Positions 1-64,000 of a DNA stretch of 64,000 nt are shown piece by piece. Origin of the DNA: an uncultured archaeon (GTDB taxonomy: Archaea; Altiarchaeota; Altiarchaeia; IMC4; SCGC-AAA252-I15). The translations under genes were made by a program, and so were the position numbers. The stretch covers positions 1 to 64,000 of the forward strand of contig CABMCB010000011.1 of NCBI GenBank assembly GCA_902384455.1, read 5' to 3'. Below the pieces are notes generated by a model, which saw nothing but the letters and a program-made list of their open reading frames with translations, was not told the DNA's origin and searched no databases. Every line of letters starts with the position of its first letter. Position 1 is the first letter of the stretch.

Positions 1-45
1 TATTACTGAGTTGGGTTCGACTACTTTGGCGAGGGATAGGATGTG

Positions 46-1437
46 TTATTTTGGTCCGCTGTAGGTGTGGAGGAATTCTTCTATGGGGTAAGTGTTGTTG
101 AAGAATAGGGCTGTTATGATTATGAGTGTTAGTATGCTTGGTGTGTCTTGTGTGAGGTCGACTATGCTTTTTGTTGTGGGCAGGATGATTGCGGCGGCGA
201 CCATAAGGGCGATTAGCAGGGGTATTGTTATTGTGGGGTCGAATGGCTGGTTTACGGGTAGGTATATGAAAAGCAGCAGCGCTCCTGCAGTGGGAATCCA
301 TTTCCAGCTGGGGTTTTGTTTTCTGAAGTATTCGGGGAGGTTGCTTATTGCGTATGCTATGAGGGCAAGCAGAGGGTAGAACGCGGGGGCTACTCTGCGG
401 GCTGTGGTGGATGTTAGGTTGGCTTGGTAGTCGAATACGAGGAGGAACCAGAATGCGAGCACCGTTGTCATGTATTTGTCGCGTTTAGACAGCAGGTACA
501 CGCCAGCAAGCGCAAGCGCGTATCCTAAGTATGTCGTGGATATTGTGAGCCAGTGGATGCTCAGCGGAGTGGTGACTTCATGGTATATTCCAAGCCACCT
601 GTTTTCTGTTGATATGCCTTGGATGTAGGACAATCCGACTTTGCTCCAAAATGGGTAGTAGAGGGGGAAGGCGATTATCAGCGCGGGCAGAAACAGAAGC
701 CCCAAATCCTTGATTAATTCGCCAACAGGAAGAGTGAAACGGATTCGCTTAATCTCCCCCTCCTGCTTTAATGCGAGAGGGAAGCGGCCTCTGTAGTAAA
801 GCAGAGGGACTATGGCCATGTAAAGCAGGTCGTCTATTCTTGTGACGCTTATTCCTCCGATAAGCAGGCCTATCGCCGCTTTTTTCTTCCAGCTTTTGTC
901 TTTTCCGGCTTGCAATGCGAGGGTGCTTGCTGCGGCCATGAAGAACAGGCTGGGTCCGTTGCTTTTGGCGTATGTGCTTATGGCCCACTGGACCGGGAGG
1001 AATGTTAGCAGCAGCGCGGCGTATGCCGCAGTCTTTTTGTCTCCAAACAGCTCTTTGATGAAGTAGTAGAATGCGGGGATGCAAAGTGAACCGAACACTA
1101 CGCTTGCGAAGTTGGCTGCGAATTCCGCGGAAGATGCGCCCGTCAAAGCCCTATGTATCGCGTAGAATACGACGTATATTATTACTTCCCCAGGATAGCC
1201 TGTGCCGTGCATGTAATGCATCTCATGGGTGGCGTATGTGGCTTCCGCGGCCGTCACCCCTATTACGCTGTCGGTGTGGTATAATCCGCCGTTGATTGTG
1301 GCATAGCGTATTATGAAGGCGAGAAGGAACAATGCGACCGGAACCAGAAGCTTATGGGACGAGGACTCTTTTGACGGAGGTTTTTCTTCCTTAATGCCGG
1401 AGGCCTCTTGTTTGGCGTGTTTTTTGGTGGACGTCAT
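46..1437 (-). CDS. GT-C fold (ArnT/PMT, GT39-like) membrane glycosyltransferase; possibly cut short by an in-frame TAA
   Basis: Multi-TM protein with a luminal loop (GLYHTDS...GYPG) after TM1; the frame continues as plausible protein past the stop. Confidence 0.7.
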   Translation of the reverse strand: MTSTKKHAKQEASGIKEEKPPSKESSSHKLLVPVALFLLAFIIRYATINGGLYHTDSVIGVTAAEATYATHEMHYMHGTGYPGEVIIYVVFYAIHRALTGASSAEFAANFASVVFGSLCIPAFYYFIKELFGDKKTAAYAALLLTFLPVQWAISTYAKSNGPSLFFMAAASTLALQAGKDKSWKKKAAIGLLIGGISVTRIDDLLYMAIVPLLYYRGRFPLALKQEGEIKRIRFTLPVGELIKDLGLLFLPALIIAFPLYYPFWSKVGLSYIQGISTENRWLGIYHEVTTPLSIHWLTISTTYLGYALALAGVYLLSKRDKYMTTVLAFWFLLVFDYQANLTSTTARRVAPAFYPLLALIAYAISNLPEYFRKQNPSWKWIPTAGALLLFIYLPVNQPFDPTITIPLLIALMVAAAIILPTTKSIVDLTQDTPSILTLIIITALFFNNTYPIEEFLHTYSGPK

Positions 1438-1460
1438 CTCTAACTCTTAGTTCCACCTCG

Positions 1461-1468
1461 TTTATAAG
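1461..1468 (-). promoter_or_regulatory. Putative TATA box (CTTATAAA on minus strand)
   Basis: About 25 nt upstream of the ATG at 1437; the same octamer lies at similar spacing before aIF2alpha. Confidence 0.5.
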
Positions 1469-1472
1469 CGGG

Positions 1473-2420
1473 TTATCTGCCTTTTGGGCGAGCGTAAGAA
1501 GACACTTCAGGCCCCAGTCCTTCGCGGTCCAACAGTCGGCCGATGGGCCTGAATGGCGCTGATATGAACTCTGATATTTGGTCTGCTATGAGGTATAGGC
1601 TGAATAGTTTTGATTGGGATTCGTTTCTGCGTTTGGGGTTGTAGAGCACTTTGTCTGCGAGCCCTGTTGCGTGGAGCGCCGCGAATGCGGTCTGCAGGAG
1701 AAGGCTGTGGGCGTCTTCTCGGACTGTTTCTGTTTTTTCCACAGTAAAGCCGTTTTCTTCCAGTATGCGCGCAAGAGTTTTTGGCGTGAAATATGTCAGA
1801 TGCTTTGGGGGAGTAATCCACTCCCAGTTTTTCCCGAACAACCTCGACGGAAGTCCCCCGATGTTGGGCGTTTGAATTACGAGCAATCCTTTCGGCTTGA
1901 GTAATCGGCGTATTTCACTCAGATAAGACGCGGGGTTTGACAGGTGCTCCAAAACATGATGCAGGCAGACGATGTCGTAAGAGGCCGTAGGCAGTTTTGC
2001 GGCTGTAAGGTCTGATTCGATTATTGTGAGGTCGTATGTTTTTCTTGCGTGTTCTGCCGCGTCTTTGCCTACTTCTATTCCTGTTACTTGGAATCCTTGT
2101 TTTCTGGCTGCGTCTAGGAATTGGCCGCTTCCGCATCCGACGTCGAGTAGTGTTGCGTTTTTTTGCGGTTTTATTTCTCTGATTTTTTTGGCGCGGTTGT
2201 TGTTTGCTTTTTTTAGGCGGGTGTTTGCGGCGAACAGGTAGGTGTAGTCAAATTGGTTTGTGTAGAAGTCGGATAGTTCTTTTTGCGTTGGGAGTGGGTT
2301 GACGTATGTTAGGCGGCATTTTTGGCATTCTGCTATGTCGTATTTTTTTCCGTGTATTTTTTTTGAGTGCTTTAGTTTGGCGTCTTTTGATTTGCACAGC
2401 GGGCAGGGGGACATGTTCAT
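1473..2420 (-). CDS. Class I SAM-dependent methyltransferase with N-terminal Zn ribbon
   Basis: CPLC...CQKC, LLDVGCGSG motif I, HVLEH, LKPKG. Confidence 0.85.
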   Translation of the reverse strand: MNMSPCPLCKSKDAKLKHSKKIHGKKYDIAECQKCRLTYVNPLPTQKELSDFYTNQFDYTYLFAANTRLKKANNNRAKKIREIKPQKNATLLDVGCGSGQFLDAARKQGFQVTGIEVGKDAAEHARKTYDLTIIESDLTAAKLPTASYDIVCLHHVLEHLSNPASYLSEIRRLLKPKGLLVIQTPNIGGLPSRLFGKNWEWITPPKHLTYFTPKTLARILEENGFTVEKTETVREDAHSLLLQTAFAALHATGLADKVLYNPKRRNESQSKLFSLYLIADQISEFISAPFRPIGRLLDREGLGPEVSSYARPKGR

Positions 2421-2428
2421 TGTTGGTT

Positions 2429-3163
2429 TTAGAATCCGAGTCGCAGCCTTAGTACTGTGAGGGGGTATTCTATTTTTACTTTCATGTTGGCTTTGCTTTT
2501 GCCTATTTTGCGGTTGACGAATTTTACGGGGATTTCTTTCATAGTGAATCCTTTCTTGTGTATTTTATACAGGATTTCCGCGCCTATGCAGTATCCCCAG
2601 CTGACGAAATGGTCTAGGTCTATGGACTCGAGGACTTTCCGCCGGTAGCATTTGAATCCGCCGCTTACTTCTTTTATCGGCAGCCCAAGTATTACGCGGT
2701 CGTATTTGTTGGCTATTTTTGAAAGAAGGATGTTTTTGGGGTCGCAGTTTATGAATTCTCCGCCTGCTACGTAGCGGCTTCCAATCGCCACGTCCGCTTC
2801 TTTTACTGCCTCCAGAAGGCGGGGTATGTCTTGCGGGTCGTGGCTTCCGTCGGCGTCCATCTCTATGACGCACGTCGCATCCCACATTAACGCCTCCTTG
2901 AACCCCCTTATTCCCGCTGTTCCGCGCCCTTTCTCGCCTTTACGGTGGATGACTTTAATCCTGCCCCAGTATTTTTTTGCTAGTTCGTCCGCCAAGTCTC
3001 CTGTTCCGTCGGGACTGTCGTCGTCCACAATCACAAGGCGGATTCTTTTGCCTTGCGAAAGAATCTTAGGGACGATTAACGGCAGATTCCCCTGCTCATT
3101 AAAAGTAGGCAGCATAACGACAGGGCAAGCAGACGGGTCACTGCCTTCGCTTGTCGAATCCAT
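2429..3163 (-). CDS. Polyprenol-monophosphomannose synthase-like GT2 (DPM1 family)
   Basis: PTFNE, VDDDSPDGT, EMDADGSH, IGSRY motifs. Confidence 0.85.
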   Translation of the reverse strand: MDSTSEGSDPSACPVVMLPTFNEQGNLPLIVPKILSQGKRIRLVIVDDDSPDGTGDLADELAKKYWGRIKVIHRKGEKGRGTAGIRGFKEALMWDATCVIEMDADGSHDPQDIPRLLEAVKEADVAIGSRYVAGGEFINCDPKNILLSKIANKYDRVILGLPIKEVSGGFKCYRRKVLESIDLDHFVSWGYCIGAEILYKIHKKGFTMKEIPVKFVNRKIGKSKANMKVKIEYPLTVLRLRLGF

Positions 3164-3172
3164 CGCTTAAAG

Positions 3173-3949
3173 TTACCTTATGTAAGATACCGTCGAATCG
3201 TCAGGATAATCCTGCTGGCGCCCCTCCATCTGGTTGGCAGCCATCATCTGAGATATTTTGGCTATCTGCGACTCAGTCTCCTTCGCCTTCTTCTTCAGTT
3301 CGGTCATGTCGACTGGGACTTTGATCAGGCGAGCAAGAACTTCAAGTACAGCTTCGGCGCTCTTGGCGTCAATAATCTGGCCGTGCGTTTCTCCCATCAG
3401 GCATATTGCTTCGATGTTTCTTCGCATGCCCAATCCCAGAAGCAGTCCGCTTGCTCCGAATATTATGCCTCCTCCGCGGAATACTACGCCTGCTTCTTCG
3501 ACTTCTTTCTTCAGGTGGGCGTTTGTGGCTGCGCCGAACACCGTGGGACTGGTTGTTATGTGGCCGGTTCCCAGGCCGCCTAATGTGAATATTTTGTGTA
3601 CGCCCAGTGTTTGGACGTAGTCGAGTGTTTTTTCTGTGAGTTGATATTGGCTGTCGGGGGTGATTCCCTGGAAGTCTCCCAGCAGCAGTATTATGTCGTT
3701 TTTTGCGGGGTCGTTGAATGCGTGGTAGTAGAACTCCATGTTGACTAGCCGCAACGTGCCGTCGTCCTTTATTATCACTTGCGTCGGCTTGTATGGGCTT
3801 GTTATTTCCGCGAACTTTATTGCCTTAATCTGGTCTTTCAGGTGGTCTCCGGCCAGTTTCCCCACCAGCCCTATTCCAGGCAGTCCTTCGACGAGTATGG
3901 GTTTGTTTAAGTGGGGTTGCTCTAACGTGTGTATTATAACGTCATCCAT
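3173..3949 (-). CDS. Proteasome assembly chaperone (PAC2 family)
   Basis: EGLPGIGLVGKLA, CLMGET, C-terminal YIR; conserved aIF2alpha-nop10-PAC2 context. Confidence 0.9.
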   Translation of the reverse strand: MDDVIIHTLEQPHLNKPILVEGLPGIGLVGKLAGDHLKDQIKAIKFAEITSPYKPTQVIIKDDGTLRLVNMEFYYHAFNDPAKNDIILLLGDFQGITPDSQYQLTEKTLDYVQTLGVHKIFTLGGLGTGHITTSPTVFGAATNAHLKKEVEEAGVVFRGGGIIFGASGLLLGLGMRRNIEAICLMGETHGQIIDAKSAEAVLEVLARLIKVPVDMTELKKKAKETESQIAKISQMMAANQMEGRQQDYPDDSTVSYIR

Positions 3950-4118
3950 TTTTTTCCTCCTTCTTTTCTGACTCTTTTTTCATTATACGCCTGTATCGGC
4001 CGTACGGGTCTTCTGGGGAGTATTTTGGCGGTTCGACCGGCGGATTCTCTTTTCCTGACTGGGGGTCGATGTCTTCAAGCGTGTACTGCTTTGTTGTGCG
4101 GTTGCGTCTTATGCGCAT
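3942..4118 (-). CDS. nop10: H/ACA RNP protein Nop10 (58 aa, not in ORF track)
   Basis: Manual translation MRIRRNRTTKQYTLEDIDPQSGKENPPVEPPKYSPEDPYGRYRRIMKKESEKKEEKNG; YTL and PPKYSPEDPYGRYRR signature; syntenic. Confidence 0.9.
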   Translation of the reverse strand: MRIRRNRTTKQYTLEDIDPQSGKENPPVEPPKYSPEDPYGRYRRIMKKESEKKEEKNG

Positions 4119-4120
4119 TT

Positions 4121-4930
4121 CTATGATGTTGCTGCTGCCTGTTTTAGTTCCCGGTGGAATGTTCCTTCGCCGTTTTTCTCCTTGATTACTTTGATTCCGG
4201 CTTCTATTGCTTCTTTGAGTACGCGTTCTGACGTTTTGTAGTCTGGTCCGCGGACTTTGACTCGGTATATTGGGGCGCTTATGTATGATATTGTTACGGC
4301 GCAGTCTGGGTCCACGTAGTCGTGTATAGCTTTGAGCGCCTCAGTTAGGTGTTTGACGCCCTGACCGTCGTAGGATTTTAGTTCGGCGTAGCCGGTTATT
4401 TCTACGAACGGGGGTTTGATGCTTTTTTGGATTATTTCTTTGAGTGGTTTGCGTTTTTTGGGGTTTATTTTTATTTTATCGACTATTGAGGGGTCTATTG
4501 CGACTGCTTCGAATCCTTCGTATAGGGTGGGGTATTCTTCGAATGCTTCTTCGAGTTCGGCAAGTATTGCTGCTGGGTCTTCGCCGAATTCTTTGGCCAG
4601 TATTTCAGTGAGTTTTTCTGCCCGCTGTTTTTGTTTGACTAATTGAAGTTTCTCTTTCTTTTGGGCTTCTGTTACGCGGCGCAGTGAAAGGTCTATGTGG
4701 CCTTTTTCGGTGTCTACGCGCAGTACTTGTAGGACTACTTTCTGGTCTTTTTTGACGTAGTCGTGGATGTTTCGCACCCATTTGAGGCTTATTTCTCTGA
4801 GGGGTAGTATGCCTTTTTTGTCTTGGTATTCGTCTAGGGTTATGAATGCGCCTTGGTTGAATATTGTCTCGACTGTGCCTATGATGAGTTCGCCCACGTC
4901 GGGGTAGGAGTCTGCTTGTTCTTTTGGCAT
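4121..4930 (-). CDS. eif2a: Translation initiation factor 2 alpha subunit
   Basis: YPDVGELIIGTV S1 domain, KGHIDLSLRRV, YISAPIYRV. Confidence 0.95.
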   Translation of the reverse strand: MPKEQADSYPDVGELIIGTVETIFNQGAFITLDEYQDKKGILPLREISLKWVRNIHDYVKKDQKVVLQVLRVDTEKGHIDLSLRRVTEAQKKEKLQLVKQKQRAEKLTEILAKEFGEDPAAILAELEEAFEEYPTLYEGFEAVAIDPSIVDKIKINPKKRKPLKEIIQKSIKPPFVEITGYAELKSYDGQGVKHLTEALKAIHDYVDPDCAVTISYISAPIYRVKVRGPDYKTSERVLKEAIEAGIKVIKEKNGEGTFHRELKQAAATS

Positions 4931-4955
4931 CGGAGTATTGATATGTTTAGCGGCC

Positions 4956-4963
4956 TTTATAAG
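4956..4963 (-). promoter_or_regulatory. Putative TATA box (CTTATAAA on minus strand)
   Basis: About 26 nt upstream of the aIF2alpha ATG, consistent with a leaderless transcript. Confidence 0.5.
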
Positions 4964-5045
4964 GTCTTTTTTTGTTGTTGGTCGTGTTTTTGTGTTTGTG
5001 TTTTCAGTTGTCTTTTTTATCGGGGTGCCCTAAATTAGTTGTATT

Positions 5046-5552
5046 ATGGTCGCCGTTGATAAGGGTGAGGGTATGCGGGAGCATTCGTTTATGGTTTTGG
5101 TTGAGCATCGGCCGGGTGTGATGCAGCAGGTGTCTAGTTTGTTTAGTCGTAGGCGGTTCAATATTGATAGTATTACTGTTGGTGCTACTGAGAATCCGGA
5201 TATTGCTCGTATGACTATTCGGACTCGGGGTGATGAGCGTATTTTGGCGCAGATTGTGAAGCAGTTGAATAAGCTTGTTCCGGTCATCAAGGTGATTGAT
5301 TTGGATCCGGAGGGCACTGTTTTTAGGGAATTGTGTCTTGTGAAGATTAGTGCGCCGACTGAGGAGAAGAAGGGGCAGCTTATTCAGTATGCGCAGGTTT
5401 TTAGGGGTAGTATTGTTGATGTTTCTCCTAAGAGTGTTACTATTGAGATTACGGGGGATATGAGCAAGATTGACGCTTTTTTGCAGCTTGTGAAGCCTTT
5501 TGGGATTAAGGAGGTGGCGCGTACCGGAGCCACCGCTTTGCAGCGCGGGTAA
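5046..5552 (+). CDS. ilvH: Acetolactate synthase small (regulatory) subunit
   Basis: [30 protein letters not shown] domain, [18 protein letters not shown]; start may be 5073. Confidence 0.92.
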
Positions 5553-5555
5553 TTT

Positions 5556-6644
5556 ATGGCGTCTTCTTACCGCCTTTTCAGGTTCGCCGGCATTGACGTT
5601 GACGTCCATGTTTCTTTCATATTTTTTTTCCTTCTTTTGGCTTTGACTGGGGGGGCTAACGTCTTTTTTTATGTGGTGGTTTTTGGCGTCGTCTTGTTGC
5701 ACGAGTTTTCTCATTCTATGGTTTCGCAGTTTTTCAGGATAAAAGTCAACAGGATTGTTCTTTTGCCTATAGGCGGCATGGCGAACATTGAGTTGCCGCA
5801 AGACCCTGTTAAGGAGTTGTTGATTTCCGCGGCTGGGCCGGCGTTCAACTTTGTTTTTGCGGGAGCGTGCTTTTTGGGTTTAATGTGGCTTGGCGCGGGC
5901 GTGGGCGATTACGGAGCCATTATGGACGGCGTAGATTCGGGTGCGCTGTCTGCGTTGAGTCCTCCGGTTGCTTTGAGTATTCTTTTCTACGTCAACATGG
6001 TTTTGGGTTTGTTCAACGTGTTGCCTGCTTTCCCCATGGACGGCGGCCGGTTATTGAGGTCTGTTTTGGCTTTGTGGATGGATTATTTTCAGGCCACTCG
6101 CGTGGCCATCTCGGTGGGTCAGTTGATGTTTTTGCTTCTTATTGTTGCGGGTTTTCTTTTGCCTAATTTTTGGTGGGTTGTTATGGGGGTGTTTCTTTTT
6201 TATTCGGGTTCTGGGGAGCTTAATGTTCTTCGGCTTAAGCAGGCTTATGAGGGGGTGGCGGTTGAGTCTTTGATGCTCAGGAATTTCCGTTTTGTTGACG
6301 GTTCGGTGAGTGTGGGGGATTTTTTGAGGCTTGTTGTTTCTCCGGGGCTACGTTATTACATTGTTGTGGACGGAAGCGGAAACTTCAGGGGGGTTGTTGA
6401 TGCCGAATCTCTCGCTCGCGGAGGCTCTGCGGTCGCCAAGGACCTCATCGCAACGCATGTTGCGCACGGTTACGGCGTTGTTGACGCCGGCTCGCGAGTT
6501 GACTTAGCATTCAAAACGCTTCTTTCAGCACCCGTGACGTTGATTGTTTCAGGCGGCTCGGTCGTCGGTTTAGTCACGGCTTCGGACGTTTGGGAGAACA
6601 CTTCGTTTTACTTGCAAAAGAGAGGCAAAAAACGGCAGGCATAG
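5556..6644 (+). CDS. Site-2 protease (M50) with C-terminal CBS-like region
   Basis: HEFSH, AGPAFN, NVLPAFPMDGGR. Confidence 0.9.
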   Translation: MASSYRLFRFAGIDVDVHVSFIFFFLLLALTGGANVFFYVVVFGVVLLHEFSHSMVSQFFRIKVNRIVLLPIGGMANIELPQDPVKELLISAAGPAFNFVFAGACFLGLMWLGAGVGDYGAIMDGVDSGALSALSPPVALSILFYVNMVLGLFNVLPAFPMDGGRLLRSVLALWMDYFQATRVAISVGQLMFLLLIVAGFLLPNFWWVVMGVFLFYSGSGELNVLRLKQAYEGVAVESLMLRNFRFVDGSVSVGDFLRLVVSPGLRYYIVVDGSGNFRGVVDAESLARGGSAVAKDLIATHVAHGYGVVDAGSRVDLAFKTLLSAPVTLIVSGGSVVGLVTASDVWENTSFYLQKRGKKRQA

Positions 6645-6690
6645 TGGGTTTTTATCCTTTGGAGGAAAATACTATTGTGGTCATTTAATA

Positions 6691-9600
6691 ATGAGGCGAA
6701 ACGCCGACAGTGGGGTTACATTAACGATTGCGGTTTTTATCGTCCTACTCTGGGGCACCTCCTACGTTTCAGCCGCCAACTGCACCATTAATGCGGGTGG
6801 GGCGTGTTTTGGCAGGCCGGCTGCCAAGTGTATTCCTGTGGGTACTCTTAAGGGGTGTAATGAGTACACTTATGCTAATGATCCTTCGGCTGATGCGGCT
6901 TGCGTTGATATTCTTAAGGCGTCTACGGCGGGCGTGAAGGAGGCTATATGCTGTTGCGGTAGGGAATGCAGCACTAATCCGGGCGGAGCGTGCATTGACG
7001 ACACTGGGATGGGGTGCACTAGCGGCGGGGGAGTGTGCCAGATGGGTTTCTATAATTCTCCCGTAGGTGACGATTGGTGTAAGAATTATAAGAACGACAA
7101 GGTTTCTGTATGCTGCTGTAAGCTGCCTTATGACACGTGCAATACGCCGCCGAATAACCCTAAGGAGATGTCTTCGGTTTCGCAGCCGCCGCTTTACGCG
7201 TGCAATGGCCCGCGACAATACGTACTACAGGCATCTGGGAAGTATAGCATAGAAGCTCCTGACGCAGTCCAGTCTACCTGGTGGGAGTACGTTAACATAA
7301 GCCGTTTCGGGGATTTGCTTCGCGATGGCGCGGTGCCTTATGCTATCCCGGTAAAGCCGATTGAAACCACTTCCGCCCAGCAGAACGCCGCGAATTACGC
7401 ATGCCTGCTCAAGTTTGTTCGAGTATGGAACAACGGGAGTATTGAGTGCGGAGACATAGTAACCAACCCGGGCGTATTGGATTACAAATGGCAAAATTGC
7501 TTAGTCAGCACCAACCCCATAAACGACCCTCCTTACACAGGCCTTGACACGATAACGTCCAATCCTGAGAGGGTCGTGGATCACGTCGAACCTTGGCGGG
7601 CTAAGCTGGACAAGTTCACTCAGCTTTGGCCGGTGGACAGAGTGTATAAGATACCTATCAGCAGCACCACTACGACAACTACTACTCCAGTAGGTCCTGC
7701 GCCAGGCGGAAGCACCACAACCACTGTTCCTGCAGGCATTAAGTTTGCGAAACATTTCGGAAACGTCACTGTCATAAGCGGCGTTTACTCGGTCATCGGC
7801 ATCAACGACGCAGGCTACGTTAATACCCGTAAGTCGATTGCGGACCAGAGGAGGGGTTATGAAAACCAGCCTCCTGGTTCAACCATCGATCCGAGTAGGG
7901 CCGAACAAGGGAATGAACAAGGCGATTCGCCCGAGACTATAGACAAGGACTACCATGTGGATTTTGTTCTTGCCAGAGGATGCGATGTAGTCGGGACGGA
8001 GGAGATAAACCGCCACTGCAAGAACGAGCCTCTCCAGGACATTAAAGACAACTGGACGTATACTCAAAACATCGGATGGGGAACTAATTTCTCTTCATGC
8101 AGGTGGAAGATTTATGACGGAGGCAAATTCTACGACTACCCGGGCGTTTACATCGTAGTGTTCAACAAGTCGCGCTTTGGAGGCGACCGGGGACTAAGCT
8201 TTTACACGGTGTACGAGAGCCAGCTGAACGACGTAAACCACATCACAGAAGACGACGTTAAATCGGCTTTAGCGTGGAACATGCAAGCAGGAGCCCGCAT
8301 ATTAGGCTGCGACACCTGCCCCCGAGGAAGCTCAACATGCTCCATGGGCTCGTCGCTAAGATGGTACTGGTACTTCATGAACAGCATCGCAATGGACCCC
8401 GTCAAGTCCAAAAAAGTATCCGAATACGACCCGCGAGTTTTCCTAAACAGCACGCCATTCGACTACGGAGCATTTTACTTAAAACAACCAGTGAACGTGC
8501 GTTGCGGCGAATTCGGCCTTACCGAGCACTGGAAGATTCCGCTGTACCCTACGCGACTGTATAACTCAAGGTATTTCTATCTTGACACCCGCTGGAACTA
8601 CGAGCATGAATGGGACATGGATGCCTGGGGAATTGGCGCGCCGCTGCCCGGACCTTTGAACCAGACTTACTGGAGGAATGCCCCGTACAATGTTATGCTT
8701 AAGGCCACTGACTTTTTCCATACCGCGGATTACTTCGGTTTTTATGACGCTGACGACGAGGACCAGGATCTGTGGAACTGGCTTGAGAAGCCGTATGATG
8801 ACAGGCCGTGGTGGGTGAAGACTATTTCAGGTGTGACTCAGTGGATTCTTAATTTGTTTGTAGACAAGTATACGGAGTGCCCTGGTTCTGCCCCCCGTAG
8901 AGGGGAGTGTTTTGATGACATGAGTTTTGATTATGAGAGCCTTATTCCGGATAAGGCTACTGACCCGAATAATCCTACGGCGTCAGACATTCGCACTAGC
9001 TTAAGGTCTATTAGGACCATTTTGAGCGGAACCCTGATTAGGGAGACGGAAGGGAAGTCTGCCGGCCTGTGGAAGGATAACGCGCACGTATATGTTTTCC
9101 CTTGTCCTGAGGGCACTACTCGCGAGTGCTATAGGTGGTGGGACCATTGGGTGGACACCCCGCCTCCTGGGCATATGGCGCATGATTGCGTGGACTGGAG
9201 GTTGCATAGCCCCACGACTGGAGGATGGTCTCAGTACCCATTGTGTCCTCCAGGCGGCACTATCGCAAAGCTTGTTTCGCGCACATATTACTTTGACTAC
9301 GGCAAGTCGATGGGGCTTGTTGGGCCCGGCACGTTCTTAGGCTACGACGGGCCGCCTTATGATACTGCTTACTGGTCTTATCCCTTAAACAGGAGCAGTT
9401 ACCCCATGGATTGGTATAAGTATGATGAGCCGAATCCTTACAATTACAGCGATTATCCTTTGACTGGGTTCGATTGTAATGAGGATTATGCGGACTCGTT
9501 TAACGTCTGCAATCCGCCGGGTCCTGGTTGGTATTACTGCAATGTTTTCCCAAATGAGATCGGGGGGATACAAGGCATGTGTCCGCCTACGACCACGACG

Positions 9601-12600
9601 ACGACTACCACAACGACTATTTGGCCGCAATGCTTTGACGTGCATACTCCCACTTCAGTCACCATCAAGGATCAGCCTAAGTATAGGTTCCATCAGGATA
9701 GCGACCAGGTTTGTGACAGATATTGGGTTCTTACCGAGGACACTAATGAGAAGAACCTGTGGGACTTCATCATAGGGCAGCTGGCTAACATCTTCGGCAA
9801 ACCTATCGAGAGGACTGCTCAGGATTGCACTAGGCCCGGCTACAGCAGTTTGTTCAAGTGGCTGCCGTACAATTATAACGGAGGGTGGTTTGCCGGCCCG
9901 TCTAATCCCATAAATGAGACCGTCAGAGGGTTCAGGGACCATATGTATCGTCCTACCAGCAGCCAGCATTCGCCTTGTGAGATAAAGTGCAGGAATCATA
10001 ACGACAACCTTACTGACTGGATTCCGCAGTTGGAGCCTAATCCGAGTAATCCGGCGTCATTTATAGCCCCGTTAATTGACCTGAAGTATCCTGAACCGTA
10101 CAGCAGGGAATGCGAGGCGACGTGCTTCACTTACGACTTCAGGTACTTCAGGCAGTTTAACATTAACACAGTCTGGGACCACGTATTCAAGATTACGCCT
10201 GAAGTCCACACTGAAAACCCGCCTCTTCTTTGTTACCCGGACACTGAACCTGAATCGCAGGGGACTTACGCGTGGATTGCTCCCGACGGCACTTTCATAG
10301 AAGTTCCGATATATACTTACGGAGTAAACGGCGGAGACTGCTTCGGCGGATTCTGGGGATACGGAAACTCGCTATGCAACGACGGCCTTAAATGCAGCCT
10401 CAGCAAAGACCTGTGGTGGGGCATAGGATTGAACCTTGCGGACCACTGCTGCCCGGACATTCCGGGAGTAGAGTGGGACATGACGGACAAGTGCTGCAGG
10501 AGAGGAGGCGTTCCCACTCAAATAGTTGGCACATGTGGATTCTGTCAGGCGCGATTGAGTACATCAAGCGGCGACCCTCGGTTTAAGTGCGGTTTGGGTG
10601 AAGGTGACTGCGCCAACAACAAGGAATGCGGGGCTGACATTGACGGCACACCATTGGAATGCACTGACAACCCCTTCGTCTTAGGGTTTGACATATGGTG
10701 CATAGACCCACGGTTAAACAACTGGTGGTTGCCCGCGTGGATTCAGATACTTACGGCAACAGGCTCGGACGACGCCTGCTGCCGCCCAGGCCAAATATGG
10801 AATGGAAAAGAATGCCTGCCGCAACAAAACTATAAAGTCAGAACACGAACGTCCGGAAACAACGCCGCCCTTCATGAAACCGGCGGAGGAACAATATACT
10901 TCCACATTGGAGCCGGCGCCAACGTGCCAAACAACATTGAGGCACGAGGGGTGGCCGCTTACACCAACTGGAGTGGATGGGGAGTATGGGCGCCAGACGA
11001 AAACGGACAGATACAGTGGGCGTCATATGGCCACTTAGGCGGATTAAGTCCATGGCCGTACATCACTAAGTATGCGGATTATGTGAGCAAGGTTCAGCCG
11101 GCAACGTTTAAGTCTTCGGCGTACGATTGGGACGCTGGAAAGTACTATGGGTTTGCCGACTCTTTGCTGGAGGTTAAGCTTAACGCCATAAGCAATGTAG
11201 ATAGGTGCGTAAACCCCTACTTAGGGTTGAGCCACGGCATATGGACGGAGTACCGATCCTTCGACGCCTCATACAGTAGCAACTTCAACGCCCGCATAGA
11301 CAAGGGACGAGGCATAGTGCCTCTTGCCCCCGGAGTGGTCATCACCGACAAACCGCTTACCGGCGGAGGACCGATGGTCACATACAAAAGCAAGGAATAC
11401 TGCGTTGACCCGATCCCCGTCGACTACGACTGCGACTCAAGCGGCCTTCGCTGCAGGCCTAAAAATACGCCTAATTGGGACCGCTGCAAGTGTTATGCGA
11501 CATGGGCTAAGCAGGATAACACCCTTAGGTATTGGAAATCTAATGAGGCATGCAGCATAGGCAGCGACTGTTACTGCTACAGAGACCTGGACAGCTGCAT
11601 CCCGTATAGGCCTTACGCCAGACCGGACATACCAGACATTATGAAGCCTTGGGGCGGCGGGGGAGCGGGGTACTCAGGGTGGGATAAAGCCGGATACGAT
11701 AAATGGCCTGACCCGAATGGAGCCTTGCATGACCATGGTGTTGACCTTCCAGTAGACGTTGTAGACTACTTCGGTTCATTCGAGACTAAGGGTCCGGTCG
11801 GAGTACTTAAGTTTAGCAAGGGGGGTTTGCTGCCAAACACATGCGGCGAAGTATGCAGGAAAGACCCTTACCCGTGGAGGGTGGGGCCTTATTGGATCAA
11901 GAGCAGAATCGAGCTTACGGTGTTCGAAAGCTCCAGCATGTCAGGCGACGACTATGAGAAGAAGTCGGACTCCGTGGTCGCCTTCGGAAGCCAGTCGTGG
12001 TTCAATGACGTGGGAGTGCTTAACTTAGGGGATAAAAACGACCCTGCGGTGAAAGACGTCCGCGATTCAATAAACAACCCCGCAGCCGCCTGGAACCAGT
12101 TCCTGCCTGAACCAGCGTACCCGTGGACCATAGCCAACTACTTCACTCTCCCCTACAACCTAGACCCCAAAACAGTAAGGTTTTACGCCCAAGCAGTGTA
12201 CGAAGTCAACAGCACTCTGGAGAGGGACGTTTACGCCCACGCATGCATATGGTTCGGATACAACGTCCTTGAAGCCATCATACCATTCGCTTGGAAAGAC
12301 GGGGGAGGACCTGGCGGCGACAAGTGGGTGTGCGGCGGAGAGGGAGGCACATACCGAACTGACGCACCGAAGTATTCGGAAAATCCTTTGTACAATGCTT
12401 CGGGTTCGAAGAACAACCAACCGTGGAGAGGGCGATGGTGGGGCTGCTGGGAACACGCCGGATGCGTCTACCAAGTCTCAGACAACAGCAACCCTGACTG
12501 CAAAAACAACCCGGGCATGAAATGCCCCGACATAATCAACGACTCATCCCAAGTCGTAACGTACTACAACAAGGAAGACCCCAAAAACGGAGAACCCCAC

Positions 12601-14580
12601 GTGCGCACAGAACCCTCATGGGGAGAACAAACAAACAACAAAGTAATGAACATATGGGGCTTCATAGACTACTACGACGCATACGTTCCAGCCTCCCTAT
12701 ACAAAGCAAACGTTTACTTGGCCATCGGAGCATATACTCTGGAAGACAAGGACAGCTTAGGCCAAATCGTGCCCATGAGCGTGGTAAACGGAATCCGCTT
12801 CCGCATCCCAAACGCAGTAACATTGGAATGCAACATACGAAGCTACCCCGTAGTGCACGAACTGCAGGGCTTGGAATCCACAAAAGCCCAGGAGAAAGTC
12901 ATAATAACCAACGAAACTGAGCGCATGCTCGAGTTACTGCCGTGCTTTACAGACCCGCTTAACAACGGCGCAGACTTCTTCAACAACTTCACATGGGAAA
13001 CTCAAGTATGCCAAAACCCACCCCTATTCGTAGTAACACACCGCCCAGACGACAACGACACATTCTATTACTACGAACAAATCAACCCGCTAAAGAAATT
13101 CTACTACTTCCGCGACAAATACCTCGGATCAAGCACACGCTACAGCAGAAACTTCGACATCAGCGCCTACTACAACCCAGCCACCGCACCCCCCTCCACG
13201 GGATGGGACTTCTGCCGAAGCACCATCGACCCCAACGACATAATCAAAAGGATAACCAACTACCACGAAGACGAACGCTACTACTACGACCTAGTCGGAA
13301 TACAAGCAGAAAAGAAAGACACCAGCAACCAATACAAAAGCTCCACCGGCTCATCCACCTCAGCCATAAACTGCGACACCACCCGAATCAAACAAAACAA
13401 AGAAATACCAAGCGAATCAGCAACACCACACCTAGACGTACCGCTAAAATGCGACACCACAATAAACTACCACGACTCCGGCGAACCAGCACCAAAATCC
13501 ATGTGCGGCCAAGACGGCAAACCAGTAAAAGACGGCGGAGAATGGAAATGCGCATACAAGAACGTCATGGAAGACGTAATAACAGAAGGCCTATGCGAAC
13601 AATACCCAGACACAGGCACACAACCCGTCCCAGCAGGCAACGACCCGCACGGCTGGGGAGTAATGGAATTCGACTGCAACTCACCGCCCGGCCCATACAA
13701 AGACCACTGCGCCATACCAGTAGGAGCTAAATACGGACAAGGCGAATACTTCAGCTACAAATACAACCCAATCAAACTATTCTACAGATGGAACACCGTC
13801 GACCATTGGTGCGAAGTGCAAGCTTACGTAAACGGAGTACTAACCCCAATAACCCAATCACACATTAGCCTCATCACAGGACTCCCATCAGGCACAGACT
13901 CACTACAAAAACCCATACAATGCGTCCCATTAGTAGTCCCCAACGGAGCACCCATATTCTCCTTCGAAACAACCGACATACACTCAGACCTAATGAAACA
14001 AACGTCAATGACAGTCTTCACACACCTGAGGTCAATAACAATCAAACCATTCGAAGGCGGCCGATGCGCAGACGGCGTATTTTATGACATAGGGGACACT
14101 CACGTAGCCATAGCAGCCCGTCACCCTACGATAACGCAGATAATCCAGGATCCGGCGACTATAAATTACGATACGATTAAGTTCAGCGTCACAGTGACCG
14201 ACCAATGCGCGGGCCCTGTGACCAACGGCATGGTAAAATTAACGTTTGGGCCGCCTTATGATGATTATAGCGCTATGTATGCTAGCGTTCCTGTTGGTTC
14301 TTTGGCTCATTCTGTGAATATCGAGAATAGGGGGCAGAATCTTGCCGTCACCGCAGAGTATTTAGGTTACTGGACTGGTAACCCGACGACGACTTATAAT
14401 TATCAGCCGTCTTCAACGCAGGGTTTGGTTGAGGGTAAGAAGTTCACTGTCGTCAGTTTTGTTGCTCAAAGCGCATTTATGATTGTGCTTACGATAGCAG
14501 CCCTTTTGTCGTACCGGCTTTTCCAGTCTAACCGCGACGACTTTTATGAGGCTTGGGAGGAGTTTCTGGGCAAAAAATGA
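6691..14580 (+). CDS. Giant (2629 aa) Cys-rich secreted, C-terminally anchored surface protein
   Basis: N-terminal signal peptide (..YVSAA), many Cys clusters, poly-Thr linkers, C-terminal TM and short tail; uninterrupted 7.9 kb ORF. Confidence 0.8.
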   Translation: MRRNADSGVTLTIAVFIVLLWGTSYVSAANCTINAGGACFGRPAAKCIPVGTLKGCNEYTYANDPSADAACVDILKASTAGVKEAICCCGRECSTNPGGACIDDTGMGCTSGGGVCQMGFYNSPVGDDWCKNYKNDKVSVCCCKLPYDTCNTPPNNPKEMSSVSQPPLYACNGPRQYVLQASGKYSIEAPDAVQSTWWEYVNISRFGDLLRDGAVPYAIPVKPIETTSAQQNAANYACLLKFVRVWNNGSIECGDIVTNPGVLDYKWQNCLVSTNPINDPPYTGLDTITSNPERVVDHVEPWRAKLDKFTQLWPVDRVYKIPISSTTTTTTTPVGPAPGGSTTTTVPAGIKFAKHFGNVTVISGVYSVIGINDAGYVNTRKSIADQRRGYENQPPGSTIDPSRAEQGNEQGDSPETIDKDYHVDFVLARGCDVVGTEEINRHCKNEPLQDIKDNWTYTQNIGWGTNFSSCRWKIYDGGKFYDYPGVYIVVFNKSRFGGDRGLSFYTVYESQLNDVNHITEDDVKSALAWNMQAGARILGCDTCPRGSSTCSMGSSLRWYWYFMNSIAMDPVKSKKVSEYDPRVFLNSTPFDYGAFYLKQPVNVRCGEFGLTEHWKIPLYPTRLYNSRYFYLDTRWNYEHEWDMDAWGIGAPLPGPLNQTYWRNAPYNVMLKATDFFHTADYFGFYDADDEDQDLWNWLEKPYDDRPWWVKTISGVTQWILNLFVDKYTECPGSAPRRGECFDDMSFDYESLIPDKATDPNNPTASDIRTSLRSIRTILSGTLIRETEGKSAGLWKDNAHVYVFPCPEGTTRECYRWWDHWVDTPPPGHMAHDCVDWRLHSPTTGGWSQYPLCPPGGTIAKLVSRTYYFDYGKSMGLVGPGTFLGYDGPPYDTAYWSYPLNRSSYPMDWYKYDEPNPYNYSDYPLTGFDCNEDYADSFNVCNPPGPGWYYCNVFPNEIGGIQGMCPPTTTTTTTTTTIWPQCFDVHTPTSVTIKDQPKYRFHQDSDQVCDRYWVLTEDTNEKNLWDFIIGQLANIFGKPIERTAQDCTRPGYSSLFKWLPYNYNGGWFAGPSNPINETVRGFRDHMYRPTSSQHSPCEIKCRNHNDNLTDWIPQLEPNPSNPASFIAPLIDLKYPEPYSRECEATCFTYDFRYFRQFNINTVWDHVFKITPEVHTENPPLLCYPDTEPESQGTYAWIAPDGTFIEVPIYTYGVNGGDCFGGFWGYGNSLCNDGLKCSLSKDLWWGIGLNLADHCCPDIPGVEWDMTDKCCRRGGVPTQIVGTCGFCQARLSTSSGDPRFKCGLGEGDCANNKECGADIDGTPLECTDNPFVLGFDIWCIDPRLNNWWLPAWIQILTATGSDDACCRPGQIWNGKECLPQQNYKVRTRTSGNNAALHETGGGTIYFHIGAGANVPNNIEARGVAAYTNWSGWGVWAPDENGQIQWASYGHLGGLSPWPYITKYADYVSKVQPATFKSSAYDWDAGKYYGFADSLLEVKLNAISNVDRCVNPYLGLSHGIWTEYRSFDASYSSNFNARIDKGRGIVPLAPGVVITDKPLTGGGPMVTYKSKEYCVDPIPVDYDCDSSGLRCRPKNTPNWDRCKCYATWAKQDNTLRYWKSNEACSIGSDCYCYRDLDSCIPYRPYARPDIPDIMKPWGGGGAGYSGWDKAGYDKWPDPNGALHDHGVDLPVDVVDYFGSFETKGPVGVLKFSKGGLLPNTCGEVCRKDPYPWRVGPYWIKSRIELTVFESSSMSGDDYEKKSDSVVAFGSQSWFNDVGVLNLGDKNDPAVKDVRDSINNPAAAWNQFLPEPAYPWTIANYFTLPYNLDPKTVRFYAQAVYEVNSTLERDVYAHACIWFGYNVLEAIIPFAWKDGGGPGGDKWVCGGEGGTYRTDAPKYSENPLYNASGSKNNQPWRGRWWGCWEHAGCVYQVSDNSNPDCKNNPGMKCPDIINDSSQVVTYYNKEDPKNGEPHVRTEPSWGEQTNNKVMNIWGFIDYYDAYVPASLYKANVYLAIGAYTLEDKDSLGQIVPMSVVNGIRFRIPNAVTLECNIRSYPVVHELQGLESTKAQEKVIITNETERMLELLPCFTDPLNNGADFFNNFTWETQVCQNPPLFVVTHRPDDNDTFYYYEQINPLKKFYYFRDKYLGSSTRYSRNFDISAYYNPATAPPSTGWDFCRSTIDPNDIIKRITNYHEDERYYYDLVGIQAEKKDTSNQYKSSTGSSTSAINCDTTRIKQNKEIPSESATPHLDVPLKCDTTINYHDSGEPAPKSMCGQDGKPVKDGGEWKCAYKNVMEDVITEGLCEQYPDTGTQPVPAGNDPHGWGVMEFDCNSPPGPYKDHCAIPVGAKYGQGEYFSYKYNPIKLFYRWNTVDHWCEVQAYVNGVLTPITQSHISLITGLPSGTDSLQKPIQCVPLVVPNGAPIFSFETTDIHSDLMKQTSMTVFTHLRSITIKPFEGGRCADGVFYDIGDTHVAIAARHPTITQIIQDPATINYDTIKFSVTVTDQCAGPVTNGMVKLTFGPPYDDYSAMYASVPVGSLAHSVNIENRGQNLAVTAEYLGYWTGNPTTTYNYQPSSTQGLVEGKKFTVVSFVAQSAFMIVLTIAALLSYRLFQSNRDDFYEAWEEFLGKK

Positions 14581-17219
14581 ACAAGAGAATTATCAACCCC
14601 ACGTTTAAGGTTCTTGTTGCGTTGACGCTCGCAGTAGTCCTCCTTGCGCAGACTGCGTCAGCCGCAAATTGGGGGTCTATGGGGGCGCTTATCTCATGGT
14701 TCTTCTATTTTATCACAAAGATACTGGGGCTTTTAGTATTGGCGATTTTCGGGATAATCAAGGTAATGCTTGATTTCTTCGTCTATTTCCTGGCAATGAA
14801 CCCTGTCATAGTCGACATGAGCAGTTCTCTTGGACCGGGCTGCACTCCTTCGCCGAGCATAGTAAAGATTATGGGTTATTTTCTTATGCTGCTTTATCCC
14901 TTCTGGATTGTCGCCATCACATTCAATCTAGCATACTTCATTTTTGCGACTCTGACTCCGGCAAAGCGCGTCAAAGCCAAAAACATCCTTCAGAGGCTGA
15001 TTATGGGCATGATTTTCGCAAGCGTCTCTCCGTACGTAATACAGCTTTTTCTCTTGATAGAACAAGGGATGCTTTTCATGATTATCGGCGCCACATTCAC
15101 TCCGCCTTGCTCTGTTGTTACAGGCCCCATAACAGGCGCATTGACGTACCAAGTTGACCCTTTTTACATAATGTTGACTAAGGACACTGCTCAACTGCAC
15201 GGGTGGGCTATCTACGGCTACTGGGTTTTGACCACGTGGCTGCTTATTTTCCTTCTGCTGGCGACTTTTGTGGCGTTGTTCCGCTACTTGGCCGTCCTTT
15301 TTATAGCCGTATTATTTCCCTTCGTGATATTCCTATATAGTCTTGAGACCACTAGGCAGTTGGGTAGGGAGCTGATGAAGCTGTCTTTAACCTGGATTTT
15401 CGTGCCTGTACTGCAGGCTGTGCTTCTTGCCATAGGCGTCTCGGCTTTGACTACCCTGGGCGGAGGATCGTTGGTTGCAATATTCCTTTTGTTTGCCATG
15501 TGCGGCTGGATGATTATGGCGCCATTCATATTAGGAGGAGTCTTCAACGCAATAGGAGGGGTAGTTTCGGCAGTCGGAATGATGGTGCCGGGCAAATGGG
15601 GCCTTGTTTTGACTGCGGTAGGCGGACTTATGCAAGGAAAGAAGGCTTCTGCGATAGCGGCTTCGGCTTTGAAGGGTGGGGTTTCGTCTCAGCTTGGCTC
15701 CATGAGAAGTGAAGCGGCGAGAGTGGGGATGAACAAGCTAGGAGCCAAAGCGATGAAGACTAAGCCCGGTAAGGCGATAGCCAAACGCGCAAAAAATTAC
15801 CACCGAGGTAAAGCCAATAATGCTAAGGCTCAAGCAGCAAATTACAGGACTCAAGCCCAGTCGGCCAGAGCCTCCGGCAACACCGCAAGAGCAGACAGCC
15901 TGGATAAGAAAGCAGACCGGATGGACAAAAAAAGGGAGAAACACGTCAAGAGTGCCAGAGCATGGGACACCGCCCAAAGTAGAATGGAGAAGAATTCCAC
16001 GTGGAGCCTCGGGTCCAGGTCAATAGACAAACAGTACCAGGGGAAACTAAGCGACGTAGAAAGAGAAAGGGGAGAAGCACTCAAAAAAGCCCGGGCGGAC
16101 AACACAGACGCCACCACAGGCAGAATAAGAGACCCCAAAAAATATCGAGATGACGTTGCGAAAGTAAACGACACATTCGACAACAAAAGACTTGCCACCC
16201 AGAAAGCGCACGTGGACGCACTCGCCAACGGAGGCCACACTAAAAAAGCATTAAGGCAGCAGGCCCAGTATCACGAAGAGGGGACTAGGGAGGTTAGGGC
16301 AAACAGGAACGACGAACTTAGGGGTCACGCAGCAGCTCGCGGAGGAGCTGGCGGTGGAGCAGCTGAACGCCGCCAGATTGAAAGCCGCTACGACCAAAAG
16401 CAACAAGCCGTAGACCAGGCGTTTGACCGAGGGCGAGGGCAGGGACCCCGCGTCTGGCAGGGAGACGCCGCAAACCAAAAGCTAGATGACTATGAACGCG
16501 GCCAGCCCGCACCTGATGCCACAGCGGCCACAGCTGCGCGAGAAGCCGCTAGGGATTTGGACGGAAATTATGGAGCGCCTGTGCCAACTCCACCACCTGG
16601 GACACCACCGCACCATCCGGGTCATATGGGAGGAGAAGCGGGCATGTTATCTGACCAGGCAGCGACAGCTTATGCGGCAGGGGATCAAGCTAACGGAGAC
16701 CGCCTGTCCGACGAAGCCGCAAGCAAGAGGCAGGAGGCGGCATCTAAGAGAGCTGAAGCCGACAGGCTGGAAGGCAAAACAAACATGACTCCCGAAGAAA
16801 GAAAAGCTTTAGAGGCAGTCGGAATAACAAACGTCGGCGAACTTGCAGCACTGGACGTTTCAGCCAGCCAAGGCGACACGAACCCTCTGGAGAGCACGGC
16901 CCAACGGATAAATCAGAAGCATCAGGAGGCTGACGCGGCAGACCCTATCGCAAACATCTCCCAGGACCGACTTAGGGAACTTTCCAGCCAAGCGCACCAG
17001 CAGACAACCAGAGCCCCAACAAGCCCCAAAGAAGAAAACAACATCAGAAGAGACAGGATGGACAAAAAGATGGATCCTGACGTGAGACAATCAAAAAGCC
17101 AGAACGAATTCATGATGAAAGAACGCATGGCAGGCGCAGAACACAAGTCTCCCACAAAATACTTCGCCAACATACTGGAAGACGAAGACGAACAACAACG
17201 AGGCGGCGGAGCCGAATAA
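14577..17219 (+). CDS. VirB6/TrbL/CedA-like polytopic membrane protein with long charged C-terminal tail
   Basis: Start overlaps the upstream stop (ATGA); about 8-10 TMs, then Gly/Ala-rich segment and low-complexity tail with HhH-like motif; family assigned by architecture. Confidence 0.6.
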   Translation: MNKRIINPTFKVLVALTLAVVLLAQTASAANWGSMGALISWFFYFITKILGLLVLAIFGIIKVMLDFFVYFLAMNPVIVDMSSSLGPGCTPSPSIVKIMGYFLMLLYPFWIVAITFNLAYFIFATLTPAKRVKAKNILQRLIMGMIFASVSPYVIQLFLLIEQGMLFMIIGATFTPPCSVVTGPITGALTYQVDPFYIMLTKDTAQLHGWAIYGYWVLTTWLLIFLLLATFVALFRYLAVLFIAVLFPFVIFLYSLETTRQLGRELMKLSLTWIFVPVLQAVLLAIGVSALTTLGGGSLVAIFLLFAMCGWMIMAPFILGGVFNAIGGVVSAVGMMVPGKWGLVLTAVGGLMQGKKASAIAASALKGGVSSQLGSMRSEAARVGMNKLGAKAMKTKPGKAIAKRAKNYHRGKANNAKAQAANYRTQAQSARASGNTARADSLDKKADRMDKKREKHVKSARAWDTAQSRMEKNSTWSLGSRSIDKQYQGKLSDVERERGEALKKARADNTDATTGRIRDPKKYRDDVAKVNDTFDNKRLATQKAHVDALANGGHTKKALRQQAQYHEEGTREVRANRNDELRGHAAARGGAGGGAAERRQIESRYDQKQQAVDQAFDRGRGQGPRVWQGDAANQKLDDYERGQPAPDATAATAAREAARDLDGNYGAPVPTPPPGTPPHHPGHMGGEAGMLSDQAATAYAAGDQANGDRLSDEAASKRQEAASKRAEADRLEGKTNMTPEERKALEAVGITNVGELAALDVSASQGDTNPLESTAQRINQKHQEADAADPIANISQDRLRELSSQAHQQTTRAPTSPKEENNIRRDRMDKKMDPDVRQSKSQNEFMMKERMAGAEHKSPTKYFANILEDEDEQQRGGGAE

Positions 17220-17224
17220 ACCAC

Positions 17225-17797
17225 CTACTTTTTCCCACCGCACGCCGAAAGAAAATTCCTGAGAATACTCTTCCCCTCCGGCGTATGATGGACTTCAGGA
17301 TGAAACTGAACCCCAAAAACAGGCTTATCCAAAGCGCAAAAAGACTCTATAGCGCAAATGTCGCTTCTAGCCAACACCTTAAAGCCCGACGGCAACTCCT
17401 CCACCTCATCCCTATGACTCTCCCAGACAGTCAAAACCTTAGGCAAACCCCTAAACAAACAATCCTCATCAAGAACCATAACCTCCACCTCAGCATACTC
17501 ACCGCTATCACCCAACCGGACGCGACCGCCATACGCCTGAGCAATCAGCTGGTGACCGAAGCATATTCCAAGCACGGGCAGGCCTGATTTTAGGAGGGCT
17601 TTGTAGTCGCCCAACCCTTCTTGGCTGTCGTATACGCTGCGCGGTCCGCCGGAAAGTATTATTCCTTTGGGCGTAAGCGCTTCCATTTCGCTTACGGCGT
17701 CTTCAGGTTTGACTATCTTGCTATCTTCACCGAGTTCCCTCAAAGTCCTCCATATTCTGTGGACGTACTGCCCGCCGTAGTCTACTATCAAAATCAT
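17225..17797 (-). CDS. guaAA: GMP synthase glutamine amidotransferase subunit A
   Basis: MILIVDYGGQY, ILSGGP, GICFGHQ, QFHPEV; start set at ATG overlapping the aTrm56 stop. Confidence 0.93.
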   Translation of the reverse strand: MILIVDYGGQYVHRIWRTLRELGEDSKIVKPEDAVSEMEALTPKGIILSGGPRSVYDSQEGLGDYKALLKSGLPVLGICFGHQLIAQAYGGRVRLGDSGEYAEVEVMVLDEDCLFRGLPKVLTVWESHRDEVEELPSGFKVLARSDICAIESFCALDKPVFGVQFHPEVHHTPEGKSILRNFLSACGGKK

Positions 17798-18324
17798 TTC
17801 GACTTGCTCCTGTATGTTCCAGCCACTTTCTTTCCGCACGCTTGAGGAATGATTGTAAGCGACCCCTTAAAATCCAAACCCAATTCTTCACCTTGATTTA
17901 GGCGGTCCAAAAGAAGCGACAAAGCAGCCACCTCGCTGTGCGGCTGACTGCCGACAGCCACATTGTAGTCGACCATGTGGTAGACTTCCGAGGGCACCTT
18001 TGGTCCGCCGACGATAGCTAGCACCGGCTTTTTCGCGTCGCGTATTTCCGCCGCTACGTCGTCAAGAGGCAGCCCATACATAGTAAGGTGAACTTTGACT
18101 CCAACGAAGTTTTTTATGACGCTCTTCCAGCTTTCCGCGTACTCAACAGTGAAGCCGCCGCCCCACGCAGCAACCACTTCCTTAACGCTCTCCTCAACCC
18201 GAGGGTCGCGGGCATCCATAATAACCTTACCTGCCCCAAAAGCCCTCGCAGTCAAGCACACGTGAGTAGAAAGCCGCTTGTCCCTACCCACCCTATGACC
18301 CAACCTGAGCACGGTCACTTCCAT
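17794..18324 (-). CDS. trm56: tRNA (cytidine(56)-2'-O)-methyltransferase
   Basis: VLRLGHR..RDKRLSTHVCLTARAFGA, HLTMYG, QPHSEVAAL. Confidence 0.95.
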   Translation of the reverse strand: MEVTVLRLGHRVGRDKRLSTHVCLTARAFGAGKVIMDARDPRVEESVKEVVAAWGGGFTVEYAESWKSVIKNFVGVKVHLTMYGLPLDDVAAEIRDAKKPVLAIVGGPKVPSEVYHMVDYNVAVGSQPHSEVAALSLLLDRLNQGEELGLDFKGSLTIIPQACGKKVAGTYRSKSK

Positions 18325-18421
18325 GGTGAATACTTTTTGACGCCGCCTTTTATTAGGAGGAGACCGGACGAATTACCGCGTTTAGGCCGACTTTTAGCGG
18401 CTGCCTCCCATTGTCTTTCTG

Positions 18422-19990
18422 ATGAGTGAAACAGTAGAAGACGCAGGCGGCCACCATCATAAGGCGCTTCACGCTACTCCGCTGCGCTCTGTGATGCTCA
18501 AATCCAGCATCTGGATGCTGGTCGGACTCTTTTTCACACGATTCTTGGGTTACGTATTCAACAGCTTACTTACCAAAAGCTTCAGCGAAGCAGAATACGG
18601 ATTTTACTCTCTCCTTTGGAATGCCCCAATGTTTGTGGCCACCGTCGCCTTAGTCAGCGTCGGAGCGGCAGTCGAAAGGTACACCGCCTACTACCGAGGA
18701 CTAAACAAGAACGACGAGGCGGCTTCGGCGGCAGCCACAGGATTCGCCATAAACCTCATCCTAACGTTAGCTGTGATAGCGGTATTCGCACTAGCTTATG
18801 CGACTGGAACCGTATCACTCACACCCCTCGAAGCTGTGGTCGCAGCCGTATTCTTCATCGCCCAAGGCCTGAACCTCTGGATGAACGGCGTACTGACAGG
18901 ATACCGCCGCCCGGAACGCACAGTACTATACAACTTCCTCCACTACGCAATAAGAGTCCTTCTTGTCGCCTCAGTAATCGCGATAGGCCTGCCCTTCGAA
19001 TGGGCGCTTACTGTGATGGCGGCGGCATTCGCAGTGACCGTTTTCATCGGCGTTGTTGACGCTTTTGGGTCGGTTTATAGGGGCGCGTTTAACAGGGGTC
19101 TTTCGTCTGAGCTTATTCGTTTCGGCGGGGCGGTGACTGCGGTTGTGGCTGCGGACAATGTGCTTTCGTGGGCGGACATTTTCATAATAAAGGTTTTCAT
19201 GACTTCGGCGGACGTGGGGATATACTGGGGCGTGTGGATTCTCGCTTCCATACTTTGGACTCCGCTCCTTGCTATATCTCTCATATACAGTCCGATAGCC
19301 ACGGAACTGCTCGGAAGCAAAGCCCACTTGCGCCTAAGCAAACTCACTGTGTATCTGACAGATAGGTACGTGCTGCTTTTTACTCCGGCCGCGTTCTTCC
19401 TGGCTTTGTGGGCGCCTCAGCTGTTGCGTTTTGTTTACACCGGCGCTTACGCTGAGGCATCCAACGTGATGGTCATTCTCGTTGTGGGGGTGTGGATTGT
19501 AGGGTTCTCTCGGGTATTCAGGCAGATTATCACATCCTCCGGAAAGCCGAAGGCGGAGGCGGGGATTATTATTGCTGCGGCGGCCATCAAGGTCGTGTTG
19601 AATGTGTTGCTTATTCCTGCTTTCGGGCTTATGGGGGCGGCTTACGCGACGCTCATCGCTTCGTCGTGGATTGCCTTTAAGTCGTATGGTTACGCAAGGA
19701 ATGTGGTTGAGATTCCTTTGTCTTTTGCTACAACGGCTAGAAATCTTTTTGCGTGCGCTTTAGGCGCAGTTCCGGCAGCTTACGCAGTGTATTTCATATG
19801 GGGTTACTTGGGTCTGGCTCTTTCGGCCGTCATTTTCGCGGTAGTCTGGTTTGCGGCTGTGATGCTCCTTAAACTCCTTACGGCGCAGGACGTCGACGCG
19901 GCAGAGAGCATGTTGGCTAAGGCGCGTTTAGGCGAGGGCGTACGAGGAAGCATTAAGGATTTCCTCTTTTTGGGAGTGCGCGGCAACTGA
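18422..19990 (+). CDS. Wzx/MOP-superfamily oligosaccharide flippase
   Basis: About 14 TMs; EYGFYSL, VGIY, LNVLLIPAFGLMGAAYAT. Confidence 0.85.
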   Translation: MSETVEDAGGHHHKALHATPLRSVMLKSSIWMLVGLFFTRFLGYVFNSLLTKSFSEAEYGFYSLLWNAPMFVATVALVSVGAAVERYTAYYRGLNKNDEAASAAATGFAINLILTLAVIAVFALAYATGTVSLTPLEAVVAAVFFIAQGLNLWMNGVLTGYRRPERTVLYNFLHYAIRVLLVASVIAIGLPFEWALTVMAAAFAVTVFIGVVDAFGSVYRGAFNRGLSSELIRFGGAVTAVVAADNVLSWADIFIIKVFMTSADVGIYWGVWILASILWTPLLAISLIYSPIATELLGSKAHLRLSKLTVYLTDRYVLLFTPAAFFLALWAPQLLRFVYTGAYAEASNVMVILVVGVWIVGFSRVFRQIITSSGKPKAEAGIIIAAAAIKVVLNVLLIPAFGLMGAAYATLIASSWIAFKSYGYARNVVEIPLSFATTARNLFACALGAVPAAYAVYFIWGYLGLALSAVIFAVVWFAAVMLLKLLTAQDVDAAESMLAKARLGEGVRGSIKDFLFLGVRGN

Positions 19991-20020
19991 TTATTAAGAT
20001 TCCGCGCGAAGTTATGTTGT

Positions 20021-20386
20021 ATGGCTGACGCGGGCAAGACGAGTGTGGCCGCAATGCTCCTCGTTGTGGCGTGCACTTTGTTTACCACCACCGGCCAGCT
20101 TATGATTAAGGCGGGGATGAACAGGTTCTCTTTGACTGTTCCCGGAACGATTCTGAACCTTCCTCTTGTCGGAGGACAACTAATCTACGCCTTTTCCGCC
20201 ATCCTGCTTGTGGCCGCACTGGGACGGGGGGAGCTGTCTGTGCTTTATCCCATTTTTGCCACAGGGTACGTGTGGGTTACTCTTCTTTCGACGGTTTTCC
20301 TTGGAGAATCGTTTGGGATTTTGCGTTGGGCTGGCGTTGGTTTCGTGTTGATTGGCGTTAGTTTGCTTGGGAGGGGGCAGAAGTGA
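20021..20386 (+). CDS. SMR/EamA-family small transporter
   Basis: 4 TMs; GELSVLYPI, FLGE..G. Confidence 0.8.
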   Translation: MADAGKTSVAAMLLVVACTLFTTTGQLMIKAGMNRFSLTVPGTILNLPLVGGQLIYAFSAILLVAALGRGELSVLYPIFATGYVWVTLLSTVFLGESFGILRWAGVGFVLIGVSLLGRGQK

Positions 20387-20736
20387 CGACCCAATTTATT
20401 GGCGTAGGGCTAATTCTGGTGGCCTCGGTTTTTGCGGCGTATGGGGCGTTGTCTTTGAAGCGTGGCTCTGAGGCGCTGAAGAAGGGTTTTATTTCGCTGA
20501 TTAGAGATGGGAATTTCCTTGTTGGAGTGCTGTTTTACGGAGTAAGCACCGTATTTTATCTTTCGGGGTTGAGGTTCGGCGACCTGTCTATGCTTTACCC
20601 GGTGTCTTCTACAAGCTACATCTGGGTTTCATTTTTGTCCGTCCGCCACCTCAACGAGAAGATGAACAACTACAAGTGGGCCGCAATCGTGTTCATTCTT
20701 TTGGGCGTGTCGCTTATCGGCTTAAGCGGCAGATGA
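20383..20736 (+). CDS. SMR/EamA-family small transporter (second subunit)
   Basis: 4 TMs; GDLSMLYPV, LNEK; overlaps the previous stop. Confidence 0.8.
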   Translation: MTTQFIGVGLILVASVFAAYGALSLKRGSEALKKGFISLIRDGNFLVGVLFYGVSTVFYLSGLRFGDLSMLYPVSSTSYIWVSFLSVRHLNEKMNNYKWAAIVFILLGVSLIGLSGR

Positions 20737-20749
20737 ATCTGAGCGGGCG

Positions 20750-21763
20750 CTACGTGTCTTTTTGGGGGTCTGAGAAGGCGTCTGTGATAAGCGCTATTGC
20801 GGCTATGTAGGGTATGTAGTACCGGGTGTCTACGTATTGGGTGATCCAATAGAACCCTAAGAGCAGCAGAGTAAGCAGTATGTCGAATAGATGCGGCTTC
20901 TTCCGCATAAGGAACATGAGCACTGCAATTGGAGGCAAGTAGAATCCGAGCCTTAGCACCATCTCCTTTGTGGCCACGGGAATCTGGTGCAGCCAGAAGC
21001 TGGTGAATGTTGAGCCTTCGCCCGCATTCTGCATGAAGCTCCACGCGTACTTTTCCTTGAAAGAGCCTCCGCCTCCCGCAAACTGCAAGACTGCTAACAC
21101 AAGCAGAGGCGCCAAAATCTTGTACTGCCTCCTGCGTAACGAATCCAAAATGAAAACGAGCGTCAAAACAAGCGCCTGCTCGCGCAGGAAAGAGTAATAA
21201 GCGAGGAAAAAAAGGTACGACAAACTGCCTTTCCGATAGAGAACGTAAATCAAGAGGAAAACAAGCACCGAATACATGTCAGTGGCCACGGTAAGAGCAA
21301 TCCGAGTCCAAAGGAAATACACCGCCCCGACAGCCCCAGCCCACGGGGAAACAAACGCCAAAAGAGCCACAGCCAGAATGAAAGAGCCCACGTTCACAAA
21401 CAACATGAAATCCGGGTTATCAGACAACGCTACTATCCGCACATAAGCAGTCCTAGAAGAAAAAAAACGAATATTACTCTCACAGACATCCACAGTGATA
21501 TTAAACCTAGAATCAAGGCGCGGCCCAACCGTATCCACTGCGGCCTCGCAGTGATGCGGGTTGCCTTTCAACTGCTGCGCCAAAGCGTAGTATTCGAGGA
21601 AATCCGGCCCGTAAGGCCTTACTACCTGCGCGCGCAGAAGAACCGCAAGCAAAACCGCGGAGACTACGACTACCAAAGGCGCAATATAACGATGCTTAAG
21701 AGGATTACTAGTTTGCGCGTGCCCTTTGTTTTTGGTTTTGCCGCTTAATCTGTGAGAAGGCAT
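20750..21763 (-). CDS. Polytopic membrane protein, GT-C-like
   Basis: PDFLEY loop after TM1, TD and RE motifs, DTRYYIP; within glycosylation cluster. Confidence 0.5.
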   Translation of the reverse strand: MPSHRLSGKTKNKGHAQTSNPLKHRYIAPLVVVVSAVLLAVLLRAQVVRPYGPDFLEYYALAQQLKGNPHHCEAAVDTVGPRLDSRFNITVDVCESNIRFFSSRTAYVRIVALSDNPDFMLFVNVGSFILAVALLAFVSPWAGAVGAVYFLWTRIALTVATDMYSVLVFLLIYVLYRKGSLSYLFFLAYYSFLREQALVLTLVFILDSLRRRQYKILAPLLVLAVLQFAGGGGSFKEKYAWSFMQNAGEGSTFTSFWLHQIPVATKEMVLRLGFYLPPIAVLMFLMRKKPHLFDILLTLLLLGFYWITQYVDTRYYIPYIAAIALITDAFSDPQKDT

Positions 21764-21894
21764 TTTGAGGAATCGTACTTCGCCCGCTTACGTAAGTATC
21801 TGAGCCCGATAAAAAAAAGATTAGCCGCAACTGTATCAAACACCCGGCGCACGTTAAAAGGCCGATTAACGTAATTAGTAGGGGACGACATACC

Positions 21895-23022
21895 ATGAAG
21901 ATAGGCCTGACTTCAATAGTCCTTAACAAGAGGGGCGGAATCGCAAGGTACGTGGTCGAGCTCGCTGAACGCTTCGTTAAGGAAAACGAAGTCCACATAA
22001 TAACTTCTAGAGTAGAACACCCGGTTCAAGGCGCAATAATACACCAAGAAAATATCATCTGGAACCCCATCTCAGCCCAGGTGGCTTCGGCCGCTATAAG
22101 AAACACTTTGGCTGCGAACCGGCTGAAGAAGGCGGATGTAATCGATTTTATTCATGGGCAGGGGGCTGAGGTTGTTTCTCCTGATGTGATTACGGCGCAC
22201 AGCTGCCATAAGGCGGCGGTTGAGCAGTTCAAGAGGGAGAGGGGGCTGAAGTACCGGCTGATGAAGCCTTTTGAGCCCAGAAGCGGAGTGGTCCTTGCTA
22301 TAGAGAGGCGTAATTTCACCGCGAGGAAATTCAAGAAGGCGATAGCCAACTCCCACAACGTCAAAGACGACCTGATGAAGTATTACCGCGTGCCTGAGGA
22401 AGACATCCGGGTCATATACAGCGGAGTAGACACCCAAGAGTTTAACCCCGCGAAAAAGGCGGGAAGAGACAAAATTAGAGAAGAGATAGGAATCAGACCA
22501 GAAGACAAAGTGGCCGTATTCTCAGGCTGGGAATTCAAGAGGAAGGGATTGATGCAGATAGTCAAGGCGATGCCTGAGATGAAAGGCGTAAGCGTGCTCG
22601 TCTTGGGCAAAGACGACCCCGAACCCTACCGCGCAGAAGCCAGAAAACTTGGCGTCGCAAACAAACTATTCTTCACGGGATTCGTGGACAACATAAGCGA
22701 CTACTACGCAGCAGCAGACTTAATGGTTTTCCCCACCGCATACGAGCCTTTCGGCCTCGTGATTATCGAGGCGATGGCTACCGGCTTGCCTGTGGTGACA
22801 AGCAGGTCTGCGGGGGCGGCGGAGATAATTGAGGACGGTAAGGATGGGATTCTTATTGACGACCCGCATAGTTCCAGGGAGATTGCGGAGAAAGTCAATT
22901 ACATCATCGACAACGACCTTTTTGACAGCATAGGCGCTAAGGCGTGCGTTAAGGCGAACGTGTGCTCTTGGGACAATATTGCCAGGCAGACTATGGACGT
23001 CTACAAGGAGATCCTGCAGTAG
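21895..23022 (+). CDS. Glycosyltransferase family 4
   Basis: GGIARY, KRKG, YEPFGLVIIEAMATGLPV. Confidence 0.9.
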   Translation: MKIGLTSIVLNKRGGIARYVVELAERFVKENEVHIITSRVEHPVQGAIIHQENIIWNPISAQVASAAIRNTLAANRLKKADVIDFIHGQGAEVVSPDVITAHSCHKAAVEQFKRERGLKYRLMKPFEPRSGVVLAIERRNFTARKFKKAIANSHNVKDDLMKYYRVPEEDIRVIYSGVDTQEFNPAKKAGRDKIREEIGIRPEDKVAVFSGWEFKRKGLMQIVKAMPEMKGVSVLVLGKDDPEPYRAEARKLGVANKLFFTGFVDNISDYYAAADLMVFPTAYEPFGLVIIEAMATGLPVVTSRSAGAAEIIEDGKDGILIDDPHSSREIAEKVNYIIDNDLFDSIGAKACVKANVCSWDNIARQTMDVYKEILQ

Positions 23023-23023
23023 A

Positions 23024-23884
23024 CTATTTGTATGCTATGATGAGGCGGTTTTCGCTCACCGAGCCGTCCTCCATCTTCTTGTCGGGCTCATGGATAGTCT
23101 TAAAACCGTTATTGCCGAAGAAGGTGAGTAATGCGTCTGCGTTGTATTCTTCCCTAAAAGGGACGTTGTGGTACTCCAAGGCGACCTTCTTTATTTTATC
23201 CAGAATGGGCTTCGGCAGGCTAAAGAGGATGTCGTATTCTCCGCCTTCAATGTCGATCTTCATGAAGTCCACAGACGCAATCTTATTTTCTTTCATGAAA
23301 TTTTCCAAAGAGACGCACGCCACCTTAACCGCCTTCCCCACCGGCTTAGTCGTGGAAGAAACACCTCCGTCTTCCACGTCAACAAACAAGTCTATAGTAC
23401 CATCAGAAACCGAAACCGCCTTGTTGATAGGATGAATAACCCCCTTGACCAAATTCTTATTCAACTCTATGTTCTCAAGAAACATGCCGAAGTTCTCCGG
23501 CTGAGGCTCAAAAGAATAAACGTCGCACCTTACCATAGATGCCGCCAAGTTGGAGAACACACCAATGTTAGCGCCCAAATCGAAAACCACCGAACCGTCC
23601 CTTATGTCTCCAGCCTCAACATGATATACGTTCTCACTCCAGACTTCCTTTATCACTATTCCGTCGCCGTCAGACGTGGAGTTCCTCGCCTTGAAACTAA
23701 AACCACCCGGAAGAGAAACAACCCTAAAACTCCTCTTCATCAAACCCAACTTAAGCCCCCAAAAACGGACGACATTCGAGGCCTTACGTTTGATGAACCG
23801 AAGAGTCTTGCCGGGATTCTTGAGAACAAAAACGATTTTGTTTGCCATAAGTCTCACGGTAGTTGGAATAAGTTTTGCCCTCAT
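23024..23884 (-). CDS. FkbM-family methyltransferase
   Basis: FDLGANIG, FEP, KIDIEGGE. Confidence 0.88.
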   Translation of the reverse strand: MRAKLIPTTVRLMANKIVFVLKNPGKTLRFIKRKASNVVRFWGLKLGLMKRSFRVVSLPGGFSFKARNSTSDGDGIVIKEVWSENVYHVEAGDIRDGSVVFDLGANIGVFSNLAASMVRCDVYSFEPQPENFGMFLENIELNKNLVKGVIHPINKAVSVSDGTIDLFVDVEDGGVSSTTKPVGKAVKVACVSLENFMKENKIASVDFMKIDIEGGEYDILFSLPKPILDKIKKVALEYHNVPFREEYNADALLTFFGNNGFKTIHEPDKKMEDGSVSENRLIIAYK

Positions 23885-23903
23885 CGGTTAAAAAAAGAAA
23901 AAG

Positions 23904-24920
23904 CTACTCAGCGACTTCCCATGTCTCAAGCCCGTGCATGTCGAAGCTGAATTTCACCGGCTTGGCGCCCGCCTTAGCAAGCGCCGCCTCCACCTTATGC
24001 TCTGTGTTTGGCTCGCAGTAGAAAAACATGTGGCCCCCTCCTCCTGCGCCCGTTATTTTTCCGCCTATCGCCCCGTTTTCGCGGGCTGCTTTGTATAGTT
24101 TGTCTATGAAGGGTGTGGTCATCAGCGGGCTGAATTTCTTTTTTGTCAGCCATCCTTGGTGCAGCAATTCTCCAAAGTAGTTGAAGTCTCCGCGCACCAG
24201 CGCCTGCTTTACTTCCTGAGCCAATGCCTTAGTCTCTTCGAGTGCGTCCACCACGTCCCTGTCGCGTCTGACGTAGCTTTTGGTCTGGTTGGCGATTATG
24301 TCGCCGCTTTTTTCGCGCTCCTGCGCGTGCACCAAAACGATGTTTTTCTCCAACTCCAAGAGGTTGTCGCGCCTTATGCGCAAAGGATTGATTCGGACGA
24401 AATCGTTGCCCTTAAACTCCATGTAATTCAGTCCGCCAAAAACAGCCGCATACTGGTCCTGGCGGCCGCCGAGGTTATGCAGTTCTTCGCGCTCCAGCTT
24501 GAATGCGAGTTCGGCTATTTCGTAGTTTGTTATGCGCCTGTCGCTTAGCGCGTGGTTGAAGAGTCCTATTGCCGCGACGAACGCTGAGGCTGAGCTTCCC
24601 AGTCCGCTTCTAGGGGGGACATCGCTTCGCAGGTAGAGGTTTACTCCGTTTATGGGTTTGAAGTGTTTGGTTACGGCTTTGAGCAGGTCGAGGTTTCCGT
24701 CGTAGCGCAAATCCTTGAGGCGTTTGTACTTTATTTCTGCGTTGTAGTCGTCGCTTCTGAGGCTGACTCCTGCGTCGGGCCTAAACGATAATGTTCCCCA
24801 AGCGTACTTGTTGATTGTGACGTTGACTACGCACCCGCCGTGCTCTTCGGTGAATGGGCTAACGTCCGTTCCGCCTCCCGCAAAACTTATTCTTACTGGA
24901 GCCCTGCTTCGGATAATCAT
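23904..24920 (-). CDS. hddA: GHMP kinase, D-glycero-alpha-D-manno-heptose-7-phosphate kinase-like
   Basis: RAPVRISFAGGGTD, PPRSGLGSS, GGRQDQY, GGKITGAGGGG. Confidence 0.8.
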   Translation of the reverse strand: MIIRSRAPVRISFAGGGTDVSPFTEEHGGCVVNVTINKYAWGTLSFRPDAGVSLRSDDYNAEIKYKRLKDLRYDGNLDLLKAVTKHFKPINGVNLYLRSDVPPRSGLGSSASAFVAAIGLFNHALSDRRITNYEIAELAFKLEREELHNLGGRQDQYAAVFGGLNYMEFKGNDFVRINPLRIRRDNLLELEKNIVLVHAQEREKSGDIIANQTKSYVRRDRDVVDALEETKALAQEVKQALVRGDFNYFGELLHQGWLTKKKFSPLMTTPFIDKLYKAARENGAIGGKITGAGGGGHMFFYCEPNTEHKVEAALAKAGAKPVKFSFDMHGLETWEVAE

Positions 24921-24926
24921 CGTAAG

Positions 24927-26063
24927 TTAGTTTTGAGAGGAAACGGACTTATATACTTCCCTGATTTTCTCTGAGACGACGTCCATCGTAAAGTTTTCTT
25001 TGACCCGCACAACACCTCTTTCAGAAAGTTTCTTGCGCAGGACGTCGTCCGTCAAAAGGCGCTTCAACGCCAATGAAAACGCTGATGAATCGTTCACCGG
25101 AACAACCAATCCGGCATCGCCCACTACATGCGACGGCCCTGAAAAATTGGTGGTCACGCACGGGATCCCGCACGCCATTGATTCAACAAGGACTAATCCG
25201 AAAGCTTCCTGGCGGCTGACGCTGGAGAGAGCAAATACGCGGGCTGCGCGGTAGTAGGTGGGCAAATCTTTTGGGGACACTTTCCCGGCGAAAACTACGT
25301 CAGAAACCCCTAATTGGGCGACCTGCTTTTCAAGGTCGGCAAGAAGCGGGCCTTCCCCGACGATTATTAGGGCGGCGTCAGGCACTTCTTTTTTGAGGGT
25401 GGCGTATGAGTTCAGGAGAACCGGCAGTCCCTTGTATCCTATGAGCCGGCCTACGAAGAGGATTATTTTTTTGCCGGCTATTTTGTGGCGGGCGGCTATG
25501 TCTGGGTCGCCTTTTGCTTTGGCTGTAAATAGTGCGGGGTCTATGAAGCTGGGCGCCTCCACGACTTTGCCCAGATAGTTTTTGAGCACGGGAGACTCTT
25601 TGGCGTACTCCTGCGTGGTCGCGAAAATTTTGACCGCGCGCCTAAGAGCGGCCTTAAGCAGCAGATTGTACGCGGCCATCGGCAGCGCGTATATTGCGCT
25701 TGTTCTTATTGCGTCTGCGTGGTATGTGACTACAAGGGGTTTTTGGCGAAGATAGCTTGCCGCGCACGCAAAAAGCATGTTGGGGGGGTCAGGAAGGTTG
25801 ACGTCGATTAAGTCGTAATCGTCAGACATCAGGTGGAACAAAGTTCCCGGACACCATGGCGCAGAGAAGAAATTGATTAATGACTTGCTTCTGGCGACTT
25901 TGATGCCGTCCATGACTTCAGAAGAAGGAGACGACGACTCGGACGTAGTGTACACCGTAACGTCTTCTTCATGGGCGACAAGCCACTTGGACAAATCGTA
26001 AACCCGAGACTCCAACCCACCCCGATAAGGGGGAAAATGCTTGGACACTTGAGCTATCTTCAT
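24927..26063 (-). CDS. Glycosyltransferase family 4
   Basis: PPYRGGLE, FVGRLIGYKG, EAFGLVLVESMACG. Confidence 0.9.
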   Translation of the reverse strand: MKIAQVSKHFPPYRGGLESRVYDLSKWLVAHEEDVTVYTTSESSSPSSEVMDGIKVARSKSLINFFSAPWCPGTLFHLMSDDYDLIDVNLPDPPNMLFACAASYLRQKPLVVTYHADAIRTSAIYALPMAAYNLLLKAALRRAVKIFATTQEYAKESPVLKNYLGKVVEAPSFIDPALFTAKAKGDPDIAARHKIAGKKIILFVGRLIGYKGLPVLLNSYATLKKEVPDAALIIVGEGPLLADLEKQVAQLGVSDVVFAGKVSPKDLPTYYRAARVFALSSVSRQEAFGLVLVESMACGIPCVTTNFSGPSHVVGDAGLVVPVNDSSAFSLALKRLLTDDVLRKKLSERGVVRVKENFTMDVVSEKIREVYKSVSSQN

Positions 26064-26069
26064 GACGGC

Positions 26070-27059
26070 CTACCCCAAGTAACTGTAGACTGCAAACACA
26101 GCAAACACTACCTCGACGGCAAGCAGAACCAACACAAGCCTCAACTCAGTGATGCCTTTAGTCAAGTACATTATGAGGCGAGGAAGCCCATAAACTTCGG
26201 AAAAATTAGGGCAAAAAAGAACCATACCCTTACGCTCACACCAAGAAGGATGCTTAAACCTACCCCTAATCTTAAGAAACAACTCCCCGAAAAACGGGAG
26301 AATAAGAATGATGCCGACCTTCTCAATGTTACCGACGATTACCGCGGCCGCAAGAACCGCCCCTATAGTCAGAGTCCCTACGTCGCCTATGAAAATGCGC
26401 GCAGGATACCAGTTGTAACGCAAAAAGGCCAGCAATGCTCCGGCCATGGCGGCGGACAAAATGAAGGCTTCCACGCTTCCGGGGTAAGAACCTAAAGAAA
26501 GCGAATAAGAAACCAACGCAACTGATGAAAGCATTATGACGCCCAACCCCGCTTCAAGCCCGTTGAACCCCGCCAGAATGTTTGTGGCGTTGCTTGCGCC
26601 GGTTATGGCAAGGGGAATCAGCACAAGGACGTAGAATATTCCGAAGTCCACCGAACCGACAAAAGGAAGAGTCATCGTAGTCTCCCCCACCTTCAATGCG
26701 ACAAGAGGAAGCGCCGCAAAAATAGGGATAACCGCCTTCACTTCCTGCCGGATAAGAAGCAAGTCATCGACAATACCGATTAAAGCCGTAATCAAAACCG
26801 TCGAGAACGCAGCAAGAAGCGCAGGAAGAGAAAGCCGCAGAGGAATCACGTTGAAAGTAGACAAAGCCACCGCAATAAGAACTCCGACCAAAAAACCCGT
26901 GACGATAGCCAAACCCCCCATCTCAGGAACCGCAACATCACCATCCTTACAACGATCTTTCCCGCTAATACCCGCCGCCAAAAGCCGCGGCATCATCCAC
27001 GGTATAAGCAACCACGTCACCACAAAGGCGGCGGCCGGCACAGCAAGGAGTTCCAGCAT
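26070..27059 (-). CDS. aglH: UDP-GlcNAc:dolichyl-phosphate GlcNAc-1-phosphate transferase (AglH/Alg7, MraY family)
   Basis: VPEMGG, GIVDD, NATNILAGFNGLEAG, YPARIFIGDVG. Confidence 0.85.
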   Translation of the reverse strand: MLELLAVPAAAFVVTWLLIPWMMPRLLAAGISGKDRCKDGDVAVPEMGGLAIVTGFLVGVLIAVALSTFNVIPLRLSLPALLAAFSTVLITALIGIVDDLLLIRQEVKAVIPIFAALPLVALKVGETTMTLPFVGSVDFGIFYVLVLIPLAITGASNATNILAGFNGLEAGLGVIMLSSVALVSYSLSLGSYPGSVEAFILSAAMAGALLAFLRYNWYPARIFIGDVGTLTIGAVLAAAVIVGNIEKVGIILILPFFGELFLKIRGRFKHPSWCERKGMVLFCPNFSEVYGLPRLIMYLTKGITELRLVLVLLAVEVVFAVFAVYSYLG

Positions 27060-27163
27060 CTCGCAACGGATATGGGTTTTAGACAATAAAACAGGCATAA
27101 CCACCAAATCCAAGGGACGCCAAATATGTTTTTAATACTAAGATACCCTATTTCTTTGCTTGC

Positions 27164-27236
27164 GCGGCTGTAGTGTAGCCTGGTATCACTCGAGATTGCC
27201 AATCTTGCAACCCGGGTTCAAATCCCGGCAGCCGCA
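27164..27236 (+). tRNA. tRNA-Gly (GCC)
   Basis: Acceptor GCGGCTG/CAGCCGC, anticodon arm CGAGA-TTGCCAA-TCTTG, T arm CCGGG-TTCAAAT-CCCGG; CCA not encoded. Confidence 0.95.
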
Positions 27237-27340
27237 ACCGAAATAATCCCCCACCTCAGACGGAAATATCCGTCCTCTTCTTCGCTTTTTACCAACACAA
27301 CCATCCGGGACTTTTAAAGCAGACGATACAGTAACTTACC

Positions 27341-28369
27341 ATGCGAACAGCAATCAAAGTAGCAATAACACTGGGGATACTCGCCGTATTTCTCACCGGA
27401 ATAATAATCGGCTTAATGATCATCATCCAAAAAGAAACAGGAAAAAAGACAGAACCAACAAGACCCAAACAACTAAGCTTCACAGGCAACCCCAACGAAA
27501 CCGAAGAAACACCCGAACTAAACCTACCCCAAGAACCCCTTTTCCCATTCCTTGAAAGCCGCACCGTCATGGTCATACCCATCCGCGGCATGATAACATC
27601 CGAAGACTGCGGCGGAGACTTCATCTCAGGCACCCCAACATGCGCAAACCCCAGCTTCCTAAAAGAACGCCTCAAAGAAGCCTCAGACGACAACAACATA
27701 AAAGCAGTCGTACTAGACATAAACAGCGGCGGAGGCGAAGTAGTCGCAAGCAGAGAAATGATGCGCTCCGTACGAGACTTCGACAAACCAATAGTCGCCC
27801 GAATAGGCGAAATAGGAGCATCAGGCGCATACTACGTCGCCTCAGCATCAGACTACATCATAGCAGACGACGACTCAATAACAGGAAGCATCGGCGTAAT
27901 AATGGAAATACAACAATACTACGGCCTAATGGAAAAACTAGGCTTAAACGTAACAACAATAAAAGCGGGCAAAAACAAGGACAGCGGAAGCCCCTACCGC
28001 CCCATGGAACCAGAGGAAAAAGACAGATTCCAAAGCCTGCTCGACCAAGTACACCAAGACTTCATAAATGACGTAGCCCAAAACAGAGGACTAGACAAGG
28101 AACAAGTGACTAATCTGGCCACAGGCGACGTCTACTTAGGCAAAGAAGCAGTCGGATTAGGACTAGTTGACGGACTAGGCGGAATGGACGAAGCCACACT
28201 GAAGGCAGCCGAAATTGCGGGAATCGAGGGCCAGCCCGACGTTGTGGAGCGCCCAAACGACAAGCTTACTTTAGCGGACCTTCTTTCAAGCATGTCTGCG
28301 AACGCAGGCTACGGATTAGGACGCGCCTTGCTTGCGCAGGATACGTCGAAGGCCCAGCTGAAGGTTTAG
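27341..28369 (+). CDS. sppA: Signal peptide peptidase SppA (S49)
   Basis: INSGGG, GASGAYYVA, TGSIGV, KAGKNKD. Confidence 0.92.
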   Translation: MRTAIKVAITLGILAVFLTGIIIGLMIIIQKETGKKTEPTRPKQLSFTGNPNETEETPELNLPQEPLFPFLESRTVMVIPIRGMITSEDCGGDFISGTPTCANPSFLKERLKEASDDNNIKAVVLDINSGGGEVVASREMMRSVRDFDKPIVARIGEIGASGAYYVASASDYIIADDDSITGSIGVIMEIQQYYGLMEKLGLNVTTIKAGKNKDSGSPYRPMEPEEKDRFQSLLDQVHQDFINDVAQNRGLDKEQVTNLATGDVYLGKEAVGLGLVDGLGGMDEATLKAAEIAGIEGQPDVVERPNDKLTLADLLSSMSANAGYGLGRALLAQDTSKAQLKV

Positions 28370-28435
28370 AGGGCGGGTTTGCCTTGGCGGGTGCTGTTGC
28401 TGCGTTTTTAAACTCTGGGGGCATATTTGTTAGTC

Positions 28436-28630
28436 ATGGGTCGTATTAAAAGCCAGTACCTGAAGCGTGTGGCGGAGGAGCTTGTTGAGAAGTTTCCTCA
28501 GGATTTCACGAAGGATTTCCAGGGCAACAAGGTGAAGGTACAGGAGCACATCACTAAAGTGAATCCCCCAATTCGAAACAAGATTGCGGGGACTATAACG
28601 CGGATTGTGAAGAGGACTCCTGCCGCGTAA
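28436..28630 (+). CDS. rps17e: 30S ribosomal protein S17e
   Basis: MGRIK...FTKDFQGNK...RNKIAGTIT. Confidence 0.93.
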   Translation: MGRIKSQYLKRVAEELVEKFPQDFTKDFQGNKVKVQEHITKVNPPIRNKIAGTITRIVKRTPAA

Positions 28631-28644
28631 GGCAACACCTGTTT

Positions 28645-29412
28645 TTAGGTTCTGTAGCAGGGTTCTTCGTATATGCATCCTGCGCATTTTTTGTGGCTTC
28701 CGTGTGGGCATACGCCTGAGTCTTTTTTTGTCGTTAGGATGTTTTGAACCGCGTTTATGGACTCTATGACCTGGTTTTTTCTGGCTTCCGTTATTATTAC
28801 GGGAGTGAATGTGGCGGACAACGGGTCGTCGAGGTATGATACGGGTGGCGCGTTGGATTTTGCGCAGTTTATGAGTGCGTACGCTGTCGCCTTGAATATT
28901 TCGTTTTCTTTGGGTCTGCCCGCGTCGTTTTCTGCGATTATTACGGGGGCGTAGGGTGTTTGGCGCATGTAGTCGGGGGTCCCTCGTATGTTAAGCTGCA
29001 AATGATTCAGATTCGGCTCTCTGACTGCGGGAGTAAGGTAATTTGCGGCAACTGAACCTGCTTCTTCCTTAAGGCGCATGAGGGATTGGGCAAACGCAGG
29101 CATTTCAAGTCGCAGTTCGTCTGCCGCCTTTGCTACGGCGTCTTGCGGAGTGCTTTTTAGTTCAGGGTAGCTTCGGGTTTTTTCGACCGCCAAGCAGAGC
29201 GCTTTTTCGCATTCCGGCTGCAGGTCTTGCTCGCGTTTTAGGATGTTTGGGCGTTGAAACGCTAATTCCTTAAGAAGGATGCGGCGGGCTAACCTTATGT
29301 GGTGGACGGGTTTGGGCGCCGGATTAACCTGGAGGATGCTGCGCAGGAAAATTCGTCGGGGGCAGTAGTTGTATTCTGCAATCTGGCTAACCGTGATCGC
29401 TGCTGAAGTCAT
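28645..29412 (-). CDS. Solo Cas4/Dna2-like Fe-S protein with degenerate nuclease motifs
   Basis: YNYCPRR plus C-terminal CAGC..EPC cluster ligands; G-x-x-D present; ExK absent. Confidence 0.7.
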   Translation of the reverse strand: MTSAAITVSQIAEYNYCPRRIFLRSILQVNPAPKPVHHIRLARRILLKELAFQRPNILKREQDLQPECEKALCLAVEKTRSYPELKSTPQDAVAKAADELRLEMPAFAQSLMRLKEEAGSVAANYLTPAVREPNLNHLQLNIRGTPDYMRQTPYAPVIIAENDAGRPKENEIFKATAYALINCAKSNAPPVSYLDDPLSATFTPVIITEARKNQVIESINAVQNILTTKKDSGVCPHGSHKKCAGCIYEEPCYRT

Positions 29413-29762
29413 TTTTGGCGCTCCACATGTTGGGCTACAACTTCTATCTGCCCCCGGTATAATGCCACTGTGCCGACAACCTGCACAGTCTCGTTAATTG
29501 AAGGTTTAATATCCCCAACGAGGTTCAGAGGAACATACACCTCAACTTTCCCCGTATTATCCCTAAGCGTTACCGCAACAGAACCGCCGTCAAACACATG
29601 AACACGCTCTATTCGCCCAACAATCAACAAGTTTTTGTCTAAGTCCGCCGACGATATGTCTGAGATTTGAGCCGTGGGAGGCTTAAGGATTGCCCCCGCG
29701 TAAGCGAAAAGGATTAAGCCGACTATTGCCGGCAGGAGCGCCCAATGCATGACGTCGTCCAT
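29409..29762 (-). CDS. Membrane-anchored OB-fold nucleic-acid-binding protein
   Basis: N-terminal TM; LRDNTGKVEVYV, VVGTVALYRGQIEV. Confidence 0.75.
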   Translation of the reverse strand: MDDVMHWALLPAIVGLILFAYAGAILKPPTAQISDISSADLDKNLLIVGRIERVHVFDGGSVAVTLRDNTGKVEVYVPLNLVGDIKPSINETVQVVGTVALYRGQIEVVAQHVERQK

Positions 29763-29880
29763 TGCAGACTTTGTTGATTTGACGGTTGAAAAACAAAAGG
29801 AAGGAGGCCGTTTTTGGGCGGTTTTGTAGTATTCCGGCATGTTAGGCACTACTTAAGCCTTCAGCGTAAATGCATAACCG

Positions 29881-30063
29881 ATGTTCGTCCGCACAAAAAC
29901 AATATCCGGCAGAACCTACTACTACCTCGTTGAAAACAAGAGGATAAACGGCAAAGTACGCCAGAAAGTACTTGAATACATCGGCCCCACCGCACCTAAA
30001 CCTGAAGCTGTAGAGGAGATTAAACGCCGCCAAAAAGGAGCAAAAGCACCCCAAACGGCTTAA
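29881..30063 (+). CDS. Small basic protein resembling the N-terminal beta domain of IS1634-type transposases
   Basis: [35 protein letters not shown] pattern; no catalytic domain follows. Confidence 0.6.
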
Positions 30064-30224
30064 CCGCTTGTGGCGCCGGCAGTAACCTTCTTCTTGTTTT
30101 TCCTGCGGATTCTGTTTGGAGCACCGCACTTGCGGCACTTCGTCGCAGCCACAGGATTCTTGGCGTTGCACTTCATGCAAACGCCCTTAAACAGCCGAAC
30201 CTCAGCTTCAGGAAAACGAGCCAT
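30060..30224 (-). CDS. rpl40e: 50S ribosomal protein L40e
   Basis: MARFPEAE...[18 protein letters not shown]. Confidence 0.95.
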
Positions 30225-30319
30225 GACTCTAAATACTAAGCAACACCCCTTAAAAAGGCAAAACAGAAAAAACCGGCTGCACACAAACTTGCGCCACACA
30301 AGCAACGGAATCCACAACA

Positions 30320-30364
30320 CTATTCACAGGCTGGAACCTAATCAACCTACTGCTCAACATCTAA
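30320..30364 (+). pseudogene. Relic of a gene 3' end ([14 protein letters not shown]) similar to the C-terminus of the 61156-62160 protein
   Basis: 36/45 nt identical to 62116-62160 including the stop; upstream frame is Thr-rich and hits a stop at 30251 with no ATG. Confidence 0.55.
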
Positions 30365-30670
30365 AGGCCCTAGAACATACGGTTTCTGGAATTAATGAAG
30401 TAATCGATTACGACATATAGGGCCGTTTTTTATTTTTGCCAGAACCCGAGACGTTCCCCGTACGCGATGAAAATAAGGATGGCAGATACTTGGATAAAAG
30501 CCCCCTCCAAACTTGTCGGACCCCCGATTTTGTACGTTAGAAAAGCTACTGCCCCGAAGAATAGAAAAATTTTTAGAATATTCAATTCGTTCAGAATCAT
30601 TCTACACGATACATACTATAGCCGCTGAGAGTTAGCGAATGCGGCTTGGTTTCTTTCTTTTTCATTAACG

Positions 30671-30698
30671 TTTTTCTTTCTTTTCAAAGAAAGAAAAA
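30671..30698. terminator. 13-bp perfect inverted repeat of T/A tracts just downstream of tRNA-iMet
   Basis: TTTTTCTTTCTTT-TC-AAAGAAAGAAAAA; gives T-tracts on both strands. Confidence 0.5.
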
Positions 30699-30705
30699 GG
30701 TTATT

Positions 30706-30780
30706 TAGCGGGGGGTAGATTTGAACTACCGACCTTCGGGTTATGAGCCCGACGAGCACTCCTGGCTGCTCCACCCCGCT
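30706..30780 (-). tRNA. Initiator tRNA-Met (CAT)
   Basis: AGCGGGG.../CCCCGCTA with A1-U72; anticodon arm TCGGG-CTCATAA-CCCGA with three G-C pairs. Confidence 0.95.
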
Positions 30781-30895
30781 GTTTGGTTGGGCTTTTAGTA
30801 TTGTGGTTGTGCGGTTAAAAAAGGGTTTTTTGCGGGCTGTTTTGGTGGCGACGTCAGTTTTTTTTATGTTACGTCGGTTAATAGGGTATGGGGGG

Positions 30896-32821
30896 ATGAA
30901 AAGGAGTAGGCGCGCTTCTGGCGGAGGGCAGAAGAGGAGGTTGTGGGAGTATGTTGTTCTCATCCTCCTTTTGGGGGCCGTGTTTTATGCGCATCCGTTT
31001 GGGGAGCAGGAGTTTGGCGGGGGATTCAGGGTCTGCCTTGATTTCATTCAAAAGGGGGAGGGGTTGTATAACCTCCAGCCGTACTGCAGCCAGACTCCGT
31101 TCATCTACTATTACGGATACATCATACGGCAGATAATTGGGGACAGCCTCCTTGATTTTGTTTTGGCGGCGACGACTCTTGTTGCGGATGCGGTAGCTTA
31201 TGTGGTGCTTAGGCGGGTTCTTGAAGCTGAGAAATTGCCTTCAGGGTTCCTGTATGATGCGGCGTTCATCTTGTTCATGGTGACGCCTAGCGTAAATCAG
31301 CTTCCGTCTGCTGCGGCCGCGGCGGCGGTAGCGGCTGCTACGTACGTTTTGTTGTATGGTAAAAGTCGTCGTCGTTTTTTGGTTGGGGGCGTTCTTTTTT
31401 CTGTGGCGACGTTTAGTAAGTATACTGCCGCCGTTCCTTGCGTGGGTTTGGGTTTGTTTTGCCTCTTTAGCGGCGGGCATGTTAAGGTAAAGCGTAATTA
31501 TCCTTTTTTTGTTGTTAGTGACGAAGGGCGTTTTTCTTTCGTTTTCAGCCGTTTGTTGTTGCCGACTTTGATTCTTTTTATTTTTTTGCGGATGGTGTAT
31601 CCTCATTTTTTGGAGTACACTTTGCTTGCGCACGTGTATAGGGCGCAGCTGACGTCTTGGCAGGCGGTGTTGGAGATGCTTATTATGTACAGGAACGCGG
31701 TTCCCGCAGTACTTTATGCGGCGGCCGTATTTTACGCGGTAAAAGAGGGTGCGTTAAGGAGCCGGCGCTTGATGTACGCTGTTGTTTCGGCTGCGGGGCT
31801 TCTGCTTTTGATGTACAGCTTCACCCGCGCAACAGGGATGTTCACGCCCCCGATATATTATGCGCTGCCTTACCTCCCTTTCATTGTAGTAACGCTTGCT
31901 GCCGTGCAGGTAAAGTATCCTAAGATGCATGTTCTCTTGTTCATCCTGCTGATTGTTTACCCCACTCTTCAGGTGAGCCCGGTAGACAAGTACTTGCACA
32001 GGGATGAGTCCGCCGACCTTCAGAAATTCCGCGCATTAGCTGACTGGGGATTCCACTTTATTCCGCCGCAGAATGGTCGCGTCTTAATTGAAGTCAGCGA
32101 CGACGACTATTTGGATACGTTCTTTGCTACGTTCAACATCACCACCGTTGACAGGAACCAGATTGACACCATATCGCCGAAACAATCCGTAGGCCATGAA
32201 GACCCCGTGTGGGCGCCTAATCTTCGCAGACTGCTTGGGATTCAGTCGACTGACGATAATATTGAGTTGACTGATGCCGAGAAGGACATACGCAAGAAAT
32301 TGCTCAACGGCACTTACAGCCTTGTCATTTACGGGCCCCCCAGTTGGACTAGCGTAATACGAATTTTGGAGGAGGTTGAGAAAGACGGGCTTTACTCTAC
32401 TACAGACCAGATGCACGTATTGCTTGGCATAAAGAACGAGCCGGTGAGTTACTGCGTAGCCATCACCCCCAACTCGTATTACGGGGGGACTGGACGTTCC
32501 GATTCGACCCTTTTTTTCAGGGAGGATGAGCAATGCCAGAAATTCCTAAACGACGGGCTAATGTATTACGGAGGGCACTTTAACGAAATCTGCGCTGAAA
32601 GCAAGAAAATCGCGGGCTTAATCCACGATATGTACTGGAGGATTCGCCCCGACATGTATTTCCCCACATGCCCCAGCGGAGGCAAACGCGAAGTTTGGCT
32701 AAGCAAAGACACCCGGCTCATGGAAGGCAGAGACGTCGCCTTGGTGCTTGCGGCCTCCATTGCGTTGTATTTTGCGGTCCACTATGGGGGAGGCAGCTTG
32801 CGCTTCAAAACTCCCCCATAA
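30896..32821 (+). CDS. Polytopic membrane protein, GT-C-like, with extracellular C-terminal domain
   Basis: PYCSQTPF loop similar to PYVDFFFSQPPL of 51310-52896; many TMs; start moved so it does not overlap the tRNA. Confidence 0.55.
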   Translation: MKRSRRASGGGQKRRLWEYVVLILLLGAVFYAHPFGEQEFGGGFRVCLDFIQKGEGLYNLQPYCSQTPFIYYYGYIIRQIIGDSLLDFVLAATTLVADAVAYVVLRRVLEAEKLPSGFLYDAAFILFMVTPSVNQLPSAAAAAAVAAATYVLLYGKSRRRFLVGGVLFSVATFSKYTAAVPCVGLGLFCLFSGGHVKVKRNYPFFVVSDEGRFSFVFSRLLLPTLILFIFLRMVYPHFLEYTLLAHVYRAQLTSWQAVLEMLIMYRNAVPAVLYAAAVFYAVKEGALRSRRLMYAVVSAAGLLLLMYSFTRATGMFTPPIYYALPYLPFIVVTLAAVQVKYPKMHVLLFILLIVYPTLQVSPVDKYLHRDESADLQKFRALADWGFHFIPPQNGRVLIEVSDDDYLDTFFATFNITTVDRNQIDTISPKQSVGHEDPVWAPNLRRLLGIQSTDDNIELTDAEKDIRKKLLNGTYSLVIYGPPSWTSVIRILEEVEKDGLYSTTDQMHVLLGIKNEPVSYCVAITPNSYYGGTGRSDSTLFFREDEQCQKFLNDGLMYYGGHFNEICAESKKIAGLIHDMYWRIRPDMYFPTCPSGGKREVWLSKDTRLMEGRDVALVLAASIALYFAVHYGGGSLRFKTPP

Positions 32822-32850
32822 ATAAGGGGGTTCGCATATGTAACCGTAAA

Positions 32851-33531
32851 ATGAAGATTCTCCTCCTGTCTGACATCCACGGCTACTTGGACGGCATAAT
32901 ACACGCCAGAAACTACTGCGTCAAGGAGCACGTTCACTCAGTCATCCTAATGGGGGACTACAGCGTAGGCATAAAGGAGGCCAGCCAAAACAGGGTGGAC
33001 GCCACATACAGCATTGAGGTCCTTAAGGAAAACGCCAAAATCCTGGCTATACCCGGCAACACAGACCAGATTTCGTTGGTGGACGTGTTCAAGAAGGAGG
33101 GGGTAAACCTGCATGACACTGTCGTGGAAATAGACGGCGTCTCGTTTGTGGGCTTTGGAGGCAGCAACCCCACTCCCTTTAGGACGCCCACTGAATTCAC
33201 TGAGGAAGAGATTAAGCAGCGCATAGGAGCGCATCTAACGCGCCTCAAAAAAGAGGGGAAAACCAAAGTCGTATTGATAGTGCACTTCCCCCCAAAAGAC
33301 ACCGCCTGCGACAAACTCCCAAACGGCCTACACGTAGGAAGCCAAAGCCTTCGGGCCCTAATCGAGGAGTATCAGCCGGCAGCCTGCTTCGTAGGCCATA
33401 TACATGAGGCTGGTGGGACTTTCGATAAGATTGGCGGAACAATAGTCCACAACGTGGGGAAACTCGACTTAGGCGGGGCTTCCGTCTTTGACACCCAAAC
33501 TTTGATTGCGACGCCTGCGAGCATAGAGTGA
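32851..33531 (+). CDS. Metallophosphoesterase (calcineurin-like)
   Basis: SDIHG, GD, PGNTD, HFPP, GHIHE. Confidence 0.9.
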   Translation: MKILLLSDIHGYLDGIIHARNYCVKEHVHSVILMGDYSVGIKEASQNRVDATYSIEVLKENAKILAIPGNTDQISLVDVFKKEGVNLHDTVVEIDGVSFVGFGGSNPTPFRTPTEFTEEEIKQRIGAHLTRLKKEGKTKVVLIVHFPPKDTACDKLPNGLHVGSQSLRALIEEYQPAACFVGHIHEAGGTFDKIGGTIVHNVGKLDLGGASVFDTQTLIATPASIE

Positions 33532-33604
33532 TAGCGCCTCGCGCCTCCGCTTTTTAATGGGGAAAAAACATACTTAATGGGAGGGCAAACGGGGTAGCAA
33601 AAAC

Positions 33605-34777
33605 ATGAATAGAAGACACATAACCTTCGCCTGCGTCATCCTGCTGCTTTTAATCCCCGCCGCATCCGCAAAACGCATACTTTTCTACGAAATATCCTCA
33701 GGAAACGACTACCGCATAGAAGGCGGCTACAGCAAGCTGCTGGAGGAACTGCGCACACGAGGCCACGACGTTGCCTCCATGACCAAAGGTGAAATAACCA
33801 AGGAAGCCCTCACAAACTACGACCTACTTATCATCCCAGACCTGAACAGGCCGCTGAAGTCCGCCGAAATTAGCTCGATCATCTGGTTTGTCCTGCAGCA
33901 GGGCAAAGGGCTTTTCATCATCGGAGGCGAGCCTACGTCAGTCAACATGCTCACAATACCGTTTGGCGCAACAATAGACGACGGACGCCTTGTGGACACG
34001 ACAAACCCCATAACAGGCGACGCCGACAGAACGCACTTCGTCATATCCCGGTTCAACGAGCTGCCGACAATGAGAGTGCTACGCCAAGGCATAACTAAAG
34101 TGGGCTTCTACGGAGGATACGGCCTAAGACCGGCCGCAGACGCTAAAATAGTATCGACAGGTGACACCGACACTTATTCTGAAACGGGAAGCTTTGCTTC
34201 CGGAAGCCAACCCCCAATTTCCGCCGCAACCATATTCGGCAAAGGCCTCGTCTTCATCCACACTGACGCCGCATTCCTCTCCGACCAGCATATAAACGAC
34301 TTCGACAACAAAAGGTACGGCCTCAACATAATCGAGTGGTTGGCGATAAGCAGTGAGACTCTTCCTCAGGGCAACAGTACTCAGGAGTTGCAGATTATAA
34401 TTGGGGAGTATAAGTTGGAGAACGCCCGCTTGCTTCAGCAGGTCACCCAGTGCACTGAGGAGAAAACAAGCATATTCAACATTAACGCTCAGATTACAAG
34501 CGAGCTTCTTGACGCTAAAACCCAGGTTGAGGAGCTGCAGCACGGGCGCATAGGGCCTTTCACGCCGACTAACTGGGCTATCATTGGTTTGGGCGTGCTC
34601 ATATTCATTTCCGCTTTGATGGTTTCCCGCAAGCGCGCTAAGGTCCAGAAGGCTGAGGACGTCTTGGGCGAATTGGGGTATGAGATGGACGACAAGAAAG
34701 GCAAGGGAGGCGGTCAAGGCATTGTGGGCGGGGACTTGAGCGACCTGGGGCTTAAGGAAGAGGACCTGGGCATTTGA
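33605..34777 (+). CDS. Secreted GATase-like (DUF4350-type) domain protein with coiled coil and C-terminal TM
   Basis: Signal peptide, YDLLII...GKGLFI, GKGLV..D...N..NIIEWL, heptad region, TM. Confidence 0.6.
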   Translation: MNRRHITFACVILLLLIPAASAKRILFYEISSGNDYRIEGGYSKLLEELRTRGHDVASMTKGEITKEALTNYDLLIIPDLNRPLKSAEISSIIWFVLQQGKGLFIIGGEPTSVNMLTIPFGATIDDGRLVDTTNPITGDADRTHFVISRFNELPTMRVLRQGITKVGFYGGYGLRPAADAKIVSTGDTDTYSETGSFASGSQPPISAATIFGKGLVFIHTDAAFLSDQHINDFDNKRYGLNIIEWLAISSETLPQGNSTQELQIIIGEYKLENARLLQQVTQCTEEKTSIFNINAQITSELLDAKTQVEELQHGRIGPFTPTNWAIIGLGVLIFISALMVSRKRAKVQKAEDVLGELGYEMDDKKGKGGGQGIVGGDLSDLGLKEEDLGI

Positions 34778-34837
34778 TTCGTAGGTTTGACTGACCTAAT
34801 TTCTTCTTTGATATTTAAGTCGTCAGCCGAATAAGCA

Positions 34838-35407
34838 ATGGAGTATTCTTCACGCAACATGACATCCAGATACGCTAATCCTCAAGAGAGAGCGCCGGAA
34901 CGCCAGAATGGTTCCCGGATGGAGGCGGCGGTCATGGAAGCTTACCGAAACCGCGATTTCCCCGCCATACTTACCGCCGCATCTAAGTTTCTGGATGAAG
35001 CCTACGACGAAAAAGGCGACCTTAAAGCAGGCTACAACACAGAATACCTCCCCCGCGCATGGAGCTACGCAGCCGCAGCATTCGAAGCAGACGGAAGAAG
35101 AGACTACGCCTACCACTGCCTAAGAGCCGCCGACACTTATGGAGTGCTGGATTCAGAAAACTCCGGCGGAGTAGCAGAAGGCCTCAAAAGGTATGAACTC
35201 GATTTTGGGGTAATACGGTATCAGGACGGCACTTCAGTCGGCGAACCTCATCCCGGAATCAACATGCTCAACGCGCTCCCCGACATGAGATGTAGGAGGC
35301 CTGATTTGGTTAATCCTGCTGAAGTGAAGCAGCCGCAGAGGTATCTGCCTGTAACCCGCAGTTCAGTCATAGGGGCGCTGCTGAAGCTGCTACAGAACAA
35401 GGCGTAA
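34838..35407 (+). CDS. Hypothetical protein (helical, TPR-like pair)
   Basis: 189-aa ORF filling the gap; no family recognised. Confidence 0.5.
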   Translation: MEYSSRNMTSRYANPQERAPERQNGSRMEAAVMEAYRNRDFPAILTAASKFLDEAYDEKGDLKAGYNTEYLPRAWSYAAAAFEADGRRDYAYHCLRAADTYGVLDSENSGGVAEGLKRYELDFGVIRYQDGTSVGEPHPGINMLNALPDMRCRRPDLVNPAEVKQPQRYLPVTRSSVIGALLKLLQNKA

Positions 35408-35409
35408 GC

Positions 35410-35784
35410 TTACTTTTTGATGTTCCAATCGCGGTGGGTGGCTTCAGAAATCTTGGATAGAATCTGCTTCAAATCCGCGTCGGTAACAGGCGTTGGAAGA
35501 CGCCTAGCCTGATGAAGCTGCACTAGAATCAACTCCACCTGCCGAGCGTAATCAGGCCTGGCAACCCTTACGTTTCCCAGCCGGCTTCTTGCCTCGGGAG
35601 TAAGTATTTGAGCCAGAATCATCCGAAGCTGCTTTTCATACTCTTCGGCGCGAATCTGCTGCTCAACCTGCTCTTGAGTAGAAGCCTGAGCCTGCTGGCG
35701 CGCCATCAACTCCTGAAGGCGCTTCTGCCGAAGTGAATCAAGGTCTTCGTCCAAATCAGATGACCCCCTCTCAGCCGCCGGCAA
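35410..35784 (-). CDS. PDCD5-like dsDNA-binding protein
   Basis: LRQKRLQEL, ILTPEARSRL.NV...RP; follows S19e as usual. Confidence 0.9.
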   Translation of the reverse strand: MPAAERGSSDLDEDLDSLRQKRLQELMARQQAQASTQEQVEQQIRAEEYEKQLRMILAQILTPEARSRLGNVRVARPDYARQVELILVQLHQARRLPTPVTDADLKQILSKISEATHRDWNIKK

Positions 35785-35792
35785 ACAACCCT

Positions 35793-36215
35793 TTACTGCT
35801 TGGCAACCGACGCAGCAAGATTATCCAAGTAAGCGCGGCCTTTTGGCGTGATGACCCGGCCTTTTTTGTTTTCCGTTTTGACTGTGTAGCCGAGTTCGTC
35901 GAATTTTTGCAGCGCATGCCGCAGTATTTTGCCGCTGCCTCTGCGGAATTCTTCTGGTTTCACGCCCCGGTGTTTTCGGCCGCCGTATTGGGTTCGTAGT
36001 CTTTGTACGCCTACTGGTCCGTCGACGTATATTCTTCTGAGTACGGCTGCTGCTCGGGTCCACCACCAGTCTGCGTCTTCCGGCGGGCTTTCTTTGGTTA
36101 CGCCTGTTTTGACGTAGAGCGCCCACTGGGGGCGTTCGAGTTTTACGTTCTCTTTCAGGTCTTTTGCAGTTGCTTTTATGAGTTTTTCGGGGTGTACGTC
36201 GTATACTGTCGCCAT
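35793..36215 (-). CDS. rps19e: 30S ribosomal protein S19e
   Basis: TVYDV, WA.YVKTG, WWWTRAAAVLR, GPVGV..LR..YGG. Confidence 0.96.
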   Translation of the reverse strand: MATVYDVHPEKLIKATAKDLKENVKLERPQWALYVKTGVTKESPPEDADWWWTRAAAVLRRIYVDGPVGVQRLRTQYGGRKHRGVKPEEFRRGSGKILRHALQKFDELGYTVKTENKKGRVITPKGRAYLDNLAASVAKQ

Positions 36216-36216
36216 G

Positions 36217-36666
36217 TTAGTGTTGCTCCGTTTCGTTGAATTTGACGATTTCTGTTTTGTCGAAGAATAGGGGTATTTCTTGGTTTGCTGATTCGCGGCT
36301 GTCGCTTGCGTGGATTATGTTTTGTTCTATGCGCAGTCCGAAGTCGCCGCGTATCGTCCCCATTTCCGCTTTTGCGGGGTCTGTGTTGCCTATGATCCGG
36401 CGGACTAGCGCTACTGCGCTGTCGGTGTCCAATACGTCCGTGTCCAGTACGCATGCGACCATAGGGCCGGCGGTCATCTGGTCTACTAGGTTTTGGTAGT
36501 AGGGTTTGTTTTCGTGTTGTTTGTATAGTTGCGCCGTTTTTTCTTTTGTTAATTGCATGACTCTTAGTCCGACTATGCGTATGCCGTGTCGTTCGAAGCG
36601 CGTTAGTATTTCTCCGACAAGTCCGCGTCTTACGGCGTCCGGGCGGATGACTATTAGAGTCTTCAT
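36217..36666 (-). CDS. ndk: Nucleoside diphosphate kinase
   Basis: IRPDAVRRGLVGEI, GTIRGDFG, NIIHASDS. Confidence 0.95.
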   Translation of the reverse strand: MKTLIVIRPDAVRRGLVGEILTRFERHGIRIVGLRVMQLTKEKTAQLYKQHENKPYYQNLVDQMTAGPMVACVLDTDVLDTDSAVALVRRIIGNTDPAKAEMGTIRGDFGLRIEQNIIHASDSRESANQEIPLFFDKTEIVKFNETEQH

Positions 36667-36676
36667 TTTACCGTTT

Positions 36677-37030
36677 TTATTTTGCGCTCTCCTTTTGTTT
36701 GGCTTTCTTTGGCGCAGCTGCGGACTTTGTTTCTTTGGGTTGCGGTTGCTTGGAGGGCGTTTCTTTGCCGGGAGTTTCTTCGTTTAGGTCTTCTTCACTG
36801 ATTAATGTGGCTGCTTCTTCGTGTGATGCTTTTACGCCGCCTTTGATTAGTATGGCTTTTTCGGTGTGGTATAGTTGGGTCCACTTGACTTTACGTGGTT
36901 TTCGCTTGAGGTTCAGCGCGTTTTTCTCTGTTTTGCTGCTGCCGAATGCCAGTGCTTTCCCTCTTTTGGTTACGAATAGGACGCCGGTTCCTTTTGGGAT
37001 TTGTTTTCCTGAGAAACTGTCTATTGCCAT
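36677..37030 (-). CDS. rpl24e: 50S ribosomal protein L24e (Cys-free, C-terminal extension)
   Basis: SFSGKQIPKGTG..FV...G, SSK.EK, RKPRKVKWT; syntenic. Confidence 0.9.
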   Translation of the reverse strand: MAIDSFSGKQIPKGTGVLFVTKRGKALAFGSSKTEKNALNLKRKPRKVKWTQLYHTEKAILIKGGVKASHEEAATLISEEDLNEETPGKETPSKQPQPKETKSAAAPKKAKQKESAK

Positions 37031-37032
37031 CT

Positions 37033-37224
37033 TTAGTTTAGGGGTTTAGCTTCCCGCTCTGTTTCTTTTAAGTCTAGGACGTCGCCTTCTTGCACGGGTG
37101 TGCGCACGTTTCTGCGGATGACTCGGCCGTTGCTTGAGCCTTCCTGTATTTTGCACATTACTTGGATTACTTCTCCGTAGATGCCGGTGCGCCCTATGAT
37201 TTTTACTACCTCAGCAAGTACCAT
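37033..37224 (-). CDS. rps28e: 30S ribosomal protein S28e
   Basis: AEVVKIIGRTG..GEVIQV.CK...RNV..PV..GD.L.L.ETEREA. Confidence 0.95.
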   Translation of the reverse strand: MVLAEVVKIIGRTGIYGEVIQVMCKIQEGSSNGRVIRRNVRTPVQEGDVLDLKETEREAKPLN

Positions 37225-37226
37225 TT

Positions 37227-37586
37227 TTATTTGGCCAGTTCTTTGATTTTGGCTGCTACTTCTGTTAGGTTTTCTTTGGTTTTTCCTTCTTCTACTATGC
37301 ATGCGGAGGCTGTGGGCACGTGTATGCCTACTGCTTCTCCGATGTCTGCTTTGGGCAGGAATAAGTAGGGTATGCCTTTTTCTTCGCATAGTATCGGCAG
37401 GTGCATTACGATTTCTGGTGGTTCTACGTCGCCGCCGATGAAGACGAGTTTTGCTTTGGCTCGTTCTACTGCTTTGGTGACTTCGTTTGTTCCTTTGCGG
37501 ATTTTTCCGGATTCCTTTGCTCCCTCTAGAAGTTCCAAACTTTTGTTTTGGATTTCCTGGGGGACTTCAAATTTTACGTAGCTCAT
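37227..37586 (-). CDS. rpl7ae: 50S ribosomal protein L7Ae
   Basis: [33 protein letters not shown]. Confidence 0.97.
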
Positions 37587-37592
37587 TGTTTT

Positions 37593-37613
37593 ACCTCGCT
37601 TTCGTTCACAGGT
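37593..37613 (-). promoter_or_regulatory. Kink-turn in L7Ae 5'UTR overlapping the Shine-Dalgarno
   Basis: ACC-UGU-GA-AC-GAAA-GC-GA-GGU: C-stem, 3-nt bulge, tandem G.A pairs, GAAA loop; GAGGU SD just before the ATG. Confidence 0.7.
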
Positions 37614-37728
37614 GTGCGGAAAGGAAAGTGAAAGTAGTATATGTCAAGTGTGTTAATAAATGTGTTTGATTTACGTTGACGGCGTATTTGCGAATATATA
37701 TTAGGAGGAATTCCGTATATTATACAAG

Positions 37729-38160
37729 ATGAAGTCCGGCCTCGTTGTGCTCATGTTGGCGGTGGTTGTCTTAAGCGCCGCTTGCCTGCAGTCTGACCCT
37801 ACCGGCCGCGTCGTTGACGTTAAGGTGCCGTCTTGTAAGTTGTGGGGTGGTACTGTTGAGATTAAGACTGAGCGGGGGGCGACTATTTTTGGTAGTTGGC
37901 TTGGGGAGTCTGACGGCAGGCGTTTGTCTGGTTTCATGGATGTGGGAGGCGGAAAGTGGGTTTTGAACGCCAGCTTTAATGAGGGCGCTTCCAACGGGTT
38001 TTTCTATTGGACTGACGACGCTTCAAGGACTTATATTTCCGGGACTGTGGCGGGCAGAGTTGAAAGCGACGTGTTTTCAGGTGTGGTGGACGGCAGCGTT
38101 ACTGCGCAGGGCGAAGCGTATCCTTTTTCGGGCGTGATGAACGGCAGTTGCCGTGTTTAG
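37729..38160 (+). CDS. Hypothetical lipoprotein-like secreted beta protein
   Basis: Signal with LSAAC lipobox-like motif. Confidence 0.55.
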   Translation: MKSGLVVLMLAVVVLSAACLQSDPTGRVVDVKVPSCKLWGGTVEIKTERGATIFGSWLGESDGRRLSGFMDVGGGKWVLNASFNEGASNGFFYWTDDASRTYISGTVAGRVESDVFSGVVDGSVTAQGEAYPFSGVMNGSCRV

Positions 38161-39812
38161 GGGTGCGTTAGGTAGAATATTGTCTTCCCGTTTTCTTGGC
38201 GGTCTAGGCGGGCGAACCCTATGCGTTCCAGCTGTACTATGTCGTTGACTTTAACTGACGAGACCGCGTCTTCCGCGTATCCTGTCTTTGTTCCGTCGGG
38301 GGTCACCAGCTCTAGGGGATGCGACTTTTGAACCCAATGTATCTTAGGCAGGCTGCGGTCTTCTTTGGATATGCAAGTGAGGACTAGGGGGGCAGTTAAC
38401 TCTACTTTGAAGGGGTATAGCCCTATGAGCTTTATTTCGTCTCCTTCCGCCAGTTTGTCCGCGTCTTCTTTGGACAATAGCACCGGCATGTCGGGGTTGT
38501 AGGGGGATTCTCTTACTCCGCGGTTTTTGTGAGCTGGATGGTGGAATAAGCGGGCTGTTTTCCCCGGCGCGCACGTTAAGCGGGCTTCCACGGGGTTTAG
38601 GACTGCGAATATGCGGTTGACGTGCGGGTCCAGCAGCTTCCTGTTTTCCGCGTATAATCCAGTCAGACTTACTGCGACGTCGTTTTCCGACAACCCCAAA
38701 CTTATCATGAAATTCCTTATGGCTTCGGGCTGTATCCCTCGCCGCTTCAGCGCCCGCAACGTGGGCAGACGAGGGTCATCCCAACCAGAGTACGTTCCTG
38801 CGGCGATGTCGCGGCTCATCTGGCTGCTGCTGAATTTCCCGTGCTCATGTATCCTCAGGCGACCCCAATGCAGGACGTTGGGTTGAGTCCAGTTGAGGTA
38901 CTTGTATAAGTAGCTTTGGCGTTTTTCGCTGTCAGCCAAGTCTTTTCCGCGCAGCACGTGCGTTACCCCCGTGAGGTGGTCGTCGATTGCGCTTTGGAAG
39001 TCGAGAAGCGGCCATGCGCGGTATTTTTTTCCGGCTTTGGGGTGGGGTTCTGTGAGTATGCGGAATGCGACCCATTCTCTTAGTGCGGGGTCTGGGTGCG
39101 ACAGGTCTGTTTTGATTCTAAGCACGGCTTCGCCTGGTTTTGTGGGGCCGTCTCGCATTTTCTCCCATTCCCGCATGTTTTCTTCTGGGGTTTGGTTTCT
39201 GTGTGGGCAGGGTTTTCCTGCGTCTTTGAGTGGTTTGAATTCGGTTTGTTTGCAGGTGCAGACGTAGGCGTTTCCTTGTTTTATGATTTCTTCGGCGTAC
39301 TGGATGTATGTGGGTATGCGGTCGCTGGCTACGTAGACTTCGTCTGGGGCTGCATCTAGCCACTTGCAGTCTTCTATTATCCAGTCGTATGCTGGGAGGT
39401 AGGGTTTCTTTGTTTTTGGGTCTGTGTCGTCGAATCTTAGGATGAATTTTCCGCCGTACGTTTTGGCGAGCGTATGGTTTATTATGACTCCGCGGGCGTG
39501 GCCGAGCGTTAAGGGGCCGTTGGGGTTTGGCGCGAATCTTAGGGTTGGTTTTTTGGGGTTGTCGGGTAGGGAGAGTTGTGGGTGTTCTTGTTGCGTTTCT
39601 TTTTTGTTTTCAGCGGGCGCCTCCTTTTTGAGCGCTTCGTCCGGGAGTGCGTTGACTTTTGCGACTACTTCGGCGGCTTTCTCTGCGACTTCCTTGCTTT
39701 TGCTTCTAAGCGCCGGGTTGGATGCTAATGCTCCTCCTACTACCGCTTTGACGTCGGCTTTCCCGAATTTGAGCCGGTTTTTGACTGCTAAAGCGCGAAG
39801 TAGGTCTTCCAT
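38157..39812 (-). CDS. gltX: Glutamyl-tRNA synthetase (archaeal type)
   Basis: RFAPNPNGPLTLGH, LRFDDTDP, THVLRGKD, GWDDPRLPT. Confidence 0.96.
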   Translation of the reverse strand: MEDLLRALAVKNRLKFGKADVKAVVGGALASNPALRSKSKEVAEKAAEVVAKVNALPDEALKKEAPAENKKETQQEHPQLSLPDNPKKPTLRFAPNPNGPLTLGHARGVIINHTLAKTYGGKFILRFDDTDPKTKKPYLPAYDWIIEDCKWLDAAPDEVYVASDRIPTYIQYAEEIIKQGNAYVCTCKQTEFKPLKDAGKPCPHRNQTPEENMREWEKMRDGPTKPGEAVLRIKTDLSHPDPALREWVAFRILTEPHPKAGKKYRAWPLLDFQSAIDDHLTGVTHVLRGKDLADSEKRQSYLYKYLNWTQPNVLHWGRLRIHEHGKFSSSQMSRDIAAGTYSGWDDPRLPTLRALKRRGIQPEAIRNFMISLGLSENDVAVSLTGLYAENRKLLDPHVNRIFAVLNPVEARLTCAPGKTARLFHHPAHKNRGVRESPYNPDMPVLLSKEDADKLAEGDEIKLIGLYPFKVELTAPLVLTCISKEDRSLPKIHWVQKSHPLELVTPDGTKTGYAEDAVSSVKVNDIVQLERIGFARLDRQENGKTIFYLTHP

Positions 39813-39852
39813 GATGAACGTATCTTTGGGGTTTAGCCGTTAAATCAGCGGC

Positions 39853-41124
39853 TTACTCTTTTTTGAGGCTGTAAAGCAGCATCCCGGTCCGCGGCTTGGG
39901 GTAGAAGAAGGTGCTTTTGGGCGGCATCCGGCCGTTTACTTTGGCTACTGCGATTAGGTCGTCGGCGGGTGTGGAGTTTACGAGTATTGCGGCTTGGGCT
40001 TTTCCGTCTTTTACTGTTTGTATTGCTTTTTTGGAGTCGTGTTGGTATGTGATGTTTCCTCCTACTGTCACGTCGTCTTTTATGCCAAGTATTGAGTCCA
40101 GCAGTATGCTGTGCAGTACTGTGACGTCTAGGCGCCTTAAGTGTGAGGGCACGTTGGGTAGTATGCGTTCAGCGTCTTTCTTTGATAGAGTCAGGACGTG
40201 GGCGTCGTGCGGTCCGAAGTACATTACGAATGCGTGGTGGCTTTTGTGTTTTTCAAGTTCGTCTTCGGGTTTCATTCCCGACGGCAGCGGGTGGACTGTG
40301 AACGCGGTCCTTATCTTCTGGAGGGCTTCGTCTGAAGTCATCGGCAGAGTCCTTATGAGCCGGTGGTAAGGCATCACAAGCAGACCGGGGTCTTCCACGG
40401 CGACGACAAAGACCATTACGTAGGCGGCCAGGGTGTTTTCGGGGTGGCGCTGCTTGTACATGTGGGCGGTCTCGTACCGGTGGTGGCCGTCGGCGATGTA
40501 TAGGTCTTTTTCTTTGAATGTTTGTGTGATTGTGTTTATTTTTTCTTTGTCTTGTATTGCGTAGAGGCGGTTTATGATGCCTTCTTCGTCTTTGAATGAG
40601 TATAGGGGCGTTGTTTTTGCGGCTTCTTCCAGTAGGGGTTTTATTGCGTTTTCGCCGTCGTTGTATATGAGGAATACGGGGGAAAGCTGTGTTTTTGCTG
40701 CTTCTGTTAGGGCGAGGCGGTCTTCCTTTAGGGTGCTCATTGTGTTTTCGTGCGGGTGTACGCTACCGGACCCTAGAGGTTCAATTTTGATTAATGCTTG
40801 TAGGCCTAGTCTTCTTCGGGTTATTCCGTCGTGAGCCGTGAATGTTTGTTCGTAGACGTAGTATATGGGTTCTTTTTCTTGGATTATGGTTTCGTCTTTT
40901 ATCCATGAGGTGAGGCGTTCTGCGGCTTCTTTGTAGCGGTCTGCCGCTTCGTGGGATTGAGGCAGGTCGACGTGGACTATGTTGTGGGGCTCTTTCTGCG
41001 ATAGCCTCGTTCTTAGTTCTGGGGATACTACGTCGAAGGGCGGAGCAGTAAGAAGTGAAAGGTCTTTCTTCAACTCAAGGCTGTACCTTAATCCTCTGAA
41101 AGGCTTTATTTCGACCATCCTCAT
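39853..41124 (-). CDS. DUF1015 family protein
   Basis: APPFDV, HPHENT, YIADGHHRYETA, MPPKSTFFYPK. Confidence 0.9.
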   Translation of the reverse strand: MRMVEIKPFRGLRYSLELKKDLSLLTAPPFDVVSPELRTRLSQKEPHNIVHVDLPQSHEAADRYKEAAERLTSWIKDETIIQEKEPIYYVYEQTFTAHDGITRRRLGLQALIKIEPLGSGSVHPHENTMSTLKEDRLALTEAAKTQLSPVFLIYNDGENAIKPLLEEAAKTTPLYSFKDEEGIINRLYAIQDKEKINTITQTFKEKDLYIADGHHRYETAHMYKQRHPENTLAAYVMVFVVAVEDPGLLVMPYHRLIRTLPMTSDEALQKIRTAFTVHPLPSGMKPEDELEKHKSHHAFVMYFGPHDAHVLTLSKKDAERILPNVPSHLRRLDVTVLHSILLDSILGIKDDVTVGGNITYQHDSKKAIQTVKDGKAQAAILVNSTPADDLIAVAKVNGRMPPKSTFFYPKPRTGMLLYSLKKE

Positions 41125-41171
41125 GGACTAAGTAGGATAAGAAGAAAAACAAAGCGGTTTTAACGGCGCAA

Positions 41172-41537
41172 TTAAAGCAGTTTCAGTCGGCTGGTTATCG
41201 CGTCCACGTCTTTGTCTGGTGCGGGCCCTATTGCTATGCATGTTGTTGTGCCGGGTAGTATTTGGGTGAGCCCTGCGTCGTTTATTATGGCCGTGGGGAG
41301 TCCTGCGCGCTGGGCTTCTTGGAATAGGTTTAGCAGTTCGGCTTCGGAGGTGGCCTTGAGCACTATCTTTTTTTGGCCTTCTCTCATCCATTCTGTTTTG
41401 TGGGGGCTTTTGTCTGCTGCTGTTACGCTGGCGTGTGCTGCTTGTGCGGCGGTTTTTCCTTTGCCCATCAGCAGGTCGGTTCGGATGATTATTGCCTGTT
41501 TGTATTCGTAGTCGGATGATTTTTTAGTGGCGGCCAC
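41172..41537 (-). CDS. pth2: Peptidyl-tRNA hydrolase Pth2
   Basis: KQAIIIRTDL.MGKGK.AAQAAHA, DAGLTQI.PGT.TC.AIGP. Confidence 0.96.
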   Translation of the reverse strand: MAATKKSSDYEYKQAIIIRTDLLMGKGKTAAQAAHASVTAADKSPHKTEWMREGQKKIVLKATSEAELLNLFQEAQRAGLPTAIINDAGLTQILPGTTTCIAIGPAPDKDVDAITSRLKLL

Positions 41538-41578
41538 ATTAAGTTAAGGGGATACGCATTTATTTAGGGGGGATTTTT

Positions 41579-42289
41579 TTGGCGGATGAGCGCGTTAGGA
41601 CGGGGGTTTCGGGTTTGGATGACGTGGTTAGCGGCGGTTTGATTAGGGGTCATTCTTATCTTGTTTCTGGTGCGCCGGGTACGGGGAAGTCGGTTTTGTG
41701 TTTGCAGTTTATTGTCAGGGGTGCGCAGGATTTTGGCGAGCCGGGTTTGTACATTACGGTTGAGGAGTCGGCTGATGACGTGAGGGATTACGGGAGGCGT
41801 CTTGGGCTTCCGGTTGATGCGCTTGAGAAGGCGGGCAAGGTTGTGATTGTTGAGCAGCCGGTCCTTAAGGGGAGCGCTGTTTCCATGGAGTTCATTGAGA
41901 AGTTGATTGAGGATAATGGGGTCAAAAGGGTTGTTCTTGATTCGATTACTCTTTTCGAGTACCTTCACGGGGGGAGGGAGTTGTCCATGAAAAGGGACGT
42001 TCTGAAGTTCATGGATTTGATGAAAAAAAGAGGCGTGACTCTGATGGCAACTGCTGAGCGCAGTCACGCGGATGTTGACCGGCTTGTCTACAGCATGGAG
42101 GACTTTCTTTTTGACGGACTCGTTCTTTTGTTGCGTTTGCGCTGCGAATCCGGTTTTGAGCATGCTTTGACTGTGCTTAAGATGCGGGGCGTAAGTCATA
42201 GTATGGGTATTCATCCCGTCGTCATAAGCGGGGGCGGAATCTCATTGACCGGAAGCAGGAAGGATTTGAAGGGAGGTAAGGTTAAGTGA
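41579..42289 (+). CDS. KaiC/RAD55-family single-domain ATPase
   Basis: TGVSGLD, GAPGTGKS, VEES, VVLDS, KMRG. Confidence 0.88.
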   Translation: MADERVRTGVSGLDDVVSGGLIRGHSYLVSGAPGTGKSVLCLQFIVRGAQDFGEPGLYITVEESADDVRDYGRRLGLPVDALEKAGKVVIVEQPVLKGSAVSMEFIEKLIEDNGVKRVVLDSITLFEYLHGGRELSMKRDVLKFMDLMKKRGVTLMATAERSHADVDRLVYSMEDFLFDGLVLLLRLRCESGFEHALTVLKMRGVSHSMGIHPVVISGGGISLTGSRKDLKGGKVK

Positions 42290-43311
42290 AGGAGGTTTGG
42301 GTTAGGGCTGACGGAAAAGAGCCTTGGGATGAGCGGAAGGAGAAGGTGACTTCTGCCCTTGAGTGCGGAGCGGACGCAGTGTGGGTTAACGCAGGGGAGG
42401 AATCTAGCGTCAGGCGGCTGGGGAAAATCAGGGTCATAAGCGAAGGGAACGCGGCAGACATCAAGGTTGGGCGCGACGTCTATTATCGCGTGATTGAGAG
42501 GAAGGGGGACGAGCAGGCGATATCTAAGGCGGGGCACTCGCACGCTTATGTCGCGGTTAAGACCTCCAACTGGAAGGTTATTCCTCTTGAGAACCTCATC
42601 GCATCGCTTCAGGGAAAGAGCCGCATCATAGTCGAAGTGTCTGACGCCGAAGCCGCTAAAGTCGCGTTGGAGACTATGGAGGTTGGCGCTGACGGAGTTC
42701 TTGTTGACGCAGACAGAGGAGTAATAAACAGGGTGAAGTCTGCCGCTGACGACAGGAACAGGGAGAGGTTTCCTCTTGTTGCGGCTAAGGTCACTGCGGT
42801 AAAGTCAGTCGGCATGGGGGATAGGGTGTGCGTGGATACTGCGAGCATATTCACTTTGGGAGAGGGGATGCTTGTGGGCAGCCAAAGCAGCGCCCTGTTT
42901 CTCGTTCACAGCGAAACGCTCAAGACGGAGTACGTCGCAGCCCGCCCATTCAGGGTGAACGCAGGCGCAGTACACGCCTACGTAAGGCTCGCAGGAGGCA
43001 AGACTGAGTACCTGTCTGAGCTAAAGGCGGGAGACGACGTGCTTGCAGTCAACGCCAAAGGAGAAAGCAGAATCATGGTAGTCGGACGCTGCAAGATAGA
43101 GAGGAGGCCTCTGCTTCTTGTTGAGGCGGAATACGAAGGGAAAAAGATTTCGACGCTCCTACAAAACGCCGAAACCATTTGCCTTGTGGGCGAAGAAGGC
43201 AAAGCCATAAGCGTCTCTGCGATAAAGACAGGCGACAAAGTGCTCGTCCACATAGAGGAAGTTGGCCGCCATTTCGGAATGAAGATTAAGGAGACGATTA
43301 AGGAGAAATGA
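42286..43311 (+). CDS. aroB': 3-dehydroquinate synthase II (archaeal alternative shikimate route)
   Basis: [41 protein letters not shown]. Confidence 0.93.
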
Positions 43312-44000
43312 GGAACAAACTGAGGAAGCTTAGGAGCCAGAATAAGGCGGTGTTCTACATTGCCGTGGGAGTTGTGGCATTGATGTTTTTGTGGACTGCT
43401 TATTCAGTGTTGCGCAACGGGCAGCACGGGCAATCCGTAGCTTCCCAATATAATTACGCTACTGCCACAACGAAAAGTTTAATGACTACGTCTACAACCA
43501 CCACAATTTTAAGCACAATGAAAACTACGTCAACACAAATCCCTCAGACTAAAACTCGGAGGGCGGCAGTATTGGAGACTGCTAAAGGCACGATTACTTT
43601 CGTTTTATACGAGAATGAAGCCCCCGTTACAACCAAGAACTTCATAGGTCTTGTGGAGCGCGGGTTCTACAGGAACATGGTTTTCCACCGGGTTGTGCCT
43701 GGGTTCGTGATTCAGACCGGCGACCCCACGGGTACTGGCAGGGGAGGAAGTGATGCGACTATTCCTCTTGAAATCAGCAAGGCGCTAACCCACGTCAAAG
43801 GCGCAGTGGGTATGGCGCGCTCAAACGACCCCGACAGCGCAAGCAGCCAGTTTTACATAACGTTGGATGACACGCACCAGCTTGACGGCGGATACGCAGT
43901 ATTCGGGAAAGTAGTCTCTGGGATGGACGTCGTAGAAAGCATTAAGCAAGGAGACACGTTAATCTCCGTCCGGCTCATAAACTACACCGGCGACACATAG
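43308..44000 (+). CDS. Membrane-anchored cyclophilin-type PPIase with Thr-rich linker
   Basis: N-terminal TM; [30 protein letters not shown]. Confidence 0.92.
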
Positions 44001-44630
44001 ATGAACCTCACTTACCTTGGGCACGCGGGGTTCCGCCTCCAATCTAAAGAAGGAGTAATCTACTTCGACCCCTATCAGATAAAGAAACCCATAAACGACG
44101 GCGACATAGTGCTCGTAAGCCACAGCCACCGCGACCACTGCGACCCCGAAAGCATACTCGCAGTCTCAAAGAAAGACGCAGTCGTCATAGCGGCACAGAA
44201 CGCCGCAGCCAAAGCGTCAGCTCAACATTCTGTTTCCGAAGGAAACGCCCTTTCAGTAGGCGGCTTCAAGATAACCGCAGTCCCAGCATACAACACAAAC
44301 AAGCCATTTCACCCGCGCGGATTCGGCGTAGGATTCATAGTGGAAGCCGAAGGAAAACGCATATACCACGCAGGAGACACCGACGCCATAAACGAGATGA
44401 TGGAGTATGGCCCAGTCGACGTGGCGCTTCTTCCCGTGTCCGGAACATACGTGATGACGGCACCCGAGGCCGCAGAAGCCGCCAAGCTCGTCAAGGCGAA
44501 ACTCGCAATCCCAATGCACTATGGGGAAGTAATAGGAAGCAAAGACGACGCCGTATTCTTCAAAAAGCTCCTTGAAAGACTTAATGGGAAAGTAGTAATC
44601 CTTAATGTTGGGGAATCGCTTGACGCCTAG
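44001..44630 (+). CDS. MBL-fold metallo-hydrolase
   Basis: LGHAGF, SHSHRDH, YHAGDT, IPMHYG. Confidence 0.9.
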   Translation: MNLTYLGHAGFRLQSKEGVIYFDPYQIKKPINDGDIVLVSHSHRDHCDPESILAVSKKDAVVIAAQNAAAKASAQHSVSEGNALSVGGFKITAVPAYNTNKPFHPRGFGVGFIVEAEGKRIYHAGDTDAINEMMEYGPVDVALLPVSGTYVMTAPEAAEAAKLVKAKLAIPMHYGEVIGSKDDAVFFKKLLERLNGKVVILNVGESLDA

Positions 44631-44653
44631 TCGCTTGACGGGAAAAAACGATT

Positions 44654-46312
44654 TTATTTTGCGAGCGTAGCTTCTGATTCGGACCTGAATGTTTCCAGAA
44701 GCTGCCAGAACAAGAGGCGTGTTCTGTGGTTGTCCATTATGTCGTCTTTAGCGTGTTTTTTACCTTGCCGTCTGTTTTCGGCCGCTTCCTGCATTAGGCG
44801 GTGTACTGTGTGGACGCTTCCCATCCGGTATCCTTGAACGCCGTACAAAACCATGTCATTCACGTCTTGAGGGTCTGTGGGAATCTGCCCGTTAGGCTGA
44901 AGGTCGTTTGTGAAACCGTCCCTGTGGGCGTCAGCCAATACTTCAGAAACCCACCCTGCGCCTGCCGCAAAGTTTTGGATGGGATTGTCCCATTGGATTA
45001 GTATGTGACGGTTGGGGTCGAAGTTACGCCTCCTGCCCTCGGAGTCAGGCATCCCAGCTATGCGTCCCGCCCACGCTTGCGCGACAGTCTGTTCGCCTTC
45101 TCCCGTCTTAGCGGTTCCGAATGGGTAGGGAATCGTTACGAACGCGGTTTTGTCGTGCGTTTGTAATTGCTGGTCTTCACCTAACACCGGGATATACTGG
45201 GGCACCCTTATCAATGATTCTATTTCTTGGGCGTTTTGCGCTCGTGCTACAGACAAAACGACGTGGTCTAGCGGCAGGCTTATGAAACTGGTTGAGTTAG
45301 AGCCAATCTCCGTACGGACTTCATCAGGCAGACTCCCTCCCATATCAACCCACAAAGAAAGCAGGCGACGCTGACTTCTCCCGTCCCTCTCCCTTTCCGC
45401 CTGAGCGTAAGAACGCCCAAACCTCATCATGAAAGAAGACAGATGCTCCATTCCATACGCGGTATTGAACTCCATCAAACCTAAGTCGTATGTTCCATTG
45501 CTGTTTGGGCCCTGCGTAAGAAGGCTGTCCCAGCGGGACTCTATGAATCCCATTGAAAGCAGAAACAACGGGTGCATCTGAGTTAAGCCTCCGATAATAG
45601 CGACATCGTCAGACGAAACTTTTGCGTAAGGCGCCGTCTGGCTCACCCTAAGTTTTTGTTCTGCCGCCGTCAAATGGCGTTCGTTTCTTCCCCTCATAAT
45701 ATGCTGCCTAGTATCGGCCGTGGACTGACTGAATCGGGCGATTAATTCAGCGTCAGAAAGAGGACTTCCTTCAACGTGGATTCTGGCAGGGTCATGAGGC
45801 ATTGTGCCGTGAACCTTGCCTTGGGCGTCAATCATCTGCGCCCGACCCCCTAAGCTTTCAGTCAAATCGTAGACTGCAAATCCAGTCCACCGCCTTAAGC
45901 CTGCGTCAGCGCCGTATTTGGCCAAATCAACGTCAAAAGAGAACTCCCCAACCTTCCTTTGTTCCGCAGGCGTGGGAGTTTCATGAACAGGCTTCGGAGT
46001 AAGGAGGTCCTTCAAAAAATGCCCTGCCCGATAAATGCCATATCCTACTACACCCAATCCCGCAAGAGTAAGGCCTATCCGTACTGGAAGTTGCCAAAGG
46101 AACTCCCTGCGGCTCATAATATCTTCATCGTCACCTGCAACATCAACCCGCGCCCGCCTCCTCCTAAAACGCCGGCTGTCAACGATGGAGGGGTCGCTAA
46201 TCTCTCCTTGAGGTGGTCTTACGTCAGGCGGACGCTCATCCGAACCGCCGCCCCTAATCATACGTCCCCCACGAATCTCGAAGTCGTCGTCGGGAGGCTT
46301 ATTCTGAGACAT
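44654..46312 (-). CDS. Membrane-anchored protein with lytic transglycosylase (SLT/GH23-like) motifs
   Basis: SRREFL plus TM; FIESRW (putative catalytic Glu), NGTYDLGLMEFN, NPIQNFAAGAGW, QGYRMG. Confidence 0.6.
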   Translation of the reverse strand: MSQNKPPDDDFEIRGGRMIRGGGSDERPPDVRPPQGEISDPSIVDSRRFRRRRARVDVAGDDEDIMSRREFLWQLPVRIGLTLAGLGVVGYGIYRAGHFLKDLLTPKPVHETPTPAEQRKVGEFSFDVDLAKYGADAGLRRWTGFAVYDLTESLGGRAQMIDAQGKVHGTMPHDPARIHVEGSPLSDAELIARFSQSTADTRQHIMRGRNERHLTAAEQKLRVSQTAPYAKVSSDDVAIIGGLTQMHPLFLLSMGFIESRWDSLLTQGPNSNGTYDLGLMEFNTAYGMEHLSSFMMRFGRSYAQAERERDGRSQRRLLSLWVDMGGSLPDEVRTEIGSNSTSFISLPLDHVVLSVARAQNAQEIESLIRVPQYIPVLGEDQQLQTHDKTAFVTIPYPFGTAKTGEGEQTVAQAWAGRIAGMPDSEGRRRNFDPNRHILIQWDNPIQNFAAGAGWVSEVLADAHRDGFTNDLQPNGQIPTDPQDVNDMVLYGVQGYRMGSVHTVHRLMQEAAENRRQGKKHAKDDIMDNHRTRLLFWQLLETFRSESEATLAK

Positions 46313-46357
46313 TAAACACCGCCTTAATAACCGTGCAAACAAAGCAAAAAAAGTGAT

Positions 46358-47767
46358 TTAACCTTTGACTACGCCAAGCGGCGTAAGGCGCGCGACAGAA
46401 CGGGAAATTCCAGCAAGCTCCACGCTCCTTATGACTTCGTCCACATCCTTGTACGCCTCAGGCATCTCCTCAGAAAGCACGTCAACGCTTGCCGCTTTCA
46501 CCACCATCCCGTCCTTAGCCATCTTGGAGGCCACCTGCGCGCCTTTAACCCGCCTCTTCGCCTCGCTACGAGACATTACGCGGCCTGCTCCGTGGCATGT
46601 GCTCCCGAACGTTTCTTCCATAGCAGTCTGAGTTCCAGTGAGCACGTAGCTTGCCGTCCCCATGCTACCGGGTATTATAACAGGCTGACCGATGCTTCGG
46701 TACTCGGAGGGGATTTCTTTTCGGCCTGCTGCGAAAGCTCTTGTGGCGCCTTTCCTGTGGACGCAGACTTCGCCTACGCCAGCGTGTTCCTCGAATTTGG
46801 CTATGTTATGGCAGACGTCGTACATGAGGTCGAGTTGGGAGTCGGGGAAAATCTTTGCGAAAACCTGCCGGACATAATGGGTTATCGCCTGCCTGTTGGC
46901 GAAAGCATAATTCACGGCGCACCTCATGGCGGCAAGATAATCCTCCGCCTCCTTGCTTCCGACAGGAGCGCACGCAAGCTCGTTGTCCGGAAGACTTATT
47001 CCGTACCGCCTGCCGGCCTCAAGCATGACGCTTATGTAGTCGTCGGCGACCTGGTACCCGAGGCCTCTGCTTCCGCAGTGAATCATCACCGCAATCTGGC
47101 CGACGTCGTTTAGGCCGAATGCGTGCGCTGTTTCTTCGTTGAGTATTTGGTCTACCCGCTGTATTTCAAGGAAGTGGTTTCCGCTTCCGAGCGTCCCGCA
47201 TTGAGGAGCGCCTCTGGACTTGGCGCGGCTGCTAACCTTACTGGGGTTTGCGCCTTTGATGCGGCCGTTTTCTTCCGTGTGCGCAAGATCTTTTTGGGTC
47301 GCCATGCCTTCTTTGATTAGGTATGCAGCTCCTTCGGTCAGGACGGAGTCGACGTCTGTTGCGCTAAGATGGAGTTTGCTTTTGCCGCCCAATCCACAGG
47401 GCACCGCATCGAACAATTCGTTTATGAGTTCCTTAAGCTTGGGTTTGACTTCTTTTTCAGTGAGGTTTGTTGTAAGCAGCCGTACGCCGCAGTTGATGTC
47501 GTAGCCTACTCCACCCGGGCTTATAACTCCTTCCTCAATGTTGAACGCTGCGACTCCGCCTATGGGAAATCCGTACCCGTAGTGGGCGTCAGGCATCGCA
47601 AGACTCTCTTTGACTATGCCCGGCAGCTTCGCGACATTAGAGACCTGCCTGTAAACGCCTTCCTCCACAGTCGGAAGAAGTTCACGGCTAACATAAATCC
47701 TGCCGGGAACACGCATACCCTCCTCACGGAACTCCCACACACCAGGCCGAATTTCTTTGGGCGTCAT
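46358..47767 (-). CDS. rtcB: tRNA-splicing ligase RtcB
   Basis: MPDAHYGYGFPIGGV, GVGYDINCG, GSGNHFLE, HRKGAT, HGAGR, EAYKD. Confidence 0.97.
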   Translation of the reverse strand: MTPKEIRPGVWEFREEGMRVPGRIYVSRELLPTVEEGVYRQVSNVAKLPGIVKESLAMPDAHYGYGFPIGGVAAFNIEEGVISPGGVGYDINCGVRLLTTNLTEKEVKPKLKELINELFDAVPCGLGGKSKLHLSATDVDSVLTEGAAYLIKEGMATQKDLAHTEENGRIKGANPSKVSSRAKSRGAPQCGTLGSGNHFLEIQRVDQILNEETAHAFGLNDVGQIAVMIHCGSRGLGYQVADDYISVMLEAGRRYGISLPDNELACAPVGSKEAEDYLAAMRCAVNYAFANRQAITHYVRQVFAKIFPDSQLDLMYDVCHNIAKFEEHAGVGEVCVHRKGATRAFAAGRKEIPSEYRSIGQPVIIPGSMGTASYVLTGTQTAMEETFGSTCHGAGRVMSRSEAKRRVKGAQVASKMAKDGMVVKAASVDVLSEEMPEAYKDVDEVIRSVELAGISRSVARLTPLGVVKG

Positions 47768-47822
47768 TTGAAGTAAAGTGATTTGAGCGGTAAGGGTATT
47801 TAACGGGGCTTGGGTTGGGACT

Positions 47823-49340
47823 TCACGTGCGCGAGGTCATGGGAGCAATTAATGAGTCGACTGGCGCATAGTCGTCGGTCAAAACCGGCACGTCGTCCAA
47901 TTGAACTTCGCCCTCATACAGAGTATTAATCTTCTTCAAAACGTCGCTTGAGTTTAGTCCCACGTCCGTTTTTTCTGCGCTTAAAATCAGGCGTTCTTTA
48001 CCTAACCCGCCGTCTCTTGTTGTGAACGTGATTATCGTGCTTCTTTGGTTGGTGTCGTTTGAAGTGAAGTAGAAGACGTCGAGAGGGCCGAATACTTCCC
48101 GGTAAGTCTTGTATTCCGAGCGGAACATTAGGCCTTCTTCGCCGGATAGTGCGGACACTATTTCTGCGGCGAAGACTCCTTTTTCTGTGAGGTGGTCTTT
48201 TATGCTTTGAGCCATTTGTTTTGTGGTGAGGTGGAAGGGTATGGCGTGTGTTCCGCCGTATATGTCCAGTATTATTAGGTCGTATTTTTTGTCTGAATCC
48301 GAGAGATACATTCGGGCGTCTTTTTCTATTAGATTGATTCTGTCGTTGCCTGTTAGGCCGAAGTATTTTTCTGCTGCTGCGAGCACTTCCGGGTCTATGT
48401 CCACCACGTCTATTGTGGCGTTGGGGTGTAGTCGCGCGAGCTCTTTGGGTCCTGCGCCGCTTCCGCAGCCTAAGACGAGTATGTTGCGTATCTGGGGTTT
48501 GTAGAGCCACGCGAGGTTGTAGTAGTCTACGTATTCGTAGAATGACGTGTTTGAGGGCATGCGTATTCCGCCTTGAAAGAGGCTTCCGAGCGCCAGCAGT
48601 CTCGTTGTTCCATTGGCGGCTTGATTGTCGGTCACCTGGAGGTATTCGTACGGCGTGTCTTTTGCCAGAAGAACGTGGGTGGAGTTGTTTTCCCCGAAAG
48701 CCAGTGGTGACGTTGATGTGACGCGGATGGATAGGTAAACGACTGAAGCAAGCACCATGAGTATGAGGCTTACGTCTCTTCCTCCGATGTAGATGCTTAT
48801 TGCAAGGAGGAGCAGACTTGTTCCGTATACTATTGAAGTAACGCCAATGTAGGGGATTAGGATGAACCCGGTGGCAAGCGTTCCTATAATGCTCCCTATT
48901 GTTGAGAGTGCTATCAAATTGCCTGCTGTTCGCCCGGTTTTCTCTAGCGCATTTATCTTTATTTTGAGGGCGAACGGCGTCACCATACCCAGAAAGTAGC
49001 TTGGCATGAAGAGGGCGACTACTGATGTTACTAGGGAACCCGCCTTGAATCCTGCGACGTTCTTAAGTATTGTTCCTAAGAAGACAGTAATGTAAGGCAT
49101 GAGGGCGACGAAAAATGCGGCGTAAAGTATGACTTCAGACAGTTTCTTGGGCGACGGATTCTCGTCTGCGAAAATACCCCCGCGGTAGTAACCTAAGCTT
49201 AATGCTGCAAGCACCACGCTTATCAGGCTAGTCCACACGAAAAGCGAGTTCCCGTAAATGGGCGCAAGAAGCCTGCTTGAAAGGACTTCAACAACCATGA
49301 CTGCCGCCCCACACAGGAAAACAGTCGCCTTAAGCCGCAT
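47823..49340 (-). CDS. Fused membrane/spermidine synthase-like methyltransferase
   Basis: N-terminal TMs (EVLSSRLLAP.YG), LGCGSG, VDIDPEV, DAR, LTDDYAPV. Confidence 0.85.
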   Translation of the reverse strand: MRLKATVFLCGAAVMVVEVLSSRLLAPIYGNSLFVWTSLISVVLAALSLGYYRGGIFADENPSPKKLSEVILYAAFFVALMPYITVFLGTILKNVAGFKAGSLVTSVVALFMPSYFLGMVTPFALKIKINALEKTGRTAGNLIALSTIGSIIGTLATGFILIPYIGVTSIVYGTSLLLLAISIYIGGRDVSLILMVLASVVYLSIRVTSTSPLAFGENNSTHVLLAKDTPYEYLQVTDNQAANGTTRLLALGSLFQGGIRMPSNTSFYEYVDYYNLAWLYKPQIRNILVLGCGSGAGPKELARLHPNATIDVVDIDPEVLAAAEKYFGLTGNDRINLIEKDARMYLSDSDKKYDLIILDIYGGTHAIPFHLTTKQMAQSIKDHLTEKGVFAAEIVSALSGEEGLMFRSEYKTYREVFGPLDVFYFTSNDTNQRSTIITFTTRDGGLGKERLILSAEKTDVGLNSSDVLKKINTLYEGEVQLDDVPVLTDDYAPVDSLIAPMTSRT

Positions 49341-49419
49341 AAACGTATGATATGAGGGACAGAATATATTAGGGCAGGATGACGACGTTTTTTAGCCGGC
49401 ATTACTTTTAGGATAAGTT

Positions 49420-50337
49420 ATGGCGTCCGAAACAAAGAAAGACAAACCAGAAGAAGGCAACGGCGAAACGCCAGCCGAAAAAGGAAAAAAGAAAAGCATA
49501 TACTTCTGGTTCGTAGTAGGCGTACTGATAGTCACAATCGGCTTTGGAACATACACCCTAATGAAACCCAAAACAACGGAAACCACAATAGCAGGCATAA
49601 AAATAATAGCCGAAACACCAATCACAGACCTGATAGGACAAAAAGACGTGTTCATAGGCCAACAAACAGACCCCTCCGCCCTAACATGCGCATTCGAAAT
49701 ATCCGCCGTAAGCAACATAGTCCGCCAAGGATACCGCATAGACATCGCCTACGGAGACACAGGAGTCTACATAAGAAAAGACGGCACAACAATCCGCGGC
49801 CGCACCCCAAACGACCTGCTTAACGCATGCCACGCCTTCCTGTGCGCAAGAGACCAAATTGAGTGCCCCGACAACTTCGACCGCATAAAGGCCATCGTTT
49901 ATTCTGCGCCCAAACTTAACGCAGTAGTAGACTCGAACCTCTCATCCAACGCAACCCGAAACTACCCTGAACTGATGGGCGTATTAGGTTACGTTCAAGC
50001 TCAGCGCGCAGACACCAACGGCGACGGAGTACTAAACCAAACGGAGATAAGCGAAAACACGGTGTACATATTCCCCTACCTCCAAGACGGAGAAATATGC
50101 AAACTACAGAACCTCAACAACCTCATAGAAAACCTCAACGCCAGCAACATAACACGGCCCTGCGCCGAAATACCCGGAATACACGTAGGATACGGAAAAA
50201 ACCGCATAGAACTCGGAGTAGACAAAATAACAATCACAGGCGACGACGCCAGCCTACACACCGCATCAGTCATAGTCCGCGACGCCATAGCACCAGAATG
50301 GATCAGAGTAGTCTACAACATGGAGAACACCACGTAG
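49420..50337 (+). CDS. Membrane-anchored extracellular protein with EF-hand-like loop
   Basis: Single N-terminal TM; DTNGDGVLNQTE Ca-binding-like loop; several Cys. Confidence 0.55.
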   Translation: MASETKKDKPEEGNGETPAEKGKKKSIYFWFVVGVLIVTIGFGTYTLMKPKTTETTIAGIKIIAETPITDLIGQKDVFIGQQTDPSALTCAFEISAVSNIVRQGYRIDIAYGDTGVYIRKDGTTIRGRTPNDLLNACHAFLCARDQIECPDNFDRIKAIVYSAPKLNAVVDSNLSSNATRNYPELMGVLGYVQAQRADTNGDGVLNQTEISENTVYIFPYLQDGEICKLQNLNNLIENLNASNITRPCAEIPGIHVGYGKNRIELGVDKITITGDDASLHTASVIVRDAIAPEWIRVVYNMENTT

Positions 50338-50340
50338 ACA

Positions 50341-51309
50341 ATGGGAGTAAACCTAAAGGACATCGTCCCCTACCGGCAAATAGAATTCGACGAACTTAAA
50401 GGCAAAACCATCGCAGTAGACGCCCTAAACACCCTCTACCAATTTCTCGCAAGCATAAGACAACCAGACGGCACACCGCTCATGGACACCCAAGGCAACG
50501 TCACAAGCCACCTAGCAGGCCTAATGTACCGCACAGGCAGACTACTTAGGATGGGAATAAGACCAGTCTACGTCTTTGACGGAACCCCGCACCCGCTGAA
50601 AAAGACCGAACTCGACAGGCGCAAAAAACTCAAGGAAGAATCCCAAACCAAATGGGACGAAGCCAAACAAGCAGGACGCCTCGATGAGGCCCGCAAGTAC
50701 GCTCAGCGCACAGGCAGGCTCACTAAGGAGATGACCGCCGACGCCCGGACGCTTCTTTCGCTTATGGGCGTACCCTACGTGGAGGCACCCGGCGAAGGAG
50801 AAGCCCAATGCGCCTACATGGTCCAGAAAGGCGACGCTTGGGCGAGCGCAAGCCAAGACTACGACAGCATCCTTTTCGGCGCACCCAGACTAATCCGCAA
50901 CCTCACATTGACAGGACAGCTTGAACTTCAGCTTGTGGAACTCGCGGAAACCCTAAAGCAAACTGAGGCAACACGCGAACAACTCGTCGACGCAGCAATA
51001 CTCGCAGGCACAGACTTCAACGAAGGAGTCTTCGGCATAGGACCAAAAAAAGGCCTAAAAGTAGCTCGCGAAGGAAAAACAAGCGAACAGGACGTTGGCG
51101 CACCTCTTGATGACGTCCGCGCCATATTCCTCACCCCCAACGTAACAGACAAATACGACATAAACTGGGGCAAACTAGACGAAAACAAACTCGTAGCATT
51201 CCTAAACGGCGAACACCAATTCAGCGAAAACCGCGTCAGAACCACAGCCCACGAAATACAGAAGGCCCTGAACGAACAGACGCAACAGAACCTGAACAAA
51301 TGGTTTTAG
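50341..51309 (+). CDS. fen: Flap endonuclease 1
   Basis: MGV, DALNTLYQFL.SIRQPDG, EGEAQ, SQDYDS, GTDFN, C-terminal PIP box QQNLNKWF. Confidence 0.97.
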   Translation: MGVNLKDIVPYRQIEFDELKGKTIAVDALNTLYQFLASIRQPDGTPLMDTQGNVTSHLAGLMYRTGRLLRMGIRPVYVFDGTPHPLKKTELDRRKKLKEESQTKWDEAKQAGRLDEARKYAQRTGRLTKEMTADARTLLSLMGVPYVEAPGEGEAQCAYMVQKGDAWASASQDYDSILFGAPRLIRNLTLTGQLELQLVELAETLKQTEATREQLVDAAILAGTDFNEGVFGIGPKKGLKVAREGKTSEQDVGAPLDDVRAIFLTPNVTDKYDINWGKLDENKLVAFLNGEHQFSENRVRTTAHEIQKALNEQTQQNLNKWF

Positions 51310-52896
51310 CTATTTTGCCTTTGAGTATATCGTTATTTTTCCGGTCTGATTTTCTAGCTTAAAACGGTCTTCAATGTAGCGGTTGAATCCATCGTCCTTG
51401 TATTGGTATATTCCTGCCGACTTTATGTACTCGTAAAAGGGGAGGTCTGGTTTTATGCCGGTCACTAGCAATGCATATGTTGCATTTGCCGTGATTCTTT
51501 CATAGAATAGAAGCACATCTGGCTCATTGCTTGCTCTATACGGGAGGTAGAGTTCCACTCCTTCAGGGGGAATGCTGTAGTTTGATATAAACGCGATGGA
51601 CGGCGAAACAACAGGATCCCCTGTTAAGACCCCGCCTTTGGGGGATACAAAAGTCAGATACTCCGCCGTTTGCCGTATGGATGCGTCCCACTGCAGGTTT
51701 GTTACTATCGCTAAGATGTAGGTGGTTGCTAGAATGATGATAAAAAAAAGCATTATGAAAGCGTGCTGTCCCCGGACTGAAGAAAGCGGACGACCCGCAA
51801 GGAGAGCAAACGGGATGATTAAGTAGTTTCCGTACGATATGACGTTCCCTATTGTGGCCTCAAAAGGAATGAAGAAGATAACGCACAGAACGCTTAGGCA
51901 GTATAGTCCTATGAAAAGTTCGTACGGGGTCTGATTGCCCAAACGGAAGTTTAACAGTACCTGAATAAAACCCAACGCCCCGAAAAATATTATAATAGGG
52001 TCGTTCAACAGGAGGGGTAGGACATAAAGTAGCTTTAGGATGTCGGGGGTTCCTGAGCGGCTCATGTGGTATCCTATGACGTCGTGGATGAATTGGTCCG
52101 AGATTAAGGGGGGGAAGAATAGGATTACTGGAATTGCAAATCCTGCGACGTATGAGAGTATACTCGTTTTTTGTTTTGAATTAGGACGAAGAAGGAGAAA
52201 CAGTATCTGTATGAAAGGCAGTATTAGGGACAGCACCTTGGAGTATACTGCGACAGAAGCTATGCACCCTGACACGAAGAAAAGAAAGGAAGATTTATTT
52301 CTGATACCCTTGAAAAAAAGCAGGGTAGAAAGGGGAATAAGAAGAAAATGTGTCGCGTGGAGCCAGACCATCTGAGAAGTCATAATCGCAAGTATTGACG
52401 TAGAGTAGACAAACATGGTCAGCGCCCTATCCACAGGTTTGACGGAAACATAACCTGAAAGAGCATACACCAAAGGGAAAGAGAGGATAGAACAAACAAA
52501 CGGAAGTATCTTAGCATGAAAAAGACTTAGGCCGAACAACCTGAACAACCCCGCAACCATGTAAACGTCCAACGGAGGCTGAGAGAAAAAGAAGTCTACG
52601 TATGGCTTTTTCCCCTCGTAGACGAGCTTAGCGACGTAAATAAACGTCGGCTCGTCAGAACCAGTGAACGCGTTAAGCAAAGGAGTACGGGCGAACAAAC
52701 CTACTACGACTGAAAAAATAACTAATGCCGATGCCCTTCGAGAGAATATTTCACCGACACTTTTCCTATCGAATTTTTTGAGTGTATCAGGGCGCCGAAG
52801 AAGTAGATAAAGTTCCATAAAAAGAACTGCTGGAACCCCCGCATATAGTCCGACGGTTAATGCCTTCTCGCATAGACGGAAAACTTCAGAAAGCAT
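51310..52896 (-). CDS. GT-C (ArnT/GT39-like) membrane glycosyltransferase
   Basis: SDEPTF..VAK...GKKPYVDFFFSQPPL; multiple TMs. Confidence 0.7.
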   Translation of the reverse strand: MLSEVFRLCEKALTVGLYAGVPAVLFMELYLLLRRPDTLKKFDRKSVGEIFSRRASALVIFSVVVGLFARTPLLNAFTGSDEPTFIYVAKLVYEGKKPYVDFFFSQPPLDVYMVAGLFRLFGLSLFHAKILPFVCSILSFPLVYALSGYVSVKPVDRALTMFVYSTSILAIMTSQMVWLHATHFLLIPLSTLLFFKGIRNKSSFLFFVSGCIASVAVYSKVLSLILPFIQILFLLLRPNSKQKTSILSYVAGFAIPVILFFPPLISDQFIHDVIGYHMSRSGTPDILKLLYVLPLLLNDPIIIFFGALGFIQVLLNFRLGNQTPYELFIGLYCLSVLCVIFFIPFEATIGNVISYGNYLIIPFALLAGRPLSSVRGQHAFIMLFFIIILATTYILAIVTNLQWDASIRQTAEYLTFVSPKGGVLTGDPVVSPSIAFISNYSIPPEGVELYLPYRASNEPDVLLFYERITANATYALLVTGIKPDLPFYEYIKSAGIYQYKDDGFNRYIEDRFKLENQTGKITIYSKAK

Positions 52897-52981
52897 CTTT
52901 AAACTCCAGCAACTGGATAAACGGCATCATATTATACGAAGTATACGCTTACGCTACACATCCCCTTAGCATCGTTTTACT

Positions 52982-53524
52982 TTATATGAAACCGCCTAAA
53001 AAGACGGAAAAAGACTCGGACATATCAAGCGACAACAGATTAGTCTCTCCCTTATTTTTAACCCACCCCGCAACCCTCTTGAAGTCAATTTCTTTAGTTA
53101 CGTCAACCTCCAACACAGGCACCTTCTTCCCTAACGCCTCCTCAAGGATGACCCCCAGAAACTCCGCCTCAACATTCTCCCTGATTTTCTCCGAAGAATA
53201 CTTCCGGGCCTTAAGCCGCCCAGCCAAAACAAGCGCGTCACAACGGACGACAACAACACGCTCCACAGGCAAATGATGACTCAACAAACCGTCCAAAACG
53301 ACCACCCCCGAACTCCCCCTAATTTTCTCCTTTAACGCACCCTCAAGCACATCAACGTCAACGGCCAACGCATCCCTCTTTCTGTCCCTTACGCCCAAAC
53401 CCTCTTTCTTCACCAAAGCAGTCAAATCAACATCATTAAAACCCGACTCCCCAAGCAGCCTACACAACGCCGACTTGCCCACACCCGGCGACCCCGAAAC
53501 AGCAACCAAACGAACAGAAACCAC
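52982..53524 (-). CDS. Adenylate kinase AK6/Fap7 family
   Basis: SGSPGVGKS, SHHL, RL..RKYS.EKIRENVEAE. Confidence 0.9.
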   Translation of the reverse strand: MVSVRLVAVSGSPGVGKSALCRLLGESGFNDVDLTALVKKEGLGVRDRKRDALAVDVDVLEGALKEKIRGSSGVVVLDGLLSHHLPVERVVVVRCDALVLAGRLKARKYSSEKIRENVEAEFLGVILEEALGKKVPVLEVDVTKEIDFKRVAGWVKNKGETNLLSLDMSESFSVFLGGFI

Positions 53525-53632
53525 GTTAATAATTAAGCGGGCACATCACATTAAACATACAAAACGACGCAACTTACCTTAAGAGGCCTTCATTTTCATC
53601 TGCCGGACAATTCAAACAGGCTACAGCAGAAT

Positions 53633-53830
53633 TCAATAGGATTTTCCCTTCGAGGACATTATCCCATAACCTGCCCCTATAATCCCTCCCAAGACGGCAA
53701 GCCCTAACGCAACATATAAGGGGTTGATAGACGAACGCTTGAGCATACCTAAACCCATGCCAATTGCACCTCCAAAAAACAAACCTAGCCCACCATAGTA
53801 CCTAGCTAACTCCTCTGCAAGAACGTCCAT
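53633..53830 (-). CDS. Small Gly-rich two-TM membrane protein
   Basis: 65 aa, two hydrophobic GxxxG-rich helices; divergent from pilin array. Confidence 0.55.
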   Translation of the reverse strand: MDVLAEELARYYGGLGLFFGGAIGMGLGMLKRSSINPLYVALGLAVLGGIIGAGYGIMSSKGKSY

Positions 53831-53901
53831 TTTGGTTTATTGTAAATATTTATTGGATATGTCTTTTATTAATGTTAAATAAAAAGGATAACTGAGAGAG
53901 C

Positions 53902-54231
53902 ATGTCATTCAAAATTATGCGAACTGAAAAGTATTTTCTCTTAATCATCTCTTTACTCCTTGCAACAGAGAACGCCACAGCAGCACCTACATGGACGTAT
54001 CTCCCAAACATATGCATGTTAGCCACGCTAATAGCAAACGTCGCAGGCGCCTTAGCCTCTCTAACAATTATTTCCGCAGGATTAAAGTGGGTGACAAGCG
54101 GAGACGCACCCGGAGACAGAAAGCAGGCAAAGGAGATGATAATACACGCAATAGTAGGACTTGTAATTATCTTTGCAGCTAGGTCGTTCGTTCTCCTGTA
54201 TGCGTCCTATGGATTCTTAGCATGCCTGTGA
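53902..54231 (+). CDS. VirB2/TrbC-like pilin 1
   Basis: Signal peptide, two TMs joined by GLKWVTSGDAPGDRKQAKEMIIHAIVGL. Confidence 0.75.
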   Translation: MSFKIMRTEKYFLLIISLLLATENATAAPTWTYLPNICMLATLIANVAGALASLTIISAGLKWVTSGDAPGDRKQAKEMIIHAIVGLVIIFAARSFVLLYASYGFLACL

Positions 54232-54643
54232 GATTTGCTCTGTTTTAAAAAAAAAAGGAGTAGAGACTTAGGAGCATGATGAACCAAAAAGGTCAAAGCT
54301 TGCCTGTGACCCGTATTTTTAATCTCAGTAGTGGTAATATAGAACATAGGTGTCTACTATGACTTCCCTTAATAAACTTTGCAGGATGGAAAACGCTATA
54401 AAATACATAGCAGCAGCATTTATTGTCTCGGTGTTAGCTACGCCAGCAATGGGCTATGTGGTGCTACAACCTTGGGCCGGCTTAGACCCCCTTTGCTACA
54501 TCGCCACATTAATGGCCAACATAGCCGCAGCCATAGCCGTAATAGTAATCATTTCTGCAGGACTTAAGTGGGTTACAAGCGGAGACGCACCCGGAGACAG
54601 AAAAGCAGCAAAAAATATGATAATACACGCAATAGTAGGACTT
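54070..54643 (+). repeat. Direct repeat pair inside pilins 1 and 2 (54070-54162 and 54551-54643)
   Basis: 82/93 nt identical, with exact runs of 29 and 27 nt. Confidence 0.85.
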
Positions 54644-54706
54644 ATCATTATAATGGTATATGCAATATTCATAAACTTTGCCAGTACAATTAACCCTTGT
54701 AAATAG
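54359..54706 (+). CDS. VirB2/TrbC-like pilin 2
   Basis: GLKWVTSGDAPGDRKAAKNMIIHAIVGL; start could be 54386. Confidence 0.75.
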   Translation: MTSLNKLCRMENAIKYIAAAFIVSVLATPAMGYVVLQPWAGLDPLCYIATLMANIAAAIAVIVIISAGLKWVTSGDAPGDRKAAKNMIIHAIVGLIIIMVYAIFINFASTINPCK

Positions 54707-54734
54707 ACACCTACTGAGAATTGATACATCAGGC

Positions 54735-55094
54735 ATGAGAGAGAAAACTGAATTAAGCGGCCGGTTTTTAGGCCGCTTAACCTTATTTTTATTTTCTTTT
54801 TGGCCGTTTGTTCTGACGGTTTCCGCGTCCCCTTTAGGCAGTAGTTTGGGGACGATATGTGTTTTAGCCAACATGATTGCTAATTTTGCGGGGATATTGG
54901 CTTTTATCATTATAGTTTATGCTGGTATGACGTGGGTTGAGTCAGGAGCAGACCCGGGAAAGAGGAAGAAAGCGCAGGATATGGTAATTAATGCGGTACT
55001 TGGTTTGGCGCTTATGATTTCGATTCCCACCGTTATTTTTGGGATGGGATTAGTTCCTTGCGATTTGACTACTGGTTTACCGTGGGGTGCATGA
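54735..55094 (+). CDS. VirB2/TrbC-like pilin 3
   Basis: AGMTWVESGADPGKRKKAQDMVINAVLGL. Confidence 0.72.
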   Translation: MREKTELSGRFLGRLTLFLFSFWPFVLTVSASPLGSSLGTICVLANMIANFAGILAFIIIVYAGMTWVESGADPGKRKKAQDMVINAVLGLALMISIPTVIFGMGLVPCDLTTGLPWGA

Positions 55095-55432
55095 AGATGA
55101 GAGATACACGCGCTTGCAGCAGGTTGCTTTGGAGGGGTTACCCCTTTTTAGCAGTGATCGCTTTTTCTTCAACTGCTTCAGCCACGGGCATATTATATCC
55201 TCTCGTTGGAGCCATCTGCACGTTGTATTATGTGGTTACGGAGGTGGCAGGTTACGCCGCAACAATAGTTTTAGCTTACGCAGCAGCCAAATGGGTTATT
55301 TCCGGAGATGACCCGGGGCAACGGAAGGCCGCCAAGGAGATGATTATTCACGTTCTTATCGGTTTGGCGTTATTGACTTCAGCGACAGAGATAGTTAAGG
55401 GGATAACAGGCAACCCAGGGTGCGCGCCTTAA
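55091..55432 (+). CDS. VirB2/TrbC-like pilin 4
   Basis: AAKWVISGDDPGQRKAAKEMIIHVLIGL; ATGA overlap with pilin 3. Confidence 0.72.
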   Translation: MKMRDTRACSRLLWRGYPFLAVIAFSSTASATGILYPLVGAICTLYYVVTEVAGYAATIVLAYAAAKWVISGDDPGQRKAAKEMIIHVLIGLALLTSATEIVKGITGNPGCAP

Positions 55433-56217
55433 ACACGTTTTTTCTCAACACCCCGACGGAATACTCCGATTAAGGTGCTTGCTTCTTTGCCGGAGACGAA
55501 TGCGCGGCCGAGCACGTGGCGGAATGTTTTTTTGGCGAGTTTCCTTTGGTATTCGCCCTCCGTTACCGAGTCCACGAGGTCGTCGTATTTCTTGAGCAAA
55601 AATTCTTTCTGTTCAAGCGACAGTTCCCGCATCTTGTTTTGAGAGGAAAGAATCTTCTTGTTTTTCAGGCGCGAAACCTCGTAGAGTATCACCGCCACCG
55701 CCTGCGCCAGATTCAGGGTGCTGTACTGCGGGTGAGCAGGAATTGTTACCAAGAGGTCGCACAACTCAAGTTCCTCATTGGAGAGGCCGGATTCTTCGCG
55801 GCCGAATACTATTGCTATTGTTCCTTTGGATTCGACGGCGGAGGTGAGGTTTTCTGGGTAGATGGGTGTGCGTAGTGCGTTTGCGTCTGTGCCTACTATT
55901 GCGCTTGTGGCTACGAGGAAGTCTGCTTGTTTGCGTACTTCTGTGAGTGTGTTGAATCTTTTGGCGTTTTTGAGTATGTCTAGTGCGTGCATGCTTCTTC
56001 TTCTTGCTTCGGCGTCTTCTGGTGGGGCGGCAACTAGCCAGAGTTTTGTGAAGCCGAAGTTTTTCATGACGCGCGCTACTCCTCCTATGTTTCCTCCGTA
56101 TACGGGGGAGACGAGCACTACCGCGAATGATTCGAATCCTCCTTTTAGCGGGTCGGATTCCTTTGGGCGTCTGCCCCGGCGTATTGGGGGTTTTGCGGCG
56201 TTTTGCATGCATACCAT
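55429..56217 (-). CDS. trmJ: SPOUT tRNA/rRNA methyltransferase, TrmJ family
   Basis: GNIGGVARVMKNFG, VFGREESGLSNEEL, LNLAQAV..ILYE; start 56217 or 56208. Confidence 0.9.
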   Translation of the reverse strand: MVCMQNAAKPPIRRGRRPKESDPLKGGFESFAVVLVSPVYGGNIGGVARVMKNFGFTKLWLVAAPPEDAEARRRSMHALDILKNAKRFNTLTEVRKQADFLVATSAIVGTDANALRTPIYPENLTSAVESKGTIAIVFGREESGLSNEELELCDLLVTIPAHPQYSTLNLAQAVAVILYEVSRLKNKKILSSQNKMRELSLEQKEFLLKKYDDLVDSVTEGEYQRKLAKKTFRHVLGRAFVSGKEASTLIGVFRRGVEKKRV

Positions 56218-56265
56218 TTTCGTATGTCCCCTATTTATCTTGTTTATCCCAATTTCCTTACGTTC

Positions 56266-57861
56266 ATGGATAAGGCGGAGAAGTCTGTTGGAAAGCTTTC
56301 CGGCACTGTGAAATCGGGTTATTTTACCATCCGTCTTACGGATCCGTCTGTTGAACGCGGCGCGTACATTAAGGTGAAGCATGAAGTTTATGGGTGGGTT
56401 CTTGCGCGCATAGAGGCTATGCGCCGGTTTCTGGACGATTTCGACGACGAAGAGACGATGGCGGAAGCCCGCACCATAGGATACCGTGACGGAAGAAACA
56501 TTTATTTCCCCAAGACGCCTTTTAGGCCGGAAAGCGAGGTTTTCCGCGCAGACACTTCGCTGATTACTTCTGTATTGGGTTTGTCGCAATCTTCTGAGGG
56601 AAAGGGCATTTACATCGGTTTTTTGGAAGGCCACAGCATCCCTGTTTTCCTTGACGTTGAGAAGACTATAGGCAAGCACGTTTCCGTTCTGGCAAAGACG
56701 GGGGCGGGGAAAAGCTATACTGTCGCCGTAATTTTGGAGGAGCTTTTGAAGGCGAACGTCGCCGTAGTCGTTATTGACCCTCACGGGGAATACAGGACTC
56801 TGGGGGAGGAGAACGACGAGTATGATTTGATGATGAAGTACGGGGTTAAGGCGCATTCTTACGCCGACGTCCTGACTGAGTACGCCGTTAACACCACCAT
56901 TAACGAAGGCGCCAAGAAGATTGCGCTACCTTCAACGTTCGACCTTATGGAGTTGGCCGAGATTATGCCCATGAAGCTGGGCGACCGCCAGCAAAGCATA
57001 TTGTACAACGTTCTGAAGGATCTTGAAGGACGACAGTACACCCTCGAAGAGCTAATAAAAAGCGTTGGCGAAGAACCGAACCCTTCCGCATGGAAGGTGC
57101 TATCCGGCCTTGAAAGCTTAAGGGACAGCGGTTTGTTTGAGGGCAACCCGATTGACTATAAGGGTCTGGTGCAGCCGGGCAAAATCAGCCTCATCAATTT
57201 GCTGGGCAGTGACCCGCAGATTCAGCAGATTGTGGTGGCCAAAGTAGTCAAAGACCTCTTTGACTTGAGGCGCGAAGGCGCCATTCCGCCTTTGTTCTTC
57301 CTCATTGAGGAGGCCCACAACTTCTGCCCTGAGCGCGGGTTCGGCGACGTAGTGAGCTCAAGCATACTTAGGACTGCCGCGGCGGAAGGGCGCAAATTCG
57401 GTTTCAGACTGTGCATAGTAAGCCAGCGTCCCGCCAGAGTAGACAAAAACGTCTTGTCGCAGTGCAACACCCAAATTATCCTCAAGGTGACAAACCCCAA
57501 CGACCTTAGGGCCATAAGCCAAAGCATAGAGGGGTTCACCGCAGGGATGGAAAACGACATAAAACAGCTTGCCGTCGGACACGCCCTAATTGTGGGGGAA
57601 AGCGTCGAGCAGCCGCTCATCGTTGACGTCCGCGTGAGAGAAACCCGCCATAAGGCCGGAAGCGCAGTCAAGAAGCCTAGGCCGCAGGAGACTAAGCCGC
57701 CTCTTGAGAGGCTGCAGCGTAAGCCTAGGAGGAGGCGGAATCCTTTTTGGGATTGGATTTTGCGGCTTTTCATCAGGGAAAAGAAGCCGCAGTCCAAGAG
57801 GAAGGCGGTTAAGCAGGAGAAGAGTGGGGATAAGCCGGCTGAAGATGACGTTTCGCCTTGA
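56266..57861 (+). CDS. HerA/FtsK/VirB4-superfamily ATPase (HerA-like)
   Basis: HAS-barrel-like N-terminus, H..VLAKTGAGKS, IDPHGEY, IEEAHNF, EGRKFG, SQRPA. Confidence 0.88.
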   Translation: MDKAEKSVGKLSGTVKSGYFTIRLTDPSVERGAYIKVKHEVYGWVLARIEAMRRFLDDFDDEETMAEARTIGYRDGRNIYFPKTPFRPESEVFRADTSLITSVLGLSQSSEGKGIYIGFLEGHSIPVFLDVEKTIGKHVSVLAKTGAGKSYTVAVILEELLKANVAVVVIDPHGEYRTLGEENDEYDLMMKYGVKAHSYADVLTEYAVNTTINEGAKKIALPSTFDLMELAEIMPMKLGDRQQSILYNVLKDLEGRQYTLEELIKSVGEEPNPSAWKVLSGLESLRDSGLFEGNPIDYKGLVQPGKISLINLLGSDPQIQQIVVAKVVKDLFDLRREGAIPPLFFLIEEAHNFCPERGFGDVVSSSILRTAAAEGRKFGFRLCIVSQRPARVDKNVLSQCNTQIILKVTNPNDLRAISQSIEGFTAGMENDIKQLAVGHALIVGESVEQPLIVDVRVRETRHKAGSAVKKPRPQETKPPLERLQRKPRRRRNPFWDWILRLFIREKKPQSKRKAVKQEKSGDKPAEDDVSP

Positions 57862-57874
57862 GGGGTTTGGAGGT

Positions 57875-58414
57875 TTAGATTCCTGATTTGAATATGTCTT
57901 TGCTTGGGCTTTCGGAGTAGGGGCCGGTTATTACGCCTTCTGAGCGCTTTTTTTCTTGGCCTTCAACGTATTCTACGAGTATTTTGACTTCGAACAGCTC
58001 TTTTCTATTGTCTACTGATGGGTGGCGTTCTGTTGCTGTTAGTCCTGTTGTGGTGAGTTTTACTGTGTATTGCGGCGGCACTTTTTTGTCCGGCAGTATT
58101 GAGTCTGCGCGCCGGACTATGTCTTCGGCTAGGTTTGTGAATTCGACTTTTTGTATGGTCAGAGGGTTTTTAGTTTCGTTTTTGAATGAGACGTAGAAGT
58201 ATCCGTCTGTCGCCATTATTGTGGATGAGGCGCTGGGGGTTAGGCCGCCGGTGAATCCTTTTTTTGCGGCTAGGAATATTTCTGCGTCGGCGTATTTTGG
58301 TTTGTATGTTTTTTTGCGCATTAGTTGTTTTGCGGGTATTTCGTAGAAGAATCTCATGAATCTGGCTGTTTTGGAGATGTCTTGTTGTTTTTTTGGGGGT
58401 TTTTTATTTTCCAT
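57875..58414 (-). CDS. Hypothetical beta-sandwich protein, possibly pilin-globular-domain-like
   Basis: DG.FYVSFKN...LTI, V.I.V.Y, G.ITGPY pattern; no hydrophobic leader. Confidence 0.45.
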   Translation of the reverse strand: MENKKPPKKQQDISKTARFMRFFYEIPAKQLMRKKTYKPKYADAEIFLAAKKGFTGGLTPSASSTIMATDGYFYVSFKNETKNPLTIQKVEFTNLAEDIVRRADSILPDKKVPPQYTVKLTTTGLTATERHPSVDNRKELFEVKILVEYVEGQEKKRSEGVITGPYSESPSKDIFKSGI

Positions 58415-58419
58415 CCTTT

Positions 58420-58974
58420 TTAGACTTTGGGTGTTATTATGGTTCCGTTTTCGTCTCCTACTTTCTCGGTTGAGCCTGTGGTGTATAGGAAGGCGGTGCT
58501 TGCTGCGACTATTGCGTCTAGTTCGTCTTTGGTTAGGAAGCGTGTTGTTATGTCTCCGCCTATGTTTAGGTTCATCAGGTTTTTCTGGTAGCGCAGGTCG
58601 TTTTTGTCTGCCGCCACTCCGAGTATTTTGGCTGACGTTTTTACTGAGATTTCTATTACTTCGGCTGTTTGGCGTAGTTTTTCGGCAAGGTTTGTTCCTC
58701 GTTTAGCGAGTATTTCCATTCCGGGCAGTGTCGGCGACAGGACGCCGTATCCCGCAAGTAGTTCGTCGCAGCGTCTGATTGAGCCTTTGTAGGTGAGGGG
58801 TGAGTCTATGGCTATGACTTGGGGTTGGGCTTCTAGTATGTGCTGTATTATTTCTTCGTCTGTCTTCAGAAGGCGGACTGAAACCTCTTTCTTGTCTGAC
58901 TCGTCTACTGTTAGAACGCAGAATCCCGTGTCGTTGCGTTGGCTTCCGGCCAAATCCACGCCAACGACCTTCAT
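58420..58974 (-). CDS. DUF429 family (RNase H-like predicted nuclease)
   Basis: VGVDLAG, IAIDSPL, R.CD..L, DELDA. Confidence 0.8.
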   Translation of the reverse strand: MKVVGVDLAGSQRNDTGFCVLTVDESDKKEVSVRLLKTDEEIIQHILEAQPQVIAIDSPLTYKGSIRRCDELLAGYGVLSPTLPGMEILAKRGTNLAEKLRQTAEVIEISVKTSAKILGVAADKNDLRYQKNLMNLNIGGDITTRFLTKDELDAIVAASTAFLYTTGSTEKVGDENGTIITPKV

Positions 58975-58983
58975 GGGCAGAGT

Positions 58984-59253
58984 CTACTTTGGTTTTTCCT
59001 TGGAAGCGGGCTTTCCTTCAGGTTTGTCCTTGGTGGGTTCCTTCTTTTTCGCTTCCTTTTTTGGCGCCTGCTTAGCTGCCTTTTGGGGTTTGAGTTCGGC
59101 GTTGGCTATGAATTCTGTGTAACCGCATTTTCCGCATGCGTTTCTGTTGCCGTGTGAAGCCAGGAATATGCCTGGACCGCATTTTGGGCAGTTTTTAAGG
59201 TTTCTTGTGATTGTGGTTCCGGAAACGGCGTAGTTGGACCAGCGTTTGCTCAT
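58984..59253 (-). CDS. rps27ae: 30S ribosomal protein S27ae
   Basis: CPKCGPGIFLA.H..R.ACGKCGYTEF. Confidence 0.95.
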   Translation of the reverse strand: MSKRWSNYAVSGTTITRNLKNCPKCGPGIFLASHGNRNACGKCGYTEFIANAELKPQKAAKQAPKKEAKKKEPTKDKPEGKPASKEKPK

Positions 59254-59272
59254 GTTGTTTTCCTCTGTTTGT

Positions 59273-59602
59273 TTATTTCTTTTCTTCGGCTGGTGCGGGA
59301 GCGGCTGCTTCAGCCTTCTTTTCGTCGGCCACCAGAAGGTTTCTCTTTAGTTTGTGGAGTGGTTCGACGCCCATTGCCTCCTTGTTTTCGTAGACTTTGG
59401 CGTATCCTTTGGCGGAGTTTTTTCCGAATTCGTTGTCTACGCGGTCGAGAACCAGCAGTTCGGCTTTGGCGTGTAGGAGTTTTACGAGTTCCTCGCGTAT
59501 GTCCTTTCGGCTGGGTGTTGCTCCTGCATAGGAGACGCTGAATTTGACCTCTCTTCTTTTCAGAAGGGGGTTTGCACGTTCTGAAACTACTTCAATCTTC
59601 AT
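59273..59602 (-). CDS. rps24e: 30S ribosomal protein S24e
   Basis: NPLLKRREV, TPSR, FG....GYAKVY. Confidence 0.95.
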   Translation of the reverse strand: MKIEVVSERANPLLKRREVKFSVSYAGATPSRKDIREELVKLLHAKAELLVLDRVDNEFGKNSAKGYAKVYENKEAMGVEPLHKLKRNLLVADEKKAEAAAPAPAEEKK

Positions 59603-60083
59603 CTTCCATCGAACCTATAATTTTAGCTACTTTCCCTTTAATAAGGTTGTTTACGTTGACGACGACCAGTCCGCCGTCCGGTTGGCCGTATAATACGACG
59701 TATCCTAGTGGCGCTTCTGCTATTGCGGGGAGCGTCAGCAGGTCTTCTTCGCCGTCCACGAATATGCGCGTGGTTTCTTTTTTTGCGTATGCTTCTTTGA
59801 ATGTGGCAAATGCTTCTTGTGTTATTGTGCCTGCGGGGTTTGTGATGTTTACTGCTTTTGAGCCGTATGTTTCCAGGAGGGTGTTTTTAGGCAGTGTTTT
59901 GCGTTTTGTCTTGCGGTCGTATACTATGATTTGCGGTCTGTATCCGCCTTCGAGGACGGATATTGCTGCGCAGTCGCCTACGCACACGAGGGTTTTGCCT
60001 GCAAGTGGCGCTTCCTCTACGTCGGATACCACTGCCCCCAAGGGTTGCTTGAGTTCTGCGCGCAGGTTGGGCGTCAGCCTCAA
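59592..60083 (-). CDS. GTP-dependent dephospho-CoA kinase (DUF359)
   Basis: LKQPLG, VGD, D.KTKR, NPAG.I, DGEEDLL.LP, YGQP. Confidence 0.9.
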   Translation of the reverse strand: MRLTPNLRAELKQPLGAVVSDVEEAPLAGKTLVCVGDCAAISVLEGGYRPQIIVYDRKTKRKTLPKNTLLETYGSKAVNITNPAGTITQEAFATFKEAYAKKETTRIFVDGEEDLLTLPAIAEAPLGYVVLYGQPDGGLVVVNVNNLIKGKVAKIIGSMEDED

Positions 60084-60266
60084 TTACCTCACCTTCAGGG
60101 CGTATTGGCCGTCTTCTTTTATGCTGACTTTGTTGGCTATCTTGCTTTCTTTGGCGTCTAGTACGCCGAGGTAGCCGCTCCAGTATTGTGTTGTGGCTCC
60201 GCCGCAGTGCGGGCAGGCGGTTGCTTCGTCGTCCGCTAGGCGTTTGCATACTTTGCAGGCGTTCAT
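60084..60266 (-). CDS. spt4: Transcription elongation factor Spt4 (RpoE2)
   Basis: ACKVC...CPHCG..W.G...S.IA...G.YALKVR. Confidence 0.95.
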   Translation of the reverse strand: MNACKVCKRLADDEATACPHCGGATTQYWSGYLGVLDAKESKIANKVSIKEDGQYALKVR

Positions 60267-60892
60267 TTCTTGTCCTCCTTTTTGTCGTCTTTCTTGCCTT
60301 TCGGCTTTGATTCCTTCTTTGCGGCTTCGGGTTTTTTGCCTTCTTTCTGAGCGGTCTTTTCGGCTTCAATCCACTCTAGCTTGCCGAGGTAAGGTTGCCT
60401 CATAGTCAACCCGATTTTGCTTGTGCTTATGCGGTCTTTGAGGCTTATTGTGACTATGCGGGCGCGCACGACGTCGCCTACTTTGAGGCTGCGGCCGCTT
60501 TCTTTGCCCAAAAACATCTGGTTGTTTTGGTCGTAGCTCATGAAGTCTTCGGTTATTTGGCTGACGTGTATTAGGCCGTCTACTGGGCCGAAGTTTACGA
60601 ATGCTCCGAATTCTGTGATTTCGCTTACTGTTCCTTCGACTACTTCGTGTAGCATGGGTTGGTAGACGAGTATGTCGAATAGTGTGCTGAAGTATACTGC
60701 TCCGTCTCCTTGGATTATTTTTCCTTCGGATTTGATTTCGGCGTTGTCTACGGCTAGTATTAGGCCGAGCGCTTTGTCTACTCTGCCGGGAAGTAAATCG
60801 CCGAGTTCTGATACTACGGCTGAGTTTAGGTCTTCGCCGAATCTGTTTGGCGGTACTCGTACGGTGTCCTGTACTTTGACTATCTTGTACAT
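60263..60892 (-). CDS. rpo7: RNA polymerase subunit Rpo7 (E')
   Basis: DTVRVPP..FG, GDGA, EFGAFV..GP.DGL.H.SQ, KIGLTMRQPYLGKLEW. Confidence 0.96.
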   Translation of the reverse strand: MYKIVKVQDTVRVPPNRFGEDLNSAVVSELGDLLPGRVDKALGLILAVDNAEIKSEGKIIQGDGAVYFSTLFDILVYQPMLHEVVEGTVSEITEFGAFVNFGPVDGLIHVSQITEDFMSYDQNNQMFLGKESGRSLKVGDVVRARIVTISLKDRISTSKIGLTMRQPYLGKLEWIEAEKTAQKEGKKPEAAKKESKPKGKKDDKKEDKK

Positions 60893-61155
60893 GTTGTTTT
60901 TTCCTCCTGTATCCTTAGGGCGGCCTGCGTTTTCTGCTGGCGCTCTAATTCATGTTTTCCGCTGTGAGAGCGGGTTGGAATAGTATGCGCGTTTCCTGTT
61001 TAAAAACGCTTTTGATATGGTTTTGTCGGGTGCTGTGTTTTTTGTCTTGCCGGATGAGGGTACGACTGTTTCTCTTCTTGTGCCTAAGGCGGTAGTGGGG
61101 CAGTAGGTTTTTAATCCACCCCATACAATAGTTCACCCTGAAATCGGGGTTTAAG

Positions 61156-62160
61156 ATGGTTGGTTTAAGGTTAAGTCGTAACTGGATATTGACGGCTGCT
61201 GCGGTACTCGCATTCCTATTTGTTTTTTCCACTCCGCTTCTTGCGGGAAACATGCACATCCAAAGCCAGTTTAGCAACTTAAGCAACGCCTGCCACGGCG
61301 GAGATGTCGCTGAGCCGGCCTGCAACGGCATAAACGCTACGCTTCCGCGAGGCAGTCTTCCTCCGGGAGTTCAAGTTGAGTGCAGGTGGAACGCATCCGA
61401 CAGCCCGCACCGCTGCACAGCCTTAGTAGTAAGAAACATGAGCGACGTAATCGCTGCGATGTCAAACAACTACCCCGTCGTAAACATCACATTCAACCAA
61501 AACGGCGCAGAAAGAGAAAACATAATCATCTACGCAGACCACTTCGTCCCGCACCTGCAGGTAGTCAACCTGAACACGAGCGTATTTCCCTGGCCGGGCA
61601 GAGGCCTGATGATGATTGTTGTCACAGACATGAACGACACAGCAGCCCCGCTTTTTAACGTCAGCGAAATAGACCCCAGCAAAATGGGCGGCGGAGACTT
61701 GCAGGAGATAGAGAACATAACAAACCAGACTAACGTCACGCTGGGATTCGGATTTGGTCCTGACATGACGGCTCTTAAGGCGTTTGAGACTTTCACGTGG
61801 AATCTTACTATGCCTTTTGACGCCAACGGAAGCTTAATCACAGTTGTCGCCTGCAACGGAACGATGAATGAAAGCGCTTGCCTGCAAAACGCCTACGGAG
61901 GAGGGAACTGGTATGCTCTCTCTAACTGCTCAACTTGCGGCAGTTGCCCGACGGGAAGCTTCATGCAAGACTGCCCGGTAAACGGCACACTCACAATGTA
62001 CGGCGCAGACCCAACACCAGTATATGAGGTTCAGGCAGAGACAACTACGACAACTACAACGACGACAACCACCACGACAACCACGACTACGACAACAATA
62101 GACGTAAATCAAGCCCTATTTTCAGGCTGGAACTTAATCAGCGCCCCGCTGAACATCTAA
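61156..62160 (+). CDS. Secreted glycoprotein with 19-Thr tract and terminal GWNLISAPLNI motif
   Basis: Signal peptide, many NxS/T sequons and Cys, poly-Thr, no C-terminal TM. Confidence 0.65.
   Translation: MVGLRLSRNWILTAAAVLAFLFVFSTPLLAGNMHIQSQFSNLSNACHGGDVAEPACNGINATLPRGSLPPGVQVECRWNASDSPHRCTALVVRNMSDVIAAMSNNYPVVNITFNQNGAERENIIIYADHFVPHLQVVNLNTSVFPWPGRGLMMIVVTDMNDTAAPLFNVSEIDPSKMGGGDLQEIENITNQTNVTLGFGFGPDMTALKAFETFTWNLTMPFDANGSLITVVACNGTMNESACLQNAYGGGNWYALSNCSTCGSCPTGSFMQDCPVNGTLTMYGADPTPVYEVQAETTTTTTTTTTTTTTTTTTTIDVNQALFSGWNLISAPLNI
62041..62097 (+). repeat. ACN codon tract encoding 19 consecutive Thr
   Basis: Mixed ACA/ACT/ACG/ACC codons. Confidence 0.85.
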
Positions 62161-62170
62161 GACCCCACAA

Positions 62171-62569
62171 CTAAATCCGAACGAGGGTGTCGCGGCCGCG
62201 CAGGCTTATTACGTAAGCTTTCGCTTCCCGCAGACGTTTCTTTAGCGCGCGGTCGTTTGTGCATATTATGCAGCCGGGGTGCGCGGAAGCGTATTTTATG
62301 AGGGCTTCGTCCACGGGGTGAGCGGCTTCTTCCACTTGTATTTTGTGGGCGTGCAGTAGTTTGATTGCTGTGCCTGCGGCGGCGCCTTTTTTGCCGTGGT
62401 CTTTTTCGGATAACGCCTTAAGTTCCTCTACGACGCATGAGAAGGTAATCATCCTGTGCGGCTCCGGAATCATGTGGATTAGCCGGTCGAATATGCGGAC
62501 TTTATGGGTTACAGGCAGAAGGAGAAAGTTGGTGTCGAGGACGACCGGGGTAACTGATTCCCTGTTCAC
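62171..62569 (-). CDS. PIN-domain protein (Fcf1/Utp24-like)
   Basis: VVLDTNFLL, EEL, VD..L, CTND..LK; conserved position after aIF2gamma. Confidence 0.88.
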   Translation of the reverse strand: MNRESVTPVVLDTNFLLLPVTHKVRIFDRLIHMIPEPHRMITFSCVVEELKALSEKDHGKKGAAAGTAIKLLHAHKIQVEEAAHPVDEALIKYASAHPGCIICTNDRALKKRLREAKAYVISLRGRDTLVRI

Positions 62570-62579
62570 CTTGACGTAA

Positions 62580-63785
62580 CTATTTTATTATGCCGTAGCC
62601 GATTAGATGCCAGCGGGCTTGGTAACGGCGCGACAAAGCCACCTTATGGCCCTTGTCTGCGCATATTGGGAGCTTGAGGTCCATCTGCCCTTTCTTTGGT
62701 TCTGTGACTACGCCGAGCGTCACTGCGCTTCCGGCGGAAATCATCAGGGGCTCTCCTTTAAGTAGGGGTTTGACTGGCTCGTTAGTCTGGCTTCCCTTCA
62801 GCTTCTCGAACAGGTGGACTTCAAGGGATAGTTTGTTGAGTACTTCAGGCAGTTTTCCGGGGTGGCCTATTACGTTTCCGGAGAGGTTGTCTGATTTGGT
62901 GATGCTGGGGTCGAGGTTTGTGCCGAAGGCGAGTAGGCCGCCGGGTGTTGCTTCGTCTATTTTTTGGCCGCCTGCGTTTATGCTGATTATTTCTGTGATT
63001 ATGGGTTGGTATGCGTTTTTCTTTCTTACTCCGGGCCGTAGTTCTATTTGGTCTCCTACTCTGAATCGGCCTTGTACTACGCTTCCTCCTACTACTCCTC
63101 CGACTAGTGTGTCTATGGCGTGTCCTGGCCGGTTTACGTCTAAGCTTCTTGCGACGTATAGTAGTGGTTGTTTTTTGAGGTCGCGGTGTGGTGTGGGTAT
63201 TGTTTGTTGTATTGCTTGTATTAGTGCGTCTATGTTTGCTCCGTAGTGGGCTGCGATTGGTATTATTGGCGCGTTTTCGGCGCATGATCCTTTGACGAAT
63301 GCTTTTATTTCGTCGTAGTTTTTCTTTGCCTGTTCTTTGGTTACGAGGTCGACTTTGTTTTGGGCTATGACTACGTTTCGTACGTCTAGGCTGTCTAATG
63401 CGATTAGGTGTTCGGCTGTTTGGGGTTGGGGGCATGTTTCGTTTGCGGCGATGACTAGTACTGCGCCGTCCATCATGCATGCGCCGGATAGCATCGTCGC
63501 CATGAGGGTTTCGTGTCCGGGTGCGTCTACGAAGCTGACGCGGCGTAGGACTTCGGTTTTTTTGCCGTTTTCGCATTCGGGTTTGCAGACGTAGCAGTCG
63601 GGTTCTGGTGTGTCGGAGCACTTGTAGAATGTGGTGTCGGCGTATCCGAGTCGGATGCTTATGCCCCGTTTTATCTCTTCGCTGTGGCGGTCAGTCCAGA
63701 CACCGGACAGAGCCTTGGTTAGGGTTGTTTTTCCGTGGTCTACGTGGCCGACCAACCCTACGTTGACTTCTGGCTGACTGCTCAT
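62580..63785 (-). CDS. eif2g: Translation initiation factor 2 gamma subunit
   Basis: GHVDHGKTT, RGISIRLGY, DAPGHE, QNKVD, W.LIGYG. Confidence 0.97.
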   Translation of the reverse strand: MSSQPEVNVGLVGHVDHGKTTLTKALSGVWTDRHSEEIKRGISIRLGYADTTFYKCSDTPEPDCYVCKPECENGKKTEVLRRVSFVDAPGHETLMATMLSGACMMDGAVLVIAANETCPQPQTAEHLIALDSLDVRNVVIAQNKVDLVTKEQAKKNYDEIKAFVKGSCAENAPIIPIAAHYGANIDALIQAIQQTIPTPHRDLKKQPLLYVARSLDVNRPGHAIDTLVGGVVGGSVVQGRFRVGDQIELRPGVRKKNAYQPIITEIISINAGGQKIDEATPGGLLAFGTNLDPSITKSDNLSGNVIGHPGKLPEVLNKLSLEVHLFEKLKGSQTNEPVKPLLKGEPLMISAGSAVTLGVVTEPKKGQMDLKLPICADKGHKVALSRRYQARWHLIGYGIIK

Positions 63786-63805
63786 GAGTTTTGTTGGAAT
63801 ATGGT

Positions 63806-64000
63806 TTATTCTTCTTTGGGAGCGGCGGCTTCTTTGGGTGCGCCCAGAAGCTCCTCGAGGGTTTTCTTTCCGGCTTTTACGACGATGGTGTTGACTTGGG
63901 TTATGTCTTCGTCTATTCTTTCTCCGCGAACCCTTTTGCGCGTGCGCACGACCCTTTTAGGGTTGTACCCAACGCCTGAGTCCATGAGGACTCGTGCGGC
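63806..64000 (-). CDS. rps6e: 30S ribosomal protein S6e, 3' part (truncated by window edge)
   Basis: Manual translation ..VLMDSGVGYNPKRVVRTRKRVRGERIDEDITQVNTIVVKAG..; syntenic upstream of aIF2gamma. Confidence 0.88.
   Translation of the reverse strand, partial: AARVLMDSGVGYNPKRVVRTRKRVRGERIDEDITQVNTIVVKAGKKTLEELLGAPKEAAAPKEE

Follow-up and report, generated by a model that had tools for sequence, protein, structure and literature searches.

A predicted membrane-anchored protein of an Altiarchaeota archaeon with a region homologous to the N-lobe of EtgA/VirB1/TrbN-type enzymes

INTRODUCTION

EtgA, the product of rOrf3 of the LEE in attaching-effacing E. coli and a relative of IagB, IpgF, and YsaH (PDB 8URN, 4XP8), is the best sequence match to the archaeal protein analyzed here. 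According to PMC10880428 it is a hybrid of a muramidase and an LT, and the same source gives the roles of the "bottom" residues E42, N54, D60, Q65, and N67 and assigns Y116, N117, G119, and Y133 to the upper cleft. EtgA is a secreted protein of 152 aa with a conserved disulfide, its gene is located in a T3SS island, and it is activated by the rod protein EscI.

Monoderm VirB1 forms such as TraG (pIP501) and PrgK (pCF10) are anchored in the membrane. The VirB1 proteins of monoderm T4SSs are described as larger and multidomain (PMC12102498). Archaeal SLT/GH23 proteins have been published for DPANN, in 2021 (PMC8204110, fam00969) and as Woesearchaeota GH23 (PMC9723730). According to these descriptions, they are extracellular proteins of Woese- and Pacearchaeota with up to 3000 aa and with canonical domains found via standard annotation, and they were read as tools against bacterial walls. 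A literature search found no paper tying Altiarchaeota to SLT-type enzymes. Here, a protein of 552 aa from an Altiarchaeota archaeon is compared with these systems; an original prediction made from its DNA had described it as a membrane-tethered SLT-like protein.

RESULTS

The gene and its genomic setting

The window, which is the whole stretch of 64,000 nucleotides that was analyzed, belongs to contig C11 of a 2.41-Mb, 91.9%-complete MAG of an Altiarchaeota archaeon. The gene (P0001) occupies positions 44654..46312 on the minus strand, as do all features given below, with 552 codons plus the stop codon, and was a single copy in the genome searched. The open frame and every motif quoted in the original prediction were found where it had placed them. 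The 552-codon frame has a G+C content of 52.7% and a codon usage that falls at the 40th percentile when set against the genome's 1033 long open frames. A putative Shine-Dalgarno-like pattern, GGCGGTG (46317..46323), is positioned 4 nt upstream of the ATG at 46312. Further upstream come TTATTAA (46324-46330) and a run of seven T (46346-46352) that follows the stop codon of RtcB. Initiation at another possible start, a TTG at 46342, is unlikely.

The gene is flanked by RtcB on one side and by an MBL-fold gene on the other, and these two are adjacent in four relatives. Its neighbors further include cyclophilin, DHQS II, KaiC-like, PTH2, and FEN1 genes, with PTH2, DHQS II, FEN1, and RtcB being archaeal-type housekeeping genes. 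The RtcB of the contig is 64-67% identical to that of Altiarchaeota MAGs, which, together with these neighbors, bears out the archaeal host that had been predicted. Contig C11 had rank 28 of 36 in tetranucleotide distance and thus a composition typical of the genome. Due to the Shine-Dalgarno-like site, the codon usage, the typical contig, and the conserved archaeal flanking genes, the gene was judged to be native. Two DNA runs of one study contained 5-7% of the sampled words of the stretch, and the reads of both runs gave two contigs (211 and 206 nt) that were identical to 45643-45853 and 45801-46006. Both are located within the gene, and neither spans its junction with RtcB or with the MBL-fold gene. 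The locus is considered a real gene that is fixed in the chromosome of an Altiarchaeota archaeon, although at present it is a single unverified gene from a single metagenome-assembled genome.

Architecture of the predicted protein

The first 70 residues (46103..46312) form a charged N-terminal tail with 15 K+R and 16 D+E, which is presumed to be cytoplasmic and ends at SRREFL (residues 67-72). The tail had no significant relatives among 61 Altiarchaeota genomes (best E 0.0155). The Arg-rich stretch immediately precedes the sole candidate for a membrane span, a signal anchor at residues 71-94 (46031..46102). In a Kyte-Doolittle analysis, 19-residue windows above 1.2 occurred only there and in the buried helix 237-257. 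This indicates a single-pass membrane-anchored protein with its short charged tail inside and about 455 residues predicted to be outside, in agreement with the tethering proposed originally. The adjoining extracytoplasmic region, residues 95-234 (45611..46030), gave no Pfam, PHROG, or PDB match and reached a best feature score of 0.76 and a structural TM of ≤0.40 in the ESM Atlas.

The similarity of SRREFL to a twin-arginine signal (S/T-R-R-x-F-L-K) had also been pointed out. This sequence starts only at residue 67, and TatC was absent from a search of the 91.9%-complete genome, although it was found in 14 of 20 family relatives, so that a working Tat route is not borne out. The protein contains no Cys at any position, which makes the conserved disulfide of the EtgA family impossible in it.

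An EtgA-like N-lobe in residues 235-301

The SLT assignment had been proposed for comparison with PF01464. This profile of the GH23 family-1 lytic transglycosylases (gathering score 21.3 bits) matched neither the protein nor its parts, and Pfam as a whole returned no match at E≤10 for the complete protein and four sub-segments, including no CHAP or M23 partner domain. Searches of PHROGs and PADLOC with the full-length protein and with its segments were likewise empty. When the six frames of the genome were scanned with PF01464 at E≤1, sites on contigs C25 and C92 were found and the 44654-46312 locus was not. The three canonical wall-hydrolase domains of this MAG are all located on phage-like contigs.

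More specific comparisons did identify a relationship. The EtgA-family profile A1 aligned by hhalign to residues 235-301 (45410..45610) over 63 columns with a probability of 93.9% and an E value of 1.6e-7. On the six frames of the 2.41-Mb genome, A1 found two sites, the locus described here (E 7.4e-6) and an SLT on a phage contig. A phmmer search of the PDB matched EtgA (8urn_A) to residues 232-294 at E 0.0021, and in NCBIfam TrbN (NF010463) matched residues 270-287 at E 0.0031, with 17.5 bits against a cut-off of 246. The first two SLT motifs named in the original prediction are therefore better than chance.

Motif I, LLSMGFIESRW, covers residues 251-261. In phmmer, hhalign, and MAFFT, its E-S pair, E258-S259, was placed on the catalytic Glu E42 of EtgA, so that Glu258 (codon 45539-45541) is the putative general acid. 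Motif II, NSNGTYDLGLMEFN, covers residues 270-283 and begins 12 residues after E258, the same distance as from E42 to N54 in EtgA. The equivalents are E258 for E42, N270 for N54, D276 for D60, E281 for Q65, and N283 for N67. Four of these five lower-cleft residues are identical in an ungapped alignment, and the remainder of the N-lobe hairpin pattern is provided by N272, G273, Y275, G278, and M280. The exception is Q65: the G-L-M-Q position reads G278-L-M-E281, meaning that the motif is present but the invariant Gln is a Glu, which is the Q-to-E change noticed originally.

Judged from these alignments, residues 235-301 are homologous to the N-lobe of the EtgA/VirB1/TrbN-type specialised lytic transglycosylases, a lysozyme-like (GH23) domain, with the presumed general acid Glu258, the beta-hairpin Asp276, and three predicted substrate-groove Asn kept at identical spacing. 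The suggested relationship to VirB1-type SLT enzymes consequently holds for a genuine N-lobe of this branch with the catalytic Glu retained.

The insert and the putative C-lobe

A lineage-specific insert (residues 302-438; 44999..45409) was assigned to the stretch that separates the beta-hairpin region from motif III. The distance from N283 to N447 is 164 residues compared to 24 in EtgA, which leaves about 140 extra residues, slightly fewer than the 150 given originally. The insert had no match in Pfam, in PHROGs, or, by phmmer, in the PDB. An origin from an intein or a mobile element was rejected, as it contains no Cys and no repeats at its borders. In three other Altiarchaeota SLT proteins, GxMQ and motif III are likewise separated by an insert, there of 95-110 residues, and only one half of each of these proteins is detected by Pfam. 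The locus illustrates how a half-domain match can evade Pfam where a large insert splits the domain.

Residues 439-552 (44657..44998) may represent the C-lobe, with the motif III candidate NPIQNFAAGAGW (443-454; DNPIQNFAAGAGW when residue 442 is included) followed by helices. With a profile of 12 Altiarchaeota SLT sequences, motif III reached E 0.034 in hhalign, and its score of 20.2 was not attained by any of 150 shuffles (maximum 20.1). With the EtgA-family profile A1 it reached only 0.65-0.76, and the proposed motif III is a weak one. An HMM of the C-terminal half of EtgA gave the C-segment no score: of 5001 sequences, 1740 were reported, and the segment was not among them. A PDB search by phmmer with residues 430-552 gave nothing, and the best PDB match for the C-segment, the insert, and the N-terminal ectodomain was a non-significant one to a beta-trefoil-like repeat (E 0.94).

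VQGYRMG (residues 492-498) had been taken as the aYNaG motif, a claim that found no support. MAFFT placed N474 and Y490 onto N117 and Y133 of EtgA instead, and this placement is itself no better than chance, since 32 of 150 shuffled tails equalled at least three of the five invariant columns. A spacing pattern that occurred in 49 of 20000 shuffles was not counted because it had been defined after the alignment was seen.

The ESM Atlas model of the protein has a pTM of 0.62 and a mean pLDDT of 0.56. All five matches listed in its structure search were SLT clusters, with 134-183 aligned residues spanning query residues 226-552 and extending to residues 547-552; the matches to SLT proteins spanned 228-550. 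Among these matches, the TM was 0.62-0.69 by row to SLT proteins of 160-179 aa; feature matches to phage SLT clusters reached 0.93. AlphaFold2 without an alignment gave residues 225-552 a pLDDT of 33.8, which is unusable, so that the fold evidence is limited to a middling language-model structure. Together with the weak motif III, the ESM Atlas matches make an SLT domain that resumes after the insert plausible, whereas its resumption had been predicted outright. That a C-lobe behind the insert of about 140 residues may complete the SLT domain is weakly supported.

Orphan status and SLT proteins of relatives

A phmmer search against 1.84 billion representatives returned the query itself and P0002, and the latter was rejected as spurious because its repeats matched the membrane span. 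A word-indexed search found the query alone among 8000 scored candidates, and 399 shorter proteins compared to region 225-552 yielded none at E≤0.1. In the genomes of 60 relatives, no orthologue was found, and the only match was a weak one to the N-terminal tail in G001.

Of the 61 Altiarchaeota genomes searched, 15 contain Pfam SLT domains, several of which belong to membrane-anchored proteins in housekeeping contexts. Since DPANN SLT/GH23 proteins are also in print (PMC8204110, PMC9723730), an SLT in an archaeon is less of a surprise than had been assumed. Membrane-anchored examples from the same phylum are G015 (350 aa), G023 (558 aa), G004 (518 aa, Amidase_2 plus SLT), and G010 (490 aa), which have RRxFL-type or TM anchors and housekeeping contexts, three of them with the insert at the site used in the 552-aa protein. 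Unlike the latter, they carry ordinary SLT-type GxMQ and AYxGG motifs, and phmmer --max detected no pairwise similarity between them and the 552-aa protein. A closer kinship with the split-SLT proteins was rejected, as a three-protein profile matched only residues 205-304 (E 0.025) and no relation was found outside the N-lobe. The SLT gene of G010 adjoins RtcB and has no counterpart in the genome analyzed here.

The genome gave no sign that the archaeon makes murein or pseudomurein itself, as it contained a single Mur_ligase_M match, from a family that also matches in wall-less control archaea.

DISCUSSION

To understand the biological meaning of this locus, several explanations need to be weighed. 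The one preferred here, tentatively and with somewhat more doubt than assurance, is a surface-tethered, much-diverged GH23 protein of the EtgA/VirB1/TrbN type that acts on bacterial murein and was acquired anciently. The gene may have been acquired long ago by horizontal transfer, with a bacterium, a plasmid, or a phage as its source, and have diverged since. After the insert, the chain would return to complete the fold with motif III (443-454) and the C-terminal helices, and the tethered domain would bind and probably cleave a beta-1,4-linked MurNAc-GlcNAc glycan, the murein of bacteria touching the cell. Bacterial murein is the proposed target because a pathway for making murein or pseudomurein was not seen in the archaeon itself. 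Some Altiarchaeota are described as having two membranes (PMC4500143); with such an envelope, anchoring in the inner one might keep the protein away from bacteria altogether.

Somewhat unlikely is a relic or repurposed protein, a long-captured SLT without catalytic competence that binds glycans for adhesion or sensing or has a structural role. The exchange of Gln65 for Glu, the unplaced YNxG, the insert, a C-lobe that sequence statistics do not detect, and the orphan nature of a protein with fast-diverged flanking regions all agree with such a fate. On the other hand, the two residues on which catalysis by EtgA and lysozyme depends most, the Glu and the hairpin Asp, have been retained along with three groove Asn at exact spacing, which a long period of neutral decay would not lead one to expect. 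A chance resemblance or a non-functional open frame would fit the silence of Pfam, the orphan status, and a list of sequencing runs for the stretch that contains no RNA run. This is extremely improbable in view of the independent significant matches by EtgA phmmer, TrbN, hhalign, and the genome scan, and of 552 open codons at this G+C content with native codon usage and a Shine-Dalgarno-like site.

The nearest relatives, EtgA (T3SS) and TrbN (T4SS), are helpers of secretion systems, and the protein may accordingly act as a VirB1-like helper of a type-IV-secretion-like apparatus of the archaeon. At the site of assembly of this machine, it would open up either a bacterial partner's wall or one of the archaeon's own envelope layers. 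The genome indeed contains a TrbL/VirB6-like gene (C92, E 7.3e-6) and a weak VirB4-like match (C94, E 7.1e-4), and the larger, multidomain nature described for monoderm VirB1 proteins (PMC12102498) would also fit. Nevertheless, this assignment is quite improbable: the gene resides on a different contig among housekeeping genes, and five SLT-bearing genomes of family f5 gave one weak TrbL match, again on another contig. Moreover, TrbL-like matches occurred in 11 of 20 family relatives and the 552-aa protein in none of 60 relatives searched, indicating that it is not a core part of the apparatus. Similarly improbable is an enzyme of the cell's own envelope that acts on a non-murein polymer or on glycoprotein glycans between the membranes in growth or division. 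The lysozyme superfamily includes enzymes acting on chitin-type GlcNAc polymers, and the membrane that anchors the protein is that of the cell itself. For Altiarchaeum, a double membrane is on record, the outer components of which are described as unknown (PMC4500143). A housekeeping role, however, predicts orthologues, and none were present in the genomes of 60 relatives; a murein-type synthesis set was also not seen in the genome.

A bolder form of the preferred reading, an active surface-tethered EtgA/VirB1-type muramidase with a new module of about 140 residues that breaches touching bacteria, alone or with the T4SS-like apparatus, is clearly unlikely. If true, it would provide one molecular answer to how Altiarchaeota suppress bacteria in their nearly pure biofilms, which a review states to be unexplained (PMC4500143). 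An active domain would add the Altiarchaeota to the archaea carrying bacterial-wall hydrolases, and an experimental footing for archaeal-bacterial antagonism is only recent ("Archaea produce peptidoglycan hydrolases that kill bacteria", PMC12352652). The count of 15 SLT-bearing genomes among 61 Altiarchaeota is probably more useful than the single orphan.

Comparison with known systems

EtgA and the 552-aa protein have in common the E-S at the end of the catalytic helix and the N-x-N-G-T-Y-D-x-G-x-M-x-x-N hairpin with its lysozyme-like Asp. The archaeal protein differs from EtgA by its much greater length, the absence of Cys, a membrane anchor where EtgA has a signal that is cleaved off, the insert of about 140 residues, the Glu in place of Gln65, the unplaced YNxG, and the position of its gene among archaeal housekeeping genes. 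It resembles the VirB1/TrbN-type T4SS enzymes in its weak TrbN match, in an SLT-type domain at the membrane, and in the presence of T4SS-like genes in the genome. Unlike these enzymes, it is not linked to the T4SS-like genes and has no CHAP or M23 partner.

C-type (hen egg-white) lysozyme of GH22 shows the same pattern of a Glu followed by an N-G-x-x-D-Y-G-x-x-Q-x-N hairpin. The EtgA profile matched lysozymes at E 2e-5 to 4e-4, whereas the 552-aa protein compared to lysozyme 5xuw gave a non-significant E of 1.8, and lysozyme C lacks an insert and contains four disulfides, in contrast to a protein with an insert and no Cys. From the DPANN SLT proteins, as these are described (PMC8204110, PMC9723730), it is set apart by being invisible to Pfam, of the EtgA subtype, and from Altiarchaeota. 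The 552-aa protein is a real, divergent form of a known kind, one for which enzymes from archaea have been described before.

Gene and protein layout

The open reading frame at 44654-46312 on the minus strand encodes a protein of 552 residues. Its ATG at 46312 is preceded, 4 nt away, by the SD-like sequence GGCGGTG, and no SD-like sequence is located upstream of a longer TTG start at 46342. The stop codons of this gene and of the convergent MBL-fold gene are 23 nt apart. The motifs from which the original prediction derived a membrane-tethered protein with a split SLT domain (lytic transglycosylase domain, Pfam PF01464, GH23) were all recovered at their positions, including the codon of the catalytic-type glutamate E258 (45539-45541, minus strand). 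A charged tail of 66 residues and SRREFL (67-72) precede a single hydrophobic span at about residues 71-94. The protein contains no cysteine and two N-x-S/T sequons (N272, N339). Residues 95-234, the N-ectodomain, and about 302-438, the insert, matched nothing in the family and structure-sequence searches.

The tail …GEISDPSIVDSRRF… (46115-46312, minus strand) resembles …SEISDPQLIDRRRF…, the N terminus of a 566-residue protein from a related genus (G001, L002:1498-3198), which is otherwise unrelated. With E values of 0.003 to 0.016 per genome, this likeness could be due to chance or to a common short tail motif.

The N-lobe is related to EtgA-type enzymes

Outside the membrane, the anchored protein carries two elements of an EtgA-type glycosidase: the end of the catalytic helix, which bears the acid Glu, and the beta-hairpin, which bears the Asp. 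Pfam was silent at E ≤ 10 on the whole protein and on four sub-segments, and the locus also escaped PF01464 when the genome was searched in six frames. A phmmer search against PDB sequences matched EtgA at residues 232-294 (8urn_A, E 0.0021; 4xp8_A, E 0.023), the next match being a C-type lysozyme at E 1.8, and the NCBIfam model TrbN matched at E 0.0031. Profile A1 started from the EtgA gene of the E. coli Sakai LEE, for which 30 relatives were gathered and 24 aligned. In hhalign it covered residues 235-301 (probability 93.9%, E 1.6e-7, 63 columns). When it was run against the 61 Altiarchaeota genomes in all six frames, four places in three genomes emerged, among them the studied locus (E 7.4e-6); its sole second place in the same genome was a canonical SLT on contig C25. 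Family-invariant columns were matched without gaps at E258, N270, N272, G273, Y275, D276, G278, M280, and N283. The N-lobe, residues 235-301, is thus very probably homologous to the EtgA-type family, so that the proposed SLT resemblance stands for the first half of the domain.

A possible C-lobe beyond the insert

The ESM Atlas includes a model of the identical protein (pTM 0.62, mean pLDDT 0.56). Each of the five matches listed by its structure search was an SLT cluster, with 134 to 183 residues aligned and termini between 226 and 552; the TM value was 0.62 relative to an SLT protein of 179 residues and 0.69 relative to one of 160 residues. Since the N-lobe match spans only about 65 residues, the remainder of the aligned residues must derive from the C-terminal part. 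In hhalign, residues 300-552 placed 439-461 (QWDNPIQNFAAGAGW...) on the C-lobe motif III of a profile built from 12 SLT domains of Altiarchaeota (E 0.034), and 150 shuffles all stayed below the real score of 20.2 (best 20.1, median 12.3). The second alignment of the EtgA profile fell on the same stretch, at E 0.65-0.76 only. An HMM of EtgA residues 82-140, run over 5,001 sequences, did not report the real segment yet scored 1,740 shuffles, and phmmer with residues 430-552 had no match in PDB. AlphaFold2 without an alignment gave no usable model of residues 225-552 (pLDDT 33.8). A complete fold is, on balance, the favored reading.

The MAFFT alignment A2 placed N447, N474, and Y490 on EtgA N91, N117, and Y133, with spacings of 27/16 versus 26/16. 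This placement was not counted as evidence because 32 of 150 shuffled tails equaled it (at least three of five invariant columns). The assignment of VQGYRMG to the YNxG motif was backed by none of the alignments.

SLT proteins in other Altiarchaeota

PF01464 matched in 15 of the 61 genomes, 14 of them over the cut-off; the 15 include the present genome through its C25 copy. Clearly chromosomal proteins include those of G010, G023, G015, and G004. The G010 protein (L003:4818-6290, minus strand, 490 residues) is TM-anchored and encoded 1.7 kb from RtcB. Its cytoplasmic N-region is repeated threefold, and the order FEN1, 305-residue protein, RtcB is as in the window; a counterpart of this protein and its flanking genes was not found in the present genome. 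The other three are split SLT proteins with an RRxFL/TM anchor (G015, L076:3630-4679; G023, L077:3722-5395; G004, L075:4200-5753) and adjoin housekeeping genes for archaeal-type ThrRS, RpiA, prefoldin, LeuA, and adenylosuccinate lyase. Their inserts of 95 to 110 residues between GxMQ and motif III occupy the same site as in the studied protein, and Pfam detects a single half of each domain. The G004 protein additionally carries Amidase_2 (N-acetylmuramoyl-L-alanine amidase). Beyond the N-lobe, none of the four is detectably related to the studied protein. A Cys-rich protein of 985 residues in G021 (L088:2904-5861, minus strand) is made up of repeats of about 45 residues (CTTGWKCKDSNNKGYQSSDCSWSS...), followed at the C terminus by a lysozyme-like SLT_3 domain (PF18896, E 1e-15).

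Other wall-hydrolase domains of the genome

The canonical SLT protein on C25 (194 residues, E 1.5e-14; block L063:3649-16223), the only Amidase_2 (C28, L092:5699-6460), and the only CHAP domain (C100, L093:5275-7339) all lie within phage-type gene blocks, which together contain genes for helicase, ligase, HNH, QueD/QueE/FolE, tail fibers, and endolysin. The Amidase_2 and CHAP domains adjoin tail-fiber, endolysin, and helicase genes. C100 and C25 are among the most deviant of 36 contigs in tetranucleotide composition (ranks 3 and 7). The C25 block encodes an SNF2-type helicase, an ATP-dependent ligase, HNH nucleases, QueD/QueE/GTP cyclohydrolase, a DpdA-like transglycosylase, and ParB; the contig's GC content is 0.544 versus 0.505, and it is free of the keto-skew patches seen in the genome. 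C25 represents a bacteriophage that was mis-binned, or else a virus whose host is unknown. The studied gene is therefore the sole wall-hydrolase-like gene seen here in a housekeeping context, and tallies of such domains in archaeal MAGs require a check for phage-like contigs.

Neighborhood and origin of the gene

Contig C11, which carries the gene, is typical of the genome in composition (tetranucleotide distance 0.0063, rank 28 of 36), and the adjoining RtcB is 64-67% identical to RtcB from Altiarchaeota MAGs. Further neighbors are PTH2, a KaiC-like ATPase, DHQS II, cyclophilin, the MBL-fold protein, a spermidine-synthase-like membrane protein, and FEN1. At least one additional neighbor was shared with the window by 13 of 58 fetched RtcB loci. 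Because RtcB and the MBL gene are 1-15 nt apart in four of these 13 (L009, L012, L017, L056), the studied gene occupies a junction that is closed there. No match of the protein was found by tblastn in the 58 loci at E < 1e-5, ORFs in equivalent gaps reached E 0.44 at best, and two large protein collections and the genomes of 60 relatives contained no homologue. As the set holds no further genome of the genus, this orphan status applies at the genus level.

The end of the MBL-fold gene (TCGCTTGACG, 44616-44625) recurs 15 nt on at 44631-44640, just beyond the stop and at the margin of the inserted gene; this duplication could be a trace of the rearrangement that brought the gene there. A membrane-anchored protein of 305 residues (49420-50337, plus strand), without a Pfam family, adjoins FEN1 in 10 Altiarchaeota loci with 30-40% identity. 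AT skew in 2-kb windows ranges from -0.46 to +0.37, independent of gene strand. RtcB matches were split in eight loci, near residue 92/93 in seven (L018, L019, L026, L028, L030, L038, L041), with 23 to about 1,500 nt between the two parts, and near residue 390 in L047. These look like inteins or other fixed-site insertions in several archaea and bacteria.

Possible function

The protein would be oriented N-in, C-out, and its C-terminal helices may form a complete cleft with the N-lobe. The predicted domain would bind, and probably cleave, murein glycan of neighboring bacteria. In EtgA the catalytic acid is E42, D60 is equivalent to lysozyme D52 and important for activity, and the residues along the lower cleft include N54, Q65, and N67 (PMC10880428). 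Four of these five residues are identical in the studied protein, and Q65 is replaced by Glu (E281). Catalytic activity on murein is tentatively predicted, and a relic that only binds is a somewhat more doubtful reading. A chance likeness or a dead ORF is highly improbable; codon usage is ordinary, at the 40th percentile of a reference of 1,033 stop-to-stop frames of at least 300 codons, some of them non-genes.

It is improbable that the protein assists a T4SS-like apparatus. TrbL/VirB6-like and weak VirB4-like matches lie on contigs other than C11. Among 20 relatives from the family, 11 have a TrbL-like match; of 21 genomes, just 3 pass the cut-off. That the substrate is a glycan of the archaeon's own envelope is similarly improbable; the genome has one Mur-ligase-type match, to a family that also matches in wall-less control archaea. 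TatC was not found in this genome; across the phylum 25 of 61 genomes have it, and within the family 14 of 20.

Comparison with known systems

SLT/GH23 proteins of DPANN archaea have been published (PMC8204110, PMC9723730), and archaeal peptidoglycan hydrolases, which are other enzymes, were shown to kill bacteria (PMC12352652). Searches of the accessible literature yielded nothing linking Altiarchaeota to such enzymes. The studied protein is below the Pfam SLT threshold and differs in size, disulfide, and gene context from EtgA, VirB1, and TrbN, the specialized lytic transglycosylases of secretion and conjugation systems; it is partly homologous to these enzymes and would work like them.
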